NCBI GenBank assembly: GCA_964057225.1
Contig: OZ059897.1
Location: forward strand, 13,144,001 to 13,208,000
Length of the DNA stretch: 64,000 nt
Source of the DNA: Auanema rhodensis
Lineage: Eukaryota > Animalia > Nematoda
Reading direction: 5' to 3'
Part shown: one piece after another, positions 1 to 64,000 of the stretch
How positions within the stretch are numbered: position 1 is the first letter of the stretch
How the letters are laid out: each line of letters starts with the position of its first letter
Translations under genes and position numbers: made by a program
Notes under the pieces: model-generated
The model's input: the letters and a program-made list of their open reading frames with translations, nothing else
Databases searched by the model: none
What the model was told of the DNA's origin: nothing

Positions 1-1031
1 TCCATATCCACTCCAATACCTAAATTATTTTTTATTTTTCTATTAAATTTTAATATTAATACCAAATTTTATTTATCCATAACCATGGCATTCTTTCATG
101 TAAAAATGCTAATTCATTTAATCTTTGTACAGCTAATACATATGGGTGATTATGTTGAGTTTGGGCTGAAACTGTAGTCCCCATTGCTGTTTCTGAAGAA
201 AAAACCAAAAATATATTTAGAACATGTCTTTAACATTTACCACAGATGATATCTAGTGCACATCTTTTAATATATGGAAAGATATCAAACATTTCATCCT
301 TATCAGCAAATCTTTCGACTTGTTCTACGAAAATCTATAAATACCATTTGATATTAGGATAAAATTAAAGAAAAAATACTTTTGATTGAAAGTCATGAAC
401 TACTAAGAAATCATTCAAAACTTGGAAATGAAATGATGGTGTTAATAGCTTTCTTCGTTTATACCATTTTTCACCTAAAGTCTTTATTATTTCTTCAATA
501 ACAAAGATGATATTATGTACCTTTTGATATAAGCAATCCATTACCCAACCATTGCTCCAAAATATTATACTCGGGTCCTTTAGAAATATGCACAGTACTT
601 TCCAATATAACCTGATAATAAAATTATTAGTTATTTATGTAATATTTCTCACTTGAATAACAGTTAGATAAATCGAAAACTGACTTTTGCTTCCTCAGGG
701 CGAATACAGAAAACAAGTGGACGAAACGAAAGCCAAAGTTTGATTAAACCATGGCCTTTAGATGAGTAATATATTCCCCAATCTCTCATTTGCAATGTTA
801 AATCTGAACTATTTACAGTCTAAAACCTTGATTAGAGAGAAAAAAATAAGAACCGATAGGATTGAATTTGAACTGCCATGTAGTTCCAACAATTGGTAGA
901 GCTAGAGGACCCGGTAGTTGATCCACAAGTTTAACCAACCTTATCCGATTACTGATTAATACAAATAATTGTTTCCAGAATAAAGCAATGAATGTTAAAA
1001 TGCAACATAATAAACAAAACGTTATTGACAT
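1..1031 (-). CDS. Cytochrome P450, CYP4 clan (cyp-29/31/32/37-like); 5' portion, runs off the window start
   Basis: N-terminal TM anchor followed by LPGPLALPIVG. Spliced exons give WLGNGLLISKG.KWYKRRKLLTPSFHF and CALDIICETAMG. A TTTCAG acceptor lies ~17 nt upstream of the ATG at 1031. Confidence 0.93.
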
Positions 1032-4000
1032 TTTCGTTAATTTTGTCTGAAATTTTTATAATTTTATATAAAATTTATTCGATGAAAAATAAATAACATG
1101 TATGACCAAAATTAAAAAAAAAACTACAATATGCAAGTTCAAGCATCCTGATACACATGTCATGTTTGGTTTTGATAACGAAAAATTATTTGACTAATCA
1201 GTTAATAACAAACAAAAGATCACGTTCTTTGTATTTATAAGTTTATCAGATTTGTAATCAAAGTTAATGACGATTTCATTTTACTTCATGAAACTTTGAT
1301 GAAATATTAAATAAATTAAATGAGATTCTTAAATAATTCTATCATAATCTATATAAATGAAAGAAAAACATTTTTTTAACAAAATGAAAAAAATAAAATT
1401 GGAGCTCTTTCTCGGATGTTACTAGCTTTATGACTTTAGAATAATTTATTTTCATTTACTGATATACATATGTATATGTAGATGAGATTAAACTAGACTA
1501 CTTTTAATTATTTATCAAACAAACACATTTTAATCAAAAATATACTAAAGATAAGAATATTTTATATATTTCTTTATTGAATAAATATATTTTAGATTAA
1601 TCTTCGAATTCTTTATAATGGTTCGATGAAAAGGAAAAGCAGAAATAAAAAACAAATGCATAATTAGATCAATAGGCTACAAATTAATTTTCATATATTT
1701 TTTATAAGTTAAATATAAGTAATTTATATTTCATTTTATTTTATTTTTACATTACTCATCACACAGTTATTTTTTGTTTCTGATATTGATTTTACTCCCA
1801 TACTATTCATGAATGTCCGAATAAGAAACTAGAATATTTGTTACTAAAGAGGATTCACCTCATTCAAAATGTCATTAATCTAACTTGAAATATGTTCAGG
1901 TTTATCTTTCCTCATGATTCTTTAATCAGATGGTTTTAACGATATTTCCGCTTCTATTTAATGCTTAATGCTTTGCAGTTTTCCTCGGCATTTTGTCTAA
2001 TTTAGTTGAAGAAAAGCTTCGATATCCCCAAAAAAGGCTTCAGCCATTAAACGACAATCCATATCGCATATAGCAGACATAAACTTTCAATGAGTCTTAG
2101 CGAGAAACAGCGAAACATACACTGCTCTTCAGGGCTATCATCTGACTGCCTCGCTTCAAATACATACAACACAAACCTTGTTTGATTTTTTTTCTTCATG
2201 AGTCTGCTTGCTCGTCCATTTGTTTATTTTACTGATAAAAGTTCAAAGTAACTATCAGCCTCTATTCAACTCATCAAGTACTCAAGTTCAATTTCATCAA
2301 AACGAGAGCAAAGTAGAAAACTTATATTTAAATTCGGAGTAATATGTACATACATCCATATATACATACATACATTAATATTTTCTCAATATTTCTTTAC
2401 CATATACCCTAAAAGTTTGTTTTGTTTGTTAATCTCTAAATCAAGCCAATGTTTCAAGTGGCTTTAAAACGAAATTAAGAGGTTTCCTTAACTTGGGAAC
2501 ATTTTTTACTACGATAGCCGTACACAATCTAATCTCTCAAAAAGAGCAAACGCCATCACGCATTACGTTAGACTTCTCTGAAAATTTGTTTCCAAAGAAG
2601 TGAATAGAAGAATAGATTAAATGGAAAAGAAGGAAAGAAATTTGAGAAAAAACTGAAAAACGAGTGAGAGATAGCAATCCTCAACACAACCATTCTCAAC
2701 CCTTTGCATGTATGAAATAATATTAGAAGCTATTTTGAAGAATTTATAACATCAATTAGTTGACGATTGTGTTTTCTCCTTTTACTCCCATCATGCTTCT
2801 AATCAAGTTGAACGAATATTAGTAATATAACTAAATCAAACGTTAACGCCTACTCACTTGCTTATCATTGCAATGTAAGAATAATTTCATCTAAAAATGC
2901 CAAACACATGCTTTATGACACATTGATGTCGGAAATATGTTATGATTCCTTTAGTATATAAGATAGTTGATTTCACAAATTGTATTTATTTAATTTTTTC
3001 ATATCTTTTTTCAGCTTTCCATCGTGAATTTGTATGAACTATTTGAGAGAAAACGAAATATTATTTGGAAGCTTAACTGTCTTTCACTCGCACTGTTTCT
3101 GTTCTTAATCTATCTAACCGTTTCCTAGCTTTTTATAAAGTAGGGTTTCTATGTCCTTCTTCATCTGAATCACCCGTTGCGACGGCTTTTTTGCTCATAC
3201 GCATAGACTCGGAAGTTTTTTCTGGGCTTCTGATCGCGTCTCATCTCGTGTGCGGACACTTTTTTGCTGAGCCAGCTGGTGGAATGCGAGTTCCAACGCC
3301 TGGCAACCGGGCAGCTGTCCCTATCCTCCGATTCTCCTTTCAATCGACGTCGCACCCACCGGAATTGGTTAGATCCCAGATTCCAGAAAGAGAGAATCTT
3401 CCGAGAATGCCAATGCTATTAGAACTGCCGAGGAAGCCAGAACTAATCATCTGATATTTTTTGTTTCTGCTACTCTATGCTCTATTCAATGGCTATTCAT
3501 ATATTTTATTCTTTATTCTTCTCGTATGTTTCTATCTATCCTCATTGTTGTCGACACTAGTTAGTGTATTGCTCGCATACACACATGCATATCAGGTTCT
3601 ATGAGGTTTACGCTTTAAAGCTTATGTTCTACGAACACTATCCATCAAATAAACAATCACTTTAATATATTTAATTTAACGTTATCTATTAAATTTAGTT
3701 TTATAATCGTAGATTTAATTCTTTTAGCAGTCAAATGGATTTAAGCGCTGTTCTTGATTAACTACGTATTTTCTCTATAAATGCCATTTGAAACAAAACT
3801 GATAACGATTACCTCTGAGAATAGTTTTAAGTTTATCAACTCGAAGATTTCGTTTTCGAATTACTCGTCTTATTTTCTGAAAAAAAACCTTTTGTTGAAG
3901 AATATAATACAGATAGAAAGACTAGACAACACAGTTCATCTCAATTAAATTAAGTCGTCACCTGATTGTAACTCGGATCGTTGATCACTTTTTCTTATAT

Positions 4001-4631
4001 TTTTTACTTTCAACATACTTTGAAAACATATTAAGATCTCATTTATGTCTTTCTTAATATTTCTTATGTGCTTAAATCATTCAATAACTTTAATAAGCCC
4101 CCATTTAAAATCATTTTCTTCGTTATAGCGCATATTAGTTCCATTAAATTTTTTTTCATCTTCTAGGTTACAATTTATCAATATAATACACGATTGCTAA
4201 TATATATATATACATTATGAATGCTCATATGTTAGTTGTATTCTATCAATCACGGATATCCTGGTTAATTCCTGCATATTCCTTAAATAACTTCCTTAGA
4301 AGCCTATCAATATTATTTGTTTTATATGCTTTATAAAAATTTTATTTGTTTCAGAAAGCATTGTTCTGTCTTGTTATTGACTAAACTTGTGCAGTCAATG
4401 TTTAATTTTATACACACCCTACTCTACTAATTATGAAATCAAAACCCAGGCCCATTCAGCCAACATTCTTCTACATAAACTTTATTTTTCATTTCATACA
4501 CTACATATTTTTATAATCTCTAAACTGATGTAGATTTTTTTTTGATAAAAATAATTGATGTTATAGTAATGTTTTTAGATAAACACTTTTTATACTATCA
4601 TACCTCAAAGTTGGTCAAAAAGTTTGTCTGT

Positions 4632-5634
4632 ATGTCGCTTAGTGTGAACCGCTTAACTCTGTGGCTCCGTTGTGGAGTTGATGGAGTTCGTGCTTGTGGT
4701 GATCCTTCTTCACAATATTTATTCATGCTTCTCTTACTAAAAGCACAACATGATCCACGGCTCAAGTTTGATGTCCGAACGCTCAACGAATCTAAGCCGC
4801 CTCCAGAGTTTCGTGAAGTAAGTGAGGTGTCTTTATATAACAAAACATACAAATTTATATTTTTTATTTTGAAAGTTATTATTTTTTGACATTTGCCACA
4901 TCTTCAAAGTTTGATTAGAAGATTTAGATTGTATATTGATAATTTTTTCACAGGCGGGTGTCAGGCGAGCGCCTGCATTGCAAGTATCGGAAGAATCAGC
5001 ATTTTCCCACGAAGATGATATTTTGGAAGAATTAGAAAATTATGAACCAAAAAAACAGACGACAGAAGAAGCAGAGAGTGCTGAAAATGCAATGGTCAAC
5101 CTTTTCAGAAATTTCGCATTTTATATCAAGGATGTGAATAAAGATTCAAAAGTAAGTAAAAGTGAAAGTTAATCATAAGAAATTTAAATTTAAGGGATTG
5201 ACAACTGAACTATACCGCTTGGATGAATATTTAGCATCCACTGGACACAAGTTTTTGTGCGGAGATGAACCATCACCTTTAGACTGCTTACTTCTCCCTC
5301 GTTTACACTCTATTAGAATCGCTGCAAAGGTAAGAAGCCTAGTATTTTTCGTTTAATATTTGTTTTATAACAATGTAGACTCTGAAAAATTATGATATCC
5401 CAAGCGATTTGACTCATGTTAAGAGATATATCAATAATGGATATAACTTAGAAATGTTTAGAACAAGTTGCCCATGTGATCAAGTAAGACATACATTTCA
5501 TACTAAAACCTCACTCTCGCATTATTTAGGAAATTATATTGCATTGGATTGACAGACCGGGAACAACTCCTATAACTTCAACCAGAAGATCTCAAATATC
5601 TCGACAAAACCCTACATATTCTCTATTGATTTAA
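4632..5634 (+). CDS. exl-1: CLIC/EXC-4-like chloride intracellular channel protein EXL-1 (5 exons)
   Basis: LTLWLRCG...CGDPSSQYLFM...HDPRLKFDV, GVRRAPAL, TELYRLDEYL...DCLLLPRLHSIRIAAK, EMFRTSCPCDQEIILHW match C. elegans EXL-1 motifs. Stop TAA at 5632-5634. Confidence 0.92.
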
Positions 5635-6350
5635 TACAAAATTATGTTTTACAACCGAAAATATAAAGATTTATTAAATAAGTCGATTTTTACTTCCACT
5701 TCCAATAATTTTAACAATCAAACGAAGAGGAATCCACGCATTATGCGTGACACTTCTGTGAAGAATAATCAAGCAATTTTCAAATTTTTAAAATTATTTG
5801 GCAAAATAGTGATGACCACATTTTTGAAAAGGCCTCTTCTGAATGAAATGATAATGTATATAAGGGAGAAGCGAAAGGCATAAAACTATACGTATTTCCA
5901 TTATTTGCAGAGGAGATCTGAGCCAGAAATTTACAGAGAAGAAGGAGGTAGGTGTAATAATAATGACTAACAAATTTTAAAAGAAATAATAAAATTATCA
6001 AGTTGTACAATATCAACAGAAGTTAGAAACTAAAACATGACAAAAAGTCCTGAGGTGCAAGATTATTCGGGTAACACAAGAATTACCGTACAAATTATTA
6101 ACAGAATTGAATAATTACAAAAAAAATTAGAAGATTATTATTACTTCAGACAATTGCGCATGTGCTCCTTGTCGAAAGCTATTTCAGAAAACGAGAGCAA
6201 AAGCGAAATTAGAAGTCAAAAAAAATTTTTTTTGACTTTTAACTTAAAACACTTTTTTAAATATAATTTTGAATTTGGTTTATGGTAATTTTTAATTTTA
6301 AAATTTTTATTGAAATTTCAATGAGGATGGCCAGAAACTTTTGCGCACAC

Positions 6351-9300
6351 CTAATATATAAATTGCTCATACATTGCTGGATCTACCATAACATCCATTA
6401 GTTGATCTGTATCAATATCCAGGGAACTATCAATAGTTCGACTTTCTGATGGCTAAAATGAAAATATTACAAATAGAAGAACTACGGTTGGCATACTTTT
6501 CTTCTATCTTGAGTTCTTCTAGATTCGATTTCGTTATGAACATCGGCGACTTGAGTTTCAAAGATTTTTTCTAATGTTTCAGCGCATATATTAATTGTGC
6601 CTTCCTAAAATTTGCAAAATAGATATAACACTAGATTGATAATAGACCTTGAAAAACGATTTTGCATTTTGAAGCATTAACCGAACATCGTCAGCAAATT
6701 CATTTAAGGTGTGATATTCCAAGTTTTCTAGTTGTTTTTGTATGATAGATAGATCTGAAACAACAATGCTTACTACAATACTTCAACAAGAAATAGTTCT
6801 ACCTATAGGTTTCAGTATGGTTTTCCTATAATCAGGATACTCTTCTTCGTCAATAGGCTTTTGGAATGGCCAAGACATTCGATGTTCGCACAATTGGTCA
6901 AATAATTTCCAAACAACAGGGTAATCCGAACGACTATAACACACATCTTTGAAAAATTAATTCAAATTAAATAATACCTTAATGGAACCCGATTATTGCT
7001 ATCACTATCTGCAGATTCATATCCATCTTCTTGACGAGTTACCGATTCTGGCTTATTATCTCTAGCTTGACTACAATCAGGGCACATATATTCAGATATT
7101 TTTTCGACAAACCTAAATAGTAACGTTGAAATACACATTTCAGAAATAAAGCACTTACTCTCTTGTAATACCAACACAAGCAGGATGAAACCATCCTTGA
7201 CATCCATCACATCCAACATAGAATTCCGAATCGTTGTATTCGGTACGACATTTACAATATAAAGGAACAGGTTTCGGCTGAATACAGTGAGGGCATGTCC
7301 AAGAAGAAAGACCATCGCATTCTTCCTCTGAGATCCCAACACATTTTCCATGGTACCATAGATTACAGCTACTACATGCAAGATAGAACCTAAGAATATA
7401 AGTTTGAATTCAAAAAGAATATATTTATAAATTGCCTGAATGGATTGTAGCGTTTTTGACAGATGCAATGAGGAAGATTAATGTCTAATCCGGCAGGCGG
7501 TGGTCTGCGTAGCTTCTTACGTCCTCCACCATCAGAATCATCGGAACCCTGAAATTTAACAAAAACATAGAATATTATAAAATGAATGTGTTACCATATC
7601 ATAAGAATCAAACGGTTTCTTAGGTGGTCTTCCACGTCTTCTCGGTGAAGCAACAACGCTTTGGGACTCTTCCGTAGAACTGCATTCTTCTTTAAGTTTT
7701 CTAAGTTTATCAGCTTTCCTCGGACTTTTTTGAGGTTGTGGAGACCATCTACTAGCTTAAAAAAAATTTTACTTTCAATATAAAACGGCTTCCATTACAA
7801 TTACTAGATCTTCTTTCATTTCTACGTTGCGGTGATTGAACTTCAATGAGATTTTCAATATCTACGTCCTGCAAATAATGCTATAACAAATTAGCATAGT
7901 AATATTACTCACATCTATAGCATCATCTTTCTTGGCATCCCCTGGCTCGTTCCATTTCACGGCGTCACCACCAAGACTAATCTCAGCAGGGTTAACAACT
8001 TGGCGAGGAGCCTCTTGCTCTGGTGACTGTTGACGCTTGACAACTGTAAAAAATATATGCAATAACTGAAAAAGAAAACAAAAAAAAAGTTGTTCAGAAT
8101 GTATTAGCTAGACAATACGGACCATTCAATATAATGCCCATATCTTGCTCTTCGCACTTATCAATGGTAATTAAATCATCTGGAAACATTGCCTTTCCGC
8201 AATCTAATAGATGTCCAAAAGCTCTCCAATCTTCTTCTTCAGAAGCAAATTTCGGTATTTCATCGAGAAAGTCGACGAGAGAAGGGCAAGCAGATAATGA
8301 GCCAACTCGATCACTACAGGTGGAAGATTGGTATTCACCAATCGCGATAGTCATGGCTTAGTCTTTTTGAATAATAGAAGATTAGGCTCATAAAGTGAAT
8401 AACGCAACGTTGAGATCGGAATTTAAATAGGGAGACAGAGATTCAGAGATCACGAGAAAACGGACAACAAATCATACGACAGGCTAATGAGGAGAAACAA
8501 GGAAGAGACGCTATAATGAATTTCTTTCTAGAAAGACCTGTACGCGCCGACTCATCCTTCTGATGCGACTCCCAATTAGAACGATGAAAAGACCAGGACT
8601 GATGAGAATAAAAGATCTCATATCTATCCGTTTTCAATAGACTTAAGGCAAATTGTGTCTCAATCTCCATTTCTTCCACAATGTGTCGCCAATCAACAGA
8701 AAACCTCACGCTATCTGCTGTAGGAGTTCTATTTCTCTCAGCTTGTTGTTCAAATTCAAGTGACCACGAGAATGATGTCATAAACACGACAGAATTGTTC
8801 AAACAGAAGCATAAGAAACAGAATAATCACGTACCATTCTCGCAAGATATACAACATAAATCATAAATAATAATAATACTAATGAAACAGGATGAAAATA
8901 ATCAAAAATTGTACCTTTCTGTCCGCGTCCTTTAGATTTCCTCCAAGGTGTCAACAAACCGCATTCTTCCTCGGCCTGATTTTCCAGAGCTGTCCTGAAA
9001 AGCACAAAATTTGTGATATATTTTTAAAAAATGCCTACCTCCGCTTGTTGATTTCCTTTCTCAGGCGATCAACATGTTGCGCAAGCATTACCTCCCGTTG
9101 ATTAGAGAACATTCGCCTACTTCTTGAAATATAAAAATCTTTATTCATTTGATTGCCTATCCTACCGTATTTTATCAAGCTCAAACCTATTTCGAGGTCT
9201 TTTTAAGTGAGATTTATACCACCCATGTTGCTTATCCCATCGACAAACTTGTGTAATAATGGTGTCAAGCATCTAAGACAGATAGTATATTATGTCTTAC

Positions 9301-12300
9301 AGGTTAATAAAAAATGTTTCAAATTTTAACACAAACCTGTTTTATAGACTTTTGTTCTGGAGTATCATCCTTAGTAGGCATTAAATTAGATGAATAAGTT
9401 AAAGGTTGCTTGCTCAATTGTGAAAATAGATTTGTACCGACTTGCCCATATTGATTAATAATACGAGCTTAAAAAATATCGTTGAAAAATATTGTAAACC
9501 AAAATTCATACGATGTTGCCAATGATGCTCATTCCGTGTCTGCCCTCGCTTACTCTCCTCTTCTTGGCGCATTAGTTCCTCCTCTCTTCAAAGAATTACG
9601 TTCACCCCTTTTTTTTAAAAAAATTACCTGGCAATGGCTTCAGCAATAGCTCTCTCTTCATCTTCATTGGATTCAAATTCAAAACGGTATGGACGAGAAG
9701 GAAGTCTACACATGCCACATAAATGTTATCATTGGTATATTTAGTAACCTCATATTATCCACAATCCCCCGTTTCATACAAAACTCCTTATAGCTCGTAA
9801 TTCTCCGATTAGCAATATGAATAGATCCTCGATAGCCATTCTAAAACAAACCATACATAACAACGATAAAACAATGAAGACAGCGTAATGATTCAGAAAT
9901 ACGGCACCAGAAGAAGAATTGTGGTGCGGTAGCAAAAAAATTTCGATTTCCGCCTGAAGCTCTCAATCGAAGACAGATTCTACAGAAACGCTTCTCTTTA
10001 TTTCACCCACACGTATCACACAATATGTCGCAAATCGTGTGAGGTCACGAACAAGATTAGAATTCAAAATTTTTATCAGCATAAAACGCTACACAATTAT
10101 TTATATGCACACTAATAAACATAAAAAAGAAAGTAAAAACAAATTATACTCGTCATTTAGAATAAGACAACATTAGTTGGACGTCAAAGTGAAAAGTAGA
10201 AATCTGAGAAATCAAAACCTCACACGATCAACGAATATTATGAGAGCACGAGATGACTTAATAAAGAGTAAAGCGAACAAATAGAAATCTCAAAAAACTC
10301 GCGCTTTGCCGGTTGGGGACAGACAGAAGCGAGTATAGCTATTGCTCCATGGTAGGGTGGAAATCACCAATAAAATCACCATCAACCACAAATTCTTCTC
10401 CATAGCCAACAATATCTTCATCATGAGCTGTACTTGAACTCTGAAAAGAGCAGTGTGCTATGAATAATACTGGGCATTGCTTACCGCCTGCATCACTTGA
10501 CTGACGGGAACGCCTGAGCTGTTTCTAGATATGATTCTTTGAACAGGTCGCCCATAGCCATATGCTTGTGCTACTCTAGCCGGAGGCCTACCAGGTGGTC
10601 TTATTCCCTGCTCGGCCATTTGGGTATATTCCTTAATTTATTGTCTTAGTCAGGAACCCGTTATAGAACCTTACATCAACAGATGGGTTATCACCATAAT
10701 AAACCTGATCAGTACGAATAGGAACAGGCCTACTAGGTCGTCGAACCAATTGAACATTAGGTTGTCCTGACATTACTCCAGGATTTCCAGTAGCTAGCTT
10801 ATCTACAGGAACCCTTTTGACAAAAGATTCATCACTAGGTTCAACACGAGAAACAACTCGTGACTGAGTTGAGGCAACAACTTGCTGCCCATTTTGACCA
10901 ATTCTCAAAACTTTGGCTGCTCCATCTACAGGACGCACCATTGCAGTTCTGATTGGCCGTGCCGTAGTTATAATACGCCTCTGAACAGAGCCAGCCCCTC
11001 CCATAACGGTTTGATCAGATGATGTTGAACTAAATAATAAAATATACCCAAACAAAAAAAAACAATCTCATACGGATTAGATTGATTTACAACAGCGCGA
11101 ATAACAGTACTGCTGGAGCTTGGAGTAGTTTCTCCGTCTTTTGCATTAACAGGGCGTAAAAACTGAGTTGACCCGTCTGATCTTCTAATCATCAACACCT
11201 TGCCATTTTGAGTTTGCCTCTGAAAATATAATAACTTTCGAGCAACAGAAAAATGGGCAATACCTGTACAGGTGGCTGCGAATAAACAACTTGGCGTGGT
11301 TGCGGACGTGTTACTAAAGGAGACCCATATCCACTTCCAGGACTATCGAAACGTTCGATATTTGGAGGAGCATCAACACCACCAGCAGCACGAACAACTC
11401 TAGTCTGATTTGGAGTTTGGCCTGAACTAGCCACGACTTCTTCCGCACCAAGTTGCGAAGGTATACCACTCGAAATGGCTACCCTCCTCATGCCGTCCCC
11501 AACCGGCTGTAAATCAATGATTAATTGAAAAATAGACTTTCGTTTAAAAAAAAAGCTGAACGTTTAAACATCAGGTTTATGAAGATTAAATAGAAAAAAT
11601 TTTAGTTGGCGCGCTAACGTTTAACAGCGTCCTCGACACGTGATCGAAAGAAAAACGCGGCAGGTCGCGACGCGGTCAAAATTGCAAGAAGAGCAGATTA
11701 ATGTGAACGGAGCGCAATTAGTTTATCTAATCGTATATAATCTTATAAAATCTTAATCTAATCAAAGAATCAAATCTAAATTACCTGTGGACCTAATCTC
11801 CCACCACCTCTTATCATTCCACCGCTATATTCATAACCGTGAGATGTTCTTCTATTTGGACTAGCAGGAGACTCTTGTGATGTAAATACAATCCGAGCAC
11901 GTTTGGCAACTGAAGATTCGGTTGATTAAAAAAATATATTCAATTTTAACCTGATGGCTTAACATGATCATCAAAGTCTTGAAACTCAACGTCATCATAA
12001 GCATAATCCTAAAAAAATAATAAAATTTTTAAACATAAACTTCTATACCGTATTTCGTGTAGGAACAATGGGACGCTTTCGTCTTTCCATCTGAAGCTGC
12101 GCTAACGGTAACCTCGAGCTATGTTGTACATTCAAGGAGGTGTCTAAAAATAAATAATAAGTGAAATATTGTTTTAAAACGTACATCTCTGATGTTGTGA
12201 AATAGGTATTACTGCTCTGGGCACACTGTGATATCTTTCCACAACTGGAACAGAAGGAGGAAGTTTTTCCCAGGAAAAAATTGGCTTCGAAAGCTGCTCT

Positions 12301-15300
12301 TTCTCTTCTTGCTGTTTCAGTTTTTTGCCCCAGTACTTTCTATACAGATATCGTAAAATAGATATTTCAAAAATATGTCTCACTTGATTTCAAACACTTT
12401 GAGCTCAACCCCGTCTATCCATTGCCTTGATGTTTCTTTTATTCGCCTAGTAGATGTTCTTACGCTTGATCTTTTGGGACGAGAAGCTGAAAAAACAATA
12501 ATATATAGTTAAAATTTTTCTCATAATTACCTCTACTTGCACGCCTATCAGAACGTTCACTATAATCATCATCATCATCAGGCACATCATCTTCTAGCAT
12601 GAGAGCCTGTAAAAGCGAAATGTTACGATGATCAAGAATCAAAATTCAAAACAATAAAAAGATATAAAAGAAATATCACCTCAATTTCAAGTTGATAACG
12701 TTCATAAGTTCCATGTGGCGGTAACTCCTGATGGTTTACTATAGCTCTGATATCATCCCTATCTATCTGATGCACTATCAACCGCCCACCATCAGTTTCC
12801 TAAATACGCGTATAATTCTAATTCAGAAAGGTGTCAACCTCTTCCCCAGGTTCGAATTCCAACCATTTAACACAAAACCAAAGAATTTTCAATTGAAGAG
12901 CAATTGCATGAAGAGATCGAGCATTCGTAACGAGATACCTACAATTACATGAGAACATTTGAAAATTCAATCGTCTTACCTCCAACAGAGATCGAAACAA
13001 GGACGAGGGCATGGATAATTCCATAGTGTCATATTACTTTTAGCTGATAATGAAAAATTTGGAATGTATATGGCTTTTCTACCACCAGTTCTAGCTAGCT
13101 TACGTAAAATGCTGTAAAGATATAACTGACAAACCGCGAGTAATAAAGGGAATCTTACTTATCAGCAACTATTAAAATACTTTTACGCTTTGCAGATTTG
13201 CAGGTAAACTTATTAGGCTTTATGAGTGGCCAAATAACATCCGAACTAACGTCGTTCGTGGCAGATGGAATGACGTTAACTTTCTTGAATGCATTAGCAG
13301 ATAGGGTAGTATTAGTATCTGGAAAAGACAATGAAAAAAAATCATATCATCACAAACTTACGTTTAAAATCATCGGCATTCAGTTCGTTTCGCTTGAGAT
13401 AATTGGAACGACATGCATTTGAATAACACAGTTGAGACAAATCAAGCTGACTAGATATTATAAGACTTAAGCAATTATATATATATTTATATTTATATAA
13501 AGTAGTTACGTGGTAGGAATTCCTAAGCGACAACTGGGAGAATAGCAAAGTGCTTGATTCTTATTTTCTTTACTAATCTCTTCTAATGCGCGAACCTTTA
13601 AGAGTCTAGATGATAAACTAGCCAATCTCGAGATCTTAGATTGCAAAATTGTCTTCTAAATAAGCATACGAGAAAAGTATTTAAGAAAACAATCGTGCCA
13701 CACCTCTTCCTCATTCATGTCTTCCGACAGAATATATTTCGGAGAAGCTCTAACATCCCTAACAAGTCCTTTCGACACCCACATCCAACCACCTAGTGAT
13801 CCTCTACCAGCAACTCTGTAGACTTCATCCTGAATGCACAAATATAAGAAAAAGATAAGCATAATATTGCCCACCCTTTGTCTCCATAAAGTTTGCGGAC
13901 AAGCTTTAGATGGTAATATAGTATATTTAACTCTAACAATAGACTCATCATCATCTTCACCCATAGTTAAATCTCTTTCTTCCTTTTTCTTTTTCTGTAA
14001 CTCTTTAGACTGCAGGTCTCGATCTTCCACAGTTGTACGTGTTAATCTTGTATGTCCAAGACTGCTCCAGAATTGAGGATGAAAGAGCGTTCTTCTCATA
14101 CAGCATTCCATTTGGAGTAAAACTTTTGAGAGAGCTGAGTAGTTATCTGCTTTCGCCAAAGACTATAAAGAACAAGATAAACTGGATAAAAATAGCTACG
14201 TACAGTCCGAAAGTCGGCAGAAACTTCACCCCAACGTCTATGCATCATTTCTATGGGAATTTTTTTAGCCATTCTCGCTAATGTCCACTCGATGTATTTG
14301 GCTTGCAAACGATCATTCCCGTACATATCTCTACCTCGTGCTATGGACCACTAAAACAGATTATAAAGTAAAACTTTAAAAATTGTATATACCTGGAACA
14401 TGCCTTCGCCTTCATCAATGATTGCGAATCTTGTTGACAAGTATTTTTTCTTGTCTTGAATCTTTTTTCTGAGAGTAGGGTGATCGGCGAGTTCATGTCC
14501 ATTATAATGATTACGATATTTCCTGAAATAATTAATGCATCTATTTCAAAAATACATTACATACTTATAGAAATCATCAAGCTTGAAACCTCCCATTAGA
14601 AAGTATTTCTTTTGCTCGAGAAAAGGCGTTACGTCAAGATTTAGAACATCATTCTCTTAAAATTAATTGAATAATTTTTTTTTTAATATTACTACCTAGG
14701 TAATGTCCACTCCAAAAAGAATTGGTAAGACGATTATCTATAACACCCAACAGAGGTAGAAGTCTATCAGGTAATGGCTGATAGGTTGTCTAAAACACTT
14801 AACTAAGAAATCAAGTAAGCTATAAACCTGTACTTCATCTTCTTCCTTTTTGATTCCCTTGTTCTTACAAAGATCATTTAAAATATGTTTCATACGGTTA
14901 ACTAAATTGAGTGAAATGTATATTAAATATACAAATAAGCCGAACCGTTATCCAGATGAAGAAAACAGGTTATGTTATTATCTTTATATATTTCTCTATT
15001 AGAAATAGCCTCATAACGCTCATTACTAATTTCGAGTGTTATAGCCATCTAAAATTAAGATGTAAACTAAAATTTTAATATATTGTTACCTGTTCAACAA
15101 TCTCCTGCAATTGTTCACAAAACGTTTTACATAAATTATATTCAAGAAAGTGTGGGTCCATTCTTGAAAAAAGTTCGTATAATTGAGGTAAAGTGGAATA
15201 ATAGAACAACTCTGACTCATTTTCATCTTGGCTGAAATAAACTGAAGAGTAAATTGTTATCATAGATGACCTTACATGACCAATCTTCTTACAACAAACC

Positions 15301-16787
15301 AATAAACTCGACCATGCCTATCACGCCCAAGTGGTTCCATCCTCAAGGGTTGTTTAGTTTTTACATGATCAAAAGGTAAGGAATCAGAAACACCTCGAAC
15401 CTAAAACTCTATTCATATGTCATTCTATGAACTTGAACTTACTTCATTCAGCTTACAAAGCTCACAGTTCCATTCTTCTTGTTTTTCTGTTAAACCCGCA
15501 CATTGAAGATGAGCTGAGGCTTCACAGTTATGACACCATTGAGCAACTCCTCCTTTTCCACAAACGCGACAAACATCATCATTCTAAAGATGAAAATATA
15601 TTCAGAACACTTTTTCAAGCTTACCACAAAACGACCAGCATTACTAACAACTTTTCGGTACTCGGCTGAGTCCAAAAAACGATAACATAAAAAGGCAATA
15701 ACAGCTACGCGTATAGTAATATCAACAAAAGGGTAATTTGGTTCATTAACAGCTTTAAGAATTTCTATAGGTACACGTAATCGATTCCGATCAGATTCTA
15801 AGTACTGTCTCAAAACCTGAAAAACTTATTACAAGAATATATGAGAAAAAATAAATACCTCTGCATAAGTCATAGAGTCAAGAGAATACACCATTATATT
15901 GAAAGCATTATTTGTGTCATTCACAGAATAATGAATCTGCAACAACTAAGGAAACAAAAAAGGAGGTTTTACTTACTTGATCCTCATCATCACTTTTTAG
16001 ACAAATTTTTAATAATGCCATATGAATTTCAGATAACAGACAAGAATTATCCGAAGAATTCATAGCAGCACAAAAATCTTCGAAAGTGAATGCAGAAATT
16101 CTGAGAGTACGACGATAACTTCGAAAAACTTCATACAGCTTAAATTATTTATTGATGCATTGGTACTTAAAACTACCACACCTCAATCATGTCCATTATT
16201 AGATCAGGATGCACAGGTATATCACAACTCGATTCTGGTAAATCAAGAGGTGGATAACTAGCTTCTTCATCCACCCAAGGACAAATAATGTCCTAAATTT
16301 CTGATTATTAGTATTGAAAAAATAAATGAAACGAACGCCAGAATCTATTTCATTTTTAATTATTTCACCGACTTCTTCTGACTCTGGCTCAGAATCGTGC
16401 TCTGACACCTCCGGTTGCTCTGTAATATTTTTTGCCATGTATTTATGAATTTCGTGAACTATATTCCTATACAGGAAACTATTATGCACCTATATCTTCA
16501 ACCAGGAAGTCATCATCATCCTCATCTTCTTCAGAATGACTCTCGTAACCATAATGCTGTTCTATCTCTTCTTCTTCTTCCCATGGTGCACTTCTACTGA
16601 AAAAAAAAGATCAGCAAGAGCGACATTATCTACAGACTAACGTCTTGGGTTTTCTGCCACCCCTACGAGATGTGCTGCCTCTTGGACGTCCACCCCTACC
16701 CCTTTTGGAAGTGCCGCTGTTTACTGTTAAAGTTACATTTTCTGCATTTTGTCGAACTTTCAGGGAAGGTACTCTCAACCGTGGCAT
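6351..16787 (-). CDS. nurf-1: NURF301/BPTF chromatin remodelling subunit: AT-hook-like N-terminus, DDT, PHD, WHIM-like, low-complexity middle, 2 PHD, bromodomain; multi-isoform locus
   Basis: Starts MPRLRV..KRGRGGRPRG. DDT region (FEVIVVLRI..FTFEDFCAA), LFYYSTLPQLYEL, GRGSLGGWMW. C-terminal PHDs (HCICQKRY..CSSCNLWYHGKCVG; LYCKCRTEYNDSEFYVGCDGCQGWFHPACVG) and bromodomain (WPFQKP..YPDYRKTILKPIDL). Stop TAG at 6351-6353. Confidence 0.95.
10339..10440 (-). CDS. nurf-1: Alternative internal terminal exon of nurf-1 (ends an N-terminal 'Yin'-type isoform)
   Basis: TTTCAG acceptor in phase 0 with the upstream donor (..VMQA|GTAAGC). Reads SSSTAHDEDIVGYGEEFVVDGDFIGDFHPTMEQ* and has no downstream donor. 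Confidence 0.8.
   Translation of the reverse strand, partial: SSSTAHDEDIVGYGEEFVVDGDFIGDFHPTMEQ
11510..11780 (-). promoter_or_regulatory. Candidate internal promoter in a nurf-1 intron ('Yang'-type isoform)
   Basis: Unusually long, CpG-rich intron (GGCGCG, AAAAACGCGGCAGGTCGCGACGCG, AACGGAGCGCAA). The last motif resembles the CGCGCTCTATTG motif in the divergent promoter at ~25020. The next exon has an in-frame ATG (11491) 15 nt after its acceptor. Confidence 0.6.
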
Positions 16788-17347
16788 AGCTCCCTTACAT
16801 GTAAATAGGGGTATCTGAATTAAGACACATATTACATCCAATTTACTCGTACTTCACTTATCTCATTACATTGTTTTCATATTAACAATGAAAACCATAT
16901 AAGAACAATATAACGTAAAAAATTCAAAAAAAATTAAAATGGATGAGAACCTGCGAATCTAATCATGCCGCGAAAGCACAATGACACAAACAAGTCAAAT
17001 TATAGAAAAGTAGAAATCAAATTATAAAAAATGAACAAAGCAATATTTTTAGATTTTTTAGAGCTTCATACATAGATCTTACATTTTATAAGATAGTTTA
17101 ATTCAAAGCTATACACGAATTACGAAACACAGTTGTATGGGCAAATGACCTCTATGTGTATTACGAACCTCCACGCAGCTCTGCATGTCTGACTCTGACT
17201 TAATTCCACAAAAATGCTCATACCTTAGAGTATTTTAAATAAGAAACTAAACCAAGTAATTTCCAAGTGCTTATTAAAAAATACCCTTAAGCTCGTCCAT
17301 TTACTAACTGTATATTTCCTTACTGTGATCATTATTATGTCTAAATT

Positions 17348-17388
17348 CTACTGTAGTTTAGATTATAATATAAAATCGCGGCGAGACC
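17348..17388 (+). promoter_or_regulatory. Germline promoter motif pair (CTACTGTAG ... TCGCGGCGAGACC) in the divergent promoter between nurf-1 and the coiled-coil gene
   Basis: Exact motifs at 17348-17356 and 17376-17388, matching the m1/m2 pair known from C. elegans germline promoters. Confidence 0.75.
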
Positions 17389-17589
17389 TCGAATAGCGGG
17401 TATATTTATTATTTGAATTTGAGATGTTTTTTATAACGCTTAATAGTGATTAGCTAATATATGTTAATTTTGTTTGTTTATTTTTTGCATTATATTGTTT
17501 TGTGGAATGTTTACTTGAACTTTTTATATCTTCGCAATTCATATTTATCTTGTTTTGAAACCATAGAAATCTCATACCTTAGTTCTACT

Positions 17590-18275
17590 ATGGAAAGTAA
17601 AATGCTTTCGGAATCTCTTCACGAAGGAGCTGAAGCTCCAGCCGGTGCTGAATTGATGGAGCTGTTAGCTGCAGGGATCAACGATTTTACCAAGGTGTGA
17701 ACTTTATATGTATATATAGTTTGGTTTACATTTTAAGCCAGACCGTTGGGACAATTTCCACAAATGGATGAAGAGAATGGAAAGTGTTATGCAATCGGTA
17801 AAGCAAACGAAAAGCACAAGTAACCGAGAGGGTCGTGGTATGTTATAACTATTTTACAAAATCTGTTCTATCGCTATGCTTCAGAATTGCAGAATGAAAT
17901 AATTCTATTAGAGAACAACAATTCTCGCTATGGCGAAAAATTGCGAGGGTTGTTAGATTCTATAGATCAATTAAGTGAAGAGAATAACAAGTTAAGTGAT
18001 GAAATTGCTACAACTCAAGAGGAGATTAAAGGTGTGCTAAACTTTTCTATAAAAAGGGTTTTGGACATTTTAATCCAGAAATGAGAGAACATTCTAACAA
18101 ATCTCAAACATACATTAGAACTAACGAACGGAAATATTTTGGTATGGTTCAGAATATCATAAATAAGGAGATTAATAGGTAAAAGTTAATGAAAATCAGT
18201 TAAATTCACTTTTTTTTAGAATTGAATTCGCTAAGACGTTCCAACAGTAAAAAAATATGTGTATATTGTATCTAA
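17590..18275 (+). CDS. Small (~155 aa) coiled-coil protein of unknown function (5 exons)
   Basis: Phase-compatible GT-AG exons: MESKMLSES..NDFTK|PDRWDNF..EGR|ELQNEIILLENNNSRYGEKLRGLLDSIDQLSEENNKLSDEI..|EMREH..|ELNSLRR..CI*. Heptad pattern visible. Confidence 0.7.
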
Positions 18276-18735
18276 CTGAAACAATACAGAATTCTTCTAA
18301 ATCATAATGTCAGTATATCATTTATTTCCTGAATGCAACTGAATGATGTGGAAATAGGAAATAATTGTAAACATAAATTTAGATAACCCTGTCTATCATA
18401 TCCTGTTCTGCTCACTTATGTATATTGTTCAAGTATTATTACTGTTTGACACTCCGATTAGATTTGACAGGTCTTGTGGTAAATGTATTAAAAATTCATT
18501 TCAAATTTTCTCCAAAGATTTTTTAGATTTCCAGTATAGTAATTGAATTGAATATATACAACAAATGATGAAGATCATTATAGATGAATACAGAACTGTA
18601 GTAGTTTGCTTTAAAAATCTTCCAATGAGCGCTGTGGTGCACGGTTCATTCCATTTTTCACTATAAAGTTTAAGGTTTTGATGTTGAATCGAAATAACAA
18701 CCGTCGGCCATTTTGGTTCGTTGAATTCAGACATT

Positions 18736-19807
18736 TCATTGCTTTATCAATACAACAAAAACTGAGAGATTCGTTTTTAAAGACGGATCGTATATTTTCC
18801 TATAAAAATTAACTCCACCCAATTTATTTTAATTTACCTTGGAAGACATATGCCGTTGCTTAACTTCTGCACCGAAAGCGCCGCAACATTGCATCTCAAA
18901 ATTAATACTACAAGCTTTAATACTATCTCACTAACATGCTTAGCAATTATCTTTAAGCTATGATAAGTAATATTATCTTTATGAGCTTGTCTTACTGCTT
19001 CATCAGCATAATGATACAAACTAAGAAGTATATTCATATGAGGATTAATTAATCCATAACTGTCGTTGGGAAATTTGGATATATCTAGGGCGATATGGGC
19101 TTAAAATAATTATGCATTATTGTTTATGATCCAGATTACCCGACGATATTCCCAATGATGCACTTAAAATTAGAAAGAAAAAGTTCATAAGAAGACCTTC
19201 TCTGATTGAGACCCCAAAGCTGAATGTCTTAAAATAAGGGTAAAAAAAACTATTATTATCAGAACTCTTGTAATAGTTATCAGCAAGATTACAGAAATTG
19301 CGGATCCAGCAAGTAATTCTCTGTGATAAAAAATATATATATTATCGTTCATCTGTAAAGTGAGTGAAATTGCTAGATATTACAATTTAACTATACTTCT
19401 TTCTTAATAGTTGTTGTCATATTTGTTTTTGGTATAATATCATAACTCCGGGATAAAGGCATTTTCTCGGAAAAGATTAAAAGTAATCCAACCGAAACTA
19501 TCGATAAGGACATGCAAAACTTAAATAAAAATAAACTTTCTCTAAACAGGCGATTACTATAGCGATTTGATATGTCAAGGATTTCAAAACGTAAGAACGA
19601 TTATGAAGACGAATTGGTTCTTGCTTCAAGAAAAAGTTAAGCATCCTAAACATCTGAAACTCATTACATAAGACGAAAAAGAACTGATGAGCATCATTAT
19701 TTTTCAAGAAAAGTGTTCAAGCAAACCTTAAGAAAACAGTTTAAAACGTTTTGTTCGTATTCTTTTTGTAATATTATTTTCGTCGAAGTTTATTCCTCAC
19801 TCACCAT
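18736..19807 (-). CDS. Small multi-pass membrane protein of unknown function; both ends uncertain
   Basis: Chain of short phase-compatible exons with hydrophobic segments (FCMSLSIVSVGLLLIF; LLAGSAISVILLITIT; LLMNFFFLILSASLGI). Start is either ATG 19653 or the ATG|GTGAGT micro-exon at 19807. Confidence 0.45.
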
Positions 19808-20099
19808 TTCATAACTGATTGAAGCACTCGAAGGCGCACAAATAATGTTTTCACGTGATCCCACGTAAATGTCTATATTTATTCAAATTTAAATATTATA
19901 TTCATATTAAAATTTATATCCATAAAAAAAATCAGAAAAATTAAATATTAGTTAATGGTTTTTTTGGTAAGATATTTCCGATCATAATGGATGTTTTAAT
20001 TTTATATAATATTTGAAATGTGAATGCTATATTTTCTTGCACATAGATTGTTTTTATAGAAATTTTGAATAGTATAACATATGTATATTTTGAAAAATC

Positions 20100-20133
<34 letters not shown>
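20100..20133. repeat. (TA)n microsatellite
   Basis: Run of TA dinucleotides with one interruption. Confidence 0.85.
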
Positions 20134-21724
20134 GTGATAAGAATTGTATTATATAAGTTTGCGAAATCTGAATATGCTAGGAACATGTCGATTAACAAGC
20201 AAACAGTAATTTTGTACAAAAATTTTGCAATGGCAAAGCTGACAAACAGACAGGCAATCGAAAGGACAAGGACGGATAGGAAAAGTGTAGTAGATCATTA
20301 TGACTTACCTCTTGCGGAAAGCCGTCTTGTTCCTGATGGATCAGTTACAGGCACTTATTATCTCTGAGCCTGTTTCGAAAAAAAAACACAAAAGAAAAGT
20401 GAATAAGAGAAGTAGATACTAGAAAATTAAAAGAGAGAAAGAGGTGAGGCGAAAGATAGCGACAAGGGATATACCACTCCACTGAGCTCAACTGAGTTTT
20501 CACATTCCAACCCTAAAACGTTTGCAAATACAGATTGTTTGACCTCCTAAGCTGCTTCTAACAATTAGTTTTTCTTTTCAAAGGTTAAAAAAAGTTCCTA
20601 ATTAATTTTTTGAGACGTTAGAAAACTTACTACTAATCGTTATCTTTTCACATGTTGCTCGTCGATTTTCTTCAAGTGGTTTTGTCAAAACATCAAACGA
20701 AAATGTATTTGTCTAACATTATTAACTTTCTCTTTCATACATAATTATTATATTTTCCAGAAAAAGTTCATATGCTTCATTGTATATGTCTTAAATTATA
20801 GATGAGTCTGTCAGGAACAAAATCACCTTAGCTTTTTACATCTTATTCCCGAAAAATAAACAGAGAGCATCACTTTCTGTTGCAGACTCAAACTTTTAAT
20901 TTAGTATCAAGATAAAGATATTGATGATGTATGTCTAGGATAATAAATGAATAGAACAGTTTTATATTTTTTGAAAAAAAAATCTATCTGTTCACTGAGT
21001 TGTTACTCACTAATAAGTGTACCCAAAGCCGATGATTTTCCTATGCCACGCCCAGTAACGTCTTCGGGGACATGATGTACACAAGCAAGCTGTTCTATTA
21101 AGATTTGGTGGTTATTGTCTTTTTTCTTTTTACTTCTTTAAGTTAACCGTATTGAAATTATTGACCTTACACATGAATTTTTTCAATTGATCAGCACCTA
21201 TCTCATTGGCAATGGCAGCTGTGCTCAAACAAATTGTTCCAATATCAAATGCACAACTGTTGTTTTTATTTTTTACGGCCCGCGTATTTGAAATATGCTG
21301 ATAAATCCTTTTTACAAAGCATCTCTCTTAATATTTCATCTTTTCAAAAAAGGATACATTGCCAATGTATAACGTATATATGCATGCAACTTAAAGAAAA
21401 ATGTTAGAATGAGTGCTGCTTCTTCAAAGTTCTTATTCATTTCTACTTCCAGCTTCCATCTTCAAATTGCCTTAGTTAATGTGTCTGTTTTTTTTTTCAT
21501 TTTTTTTCAGAAAATAAATTATATTAGACTGCTGCTACCCCAAGTTTATAAATATATATCTTAACATTTATGCTTTCCTTCTTAGTTCCAGCTTCATGTA
21601 TATAAAGCTCAACATACTGGTTTATTTATAGTATTCACATTTTTTCCGTAAAACTTTGAATTTGTTCATGTTTTTTCTTTCTATTCTTTTTTGAAAACTG
21701 TTGTAATAATTAAAGCCGCGCAAA

Positions 21725-23633
21725 ATGGATTTCGAAGAAGAACCGCAAGCAAAGGTAGATAATGAAAGGATTTCAATTTCTGTTGTGCAGGTTTGGTTTT
21801 AATTCGAGTAAAAAAAAGTTTGTTTTTTTCTTCAGAATCAAGGACGATTCCGACGAGCAATACCATGTATGCCGATGCCATTGGCTGGGTTCTGCTGCTT
21901 GTGCAATGTCTTTGTGCCAGGATTAGGTTAAATTTGTTAATTGAAATATTGTTGAGCTAAGAAATTTATACTAGAACAAAAAGAAATAAGCGGTTAATTA
22001 GTGAGCAATCAGCGGTACAATTTTAAACATCTCTCTATTACATATGAAGTATTCATCTCTCTCCTGTTCGTTTACATATGTCTTAAGGAATGCCAAATAG
22101 CTTTTCAAGGACTTCTAGTATCTATTCCATCAGACTAAATGCACTTTCTTCCATCCTAATATTGGTTGTTTCATCTATTCTCTTTCCTCTTAACATACTG
22201 TCTTATTTTCTCTTCATCACTCTCTTCATTCCTCTTCATATTTTTGTTTCGCTATTTGAAACCTCATTTGGCCAATTTAAAAGATAAAAACTACCTGAAG
22301 TGTTCCAGATGGTGAAGCTTCCCGGTCATCTTGAACATATTTTGGCTTTAGACTCTATGGCAATAAAATTTTCGAAAATGAATGAGAGAAATATATCTGA
22401 GGGTTTATATAATACTTACAACAGTTTTTTGATGTTAACAGAATATCTAAAAAGTACTCACTGCAAAGAAGTGATTTGAACTCTTCAGAACTGAATTTTT
22501 TTGTTTCCTCTTTTCATTCTGTCTATTCCCTAAAGACTGCTTTTAATTTGGAAAATCTGAGAGGAGAGTGAGCTGCTTTTTTAAGATGCAATTCGAGTGA
22601 CTAGGAACAACAAGTTCAGTAACAGACTTCTTGAAATTATTTTGAGCAGTATCTGATGCTTTCCCACAGAAACATAAATTTCAACAATTTGTAGATGAAA
22701 CAGTTGATATTTTTTGTTTAGGCACTTTCTTATCAGCTCTGTCTGTGCTTTGTTGTGCTGATCGACGAACAGAGACTAAACTAGGCTCATTGGGTATAAA
22801 TTGTCTGGCAGCTTTTCTTCAAGTAAGCTATCTAAATTGACAATTCGTGCCATTATTTTTGATAACAGTTCTTTATACTAATTATGAATTATTGAGAAAA
22901 TACTTACAGCTCTTGACTGCTCCTCTGATTGTCGGAATAGTTTGGTCAGTTATTTGGGGAGTGCTCTTCATACAAATAGCTCGTAAGTGGTACATATCGT
23001 CAGTTGATAATCGGTATTCGTCGCTTGATTGTTGTCCCTGTAGTCGTTGGTAATGTTCTGCCTGTTTCTAAAATATTCTTATACGTTTTTTTTAATTTTT
23101 ACAATATATTTATATTCTTGTTCCAATTGGATAAAGAAAAAAGGACTGGTCGTCCACTTACTCAAAATTTAAAGGATTTTGTTCTTTTATTAATGTTGCT
23201 TGTTATATTTAATATGACAGAAAAGTAGTAGCTTTACTAGTCAATTCCATGAAGTTTCAAAAGCATCAGCTCTATGTACAAATTATTGTCCTTGATCTTG
23301 AAATTTTCATAAAAACGAAGACTACTCTTCTATTTATTACTATCCTAATCAGCATTTGCCTTAAGTTATGTGATGTCCCGTCTTGTGTTCTCACCTGCTT
23401 CATGTGCGTGTATAAATTTTTATGCTTACAATTTAATGTTTTTCTGTAGCGTATTAATTTATTTGTATCTATTTAGAGAAAATTATGTTTATGTAGTTCT
23501 GTTTTATTTATTAGTCAATATTTTATGTTAGAAAAAAGTTCCGAATTCAGACGAACAAGAAAGAGAGCAACGAATTGCTCGCAGACAAGCAAGAGAATTC
23601 GCTGAGTGCATGGAACAGCCAAGATCTTTTTGA
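21725..23633 (+). CDS. Stum/SPEC3-family small membrane protein; frame of the last exon uncertain (stop at 23605 or 23633)
   Basis: [10 protein letters not shown]|[30 protein letters not shown]|[21 protein letters not shown]|[17 protein letters not shown] matches the stum/SPEC3 signature (AIP.MP.P.A..C..N...PGLGT...VGW..S..WG). Confidence 0.82.
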
Positions 23634-23851
23634 ATATCCAACTTGCTCTAAGTTTAAATCATTCCCAAAACTATTGTTTTAAACATGAACTATATGAGTA
23701 TTAATGAATTTTTTATTTGCGAAATAATCAGGTAGATAGCTTTCCCGAGTAAGTTTTGATTGTTACAATATAAAATAAAAAGAGATTCCAATAAAAACTA
23801 CGATATATATGTTTAATAATGATCAGAGAATACTGGATGTTAAGGTACGCA

Positions 23852-24376
23852 TTATAAACCATACTGACTGAGATCGTTACCCCAATTTTGAGGAACTTTC
23901 TTCCTAATAGTTAATATACAACAATTGGGCTTGAGTTTAAATGAAACATCTTCAATTTCCCCTGGGAATTTGGGAACCTACAAAAAAACATTTAAAATAT
24001 TTTTGATCAGACAGAAGAAAACCTGGTAAAAGCGGGAATCAAGAACTGTCTTAACGGGGGGTTTCTTTTTCTTGTCAACTTTTACGATCTCAACTGTGCA
24101 TGACATACTTCTAAAATATGACTATTTTAAGACAATAAAGTTTTCATACTCACGTGACGTCACTTTTTATATAAACTTCAGTATTGGAAGCTTTCATTAG
24201 AGATTTTGGACGAATTCCTTGAACAACTAGTTGAATCGACAACGCCTCCATACTGTCATCATAACGGCCTGAAAATAAGATAATACTTTTACTTCATTAT
24301 ATAAAAATTGATTTAAAAACAAAAAGTTTGGCTTACATCCATCAGGCCCACGGAGATTACTCGATGTTGAAGCCAT
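23852..24376 (-). CDS. Small (~125 aa) protein, probable CS/p23-like (HSP20-like) beta-sandwich
   Basis: 4 phase-compatible exons: MASTSNLRGPDG|CRYDDSMEALSIQLVV..|..|VPKFPGEIEDVSFKLKPNCCILTIRKKVPQNW. The end resembles the CS-domain 'L.L.K....W' terminus. Fold call is an inference. Confidence 0.6.
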
Positions 24377-25316
24377 TTTCCTATTATAGGTAGCCTCTAG
24401 GCATTATTCGTAACACATGAAATTCTAAAATTATGATATCAATAGCACGACATAGGAGATAGAGTGAATTTGAAATGCACTATAACCGGCCAAGATAAAA
24501 GAGAAGAATACTTCAAATTGATGACTCATTATTTACATGAAAAGAAGACGAACTCATCTCAACTTTCTCAAACCCTTGAATATAGGAAGAAACTATGAGA
24601 TAGCCAAGAAACTTGGAAACGTCTTCGGCAATTTTTAAAAAATCAATGGCACAGCTTAAAGCGTGTAGAATGTATAGCTCAAATGATGAAATTAGAAAGA
24701 AATCAATAAGTGGATGAGGACCCCTCAGACAGGAATATTGTTCGAGGTCGTCAAACGAAGCCCATAACGTTTCTGCGCATTCATTCTCTTCTCGTAATTT
24801 GAAACACGAAATGCCAACAGTTTCTCACTGACAAACTAGTTTTAAATAAAAAGGATATACCTATCAAGCTCACTAATCGATTTCGCAATAAATAATTCAA
24901 GCTAAAAAGTGAAACGTAGTCGTAAAAGATATAATTCCATTATAAACTAAATTATGTAATTATTAATAAGTCATAAAGTTATCAAATAACTTAGCTATAT
25001 TTTGAAATTAAAGGATTGCTCGCGCTCTATTGCGAAAGTGACGTGAAGTGGCCAAATTGGAAGATAGATGTTACGCAACGTTATACAATCCGACAAACTT
25101 AAAAGTCTTGAATACCAAGAAGAAAATAGTGAACAGTTATTCTCCGCTTATCGATTTTTTTGCTTAGAAAGTTCAATTCCATATTTCTATATTATAAAAA
25201 CTTTATTTAAATATTGTCTTGTTTTTTCATCTGATTTATTTCCTATCAAAATTGTGTATCATTTCTTCTATTTTATTAACATTTGACTATTTCTAATGAA
25301 AATGGAATTATAGAAG

Positions 25317-28300
25317 ATGCCTGCAAATGTAGGTATGTCTTCTAGGGACACTAAGCGAAACAATAATCAAAGCAACAACCAAGCAAACAGCCAGGCAAAC
25401 AGCCAGAGTAGTAATAATAATAGTAATATCAGAAACAATAGGAGAATCAATCAAGGTTTGTTATACATTATAATTTAAAAAAATATTTTTTCATTCAGGA
25501 AATGCTATTAATCGTAGAAATAACAACAATATTAAAGCATCTCAAAATCCTAAAAGTTTACAGGATATAAATATGAGCTCTTATGGTAAAATGATCACTC
25601 AGATAAAGGTTTCTAAATTTTCCAAATTTCATCTCATTATGCTCGCAATTGTAGGAAAATTTCTCTGACATTAAATCAATTAGTGATACTCAAGAAGACT
25701 GTACCATTTGCTGTAAAGCAGCAGACATCTTCGGAATCGGAAACTGCAGGTGGTTTGAATAATATATAACAAAATTGAATTATTGGGGTTTTATAGACAT
25801 CCTGTATGTATCGAATGTGCCATTCGAATTCGTATAATATCTAAACAAAACGTATGCCCCGTATGCCGATCGTCTCTGAATAACGTGGGTTTATAATTTT
25901 CATAATTAGCATTCAATATTTTTTCTAGTATTACTTCGTTTTTGCGTCGCAAGGATTAGCTGATTGCCCCCTTCAAATGGCCAAAATAGGACATAAAGAT
26001 GAGGATCGTTATGGTAAATTTGAAGTTATAAGTAAACAATTTGACTTATGAACTACAGGTGTGAGATTCCAAAATCCTGACGCTTGTGAAAGATATGAGC
26101 AATATTTATCCCATACCTGTAAAAAATGTAAAAAGTATGTTCATGCCAATATTACATTTCAATAATAATTTTTCTTAATCTTGTAGTCCTGATGGTAGTC
26201 GTATGTCCTTTCCTAATTTTATTGCTTTACGACAGCATATGCTAGTTGTTCATCAACTCAGTTATTGTGGAATTTGCACCGATAATTTAAGCTCTTTTTC
26301 AAGGTTTGAAAAGCATTTTTTAATTTTTCATATTTTTTCTTAGGGAACGAAAAACATACAATAAAGCTGAACTTCAAAGGCATACTTCCCATGGTGATGG
26401 CGATTATAATAGTCAGAAAGGCCATCCTCAATGCCTTTTCTGTCCAGAGAGATTCTTTGATGAGGAGGGACAGTATCGTCATTTAAGAAAAGACCATTTC
26501 TTCTGTCAGTTATGTGATTTGGATCATAACACTGCCAACAGATTTTTCAAGTAGTTTTATAAAAGAATTGTCTGACTTTTTTTTTACATTCAGACAACAT
26601 TTTGAGCTTATTAAGCATTACAAAGAATCCCATTTCTTATGTCCTGTTTCTGAATGTACATCCATGGGTATTGCCTTTGCCACTAGTTTTGATCTTGATG
26701 TTCATAAGGTGAAATCAAATTCTATTGGTATAATACATCTTACTTTTTTAGTCTAGAGAACACAGTTCCACGAAAACCTTCAGCTTGTTTCCCGATCGAC
26801 CTACCGGAGAACGAAAGTGAGAAACCAAATTATGATTTTAAAATTTTCATATCAATTTTTAGCCGTTTTCGTAATAATAGGCAACAACCAGTGGAAGCAA
26901 CCCCTCCTCCACCTCCTGTTCCTCAACCAACGTGAGCACTCCATTTTTTTCTGTGATTTTTTTTTTCATTATGTTTCAGACGTGAAGTTGTAGTAGTTCG
27001 TTCAGCTCAGTCATCAGGAGCAAGTCTAGTAGGGAGATCACGCTTTACGGACATGACAAATGATTTTCCTTCTCTTTCTGGTTCGGCGCCTATTGCTCCA
27101 AGTGAAAGAGTTAGCATAGTTTATGTATATCTGCTAACGTGTTGACTACTTACAGGTTGTCGTTCCTAGTGAATTCCCTCGTTTATCAAAAACGGGCCGA
27201 CCAAATCAGCAAGCTGCAAAACCTAAGGTAGTATCTTGTTTATTTAAATGTTTTCCACAAAATTTTATTTTCAGAAGCCGGCAAATCCGCAAGAAGATTT
27301 TCCTAGTCTTGGTGGGTCTTCAAGACCACAAACGGCTCCGACCACAACTGAGAATTGGAGAAAACATACGGTACAATTCCCTACTTTGAGGATAAGAATA
27401 ATTATTTACTTCAGGGAGCTTTCGAAGTTATCGATGACGATGAGAGAGCTGGATCGGTGTCTCAGACATCCAATATTCCTCAAACTGCTTTTCAAGCGCC
27501 TCGATCAGTACAAGTTAGATCTGCTCAGAAAAAGGTCAGCTTAATATAAGATATAAAGATATATTAAATTCGTTATGTGATGTCTACCAGTGATATTTTC
27601 TATAGGAACCAGCTTGTGGTAAGAAGCCTTCTCCAGCTCCCATTGTACATACTGAAGATTTTCCTGCTCTTCCTAGTTCAACTGCTCTATCAAACACCAG
27701 CAACTGGGCTGCCAAGGCTAAGAAAGTAGTTTTTGCTTGTTTGATATTTCAATCAATTATATATGTTTAGTCGGCAATAACAGGTGTGAGAATGCCCAAT
27801 AAGAAAAATAACTTACCCCTTCCTGATATGTGGCCTGAAACATCAACAGTTTCATCAAAGCCATATGAGGCTCCTCCACCAGAGGAATGGAAAGAGGTTC
27901 ATATTATGACATATTTTTATATTCATTATTATGTTTATATAATTAGGTACCTGTTACGAAAAAAATGAGTAAGAAGGAAAAAAAAGAACAACAACGAAAG
28001 GTTCAAGAAATGGCAATTAAAGAAGCTGAAAAACTCGCTGAAGAAGAACTAGCTGAAAGCCGCCGTAAAATGTTGGAACCTCCTGATGAAGGCAAATCAG
28101 ATTTATGAAATTTCCAATATTATTATGTGTTTTTTAGATCTTGAAATGCAAGCTGCGCTCATGAGAGATATTCAAGCCAGCTCTAATATACAAAAAGTCG
28201 AAGTTTGTTTGGTTTTAATTACTTTTTTCACAAGCTTCATTATTAGGAATCGTCATCTAAAAGTAAAAAGAAAAAAAACAAATGTGCAAGTAATGAAAAG

Positions 28301-29033
28301 AAAAAAGACGATTTTTCTGCTGTGAATAGCGTTATTCCTACAACTAAAAAGGAACAAGGAAAACAAAGCAATAAAAATCATACAATTGCAAAAGTTCAAA
28401 CTGAAACTCCATCTGAAACTCCATCGGAAGAAAATGCTCCTGAAGGGAGTTTAACATCTGTAAGCTTAAATCCTCCTTTCTATAAAAAAAAACTTTTTTA
28501 GTGGTTGAAGTGCTCTGTATCGTCAATGTTTTCGGGACTTTCATTATCCAACATAATGGGAGATTATTCAGCTCCTCTCACATCTTTTCCTTCTACTCCT
28601 GTTAATCAAACGGAATCAGTATGTTTATTATCAATGTATATAAAAAAAATGTTATTGTAGTCGTTTGGTACTCCATCATCTAACTCTACTTATGCCACTC
28701 CTCCTGGCATTCAAGATTCTTCTAGTCCAATTTCCAGCGACGGTGTATCTAAATCTTCTTCGTCTGTTGTATACACAGCTCCTCCTGGTTTTGAAAATAT
28801 TGTTTTGGATTCATCATCTTCCGAAAATACTGCTGAGTAGGTTTATTTCTTTCTTGTAATATATGAAAAATTCTTGTATTTGTAATAAACATATCAATTT
28901 CAGAAACCAGAACAAAACTCCTCAAATGTTTTCGATGGCTCCATTTATTTCAAAAAATGATGTTAAGCCTAAAAGTGCTCCGTTGTCGAACATTAAAAAA
29001 GAAGAAGACGGGTGGATTAGAATGAAAAAATAA
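25317..29033 (+). CDS. znf-598: ZNF598/Hel2 ribosome quality-control RING E3 ligase
   Basis: RING CTICC..IGNCRHPVCIECAIR..CPVCR, C2H2 fingers (GHPQCLFCPERFFDEEGQYRHLRKDHFFCQLC), repeated DFPSL-type motifs. Stop TAA at 29031-29033. Confidence 0.92.
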
Positions 29034-29350
29034 GTGCCTTTCAACAGATTCTGAAATTAAAGTTCTATTTGTTTCACAACTTCAGGAAGTCGTTTAGAGT
29101 ATTCTTAGTAGCTTCCATAAGGTTTTTTTTATTTTTAATAATTATTGTTACTTTCATCATCCGTTCTTAATATACAATTTTGCTTTTTCAAGTGGGTATG
29201 GGTAACCTCGATGTTTTTATGAACGATTAATTGATTTATAAAGGTGTCAAACCGTGTTACTTTTATTCTTAATTATTAAGTCATATAGTCAGAAAAACAA
29301 TGCTTCAAATTATGTTCCAGACCAGAAAAATCCTAAATAGATAGTACGTT

Positions 29351-29429
29351 GTCAACAGTTAGCATCATTACCTGACAGTATTAGACGGCATTTTGGCTCT
29401 AATACAAGCAGGTAAGACGCTACCTGACG
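29351..29429 (-). ncRNA. mir-236: microRNA precursor mir-236 (miR-8/miR-200 family); mature 29383-29361
   Basis: 3' arm UAAUACUGUCAGGUAAUGAUGCU is one nt from C. elegans miR-236 as recalled. It pairs with the 5' arm CGUCUUACCUGCUUGUAUUAGA in a clean hairpin. Confidence 0.95.
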
Positions 29430-30659
29430 ACTTAAACAAAGAATATACAATTAGTGGATTATGCTTAGAAATGAAGAAGGAATGTTTCGGGAATCAACAT
29501 TTTGTCGACAAGCTGTCACGGGTGTGAAGAGTGGTCAGTGGCCACAGTGGGCTTACAGTGAGCTGACTGACCACTACCAGCAGAACATTGAGCTCCGCCT
29601 CAGTGACCAAACATGATTAGAGTACGGTATTTAAAGAGAGGATAAGAGAAGTTAAGAATAAGATAGAATTTTAAAACAATGAGAGACAGAGAATCGAAGA
29701 AGAAAAAGATGAGTACTTGATGGGATGAGAGCTGCTTCAGAGCAAAACACAGGACCGACAAGTCTGTATTCTCTTTAACAAGGACAGTAAGAGTGGAGTA
29801 GAGAAATTTTCATTCGCAAAAGCTAGTTATCAATGGACGGGGTATGCTGATTATCTAAGGAAATCGAAATATGCTTATTTGAGTCATAAAATCTTTGTTC
29901 GTAGGCTGATAAATTCAAATGGAAATCAGCAAAAGTTATGTGAGAATATTAACCTTGATTCTAGTAATGGAAATAATATCTTATCGAAACCAAGCAAATG
30001 CACTGGATGATGTGTTTGGGAAAATCTATGCGATTTTGTCTCGAATAAGAACATGCAAATGTGAAAATAAACTGAAAGCTTATTGCATATCATTTAATCG
30101 CAAAGTATGGTTTCTTGTTGTGCTTCAAAAGCTTGCAATCTTAAAGTTTTCTCTGAATATGTAAAATATCAGCTATCTAGCTCTAGCCAATTTTTCTAGA
30201 TTCTTTATTTTTGGAAGAAATTTCAGTTTAATCCTCTTACATGAGTGAAGACATATAACAAAATGTATAAAAAACTTAGAACTTAAGTGAAACAGATTTT
30301 ACGATCGTCATTGAAGACAAACGTTCAGAGTACATATATGAACAAAAAGCGGAAATGATCAAAAAGTGGGCCAGATCATTATCCGTAAAACGGATAGATT
30401 AATTTAACATTACCAGCTACCTTGATAGTATAAGACAGAGAACTTCAAGTGTGATAGAAACTAATAAAACTTCTAATTAGTATGAATAAAAGTTTTGAGA
30501 AATCTCGGATCTCTGTCGTATGTGGAAAATAATAAAAATATTTTCTAGTATATAGTAAGTAATGTTGCAGTATTGTAACACAATCCAATAATTAAAAGTA
30601 GTAGAATGCTAAAACCCAACGAACCTTAATGATGACGTGGATCGCTACCGTGTCTACGG

Positions 30660-31400
30660 TATTATCAGATGATAAGACACCTTTCGCAACGACTGAGAGC
30701 AGGGGAAGCACTGCCTGCTACTGCATTATGCCTCAGGATAAAGAGAAAATGGAAGCCTATTTCGTTGAAATAAAGCAAAAGAGGGAGGAGCATCAGGAAT
30801 AACATAACGAGAAAATCCATATCAGAAGTAAATGACTATCTTTACAAGAATAGATTTTTGAAAGAAGAACATAAAACGAATTTACAATGTGAATCAACTA
30901 TTTGCTATAGATTGTTTAAACAAGCAGACATAAAAAACGAAGAAAACTACCTTGAATAAAAACTTTGTTTTCTTTAATGAACGAATATCATAAACAGATA
31001 ATAATTATAAGATAAACAATATTTATTAGATAAAATCTTTATATTGTTTCATTAATTTTGTAGAAAAGTAGAAACAGACGTTTTTATATGATAAAAACTA
31101 TGTTGATTGGGAAATCAGAATAGCTAGGTCTATTTGAATCTTTGCGTGTTCCTGGTTCAGACAAGATGAAAGGGAACTTCCTTCGAAAGAAGTGTAATCT
31201 GTCTGGAAATATGGACTCTGTTGTCTGGGAAGCTGCATTATAAGATCAAGCTGGCTGGCTTATCGGGTGATCGCTGGTTTATCAGATAGGTCACAGCAGT
31301 ATTTTCAAAAAGTTGACGATAATTAGGTTGGGTAAAGAATTGGATTGTTATTGTGCAGGATAAGATAAACGAACAGACTTTTTTCTGAGCTGTTTTTATC
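30660..31400. promoter_or_regulatory. Cluster of GATA sites, candidate endodermal enhancer or promoter upstream of mir-236
   Basis: TTATCA/TGATAA pair at 30662-30675, CTTATC ~31239, TTATCAGATA ~31259, GATAAGATAA ~31360 and TTATCT ~31396, in a gene-free stretch. Confidence 0.45.
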
Positions 31401-32690
31401 TTAGCGAGCTTTCCTAGTTTTTATGATCAGTTCTCTGCTTATATTTTTTGCACAAATATGGTTATTTTATTTTTTCAATCTTACTGTATAACCGGATATA
31501 CAGACGTAGTAGCAACGTTTGTTGACCTGAAGCGTGTCCGGCAAATTGTCCGCATAACCTCTCGATTATGATGATTAGAAGCAAACTAAACAAACACAAT
31601 CTCAGCTCTACTATCTTCTTCAGTTTTCCTTAATATCTCTTTTTACTTTGCCACTCTCTTAGAACTCCTTTGTATTTTACGTCTTTTGACCTCTACCTTA
31701 TGCTTTCAACTCTCTTATTCCTCGCCTTGTTCGTCGTCTTTCTCTTGAAAAGACTTGTAATCACTCATGTCAATAGAACACTTGAGAGCGGAAGAAGAGC
31801 AAGAACCCAAAATTCCGAAAACAGTTTCCTGTTGAAATAAGTGAACAACATGGTGTTAGATGGCTTAAGCATACCATAATCATGCTTGTACCTCTCCCCT
31901 AAACATCACTTAGCATATATAATTAATACTTTACATGTAAAGCCTATTTTCAAATATTTTAAGGTCATATTAGGAAAGTCGAAATAAATCTTATTCATAA
32001 TATTAACAAATGAATCATCTTCTATTGAAATTTACCAATGTACTAAGCACACTGCAAAGCTAAAAAAAGTAACTTCTACAGCAAAGGGAGAAAAATAACT
32101 TGGAATGGTAGAAAGGAAAATAGAGAAGACGTCGGGAAGATCTAGAGGTATGTATGTTATCCTAATAAGGACTTAATATACATATTTGCTCACTTGTCTA
32201 AGCAAGTGGTGGTAGAGAAGTGGAGATTATATAGATGAATGTTCTACAGTTATAAGATACACACAAAATTTTTTTCTTGGAAGGGATACTAAGGTTAACC
32301 AAATGAACGTAGATTGAGAGAATTTTTTTCGAAGTAAATGAGTAACAGAAAAGAAAAAATTCAGCTGTGAAGATGAATTTAGGAAGATTTATTTGAAGAT
32401 AACGTTCTCCATTTTGTTCTTTTTTATTTTAAAATAAAAATAAAAGTATAAAAGCTTTATTGGTGATCAAGTTTAGCAATAAAAACATAGATCAATGAGG
32501 ATATGATATGGAAGTATCGAACATCAAATGAGAATAAGCATGACAATGAATGATGAGAACCAATGAAACAGAGAACCATTGAAATAAAAAGTTAGATAAT
32601 GTTGTTATACACAGATACATGAGAGAAGAAAGAGATGAAGTATGAAGCCAAGAGTATAGAGGTAGATTAAGAGTTAAATAGATGATCTAT

Positions 32691-32983
32691 TTATCCCCAA
32701 TATCCTCCATAAGGCATAACTCCATATCCTCCGTATCCGTATGGGTATGCTCCATAACCAGGATACCCTCCAACAACAAATTGCCTTTTAACACGTGGAA
32801 CAAACGATCTGAATATGGAAAATTGATTGGGTATCAAGTTTAAAAAGCTGAAGATTGCAATAATTTAAAGAATACTTACTCGAGAGGTAGAGGAGTTGGG
32901 AAGGTATCATCTTCACATTTGACGACGACCATGAAAATAGTAAGGAAGGTGAGTAACAGAATTGTAGCACCGGAGGAATTCAT
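32691..32983 (-). CDS. Gly/Tyr-rich secreted peptide precursor (nlp-29/caenacin-type antimicrobial peptide), 2 exons
   Basis: Signal peptide MNSSGATILLLTFLTIFMVVVKC, propeptide, KR site, then QFVVGGYPGYGAYPYGYGGYGVMPYGGYWG*. Confidence 0.85.
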
Positions 32984-34353
32984 GATGAAATCTCAGTTGT
33001 TAGAATATACTGACGATGAACGGCGTTTTATACTTAATCTAGGAGGTGGGAAGAAAACAATTACTCAATAACATTCAGGTCAGGTTAGCCATGCTGCTAA
33101 AAACAAGTTTTAGTAAAGTTTTTGAAACAGAATAGGTGAAGTTGATGCAAAGGCCAAAGAAGGGTGAAACAATTATCATATTTTTTTTTACATTTCTTCA
33201 AATAAAAACTCTTAAGAATGATGCTACTTATTCATATTTTAAAAAGAAAAATTGAATAAAAAATGGCAGCAATAACATAAAAAAACATGGTTGAAACAAA
33301 ATTACTATAATTGAATATTCCTTCACTATATGATCTTCGATGCTTTATAATTTTCTTCACGTTGTTATAAATTACTCTTGTAGCATAAATATACTTATGC
33401 TTAAAATATTATCAGAAAGAATAAATGAACAAATTGATAGATCGAAGTACAAAATTTGGTATGGTGATGTCAATATTCTTCTGTTCATATTTTTTTTGAT
33501 AAAATTTATTATCTTCGTGTCAATTCCGAATTTTCAAGAAAAATAACCAGTTCACTTGAAGAGGAATTGTTGAAGCAGTACAAATATATGGTGAATGTAC
33601 TCAAAATCCATGAAATAATTAGAAAACTTTCAATTTTGGGATTAAATAATGAACAATGAAAAGTATGACTAATTGATGTTTTCGATACATATAACGAAAC
33701 AAAATGTTAATTTAATATGAGAACAAGGGGTCAGTTAAGTTCACTTTTATGACCACAAAGAGCAACGCATACACCAAAGTCAGCTTTAGGTCGTTTTGAA
33801 TACGAAAAGTCATTCTAAGGACAAGCTGTTGCCATGTGTCTTCTCATGTTGCTTCTGTTTTTAAATGCTCATATGTAAGCATTCTCATCATCCTCAAGTG
33901 GTGTAGGGTGATAGGATTAAACATCTATTATTTTTGAAAATAATCTCCGCACATTTCTAAGCCTTAAATGTTCATTTCGTTCCTATATGAACCATTTTTC
34001 TTTTTCAGCTTTTGTCATAAACTTTTTATTTTTTTGGTACTTGAAAGTTGGATTATTATAACTCAGTTCCTAATCCGTGTCTTTCATTCTTTCATGACCA
34101 TAAATACGTCCCTCCCTTCCCCTAGGGTCATATTTCGCTTCTTCAGACATCAGCAATTGTCACCCAGATGCTTAGAGGATCTATAGTTGTATGCTTGTTC
34201 GTATTCAGTTGATATGATACATGTGACTTCTTCTTTTTCATTTATTAATTCAATATTTTATTTTTTATTTCCGTATTGATCATAAAAGTTTTGAGTATCA
34301 TTATGTTAACCAATAATGGAATAATGAAGCATTTTTCAGGTTTTTCTATAAAA

Positions 34354-35104
34354 ATGTTGTATTTCGGTTTACTTATTAATACATTTGTAATTTATACTTC
34401 AATAGCTATTGACGATCGAAAATTGTATCATCCTCCCCCAACATCAGTAAGATTACATAAATGTTTTTAGCTTTGAAATCCATTTTCTTCTTCAGCATAT
34501 TAACAATACATTATCATGTATTAAAGGGTATGGTAATAATACTTCAATCAATTGCAATGGAGCTAACTTTGTTCAAACTCATGGATTGTATGCTCTCAAT
34601 TTATGTTCAAAGGTTAATAATTGTTCAAATTTTAGTTACCAGCCATGTTCTCGTCATTCTCATTGCTATAAGTCAAGAGAACCTTCCGATTGGTGTATAA
34701 TGACTTCTAATTACAAATGGCTGTATGTTTCCTATTATATATAAAAAAAGAAATAAACCACATATGAAACAAGCGCTTAAGCCACTCAAAACTTGTTTGT
34801 TTTTGTTACTTTTTTTTCAAAAATAAATATTCTTGTTGTTGAATTATGCCGTCTTTGGAAAATAATGCTTTTCAATATATATATGTATTTTCAGTAACGC
34901 CGGTTGTCATTGTGACAGAAAACTAAGAAGTTGTTTGATAGAAAGATATGATTCAGAGTAAGTATTCATATTCATAACATTTTGTAGATAAACCATATAT
35001 GTATCTATAGATCTCGGCAACACGAATGGGCATATTGCGTTCCAAACAGTGAATTCTTCTGTGATAATTGGGCAAAAAATGCAAGAAAAATGATTCCAAA
35101 TTAA
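34354..35104 (+). CDS. Small secreted cysteine-rich protein (5 exons), family unassigned
   Basis: Signal peptide MLYFGLLINTFVIYTSIA, then CIKGYQPCSRHSHCYKSREPSDWC..W..AGCHCDRKLRSCLIER..EWAYCVP..FFC. Confidence 0.75.
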
Positions 35105-35298
35105 GCTTTAGCTTTTAAATTTCGTTGGTAACAGCTTTCTATTTCATACTGCGTTCATTTTAAGATCTCTTGAGTATTTTAATAATTTTGTTTTATCTTT
35201 AATACTCACTTAGACACCGAATCAAATATAATTTATTTCCCTATATAACTTTGAAATATTTTTTTAAACTTAGCAGCTACATGTGTTTCATTAATTAG

Positions 35299-37436
35299 CT
35301 AACCTTTACAACACAAGAAGCCAGTTGTACTAGCCGATGGTAGGCACTTATACTCAAATGGACATCTGAAAGAAAAACTTCTTCTATGAAAAAATACAAA
35401 ATGGAAAAGAACTTACGAAATATCGAGAAACCCTGTGCACCTTCTTATTTCATTATTATGCTCATATCGCGCAGCTGTATGACCGAACCAACAAGTTGGT
35501 GGATCCGACTCAATTGGTATAGGCATAATTGGCTTTACTCGAGGACTCAGAGGCATTGGGGAAGTACCTAAATAAATTAAACAAATTATATATAATTATG
35601 ATTTTTTTTGATATTTATGAGTATACAGCAAACCGTAACATCAGTATAATTCCTGAGCGTCACCAGTACTGCCAAAAATTAAACTCCTGACCTGTTGCGG
35701 AATTTCGTTTAGGAACAATTGGTGCAGTCACAAGCCAGTTATCAATAGCGAGAGGACAACAATACAATTTGCTATTTAATGTTTTTGAACAGATGTATCC
35801 AGCCTAGATAACAAACTGTTTTATAAAACCTTTACGAATACTGCTAACTCGTGGACAAGGTGCGCCTTCCTCGGGGCAAATGAGATAAGTATCCTGAATT
35901 GTCATAGGCAAATTTCCATCAGTACAAATGGGCACTTCCGATATTTCATCTTCCTCTTCTTCATTTTCTTCGTCATCGTCTTCCTCATTTGAACTTAATA
36001 ATGTGTGCATTGAGCAATCGAACACCAATAACTAACCTTGTAGTCGATGTTGTTATCACAGAAGCAATTCTATTAGGCCTCAATGTAAGAGCTATTTTTC
36101 TTGGAACAGGTGTAGAAGTGGCAGAACTGAATACAGTCAGGGCAGACTTTCTAGTTGATATTATGAAAGGAGGTTGTGTTACTACATCTCGGTCTTCGTC
36201 TTGGCAACAAATAAAACTATTTTTAACATTTGATTCCATACACGTGTAATTAACAGGGCATTTATTATTAAAAATGGAACATTTTTCTCCATTGCTAAAA
36301 TAATAATAAAATTTATAATAACGTTTTGAATATGCGTAGCTACCTTCTACGATTGTTGGGGCACTCTAGTTGACGCACTTGTAAAGGGCAACACCATCGC
36401 TGCCCTTGAATCTAAAAAGCTTTGATATAGAACACCCGAATTTGATGATATTATTATTTTCCAGAAAGAACAAACTTCTTCACACTTTTCGTCCAATCTG
36501 CAACCACCGGCACATACAGATCGAGCCCTTTTGCCACTAGAACAGACGGCGTATGAACAACAAACTTGAGAACCAGTTGAAGTAGTTGTGCATTCAAATC
36601 TACATTTGAAAAATAGTGTTTAAACTCTACGAACATTAAAATAACTACCCTCGATCACAAGGAATTTTGGAACAGTCTCTTGCCAAAACTCCATCCAATT
36701 TCACATGACTTCCAACTCCACAAAGAGAGCCATATGATTGACAACAAATAGAAACATCTGAACCACGGAAAGGAACACATATTCTGTAATTTCCACCCAT
36801 TGACTTTTTTTCACCTTTTTCCCATACCCATTTTTACAATCTTTACAGAGAACTAAATGTTTATTCTCATGACGAACGACGGGATAGCTAGCTAAAGTGC
36901 AACAACTTGAAAGACCTTCAAACGAATTTTGTTACCTGGACATACACCATTAGCAGATTGATTTGGAACAAGTGATGTACTTATAGGAGAGCGTCTCATA
37001 GCTTTATCAGCACAACATATACTCATTCCTGCTCGACTACTTGGTACGCACAATGTGTCAGAAGGACAGTTTTGTTTTATTTTAGGCAGGCATGAAAATC
37101 CAGTAGAAAATCTTAAAGTTGAACCAAATCTTGAATTTAGAAATTTAATAGAAATCACCTAAATTTAGTATCCAAGCAAACTGGAGGCTTAATACAGCAG
37201 ATACCCTGGATACATATAGAATCGGTTGGACAAATATCATCACAAGTTCGTACATGAGCTTTACCACTTAATGGCAAATATCCTTCAGGGCACAAATCTC
37301 AAAAATGATATTCTTAAAATTTATATAACATTGTTCTGATACTTTTTAAATATTCATAGGTAGTTGGACGTTCTGCTTCAACATATAATGATGCAAATAA
37401 AAATAAAGATATAATCGAAACTGTGAATCTAATCAT
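35299..37436 (-). CDS. Secreted protein with tandem Cys-rich (WR1/lustrin-like) modules and an acidic linker
   Basis: Signal peptide MIRFTVSIISLFLFASLYVEA. Repeated CP.G...C....CP....C......ICC modules. EEDDDEENEEEEDE linker. Ends GFLCCKG*. Confidence 0.85.
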
Positions 37437-38705
37437 AAGGTAAGTGAGGATATGGGAGGAAGTTGGAAGAGAATTATGAGCGAAGATGTTTCGTTCTCAA
37501 TTATATGTTGACCATGCACGTGAATATACATTCTGCGTGATCCTCATAGCCCACTTATTCATATTTTTCTAGGACATATTTGCAGAAAATCCTTAATATT
37601 CTTCATATATTATACATATATACTTGAGTTTTTGAATAAAATAGAAAGTTTTCTAAAAAATCTTCACCATGGTACGAATTCTATAATTTTCTTGAATGAT
37701 ATAAGATATTAAATGCACTTCAGTAATATTGAGCCTATAGAGAATATATGCTTAGATACTAGCTTAATGCAAAAAATTCATATATATCCTCAGCACAACA
37801 CAAACAACATGCTCTTATCAAACATTGTTTAAGATGAAGGCAGGAATCAAACAAGCACACCTATGAATATCTATATTTTATATAGTTAAACAAGAGAAAA
37901 CATCCCTTAGATGAATGAATTGTATTAATTCCTTTGTTAATAATAAGTTTTGTTAATAAAAATTCTTATGTATGTTCTATTTTGCTGTTTAAAAACCAAA
38001 TAATTTCAAATATATATTATCAGGTATTCTTTGATTTGTTATCATTCTTATCAGATGAAATGTTGTAGTGTTATTACTTGTTCTAAACATTTTATTACAA
38101 AAAATCTATATTTGTATAAAGAAAACTGAACTGTATAAATGTTTGATGTCTAGTTTAGACTCTTTGTGTTTTTCTTATTTTCGGGCTCACGAAATATTTC
38201 GGACTTTTTCTGATAATTTGTTCATAGTATGAAGTTCATGTTTAAACAAAGAAGTAATTCCAACTGAATCTTGCTTTTTTTTACTATCTAATTAATTTAG
38301 TATTGAAATATAATATTTCATTCATAATCTTATTACAAACAAGAATTGTAGAATAAATTGTAAAGTTAGATTTAAATTTAGAATGAGTATACTAGACAGT
38401 TAGGATACCCATGCAGTTGTTGATCATTTATTTCGGTTTTCGTGGAAAATCGATTGATTTTATTTTTTATCTCAGTTGAAATATTGTCCATAAGCAGTAT
38501 ATTAGCATTGTGGTCTTTTAAAGATGAGATAACGATTGATCCATTTGTAATGTGTGCCAGTATTAGTGCGAGCGACCTTGTCCATTTTGGTATGGGTGCG
38601 TGGTTGCGATAATATTCTTCATTCCTACCTTCACTTTTCTTTCTGGATATTGAATCTATACGTACTTCATATTTGAGCATATAATATATTACAGGGTCCG
38701 AAACC

Positions 38706-40718
38706 ATGGTAGTGAGTGCGATAGCTGAATTAGTAAGCGTACGAGAAGATGCTCTGCGTTTATTACTTTCGGTGTTAGCAGGTATTGATTATTAAAAATT
38801 TTTCTTTGCTGAAGTTCATTTTACAGGCTATCCTCTTGCTACTATTCATAGATCGTTTTTCTGCAATAAATCTCCTTCGACTCAGCACACATTTTTCGTT
38901 GTTGCTGGAATCCTGCTTTACCTTTTCAATTGCGGTAATTTTCTCAGTTAGTATTTGTTCTTAATAGAGTTTTCGTAATTTAGGATTTGCTATTGCTCAC
39001 AGTTTAATTTCGATAGTCTTTGCTTATGTTATTACTAACTATATGGCTGGAACACAAGCTTCCATTATTGCTGCACACACATGTTTCCTGGTAATTTCAA
39101 ACTTTTTTGCTGTAATAACCGTTTACTACTAGGGACATTTACTATTGGGTTATGTTTATGCTGAAACTGATCAGTATGATATAACGTGGACTACTCCTTT
39201 CTGTATCATGAGTCTGCGATTTATTGGACTTGTCATGGATGTTTATGATGGAGTTCATTATGTATGTTGTTACTATCTCTCCCTCATATATGTTTTTCTT
39301 ATTATAGGAGAAATCTAAACCAGATCAGCAAAAAACAGCCATTCGTGACGCCCCAGGTCTTCTCGAAATTGCTGCTTTTGGTATTTTTAAAAATTAATTG
39401 ATTATTTGTTTGTTTCTGCATAGGTCTTTTCTTCACTGGAACACTTGTTGGACCTCAATTTTCCCTTTCTCGTTTCCGTTCTTTTGTAAATGGAGAATTT
39501 TTGGATGAGAATAAGCAATCGAAAGACTCTGCGTAAGTGAATAATATCTTATTGAGCTATCAAATATTATATTTTAGCATTATGGTCTCACTTGGACGCT
39601 TCCTATTTGGTGTTTTCTATATGGTCATTCACCAATGGGGTGCTGTATGGATTCCATCTGACTACTTTAACAGTGAAGCCTATTTTGTATGCTGGATATA
39701 TGTTGTACGATTGATGAAATAACTTCTTTTAGGGCTTGTCTCTGTTCTGGAGATGGACATGGGCTACTATTTGGTTCCGTTTAACCATGTACCGTTATTG
39801 CGCAATGTGGTTAATTACTGTATGTTTTTTCCTGTTAGCCTTATCTGTTATAAGCTATTTTTTTTGCTTGTCTGCTTTTCTCATTTGCTATTTTTAGGAA
39901 GGTGCTGCTGTTCTCAGTGGAATTGCTTACAATGGCAAAGATGAAAAGGGAAATGACAGGTTCTTATATTCATCCTTTTCTATACATACCTTGTATATCT
40001 AAATCACAAACTATCACAATTAAGATGGGACGGTGTTCGCGATCTTCATATAACTGGATGGGAAACTGGGCACGATTTCAACTCCGTAGTCTTAAGTTTC
40101 AATTGTGGAACTAACACTTTTGCTAAAAAGTATTTTGTATTTGTTAACTGATTTTTAATTATTTTTTCTTTTAGTCATTTGTTCCGTCGTCTCCGATGGC
40201 TCAACAGCAAGCCTCTTGCTCATATTGCCACTCTAATGTATTTAGCTGTATGGCACGGATATCATCTTGGCTATTTCCTACTCTTCTTCTTTGAATTTGC
40301 TTGCATGATCGCTCAAGAACAAGTATTTTCTCAGCATTTTTTAAAAAACTTTTAATCCTCATTTCTAGTTATATTCTTTGATTAATCGCACTCCTGGATT
40401 CAGTGAGTTAATCTCTCAGCCATGGGCTCGACCATTCATTTGGATTTTCGGAAAACTCACTATCAGCTATAGTATGGGTTTCGTTTTCTTGTGCTTCGGA
40501 CTCATCAAAACCAAATATTGGTGGGCGGTATGTGATTTTTACAGATTTCTCGGAATTCGTTGTATTTTTAGCCAGTCAAATCTATGTACTTCATTGGATT
40601 CATCTTTTACTTTTTGGTGTGGCCCATTCTTTTCCAAGTTTTATTACGTGTTCTCCCAAAGAAGAAAAAAGAAAAAGTCGATGATGGAAAGTCTGTTGAG
40701 AAGAAGAAAGAACTCTAA
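38706..40718 (+). CDS. mboa-6: Lysophospholipid acyltransferase (LPCAT3/MBOAT5 orthologue)
   Basis: EDALRLLLSVLAGYPLA, YDITWTTPFCIMSLRFIG, LVGPQF, SFNCGTNTF, catalytic LAVWHGYHLGY. Confidence 0.94.
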
Positions 40719-41491
40719 TTACTCAGCGATTACCGGTTCAGTCATAAGCTTACTAAATAGATTATTACTATTGTATCTAAAAACGGCTATAGTTTCAGCA
40801 TTGTGATTTCAAAAGTTGCCTTTGTTTTTAATAACTTATGATGTTGTCTGATAGATATTTAAATTAACTATAAATAATATTGAAGAATAATTTTTGATAC
40901 TTTCATTGTTTTTCTTAATTGCAATCCTCAATCATAATGCACACTATCATAAATGATGACAAAAAGAGACTATTGCGATTACAGATCAAAAACGTTTCGG
41001 CGTGTGGTGGAGTTCTGGACCGTATTCATTGCAAATTCTCAATGTTATCACTTGACTCGAGTTGAGCTTATCGTTTTTAAAATCATCCTTTTGTGATTTT
41101 TATCATCATTTTTAATATTCAGTTATAGTCATGCAAAGTGGGTACAACTAGTAACATTTGATTTCAATTATTTATGTGTCCGTAAGCCTCTACGAGGTAT
41201 AAGAACGTTAAAGCGCTCCGCGGCATTTCAATGTTGGTCTACGCATGAGCGGTTGGTTGTGCCGGAGCGTTTTTCGTTGCTCTGAAAGGGTGCTGGTTTT
41301 CGTAATTCTCTTATTTAATTTATTTCAACATTTATTTTGTTTGCTCTTATTATATATCGCATAGTTACCATAGTAACAGTATTTCTATATCATATGAGAA
41401 TATATGAGAATATGTATATATTTTTTATTTAAGCTTTCATTTTTTTCATTTTATTTGAATTTTATTAATGTGCTTTAGGGTATATTCGACC

Positions 41492-47912
<6,421 letters not shown>

Positions 47913-49070
47913 TTGACGGGTTTTACTTTTAACTACAATTCAAACACATATCTCTTCAACTGAGCTTTGTTCTAAGTTTTCGGTGTTTAAAAAATTTTAA
48001 TTTTTCCTTTTTTATGTCAATTTTCAATCTGAAAATGTGGATATCTTTCTATCCTTATCATAATATTTACGAAATTGAACTTCATGATTCATTTGACCTG
48101 TTTTTCATAAAACTTTTTTTTAATATTTGTTACTACACAAATTACATGATATGACTCGAATTGCAAGAGTGATTGATGATCGTAGCGCTGATTTTATACT
48201 TATCTATGACGCGATGATTTGGCTAATTAAGGCATTTCTACATAATTTATATGTAACCAAGCTATAAATAGGCACAAGGATGACGTTGTTTCCCGAATGA
48301 TTACCTTACCCAGCTTTGAGCTCAACACTTCGATCCTATTTCTAAACCAGTTTCTACGTTCTGTCAAGCTTGATGTTTCGTCAAGCATTTTTCCTAAGCA
48401 TAATATGTATGTTTCATCTAATAGTAGAAGGTAAGTATTCTTTCACAATGTATTTGCTTATTGAATAATTTAGTTGATTCTTCTATTCCGATACAGCGTA
48501 GAGACGACTATAATAATCATCCTTCACTGATACCAATGGGAAAAGTTTGTTATATATGTTTATTTATAACTTTTTATATTTATTTCAGTGGCTTCAAAGG
48601 CATTTAGACACCTATTCAAAGAAAAGGATTACTATCGCTATCAATTCTACAGACACTCCTTCTCAATGAATAGAATAATTATTAATGTCTTGTATATTCA
48701 AATTAAAATAAAGAATTTATAGTTAAGTACCGCGTGCAAATAATACAAGTTGAAAACGAAACATACAGAAATCACTAAAGCAATATAAAATAGGATTTCC
48801 GTCCGGCGGTAGTGCTAGACATGGCAAAATCACTAGAATCCGCCAAACATAAATTCATTACCTACAAAGTGTTGAGGTATAACTTGCAGATAAATAGGTA
48901 ACTAATGTTTTATAAGAATCATTAGACTGTGTCTATTTAGTATATGAGAAATAAATACAATCACAACTTGTTAGTACAAACGTAATGTATGAAAAAATGA
49001 CTGCTCAATATGAATAGATAGTGAACTAGATTTCACAAAATAATAGTAAATGAATCAGAAAAACCTATTC

Positions 49071-50294
49071 CTACTCTTCTTCTTCTAAGAGGTGTTGTCT
49101 AGATTCATCTGATCCTGCCCGTTTAGAATAATAAAAGTATTGCATAATCATCACAGCATCAAAACAACAGCACCCTAAGCTTCCAGCTAGCCAAGGAATA
49201 TGTCTAAATTAAATATACATGTACTCTTCTGAAGGCAGAAACACAGAGTATGGTAGAAAATATGTAAAAATATAAAACGCACCTGACTAGATAAAGCCAG
49301 CTAGTAGTGGCCAATAAAACAGATATTCCATAAGTAAGATTAGCAGCAACAATAATGTAAAACATTGTTAGCGATAACCCTGTTAAGAAAAAAATATAAA
49401 AAATACATAAGTTAACCATACCTTCACAGCTTTTCCGTTGATAGTTTTTTATGATTTGAGGAATTCTTCCTCCAAAATAACACAAAGCAGCTATGCTACC
49501 AATAACATATCCAACCTCAAATGAAAAATACAATTTCAACTAATAAAATAAAAAAACCATGTCGGAATAGCTATCAAAGAAGGGCCAAACGCCCTGAACC
49601 GTTGATGTGGTTAAACTGGATTCTCTAAAATAAATTTATTTCAACACAATACATTAAAAAAACGTACAGAAAACCACTTTCTCTTATATGCCTTGAAGGA
49701 ATAACATTAGATACTTGAGGAGTCAAACATAAGGACCCAAAGGAAGCTAAAGCGAGGCATGGTACCACAATAGTAGCACCTGAATCAAAAGAGTACAAAA
49801 CAGTTGAAAATCAACACAAACTTCTCTGAGCCTTCTTAGGATAAATTTTGCAGTAATATCCATATTGTGCCCATAAGACTAAATCTTGAATAATATAATA
49901 CACTCCAATAATTTTTTGAATAGGTTGTTGATTTGTGAGCATAGCTCCAGCCATATTACATGTATCTCCGACTAACCTTTAAAGGAGCATAGATGCCAAG
50001 AAAATATAATGAAGAATCTTACCAGAAAAACAAAAATGCCAATGAAAGACCGTCGCATTTTTTAGTTCTATAATTTTGTAACAACTGAGGAAATAAGGGG
50101 ACGAGCCATAAAAGCAAAGATATCAAGCCAACCACAAATCCAACAAGCTTTAGCTCAGTATCAACGCAATCAGAAAATACCTGTAAGTGTTTGTTTATAT
50201 TTCTTATTATTAGCATTTTACTTACATCTTTGATCCACTGAATACCTTCCGTACAGTTAGCATCTTCCGAAATAGTTAGTCCACCTTTTTTCAT
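49071..50294 (-). CDS. laat-1: Lysosomal cationic amino acid transporter (PQLC2 orthologue)
   Basis: [19 protein letters not shown]; two PQ loops ([19 protein letters not shown]); [14 protein letters not shown]; C-terminal acidic dileucine ESRQHLL. Confidence 0.95.
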
Positions 50295-52433
50295 AGCTGT
50301 TGAAAGTGCTAGGCACTGAAAAAAAACTTAAAAAATAGAAATTCCAATAATGTTCATCAAGAAATATAAAATAAACAAATAATGATAATTATAGATACGG
50401 GTCATAAGCAGATCTAAAAAAGAAACGGAAGCCAAACAGTGTGCTCAATTATTGAAAGAAAACAAATATTTTGTAAAAATATTACGACTGAAATCAACAT
50501 TCATTCCAATCAATAATAAGAATATAGTGGTTTTAATATATGACAAACTCAAATAATTAAATCAGCATTATTAATCATATCTGCAAATCCTAACTTAGTC
50601 TTAACGCTAATAGAACAGAGAATTCGATCGATCCGTCCTGTTTTTTGATCCAAAGAGCGAAACAAATTTAATACGCGAAGAACAGTTTGGATAAATACAG
50701 TAATTTATAATAGACTAATAATAAACTTAATAACATTTCATAATAAGAATGCTATGAATGATATTATTCAAGATTTTAAAATATTCCTACTTCGAAAATA
50801 TCAAGAAAGTTAGTAATCATCATACTGTTATTCATTGTTAATATTATGCAGTCAAAATTAAAAAGAAATTATGTAATGTTTAAGAAAATAAAAACACTAT
50901 AAAATGCAAGCATTAAATGATATATAAGCATGTCACATGGTTATTACGATCAAAGATATATATAAGGTGTTCGGAGAAGATTACGTATCTCAGCAAACTA
51001 ATTTTCAACCTCACGTCTATAGATGAAATGTTAAGTAAATCATGCAATATGATAACAATTCCACTATATTATATCTAATAACATGTCTCTAAGAACGTAA
51101 ATAGCAATAGCAATGATTCTTTTTCTACGAAAAAAATTGTGTCGAACATAATTTCAACACTGAAGTGCTTTACTTGTCGCTTATCATATTCTAAAACGGA
51201 AAATTAGTGATATGACCACTAGTTCATTTCTTATCATTTGTGATTATTCGACTGATAAAATTGCCAATTTTGGATGATTAGCATCATGCTTTCATGAACA
51301 ATAAACACAAACCAATGCCTTTACTCAAAGAAAACTGTGATTCTACTGAAACCACTATTTGCTTCGTAATAATTCTAAGAAAAGATTACATATAACAGGT
51401 TTTTTTCGGGTCGAGCTCATCATAGCCAAATAAAACTTTATTATTTAGCTTTTTAGAATTATGTTTGGTTGTATAACATCTGTACCATTGCATTACTTAA
51501 ATCAACAAACTCAGAGTTTTAAATATCCTGAAATATGATCCTTTTTTCCTTCGCGAAAACTTTTGCCATTTGTTTAGTACATTCCAGCGTCATTATGATA
51601 TCAAACTACATTAATTATATTCAACTTAATCTTGCTTGTCCTTTAGATGTAGTATTTAAGAATTTTTGATTTAGAATGCTATATGAGTTATTTTTATCTA
51701 TTTAATGCTACTTATTATTACCATAAAATATCCATATATAGAATTTAATTAGACAATGTCTAGCTCTTGATATGCAACAACACTGACATATAGTCCTTAT
51801 ACTGCTTATAGGAAAACCAAGTTCATTGACAACAATTTTTACTTATTTCCAATTCAACGACATCACGATGTTCGTAGCTCGTCACTTAAAATAATTAAGA
51901 AAGTACAGGACCAATTAATAGCGTGCTAGCTTCATGGGTTTATTGTTCTTTTAACAAATTTATGACGATTTCAACTAGAGTGCATCTTGTTTTTAATATC
52001 TCTATCTTTAGATTCACAAAATTTCTTCAAAAAATAAATATGATGTAGAATTGTGTTATGAGAGAATTAAGATTGTAATATTTTTAAGCTTTGTAAATGA
52101 AAATTAAAATTTTTGTCAGATTATTCGTAATATTTAGTATTAACAAAAAATAATGATTAGAGTAGATCTCAAAAATAACGGAACGACTTCATTTTTCAAA
52201 CAATACTGAGCCATTTGTAGAGAGGGTTAAAGCAATATAGGATCGGTTTACACATTGCTATATTTTAGAAAACATAAGGAAGTTCAGAAAATAACTAGAA
52301 AAAAAACTATAAAATATAGTTACATAAAAGATTAAAAAGAGTTCTATCGTTAATTCGGCGAACTGTTTCTCGAGCTATATTGGTAAAAGGGAAGAGCACG
52401 GTCTATGTGTGTTTCCATAATCTTCCTCTACAA

Positions 52434-53265
52434 CTATCTTCTCCAAAACTTCCGACTAAATAACTGTTTTCGAACCTGGGTGGCTTGTTCGTTATGAGTA
52501 CCACGTCCAATCTGCAAAAGAAATTATAATATTGAGAAGAGTCATTCGTACACAACATATATGTATACCTACATGCATATATTACTTTTGATAACAGTGC
52601 ATGATTTTAGCTTTTAATAAATACATGAATTCAAAGGTTATTGTATGAACTTTTACAGAAGATGCACTTAATTGTCCTCAACGTTAGATTTTGATGAAGT
52701 TCGAACCATTAAATTATAAAGAATTTTTTGTTATTTGACATTCACGCTAGTGAAAGTTCATAAATTTGACTGCAAGTTGAAAAATTTTGGAAGTAAATTT
52801 GAGATGAATGATCGAATATTTTCTATTTAGTTGCATAAAACAGTCTGAGAACATACATTGTTTAATTGAGAAACCATGGATTGAAGTGTGTGCTGTGGAG
52901 GAAGCATTAAAGGCCCAGCTTGTAAACTCGTTGGCATCTAAAAAAGAAATAGCTAAATAATATATTTTTGTTTTGTCTTGTAATATTATGATTTTGACAA
53001 AAACCAATGGTTCCATAATTAATTGAATTTGAAAACTTAAGTAAATTAAATGGAATTTATCATTAATTTCAAGGTGTTATGATTTTTCAGATATTAATTA
53101 TTATTATTATTACTATTTCATAAAATATTGTATACGTTTTGAATTTTTCGCAGATTTTAGTAAAATGAATAATTATGCTTAACTTACCAGAAAAATATCT
53201 TCGGTGTAAGATGGAGCGATAAACATGGCCATAACCAGATATAAGCAGAGATGTGTTGAGTACAT
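52434..53265 (-). CDS. Unannotated 78-aa secreted peptide precursor (candidate neuropeptide), 3 phase-0 exons
   Basis: Exons 53265-53188, 52937-52857 and 52511-52434, all with canonical splice sites: MYSTHLCLYLVMAMFIAPSYTEDIFL|MPTSLQAGPLMLPPQHTLQSMVSQLNN|IGRGTHNEQATQVRKQLFSRKFWRR*. A TTTTACAG acceptor lies upstream of the ATG. Confidence 0.65.
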
Positions 53266-55020
53266 TTAGAAGAATTAATGTAAAAAGATTTTCGCCAAGA
53301 CTGTAAAAAAGTGGGTGTGGCAAGTACAGTACACCTGAACGAACGCGTACAAACGTGCCAAAAAGAAATGTAAATAAAAATACTTAATTCAAATGCACAC
53401 AAAAATACTCAGCATCACATAGAAAAATGAGCTAGTATATAAATAGAAAAATTTGTATCAAGACATGAGTTGAAATATGATTAAACTGAAAAACGAGATC
53501 AAGAGAATGGGAGGTGCTCTACTCATAAAAAATGATGTGACGTTTGCCTGACGAGAACCTCAAATATTCTAATTCATTGAAGAATTGACATTAAAGAAAT
53601 AAATAGTAGAACGTAGGTGAATGCCTGATGAAGTGGGAAATCAGATGTTTCTAATCATTATTTATTCGGCCGTGAAGATAAAAGATGATTATGGTGGTAG
53701 TGACTGTGAAAGTTCTATATTGATGACGTTGATTATCCAAAATAAATGAGCCAAAGAAAAAGCTGAAGAAAGCATGGAAAGCCACCGTCATTATTTGGTG
53801 GAAAAAAATAAAGGTGCATTCGAATGTATGATTGATCATAAATTCATATTGAAAACAGCATGGCCAAGACGGCCAGAGAAGATCGTTTGAAACAATAGAC
53901 CTGATGTATACAAGAGTAGACAATTAGACCTAATAACAAAACGAATTTACTGTGATCGAGCAAAAACAACGAATTCCATGTATCCGGAAATAGTCTTTCT
54001 GACAGTTGAGAGAGAAGCAGAGAGAAAAAAGGAGAAATCTGCTCATTGACTTTAACCTAGTCACAAGCTACATACTTCCTTTGCGATTCCTGAATGAGAC
54101 ATTTTGTAGGCATAAGACGACATGCGGATTTTGGGCCTATTGAATAGAAAAAGATTGATATGTTATCATATATTGGATTGCCATTTTAATTGGTCATAAT
54201 GAAAGCATTTAGAATCCATATATAACAAGCATACGACAGACACTGATGGCAAGCATTAGAAATACGTATATATGACTACATTGTCAATAGCATTATTGGT
54301 GGAAGTATAAATAGGAAAAACGAATAAAACGTTAGCGTATAATTAGGTGGGAGGTTCAGAGGTCCAGAAAACGACAAACCTACATAATTGGTCTCGATAG
54401 CATTTTATTTCAAGAGCTTTTGATATAAGACTTCTCATAACACTCATGGTTTCCACTGATGAAGGTGATACACATCACCAAAAACTACATATAATAAAGA
54501 GAGAAAGAGAGAGAGTAAGAGAGAAAGAGAAAGATTGAAAATTTTGCAGTCAACAATAGCTTCATAAGCCATTCGTATTTGTAATCATTGAAATGGTATA
54601 AAAATTTTATGTAAATTAACGATTGGAGATATCACAACATCTATAAGTAGAAGACTTAGAAATGACCAATGAGAGTAGACGTAAATTGAAAGAAATTTGA
54701 AATAATACAAACTGTATACTGAGAATGAGACTGCAGCATATGAAAACGTTTATGCAACTAACTACATTCACTTGTACTAGAAACGATGGAGCAAAAATTT
54801 CAAGAGGAGGAGCTGTCTTATGTAGTGGGTTGAAAACAAACCTAGAAGAGAGTGCGAACATATATATTTAAATATAAACTTATATGTTTATGCTTCATGC
54901 CAGAACAATTTCTTTCGAACGTGAACTGACATAAACAAGCAGAGATAAATTCGTAATTATTCCTATCAAGTTTACAGAAACAGTTAGAAAACTAATAATT
55001 CCGACAATAATCATATTGCT

Positions 55021-56977
55021 TTAAACAGGTGTACCTTTGGTGACACCAGGGAAAAAGAAAAATTTTTTACGAAGACGACAGCTGAAGTCAGGAATCTGCA
55101 TTTCACTTCTGGCTGTTCGATCTGAGAAAATAAAAGAAAAATAAGTATGTTATTATATGAGAAAAAGGAAAATAAAATGAAATTTTCATTTATCAGGGTA
55201 CTTTTATAATTCAAAAGTTGTAAATAAAAAGGATAAAACTTACTTTGAGAAACTTTTTCATTAACCATCGTTAACATTTCTACTACATCGCTTGATTGAG
55301 CGTGACGAGAGAAAATCTTTAAATTACTAATTTCAAAAATTGAATTAAATCAGAAATAAACCTGACAAATAGCTTGGATAAACCAACTACCTCTTTCACT
55401 GTTTCTCCAAGACACAAAATGAGGTGGAGTAGCGAATGCTAACAAAAAGTCGGCTTCGGCTGGAAGCCGTCGAATGCTCTGAAATAGCAATTTTTAGTCA
55501 AAGAAATCAGGACGAAATTCAATGAGACGCCAATACTCAAAATGGCATGCTATAGTAGACAGTGAAAGATGCTATACCTGGGCTTTTTCCGTTTTGCCCA
55601 TCACGCAGGAAAATAGGCGGAAAGCATCTGGTTGAGAGGTTCCATCAGTTTCCGTCGTAGCAATACCTCGATCATAACGTTCTGAAAGAATTAATAAGAA
55701 CTCTGTTTTTTTGTTTATGACAAAAACAACCTCCGCGACAAGCTTGAATGAAGAAGAGCTTGGGTTTCCCGGCAAGATGAGGCGAGTTAACTGAATTAAG
55801 AGCTGATGCAAAATTATGGGTAGAAATAGTTTGATCATCACAACCTAAAGCTTTTTTACATATGACATATAATAGTAGAAAACTTTACCTAATAATATAT
55901 CATGTTCACCATGAGTTAAAACTATAACTATTACAGATGAGCATCGGAGATGTAAAGGATCTCTCGCAAAATCGGTAATTGCTTGCATCATTTCCTTAAA
56001 ACAGAGCTAAATAATTAATATCTAACTTAATCTTTACCATAGCCTTTAAATTTTCACGTACTATAACTTTATATCCTAATTGGGTGAATAAGTTCGATAC
56101 ATTGGTCTTATCCACCTGGAAATACATATACTTAAATGTCAAAAGACACGGAATTAATAATGTAACACCTGAGTCCCTTTTCTTGTTCCCATAGTCTCGA
56201 ATTGCTCATTATTAATCAGAAGACAAAGACCCTTAGGGGAAGTGAAATTAGGATAGCACTAAAAAAATAAAATAAAGTAAGGAATAGTTCCTATATTAAA
56301 CCACTACTTCAGAGTTATCTTCATAAAACTTCAACTGTTCCTGGGCGGTATTTCCGTCAACTTCTTCTACTTTCAGATCTTTTATTAATCCGTTAAGTTC
56401 AAGTTCAAAATTATCTACAAAAAAACAAATTTAAAAATCAAAACAAGACTAATGATAAAATTTGATCTACCTTTGATGGTAGATACAGATAGCTTGCAGG
56501 AAGTATTATGGCTAATAGCATTTTCTCGATTCTCACTGAAATTGATGTAATGAAAAGATTGGAAAAATATGAACTATAAACACTCACAGAGATTGAAAAA
56601 CAGTTTCAGAAACCAATGGTCTCAAAAGAGAGGCCAGGTGTTCTTGACGGGAATTGACAAGACCCAAATAGAACATGTCAAAGGCCACATCCCCTCTTTC
56701 CTTTACTGCACGTAACAAAGTTTGTCGGGATTTAGTAGATGTGGGACAAGCCTGAAATTGAACGACTTGAACCTAACGATAATTATTTGAACTTACCGTG
56801 ATTTTTTCCAAAACAGTGTCTGTGAAAACAGATTGTGATATGAGAAAAGCGGCAACGTCATCAACGTCCAAATCCTTAAAAAAAGTTTTCAAAATATAAA
56901 AAAATTACTTTTAAAGGGGAAACCTGGCAAAATGTAAGCAGATGTTTATCCAGCAGGCGCCGCCGTTCTTGCTGCAT
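55021..56977 (-). CDS. ced-3: CARD-containing caspase CED-3
   Basis: [17 protein letters not shown]..; [21 protein letters not shown]; VLTHGE; catalytic [12 protein letters not shown]; small subunit [33 protein letters not shown]. Confidence 0.93.
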
Positions 56978-57518
56978 CTAATTTAAGAAAATGTTATGAA
57001 TCATTGAAAAAGTTTTAAGAAAAAAACAAGATTGGAGAAGACAATAAGGTTATTTAGAGCATAAATGGCTGACTCAGCGCGATGGGTAAACTGCCAATTT
57101 ATGCAGAAACTAATGAAACAAAGAACATTAGGATAGTGGACACTATGCGTATTGAAATGGGCAACTAACCCTGAAGAAGATATATAATGAATGCTACCAA
57201 TACTGTGTATAGTCCTGAAATATATAATTTATATAATAAAGAGCCATCTGGTTAATCTAGATCATAATAAAAATTGAGATACGACTTTAAATAAACTCAG
57301 TAATAACTAAAAAGCCATGGAAATTTGAAACATGCTTAGTGTTGTTCACAGTTACAACTAACCTTCCATATTCAGGCGGCAGATCGTTCATAGTCAAGGT
57401 CGTAGGCGTCTTTGGTTTTCGTAATTTCCCTCATTGGGCAGTTATTCATGATATTATGTTCGCAAAAAGCTGTACTGCTTGTCTGTATCGAATTAGTATT
57501 TTCTTAAATGCTGTAGGC

Positions 57519-57527
57519 TTTCGCGCC
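57519..57527 (+). promoter_or_regulatory. E2F (EFL-1/DPL-1) consensus site upstream of ced-3
   Basis: TTTCGCGCC, ~540 nt upstream of the ced-3 ATG. Confidence 0.5.
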
Positions 57528-60500
57528 AAAAATTAGGTCATATCTGTTGACAGTGTCCAGATATTAAAACTTGTGTTGTAATCACCCTGTATGAAATTAA
57601 ATTGTAAATGGTGCGTATTTTACTTGTTTACAATACTGAAAATTGAATTATAACCGCTTTCTTTTTACTTTTCTAGAGAAGGGGATAACTGAAAGCTTGC
57701 TACATTAATTAGAATAATTGGTATTTGCCCCAGGATATTCAATTAGCAAGTCAATGGATATGTATAATTCCATTTATTTATAGCGGTTGTATTAAATTGA
57801 TCGGTTGTTCTTTTATGCCAAATTTCTAACAGAACAGGTAGTTATTGAATTTCTGTTTTCTTTCGTATTCTTGCGAGCTATATATACATATTACAATTAT
57901 TAGTTTGCTAAATTCCAATTTTTAAAAAGTGGTATTTTGATTATGTATTCAGTTCATTATTTTGCACTTGAAGCAAATTATTCTTTTTGATGAACTGTAG
58001 CAATGGAGGGGGGGGGGTGGATAAAGTGATATAGCTTTGTATTTTTAATATAAAACCTATAATATCTAATGCTAAGGGTTTTCCCGCTTGTCCTGACAAA
58101 TAAACATAATGTAAATAAGTTTGTAATATCCTTTTCTTCTCTCTTTATTTTTTCCTGACAGAAATTTCATTTGTCATCTTTCTTTCAAACTGTGCTGCTG
58201 AGTAGTAACTCAAGTGATTCTAAGCGTATCATCCTAGGAGCTTTTTGAATATAATTGTTCTTTGAGCTTTATTTTCAAGTATGTGGCTACTACTTTTGTT
58301 ATCATGAGATTTGAGATTAGGGATCGATGTTAAAAGCAATAAGTCGTACGTTTCAGCCATAGTTATACACTCATAATAGTCGCTCATCAACATAGATGGA
58401 TATTCTTTAGCTTTCTTTGGTGTTTACTAGAGAGCAGTTTGCTCTTTTCTCATATTCCTTTATTCTTGAGCTCTCTCTTTCTTCACTATCTTTTGCATTC
58501 ATTTTCTGAATCGCATGACTGGCTAAAAGCAAGCTGCGCCGTTAAAGGATCTCTCGTCAGCTTTTCTAGATGTCTGGTGCTCTCCTCAATTCTACTAGTG
58601 TTTTCATGTATGAGTCCACATCGTCGTTCTCCTATGGAGCAGCTGAGCCGCGGTTGGTGTTGGCTTTTTTGAAATAATTCTTACTTTAATTTTTCTTCAA
58701 TTTTTCTTGTTTCATCTGGTTATATAATTGTTTTATAGAAGGAAACAAAACTTTTCATATGATGTGTCTTTCACAGCCTTCGCGTTGCTTTTATTTTGAG
58801 GATTAAATCTTTTCACTCGGATAAACTAAGATAAAAACTTGCGTGCAGATTTTATCTGTTGAAAAATCATAACTCTCAACGTATTGGCTGTACGCTAAGT
58901 TTATACTTGCTTATGGCGTAATCTGCGGTTGAAATATAAGTTTAGTATAAGCTTTCAAATTTAAAATAAATGGAAACTAAGTTCACACCTCATCTGCAAT
59001 AGATTTTATTAGAGGATAGCTAAATTAATAATTGGATTATTCTCTTTATCGCGTTGACATGCGATCAGTTCCCCCTTTTTGCCTAGCTTGTAATGATTTA
59101 TTCGGTTTTATAAAAATTTTGTGTTCGTCTGAAATTTAGAAGCATTTTAATTGATTTTCTTTTTTTTTTTTCGTTTTTTATTTGGTGCAAAGAGGTGGTG
59201 GAAACAGCTTCTGTGACACCCTCTGTGCCACTCAAAACCGACATATCGATTAGCTGTTGTTTCGAGAGCTCCAAAAAAAAGCATTCCGCCCGCTACAGCA
59301 CTAACGAAATGTCTATTTCTGCGAGTTTAATTAAAGTCTGTCGTGTCTGTGCTAGCTGGTGGACAGGGAAGTTTTAAATGCCTTTCAAGCAGGATGTTCC
59401 GAATACTATACATTCTTCATTTGGAATTAGTAGGATCGTAGTAATAGATGTTTACCAGACATTAGCACCTATTCCAGTTCAAATTACTGTGAATTTTTGT
59501 TTTTTATATCATTTGTGGTGGAAACGTGATTTTAACGAAGATCGTTTTAAAATATTTTAGTAGTTTTGTATACGATATATATGTACATTGTTGTTTTTTT
59601 TTTTAATTTTTTTTAAATACTTCATATTGATGTTTTCTTTTTAATATCTCTTGTTTTTGGAAATAGTCGTGTCACTATACTTATCATTCGTATATTAACA
59701 TTTTTTTCTGTAGTTTAAAAAAAAACAGCTGCTCCACACAGCCTAGCAATAAATATATTGGGCATGAACACTTTTTGATTGAATGATACTAGATTCTTGT
59801 ATTTCCTTTAAGCTTTCGAACGTTTTCTGTTTTAAGATATTTCTGTAGCTAATCTTAGCATAGTTTCTTCAAGTTGAAAGATATTGAATGCTACTTGAAG
59901 TTGTATCTCATCGGACCACTTCCGTATTGCTTCCATCCGCTTTGATCATCTTTTTGATTATCTTCAAGAGCTTTGTATAGTATGCGGAGGCATTCAACGA
60001 TTTTCGGTCTTGCCGACCTCTTATCTTATTTTTTAATTCATATACGTATTAATGTTTATAGGATATTTGTTCAAGAGAGAAAAAGTTTTCTGCCAAATGA
60101 ATAGTTTTATGCTTTGTCAGAATAAGACTGCCTTCTAGAGAATCGATTCTACACAAGTGCCTCGTTATATCTTTCGTCTAGCTCCATGCGGACCCCACGG
60201 ACTGCGAAAGCTTGAGAGCATGCGCGTCTATATCGAAGAGATTTGAAAGAATCAGGAGAGCACAAAGAAATTATGTAAGAAAAATTGAATGAAAGAGGAG
60301 ATGGAGAATAGAGAAAGAAATCCCCGTCGGGAAACAAGCGACTCCGCCTGTTTGGTCGTTTTTAAACCCTGTGTTGTCTTTAATGACAATTTTATGCCAT
60401 GCTAGCCGCAGCCTGATCTTCCTTTAAAAATCTGAAAAGAAGAAAAAGACAGAGGTGCCGCAGATAATGCTCGTAGCAGGAGGAGAAAGCAAGCAACTTG

Positions 60501-61064
60501 AATCTTGAATCCTGGACGTGCGGAGCTCTTAACTAGATTTATATTGCTCACTTTGCCCTCGTATAAATTTCATTTGGTTCACATTATTTGAGCTTTAAAT
60601 CCAATATGAAGCTTTTTTCCTGGCTCTCTTTAGATATTATTACTGCTACTTTTGATTATAGTTAAACTAATAACCTTACCTTAATTAATTCGTTACATTT
60701 TGTAAAGTTATTTGTTATCAGATAGCAGAAAAGTGTTTATTGTCTTGTTTCATATGTACTTTGTCGTTTTGACATCATGAGAGCCTATTATGGTGATAGA
60801 CTTTTCTACTTCAAATTCTCTTGTTTCAGTTTCTAGACTTTCTTTTTCTTTATGTACTTGCTTTAAATATTATTTTTTAAAATTATGCTTTAAATCTGGT
60901 TTTTCTTTCTCTTATAAATAAATAAATGAAACGAAAGTATGAAAATATATAAGAAATTAGACTAATTTACCATATGTTTTATTTTCAATTATTAAATTTC
61001 AATTATCGTGTTACATTTTTATATCTTATAGTGGGTTTTCCCTTTTTTAATGATTTTACTTCAG

Positions 61065-63975
61065 ATGGCAGAACAAGAACTTAGGAGCCGGTGGTATGAT
61101 CTAACTGCTTTCATGCCAGCAGATAAGAGGGATAACTGGTGGAGTATTATCTCGAGTGCCTATGAGCAACGACCTTTCCGGTTTGTTTTTTAAAATAATT
61201 TTTTTCTAACTAACTAAAATGCTTTAGTGGTTTGGAACATTTGGCCTATATGCTTCATCTTTTTGACAAGTGTAAGGATAACCTTAAGGATCGTTATGCC
61301 ACAGGCTTTGCAATTTTCTTCAAGAAGTAAGTAGTTTCCTATAATATTTGAATAATTAACGAGGTTATATATCTTTTTCTATTATATTATAACAAGATAT
61401 TTCGTGTGTGATCAATATTATTTTCAAAAAATTGAACACAAGTAAGCTAACAGACAAAAGCTTGGACATATGGCAGCTATAGTTTTTCTTGATTTTTCAT
61501 TTCTTGATAGAACATAACAATACAGCAAACCAATGAATCATCTACGGTTAAAAAAGTGTCAATGTTAATTACTATCGTGTATTCCATATTATTATGCTAT
61601 AAATTCGAAATCCTTTCGTTATAGCAATAACGTATCACATGAAAACCACAAATTTTATTCCCTTTATTATGCGATAGTTTGGTTTGGAAATGAGTAGCCA
61701 AATTAGCTAATTTCGCTTGACAGTGCAGAAAATATGATGATATTTCACCATTGTATCATATTGACTTTTTTATTGAGCCAAAAACGAGCTGTTTTCCTAC
61801 AGCTAATTCGCCCACGCGACCAACTCATATTTTTACAAAATATTTTTGAAATGACATCAAAGTATTAGAAGTAATTTATTTTAAAAACAATATTGAGATG
61901 TTAACGGATTAATTTTTTTGCAATAAGAACGAATAGCCTGCATTTAGTAATAACTGAAATCGGGTAATCAGATTGTTTTTTGCATTTTTTTTCTTTAGTT
62001 ATATTAAGGTTTGCGTATTTTTGAACAAGTTAATAGTATTACCGTTTCGAAAATGAGGAAATGATGATTTTTCTCATTATGTTCCCTGGCTAATATCTTT
62101 TGCATTACACTTCTGTTTCTTCGTCAGATGATAATCTATCCGGTTAGCGCAGCTCTTCTTCCACTAGCTGGCATATGCCGGTCCTTCTCTGTTTGAGGAA
62201 AGGCAGAATAGACAGTCTATCGTATTGCACTATATGACTCTGCTCAAGCTGAGCCCTAAGGGCGCGAAAATTTATTTGTTTATGCTTGTTTGGCTTGATA
62301 TTTGGAGAAACTGCGTACAATACATGAGTCTTTATAGAGGAAATACTTTTGAACACTTCAATAACACTGAATTTGATGAATAATTGTTCTTATAAACTCT
62401 AATCCATCAATCTCACTATTTAAGAATGAGAGATACCATTAAATTGGGATATAAAGCAAGTGTTAAACACAATTCTTTACACTTTAAAGTTCAAATTATT
62501 TTTTGCTCTGTATGTGTATGACAAAAACTTAACTCAGCGTTAGTGAAAAATAGAAAAAAAAACCATTCATAAGCCATTTTTCTACTTAGGTTTATGGTAA
62601 ATATAGCAATTAAAGCATTATTTTCCAGCATTGCATATGATCCATTGTCTGAAGATTCCGCTCTTAAAAGTGCCAAATTACTGCGTGACTTTGCTCAGGA
62701 AACTACATTTGACTCAGTGAGTTATTATTCCGGTTTTTTGACGAATCCTTAGAAATCACCTTTGTTTGAGTAAAGGTGGGACTATGGTTGTTTTTTTCAA
62801 AGAACAACCTAATATCCAGTTAAATAGTGATATATATATATATATATGTTGGAAAATTGTGAAATTTTCAAACATAGAGGCAAGTTTTGACTTACATCCA
62901 TAAATTGATTTTAAACAAAAAAAAAGAAGAATATTTCTTATCTTCCCTAACACATACACTAAAGTTCTCGATAAGTTAGAAAATTTGAACAATTTTATCG
63001 AAATAATGTAATGATTGGACTACAATCACAAAAGAAGTTTTGAGTCACCTTGGTTAGTATGACATGGTTGTTCAATACAATACCAAAACTAGAAAACGAA
63101 TGAAATAAAAAAAAGTATTCAACAATGCCCTAACAGTTCTCAACCAATCTCTTATGGAATTGAAACAGGATTTTCGATTTTTATCACTTCACTGTTCATT
63201 TTAAACTTATTCAAGGAAACGAGAGTACTTCTGCCATATTTGCAAGCAGTTCCCGTGCATCAGTACTCATTCGTTCAAATAAACTAGTCTGGGAATATCC
63301 GTAAGCATAGGATTGTATGGGTATGTCATGTGTGCAAAGTATAGACAGTCTTTTGTATCTGAGAATATGCTAAACTAAATTGGTCAAATGTTCAAAAGCA
63401 CACACAGGTCTGGGAAAATCAAGAGTTCGTTGAAGAATAAGAAAATGTATATGCATTTTAATTTGCATTTCAAATTTTTAATATCTTCATTATTAGAAAT
63501 ATTTGCAGGCTAATTATGTAGCCGAAATGATTGTTGCTTCTGGATCCTCAACGACGGATGCTCATCTCAATGCCGGACAAACTGGCTCTGATGATCTTCA
63601 CTATCTCATTGACTTTGATATGGCTTTTCTTGCAGATTCCGAAGAGCAGTAAGCCACGATTAGTCATTTTAAGTATTTAACATCTATTGTTATCATAGAT
63701 TTGAAAAAAACGAATTGTCTCAGCGAAAAGAGTATGCTCATTTGAACGACGAAGAGTATGCCAAGCAAAGACTAAAGGTAAAAACAGTTCTCTTATCTCC
63801 ACCTCCACAGTGATTAAAGATCAAAAGTTTTTGTTTCCAGGTCCTTAAGCTTTTCCTCCAAATTCCCAATATATTCGCCACAGCCGAGCTTAGACAAGAG
63901 TTCGAAGAGCGCGCCAGGAAAAACATCAGTCGTGAGATCGAGCTTCTGGAAGGCGGAAAAAGAAAGTATGATTAA
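61065..63975 (+). CDS. HD-superfamily phosphohydrolase-like protein (COG4339-type) with degenerate metal ligands
   Basis: 6 exons: ..WWSIISSAYEQRPFR|GLEHL..FAIFFK|NIAYDP..KSA..|..DLHYLIDFDMAFLA..|..RKEYAHL..Y...RLK|VLKLFL..IFAT..FEERARKNISREI. Confidence 0.85.
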
Positions 63976-64000
63976 ATGTAAATGGAATTCTCATTTTCTC

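What the first reader, a model, noticed from the sequence alone, without database searches (positions are those of the whole stretch)
10308..11507. Long-range RNA duplex candidate linking the internal start exon and the internal terminal exon of nurf-1
Seen: GCCGGTTGGGGAC at 10308-10320 is the exact reverse complement of GTCCCCAACCGGC at 11495-11507 (13 bp, 10 G/C, in AT-rich DNA). In the minus-strand transcript, one arm is the last G of the acceptor plus the first 12 nt of the exon following the candidate internal promoter. The other arm sits 19-31 nt after the stop of the internal terminal exon. With two 1-nt bulges and G-U pairs the helix extends (GGCA/UGUC, GAGG/CUUC) over the candidate AUG at 11491. 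The two arms bracket exactly the exons shared by both isoform classes. Inference: the duplex could couple promoter use or trans-splicing to skipping of the terminal exon or poly(A) site, or could silence the short start-to-internal-stop transcript by hiding its AUG. I know of no described mechanism of this kind for nurf-1.
Basis: partly seen in the sequence, partly recalled or inferred. Interest (0 to 1): 0.8.

Follow-up and report, generated by a model that had tools for sequence, protein, structure and literature searches.

The report
Conserved RNA helix enclosing nurf-1 short transcript
Two short complementary sequences in the nurf-1 gene, one at the start of the internal start exon and one just after the internal stop, have stayed able to pair through matching changes across distant nematodes; this suggests a testable reason why the gene's most abundant short transcript yields no protein.

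Summary
GCCGGTTGGGGAC (10308-10320) and its exact reverse complement (11495-11507) are unique in the window, and no shuffle produced such a repeat (0 of 300).

The gene, on the minus strand, is a nurf-1/BPTF orthologue. The organism is not C. elegans; the closest relative found is Auanema sp. JU1783. RNA contigs confirm that one arm is the acceptor G plus the first nucleotides of exon 14. The other arm lies 19-31 nt after the stop of the internal terminal exon.

I fetched the nurf-1 locus from seven other nematodes.
- Six have an unsplit gene: Auanema JU1783, Ancylostoma caninum, C. auriculariae, C. bovis, C. sp. 36 and C. elegans. All six have a 13-15 bp helix at the same two places.
- There are three sequence versions, linked by changes on both strands (G-C to U-A, C-G to A-U and others).
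- C. remanei, where nurf-1 has split into two genes, has lost both arms.
- In three Caenorhabditis species the complementarity continues into the SL1 spliced leader.

The helix is therefore an old, selected RNA structure. Its function is untested. Most likely it closes the short SL1-exon14-to-exon16 transcript (nurf-1.q) and blocks its translation. Published work found q abundant but its protein undetectable. Control of terminal-exon choice is the main rival. I found no prior description.

The parts
11493..11507 (-). 5' arm of the helix: last G of intron 13 (11507) plus the first 14 nt of exon 14. The perfect 13-nt core is 11495-11507. It encodes P-V-G-D-G in the B isoform and is 5' leader for the D/q start.
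   Evidence: The first 27 exon nt (11506-11480) are identical to Auanema JU1783, including all 8 degenerate codons (P about 0.0015); with the acceptor CAG the identical run is 30 nt.
10308..10322 (-). 3' arm of the helix, in the 3'UTR of the internal terminal exon. The perfect 13-nt core is 10308-10320, at +19 to +31 after the stop.
   Evidence: It is the only part of this 3'UTR shared with A. caninum and Caenorhabditis, apart from one 12-nt motif shared with A. caninum.
11470..11492 (-). Purine-rich 5' flank that may lengthen the helix over the D/q AUG (11491-11489).
   Evidence: Not significant against shuffled flanks (P=0.13). One compensatory G-C to A-U change relative to JU1783.
10323..10347 (-). 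Pyrimidine-rich 3' flank that may pair with the AUG flank. It includes the B/q stop codon TAG (10341-10339).
11264..11506 (-). Exon 14 equivalent, the first shared exon. It contains the internal start ATG at 11491-11489 (MRRV...).
   Evidence: Joints. The MRRV start matches the C. elegans q and D isoforms.
10485..11219 (-). The remaining shared exons: 11219-11074, 11029-10674 and 10630-10485.
   Evidence: Joints; translation.
10057..10440 (-). Internal terminal exon (exon 16 equivalent). Coding sequence runs to the stop at 10341-10339, followed by the 3'UTR. Contigs end at about 10057 and 10125.
   Evidence: X3 record 8 and X4 record 12, with depth about twice that of the upstream contig. The contig break at 10485-10488 marks the alternative-splicing branch.
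11507..11784 (-). Intron 13 (278 nt), the presumed site of the internal promoter and outron for the D and q transcripts.
   Evidence: Joint 11506/11785. Promoter use here is inferred from C. elegans, not shown in this organism.
9749..9840 (-). Exon 17 equivalent, the first D/A-specific exon. The 3' arm is intronic when exon 15 splices here.
   Evidence: Sequence and reading frame. The boundary at 9749 is in the contigs. The 10485-to-9840 joint was not among the rows shown.
9905..10337 (-). Non-coding block nearly identical between the two Auanema-like genomes: the 3'UTR of the terminal exon and beyond. The cause is unknown.
   Evidence: About 96% identity with a perfect stretch of about 170 nt, against 65-73% in the shared coding exons 14-16 and 35-52% in introns.

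Best explanation
The two arms form an intramolecular RNA helix of 13-15 G+C-rich base pairs. One strand is the very first nucleotides of exon 14, plus the G that precedes them. The other strand is the start of the 3'UTR of the internal terminal exon 16. The helix is old and under selection (shown by comparison of species).

Both arms lie in sequence retained in mature RNA, and they co-occur only in transcripts that end at exon 16.

My best reading of the function is inferred, not shown. The helix acts on the short transcript that starts at exon 14 by SL1 trans-splicing and ends at exon 16 (nurf-1.q in C. elegans).
- In q, the 5' strand begins 22 nt from the cap and the 3' strand follows the stop codon, so the whole q reading frame is closed into a loop.
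- The leader next to the cap, and in Auanema perhaps the AUG, is locked in a stable helix. In Caenorhabditis the helix reaches about 24 bp by also pairing the last 8-10 nt of SL1. Ribosome loading or scanning is blocked.
- The D mRNA has the same leader and AUG but has spliced out the 3' arm, so it stays translatable.
- In the B mRNA the 5' arm lies about 4 kb into the reading frame and is opened by translating ribosomes.

The helix would thus silence an unavoidable by-product of the overlapping Yin/Yang gene layout.
For: In this window:
- Exact 13-bp complementarity; 0 of 300 shuffles gave one.
- Arm positions confirmed by RNA contigs.
- The first 27 nt of exon 14 are identical to Auanema JU1783 at every synonymous site (P about 0.0015). 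This is the longest identity run in the coding exons.

Across species:
- All seven unsplit loci have the helix at the same two places. They are the window, JU1783, A. caninum, C. auriculariae, C. bovis, C. sp. 36 and C. elegans.
- Both-strand changes keep pairing. Position 5 goes G-C to U-A, position 13 goes C-G to A-U, and positions 14-15 change to C-G/C-G or U.G/C-G.
- In each species an unbiased scan of -4 to +5 kb picks the 3'UTR site as the best partner, z = -5 to -7.
- Outside Auanema the arm is essentially the only conserved piece of this 3'UTR.
- C. remanei (split genes) has lost both arms in both daughter genes. Its best partner is only -17 kcal/mol, against -28 to -39 in unsplit species. 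It still keeps another Caenorhabditis 3'UTR motif, CGGGTT.

Pointers to the q transcript:
- In C. bovis, C. sp. 36 and C. elegans the 3'UTR next to the arm also complements the 3' end of SL1. The SL1 context gives -38 to -42.5 kcal/mol against -25 to -32 for the intron or exon 13 contexts. P is 0.004 or less against shuffled tails, and SL1 ranks in the top 0.6-2% of random contexts.
- ViennaRNA gives pair probability about 1.0 for the helix in q-type and pre-mRNA models of the window and of C. elegans.

Literature:
- In C. elegans, nurf-1.q is the most highly expressed transcript, but no Q protein is seen on an immunoblot of a tag placed just before the exon 16 stop. The tag design leaves the 3' arm intact (PMC6752949).
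- Translation of trimethyl-capped mRNAs needs sequence and structure within the 22-nt spliced leader (PMC3203607).
Against: - No experiment or structure-probing data shows that the helix forms in vivo or affects translation.
- The SL1-exon 14 start and a q-type transcript are not shown for this organism. The contigs only show the cis-spliced exon 13-14 junction.
- The SL1 extension is absent in Auanema, and weak in A. caninum and C. auriculariae (10-13% of random contexts). In the window the case for q rests on arm placement alone.
- The extension over the AUG is not significant.
- A 13-15 bp helix starting 22 nt from the cap and closing a 1-kb loop may be opened by initiation helicases.
- The arms are also present in all pre-mRNAs, so a nuclear role is not excluded.
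- The covariation rests on seven species and a handful of independent events. C. bovis has two uncompensated edge positions.
- Loss in the split clade rests on one genome, plus one mRNA contig of unknown species (L002).
Confidence: 0.45

Rival explanations
1. The helix forms on the nascent RNA and controls the 3' end choice. It places the exon 15 donor and the exon 16 acceptor inside one loop, or alters definition of the terminal exon or its poly(A) site. This shifts the choice between exon 16 (B, q) and exon 17 (D, A). Because the helix is longer when the 5' end carries SL1, it could let the cell tell internal-promoter transcripts from upstream-promoter transcripts.
For: - Both arms are in every pre-mRNA, and folding predicts the helix there too.
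- The 3' arm lies between the exon 16 acceptor and its poly(A) region.
- The published work names exactly this unexplained need: a way to distinguish transcripts with exons 1-15 from those starting at exon 14.
- Helix strength differs with 5' context in Caenorhabditis.
- Loss in the split clade fits this model equally well.
Against: - A purely nuclear element could sit in intron 13 and in the downstream intron. Instead both arms sit in retained sequence, and the 5' arm constrains the protein (PVGD).
- q (SL1 plus exon 16) is the most abundant transcript in C. elegans. The helix therefore does not steer SL1 transcripts away from exon 16, and steering them towards exon 16 would work against making D.
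- The poly(A) signals lie outside the loop.
Confidence: 0.3
2. The helix is a binding platform for a double-stranded-RNA-binding protein (Staufen-like, ADAR or an export/retention factor). It sets the stability, localisation or nuclear retention of exon 16-containing mRNAs (B and/or q), and does not block initiation directly.
For: - The stable G+C-rich helix is conserved in mature B and q RNAs.
- q is unusually abundant yet gives no protein, which nuclear retention or protection from decay would also explain.
Against: - If the helix were needed for B itself, it should have survived in the B gene of the split clade. It did not.
- 13-15 bp is short for ADAR or Dicer substrates.
- No editing-type differences appeared in the contigs, though contigs drop rare variants.
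Confidence: 0.12
3. The arms act as reverse-complementary matches. They bring the exon 15 donor close to the exon 14 acceptor and promote back-splicing into a circular RNA of the shared exons.
For: The arms flank the shared exons, and in D/A-type splicing the 3' arm is intronic.
Against: - The 5' arm is exonic and includes the G of the acceptor AG, so the helix would mask the site it should present.
- The terminal exon's coding part lies between the exon 15 donor and the 3' arm.
- The SL1 extension makes no sense for back-splicing.
- No 'goes back' joint was among the listed joints, but contigs are poor evidence of absence.
Confidence: 0.05
4. There is no RNA function. The match is chance, a DNA-level element such as a pair of inverted protein-binding sites, or a side effect of coding constraint on PVGD.
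For:
- The 5' arm is coding, and the peptide PVGDGM is conserved in strongylids.
Against: - The non-coding arm changes in step with the coding arm in three sequence versions.
- It is the best partner in all seven species.
- It is lost together with its partner when the gene splits.
- A protein-binding site would not be expected to covary as a reverse complement.
- The arms are single-copy, so they are not transposon ends.
Confidence: 0.05

Closest known systems
Yin/Yang isoform layout of C. elegans nurf-1 (Xu et al. 2019, eLife, PMC6752949)
   Same: Same gene and same layout. B ends at an internal terminal exon, D starts at an internal exon, and the two share a few exons. The short q transcript runs from the internal start to the internal stop. 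The layout is lost in the clade where the shared exons duplicated.
   Different: That paper describes no RNA structure; a search of its text for hairpin, base pair, complementary and inverted found nothing relevant. It leaves open how isoforms are told apart and why q gives no protein. The window comes from an Auanema-like rhabditid with four shared exons where C. elegans has two.
Conserved long-range complementary regions in pre-mRNAs (PCCRs; Kalmykova et al. 2021, PMC8052449) and the Drosophila long-range structures that steer splicing
   Same: Two short complementary boxes about 0.8-2.5 kb apart in one transcript, conserved with compensatory changes, and placed at sites of alternative processing.
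   Different: Those boxes are mostly intronic and act on splicing or polyadenylation. Here both boxes are kept in the mature RNA, one at the extreme 5' end of a trans-spliced mRNA and one just after a stop codon. In Caenorhabditis the pairing includes the spliced leader itself.
5'UTR-3'UTR base pairing within one mRNA (p53 mRNA, flavivirus cyclization sequences); cited from my own knowledge
   Same: A leader sequence pairs with a 3'UTR sequence of the same molecule, closes it into a loop and affects translation or replication.
   Different: Here the pairing would be isoform-selective. The same leader is free in D and locked in q, depending only on which terminal exon is used. An effect on translation is inferred, not shown.
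SL1 trans-splicing remodelling the structure of pri-let-7 in C. elegans (PMC4509930; abstract seen)
   Same: A precedent in nematodes for trans-splicing deciding which RNA fold a transcript adopts.
   Different: In let-7, trans-splicing remodels the primary transcript and facilitates Drosha processing. Here the added SL1 would itself become part of a helix with a distant 3'UTR.

Membership tests
Conserved long-range RNA base pairing (PCCR-type element) | Two complementary regions of 10 nt or more in the same transcript, more than chance gives | tested here: met
   13 perfect bp (15 with G.U and G-C); 0 of 300 shuffles; z = -5 to -7 in unbiased scans of seven species.
Conserved long-range RNA base pairing (PCCR-type element) | Conservation of both regions at orthologous positions | tested here: met
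   Same two positions in seven unsplit loci spanning Auanema, Ancylostoma and Caenorhabditis.
Conserved long-range RNA base pairing (PCCR-type element) | Compensatory substitutions that keep pairing | tested here: met
   Positions 5, 13, 14 and 15 change on both strands. 10 of 12 changed cells stay paired. C. bovis has two uncompensated edge positions. There are few independent events.
Conserved long-range RNA base pairing (PCCR-type element) | Physical evidence of pairing in vivo (PARIS, RIC-seq, DMS) | not testable with these tools
   Only thermodynamic prediction is available (pair probability about 1.0).
Leader-to-3'UTR pairing that represses translation | Both arms present in one mature mRNA, with the 5' arm upstream of its start codon | tested here: inconclusive
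   Met for C. elegans q from annotated isoforms P0061/P0064 and the locus sequence. In the window, the terminal exon and the exon 14 boundary are shown, but a transcript starting at exon 14 is not.
Leader-to-3'UTR pairing that represses translation | Measured effect on translation | not testable with these tools
   Indirect evidence only: the Q protein is not detected despite the highest transcript level (PMC6752949).
Reverse-complementary matches that drive circular RNA formation | Arms lie in the introns flanking the circularised exons | tested here: not met
   The 5' arm is exonic apart from one base and overlaps the acceptor. The 3' arm is in a terminal-exon 3'UTR.
Reverse-complementary matches that drive circular RNA formation | Back-splice junction reads | not tested
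   The single reads call returned contigs only, and none of the listed joints goes back.
nurf-1/BPTF orthologue with the Yin/Yang layout | DDT/WSD N-terminal part, PHD/bromodomain C-terminal part, an internal terminal exon and an internal MRRV start | tested here: met
   - Protein matches across 16787-6654 on the minus strand.
- The JU1783 orthologue carries DDT and WSD domains, followed by PHD and bromodomain.
- The terminal exon is seen in RNA.
- The P[VF]G[DE]..MRR motif is shared with unsplit Caenorhabditis species.
Transposon terminal inverted repeats | Multiple copies in the genome, and arms bounding a mobile segment | tested here: not met
   Each arm occurs once in 64 kb. The enclosed segment is conserved host coding sequence.

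The most novel reading that the evidence does not exclude
The helix acts as a record of where the transcript began. Only RNAs whose 5' end was made by SL1 trans-splicing at exon 14 form the long version, which includes SL1. That version, forming on the nascent RNA as the 3' arm emerges, decides whether the internal terminal exon is used, or whether the product is exported and translated. This would directly couple trans-splicing and promoter choice to the fate of the 3' end, the discriminating mechanism that the nurf-1 literature says must exist.
Probability: 0.25. Interest if true: 0.9.

Novelty: new variant of a known kind. Interest (0 to 1): 0.8.

Why it matters
nurf-1 is a well-studied case of two opposing isoforms made from one gene, and of how such a gene later splits in two. 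Two questions were left open in print: how the cell keeps the isoform classes apart, and why the most abundant transcript, q, gives no protein.

A helix that is conserved with compensatory changes from Auanema and hookworms to C. elegans is a concrete candidate answer. It encloses exactly the q reading frame, reaches into the spliced leader, and disappears when the gene splits. It can be tested with a few genome edits in an existing tagged strain.

It would also be a clear case of an RNA structure constraining protein sequence: the peptide PVGD is kept inside the fastest-evolving part of the protein. It would be an example of isoform-selective silencing by pairing between a leader and an alternative 3'UTR.

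Tried and rejected
- **C. elegans identity.** A published guide sequence from exon 16 has no match in the window.
- **Rfam.** A scan of 9500-11900 found nothing above noise.
- **Metagenome scan.** A search with a 24-mer from the near-identical 3'UTR block gave 0 hits.
- **Protein search.** The representative search with the largest shared exon gave one hit only, Auanema JU1783. No other close relative could be reached.
- **Failed look-ups.** Four gene look-ups failed because the protein is not the longest product on record. I therefore have no Necator or C. briggsae locus.
- **Extension over the AUG.** The helix extension in the window is not better than shuffled flanks (P=0.13), and cross-species hybrid duplexes are as stable as native ones. 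I do not count it as evidence.
- **Second inverted repeat.** The repeat in the introns around 11029-10674 (I2) is weak and absent in JU1783.
- **Transposon ends.** Rejected because the arms are single-copy.
- **Leader accessibility.** Predicted accessibility in D-type against q-type models differs for the arm (P(unpaired) 0.31 against 0.00), but this is model-dependent.
- **Formal covariation tool.** Not used, because it needs a typed structure string thousands of characters long. I made the counts in scripts instead.
- **Reads.** The one reads call returned assembler contigs, so isoform ratios, SL1 junctions and back-splices could not be measured.
Full report
**1. The observation**

On the + strand, 10308-10320 reads GCCGGTTGGGGAC and 11495-11507 reads its exact reverse complement. 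Each occurs once in the 64-kb window. The window is 33% G+C. It holds 11 perfect inverted repeats of 13 nt or more within 1.5 kb, and this is the only G+C-rich one. None of 300 whole-window shuffles and none of 300 block-wise dinucleotide shuffles produced such a repeat. A post-hoc pick from a very large scan can still be chance, so I looked for independent evidence.

**2. Gene and transcripts**

The gene lies on the minus strand from about 16787 to at least 6654. It matches the NURF-1 B protein of Auanema sp. JU1783 and the C-terminal D isoform of C. elegans. It is not C. elegans: a published exon 16 guide sequence has no match. The only close protein in 1.8 billion representatives is from Auanema sp. 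JU1783, at 65% identity in the shared region.

Contigs of four RNA runs give these exons:
- an upstream exon ending at 11785
- 11506-11264
- 11219-11074
- 11029-10674
- 10630-10485
- a terminal exon from 10440 to about 10057-10125

The stop is TAG at 10341-10339.

In two runs the contigs break at 10485-10488, as expected at an alternative-splicing branch. The next exon (9840-9749) is homologous to C. elegans exon 17. A transcript that starts at exon 14 by trans-splicing is not shown in these contigs. I infer it from the conserved MRRV start and from C. elegans.

**3. The closest relative**

The JU1783 locus (L001) has both 13-mers unchanged, and the second again lies 19-31 nt after the stop.

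The first 27 nt of exon 14 are identical between the two genomes, including all eight degenerate codons. Only 44.5% of conserved degenerate codons in exons 14-16 are otherwise identical (P about 0.0015), and the next-longest identity run in these exons is 12 nt.

The 3' arm is part of a 19-nt identical island flanked by variable bases. Beyond that island comes a non-coding block of about 430 nt at about 96% identity. The shared coding exons 14-16 are 65-73% identical and introns 35-52%. That block is unexplained. It means the 3' arm's conservation within Auanema is weak evidence on its own.

**4. Distant relatives**

I fetched nurf-1 loci through annotated proteins. Every unsplit gene has the helix at the same two places: the acceptor G plus the first 14 nt of exon 14, and 3-54 nt after the exon 16 stop.

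| Species | 5' arm | 3' arm | Pairing |
|---|---|---|---|
| window, JU1783, C. auriculariae | GCCGGTTGGGGACGG | CTGTCCCCAACCGGC | 13 perfect + G.U + G-C |
| Ancylostoma caninum | GCCGGTTGGGGACGG | CCGTCCCCAACCGGC | 15 perfect |
| C. bovis | GCCGGTTGGGGAA | TTCCCCAACCGGC | 13 perfect |
| C. sp. 36 | GCCGTTTGGGGAACC | GGTTCCCCAAACGGC | 15 perfect |
| C. elegans | GCCGTTTGGGGAATC | GGTTCCCCAAACGGC | 13 perfect + U.G + C-G |

Changes on both strands keep the pairing:
- Position 5 changes from G-C to U-A.
- Position 13 changes from C-G to A-U.
- Positions 14-15 change to C-G/C-G or U.G/C-G.
- A. caninum turns a G.U into G-C.

Of 12 changed cells, 10 remain paired. The two exceptions are edge positions in C. 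bovis.

The 5' changes alter amino acids (PVGD, PVGE, PFGE), and the non-coding arm follows them. An unbiased scan of -4 to +5 kb around the exon 14 start picks the 3'UTR site as the best partner in all seven species, with z = -5 to -7. Outside Auanema the arm is essentially the only part of this 3'UTR that is conserved. The peptide PVGDGM is also present in Necator, Trichostrongylus, Ostertagia and Angiostrongylus proteins, and absent from clade III and IV orthologues.

**5. A natural experiment**

In a clade of 11 Caenorhabditis species the shared exons duplicated and nurf-1 became two genes. The a and q transcripts were lost there (PMC6752949).

In C. remanei (L007) neither arm exists.
- The B gene's exon 14 equivalent starts CCATACGCGC, and its 3'UTR lacks the motif.
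- The D gene keeps the MRRV start but not the arm.
- The best partner found by the same scan is only -17 kcal/mol, against -28 to -39 in unsplit species.
- The B 3'UTR still keeps another Caenorhabditis motif, CGGGTT, so the loss is specific to the arm.

B proteins of C. briggsae, C. tropicalis and C. remanei, and three unnamed transcript-derived proteins, all lack the P[VF]G[DE]..MRR motif. One such mRNA contig (L002) lacks both arms. A function needed by B itself should have survived in the B gene. The loss instead ties the helix to the overlapping layout.

**6. Which RNA does it serve?**

Both arms lie in sequence retained in mature RNA, even though an intronic position would have avoided constraining the protein. 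Mature RNAs holding both arms are B and the short q transcript.

In C. bovis, C. sp. 36 and C. elegans the bases just after the 3' arm also complement the last 8-10 nt of the SL1 spliced leader.
- Duplex energy with the SL1 context is -38 to -42.5 kcal/mol.
- With the intron or exon 13 context it is -25 to -32 kcal/mol.
- P is 0.004 or less against shuffled tails, and SL1 ranks in the top 0.6-2% of random contexts.

The SL1 sequence is confirmed from papers. In C. bovis and C. sp. 36, exon 13 ends in A, so the B mRNA even loses the first pair. This extension is weak in C. auriculariae and A. caninum and absent in Auanema, so it is a Caenorhabditis feature.

ViennaRNA predicts the helix with probability about 1.0 in q-type and pre-mRNA models of both the window and C. 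elegans. In C. elegans q it becomes a helix of about 24 bp starting 12 nt from the cap.

**7. Literature**

Xu et al. 2019 (PMC6752949) report the following for C. elegans:
- q is the most highly expressed nurf-1 transcript.
- An HA tag placed just before the exon 16 stop reveals B but no Q protein ('not translated or rapidly degraded').
- Some mechanism must distinguish transcripts with exons 1-15 from those starting at exon 14; otherwise a and q are by-products.

Their tagging oligonucleotide leaves the 3' arm intact. Their text mentions no such structure. My searches of the paper library for nurf-1 together with structure, duplex, circRNA, ADAR or dsRNA found no description. Efficient translation of trimethyl-capped nematode mRNAs needs sequence and structure within the 22-nt leader (PMC3203607).

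**8. Mechanism**

Shown: an old, selected complementarity at fixed positions.

Inferred: the helix closes the q reading frame into a loop and locks its cap-proximal leader, so q is not translated.
- D has the same leader but lacks the 3' arm, so it is free.
- B has the 5' arm deep in its reading frame, so ribosomes open it.

I give the structure about 0.9 and this function about 0.45.

The main rival (0.3) is a co-transcriptional role in choosing exon 16 or exon 17, possibly using the SL1-dependent difference in helix length to sense the promoter of origin. It fits the loss in the split clade equally well. It fits less well with the exonic placement of both arms and with q being the commonest product. 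Binding of a double-stranded-RNA-binding protein, circular RNA formation and chance are less likely, for reasons given under the rivals.

**9. Limits**

- The sample is seven unsplit species and one split genome, with few independent substitution events.
- There are no in vivo structure or translation data.
- The reads call gave assembler contigs only.
- The SL1-exon 14 start is not shown for this organism.
- The helix extension over the AUG in the window is not significant.

Noticed in passing
window 9905-10337 (minus strand); L001 16600-17030: The 3'UTR of the internal terminal exon and about 150 nt beyond its poly(A) region are about 96% identical to Auanema sp. JU1783, with a perfect stretch of about 170 nt. 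The neighbouring shared coding exons 14-16 are 65-73% identical and introns 35-52%. There is no Rfam match and no similarity in Caenorhabditis. The cause is unknown: it could be a dense regulatory 3'UTR, an embedded RNA gene or promoter, or a recent exchange between lineages.
   Followed up: partly
window 10218-10229; L005 18765-18777: The motif GATCGTGTGAGG in the B 3'UTR is shared between the Auanema-like genomes and Ancylostoma caninum. Apart from the 3' arm, it is the only other shared piece of these 3'UTRs.
   Followed up: no
L003 about 11229-11240, L004 about 11372, L006, L008, L007 and L002 3'UTRs: All Caenorhabditis B-type 3'UTRs examined carry a CGGGTT-centred motif (for example TTTTCGGGTTT). 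This includes C. remanei and the unnamed mRNA contig L002, which have lost the helix arms. It may be a B-specific 3'UTR element.
   Followed up: no
window 9749-10440: In runs X1 and X2 one RNA contig runs unbroken from the terminal exon through its 3'UTR into exon 17, then on into downstream exons. This may be read-through or intron-retaining RNA, or an assembler path joining isoforms.
   Followed up: no
window 11492-11506 (peptide PVGDG) and proteins P0002, P0004, P0005, P0010, P0032, P0036: The peptide PVGDGM at the exon 14 start is invariant from Auanema to several strongylid genera, although it sits in the fastest-evolving part of the protein. The RNA helix, and not protein function, may be what conserves it.
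   Followed up: partly
L001 17147-20488; L006 16966 onward; L008 11947-13709: Public annotations of several unsplit species model the D-specific part as a separate downstream gene and miss the shared exons. Automated gene models therefore hide the overlapping layout.
   Followed up: no
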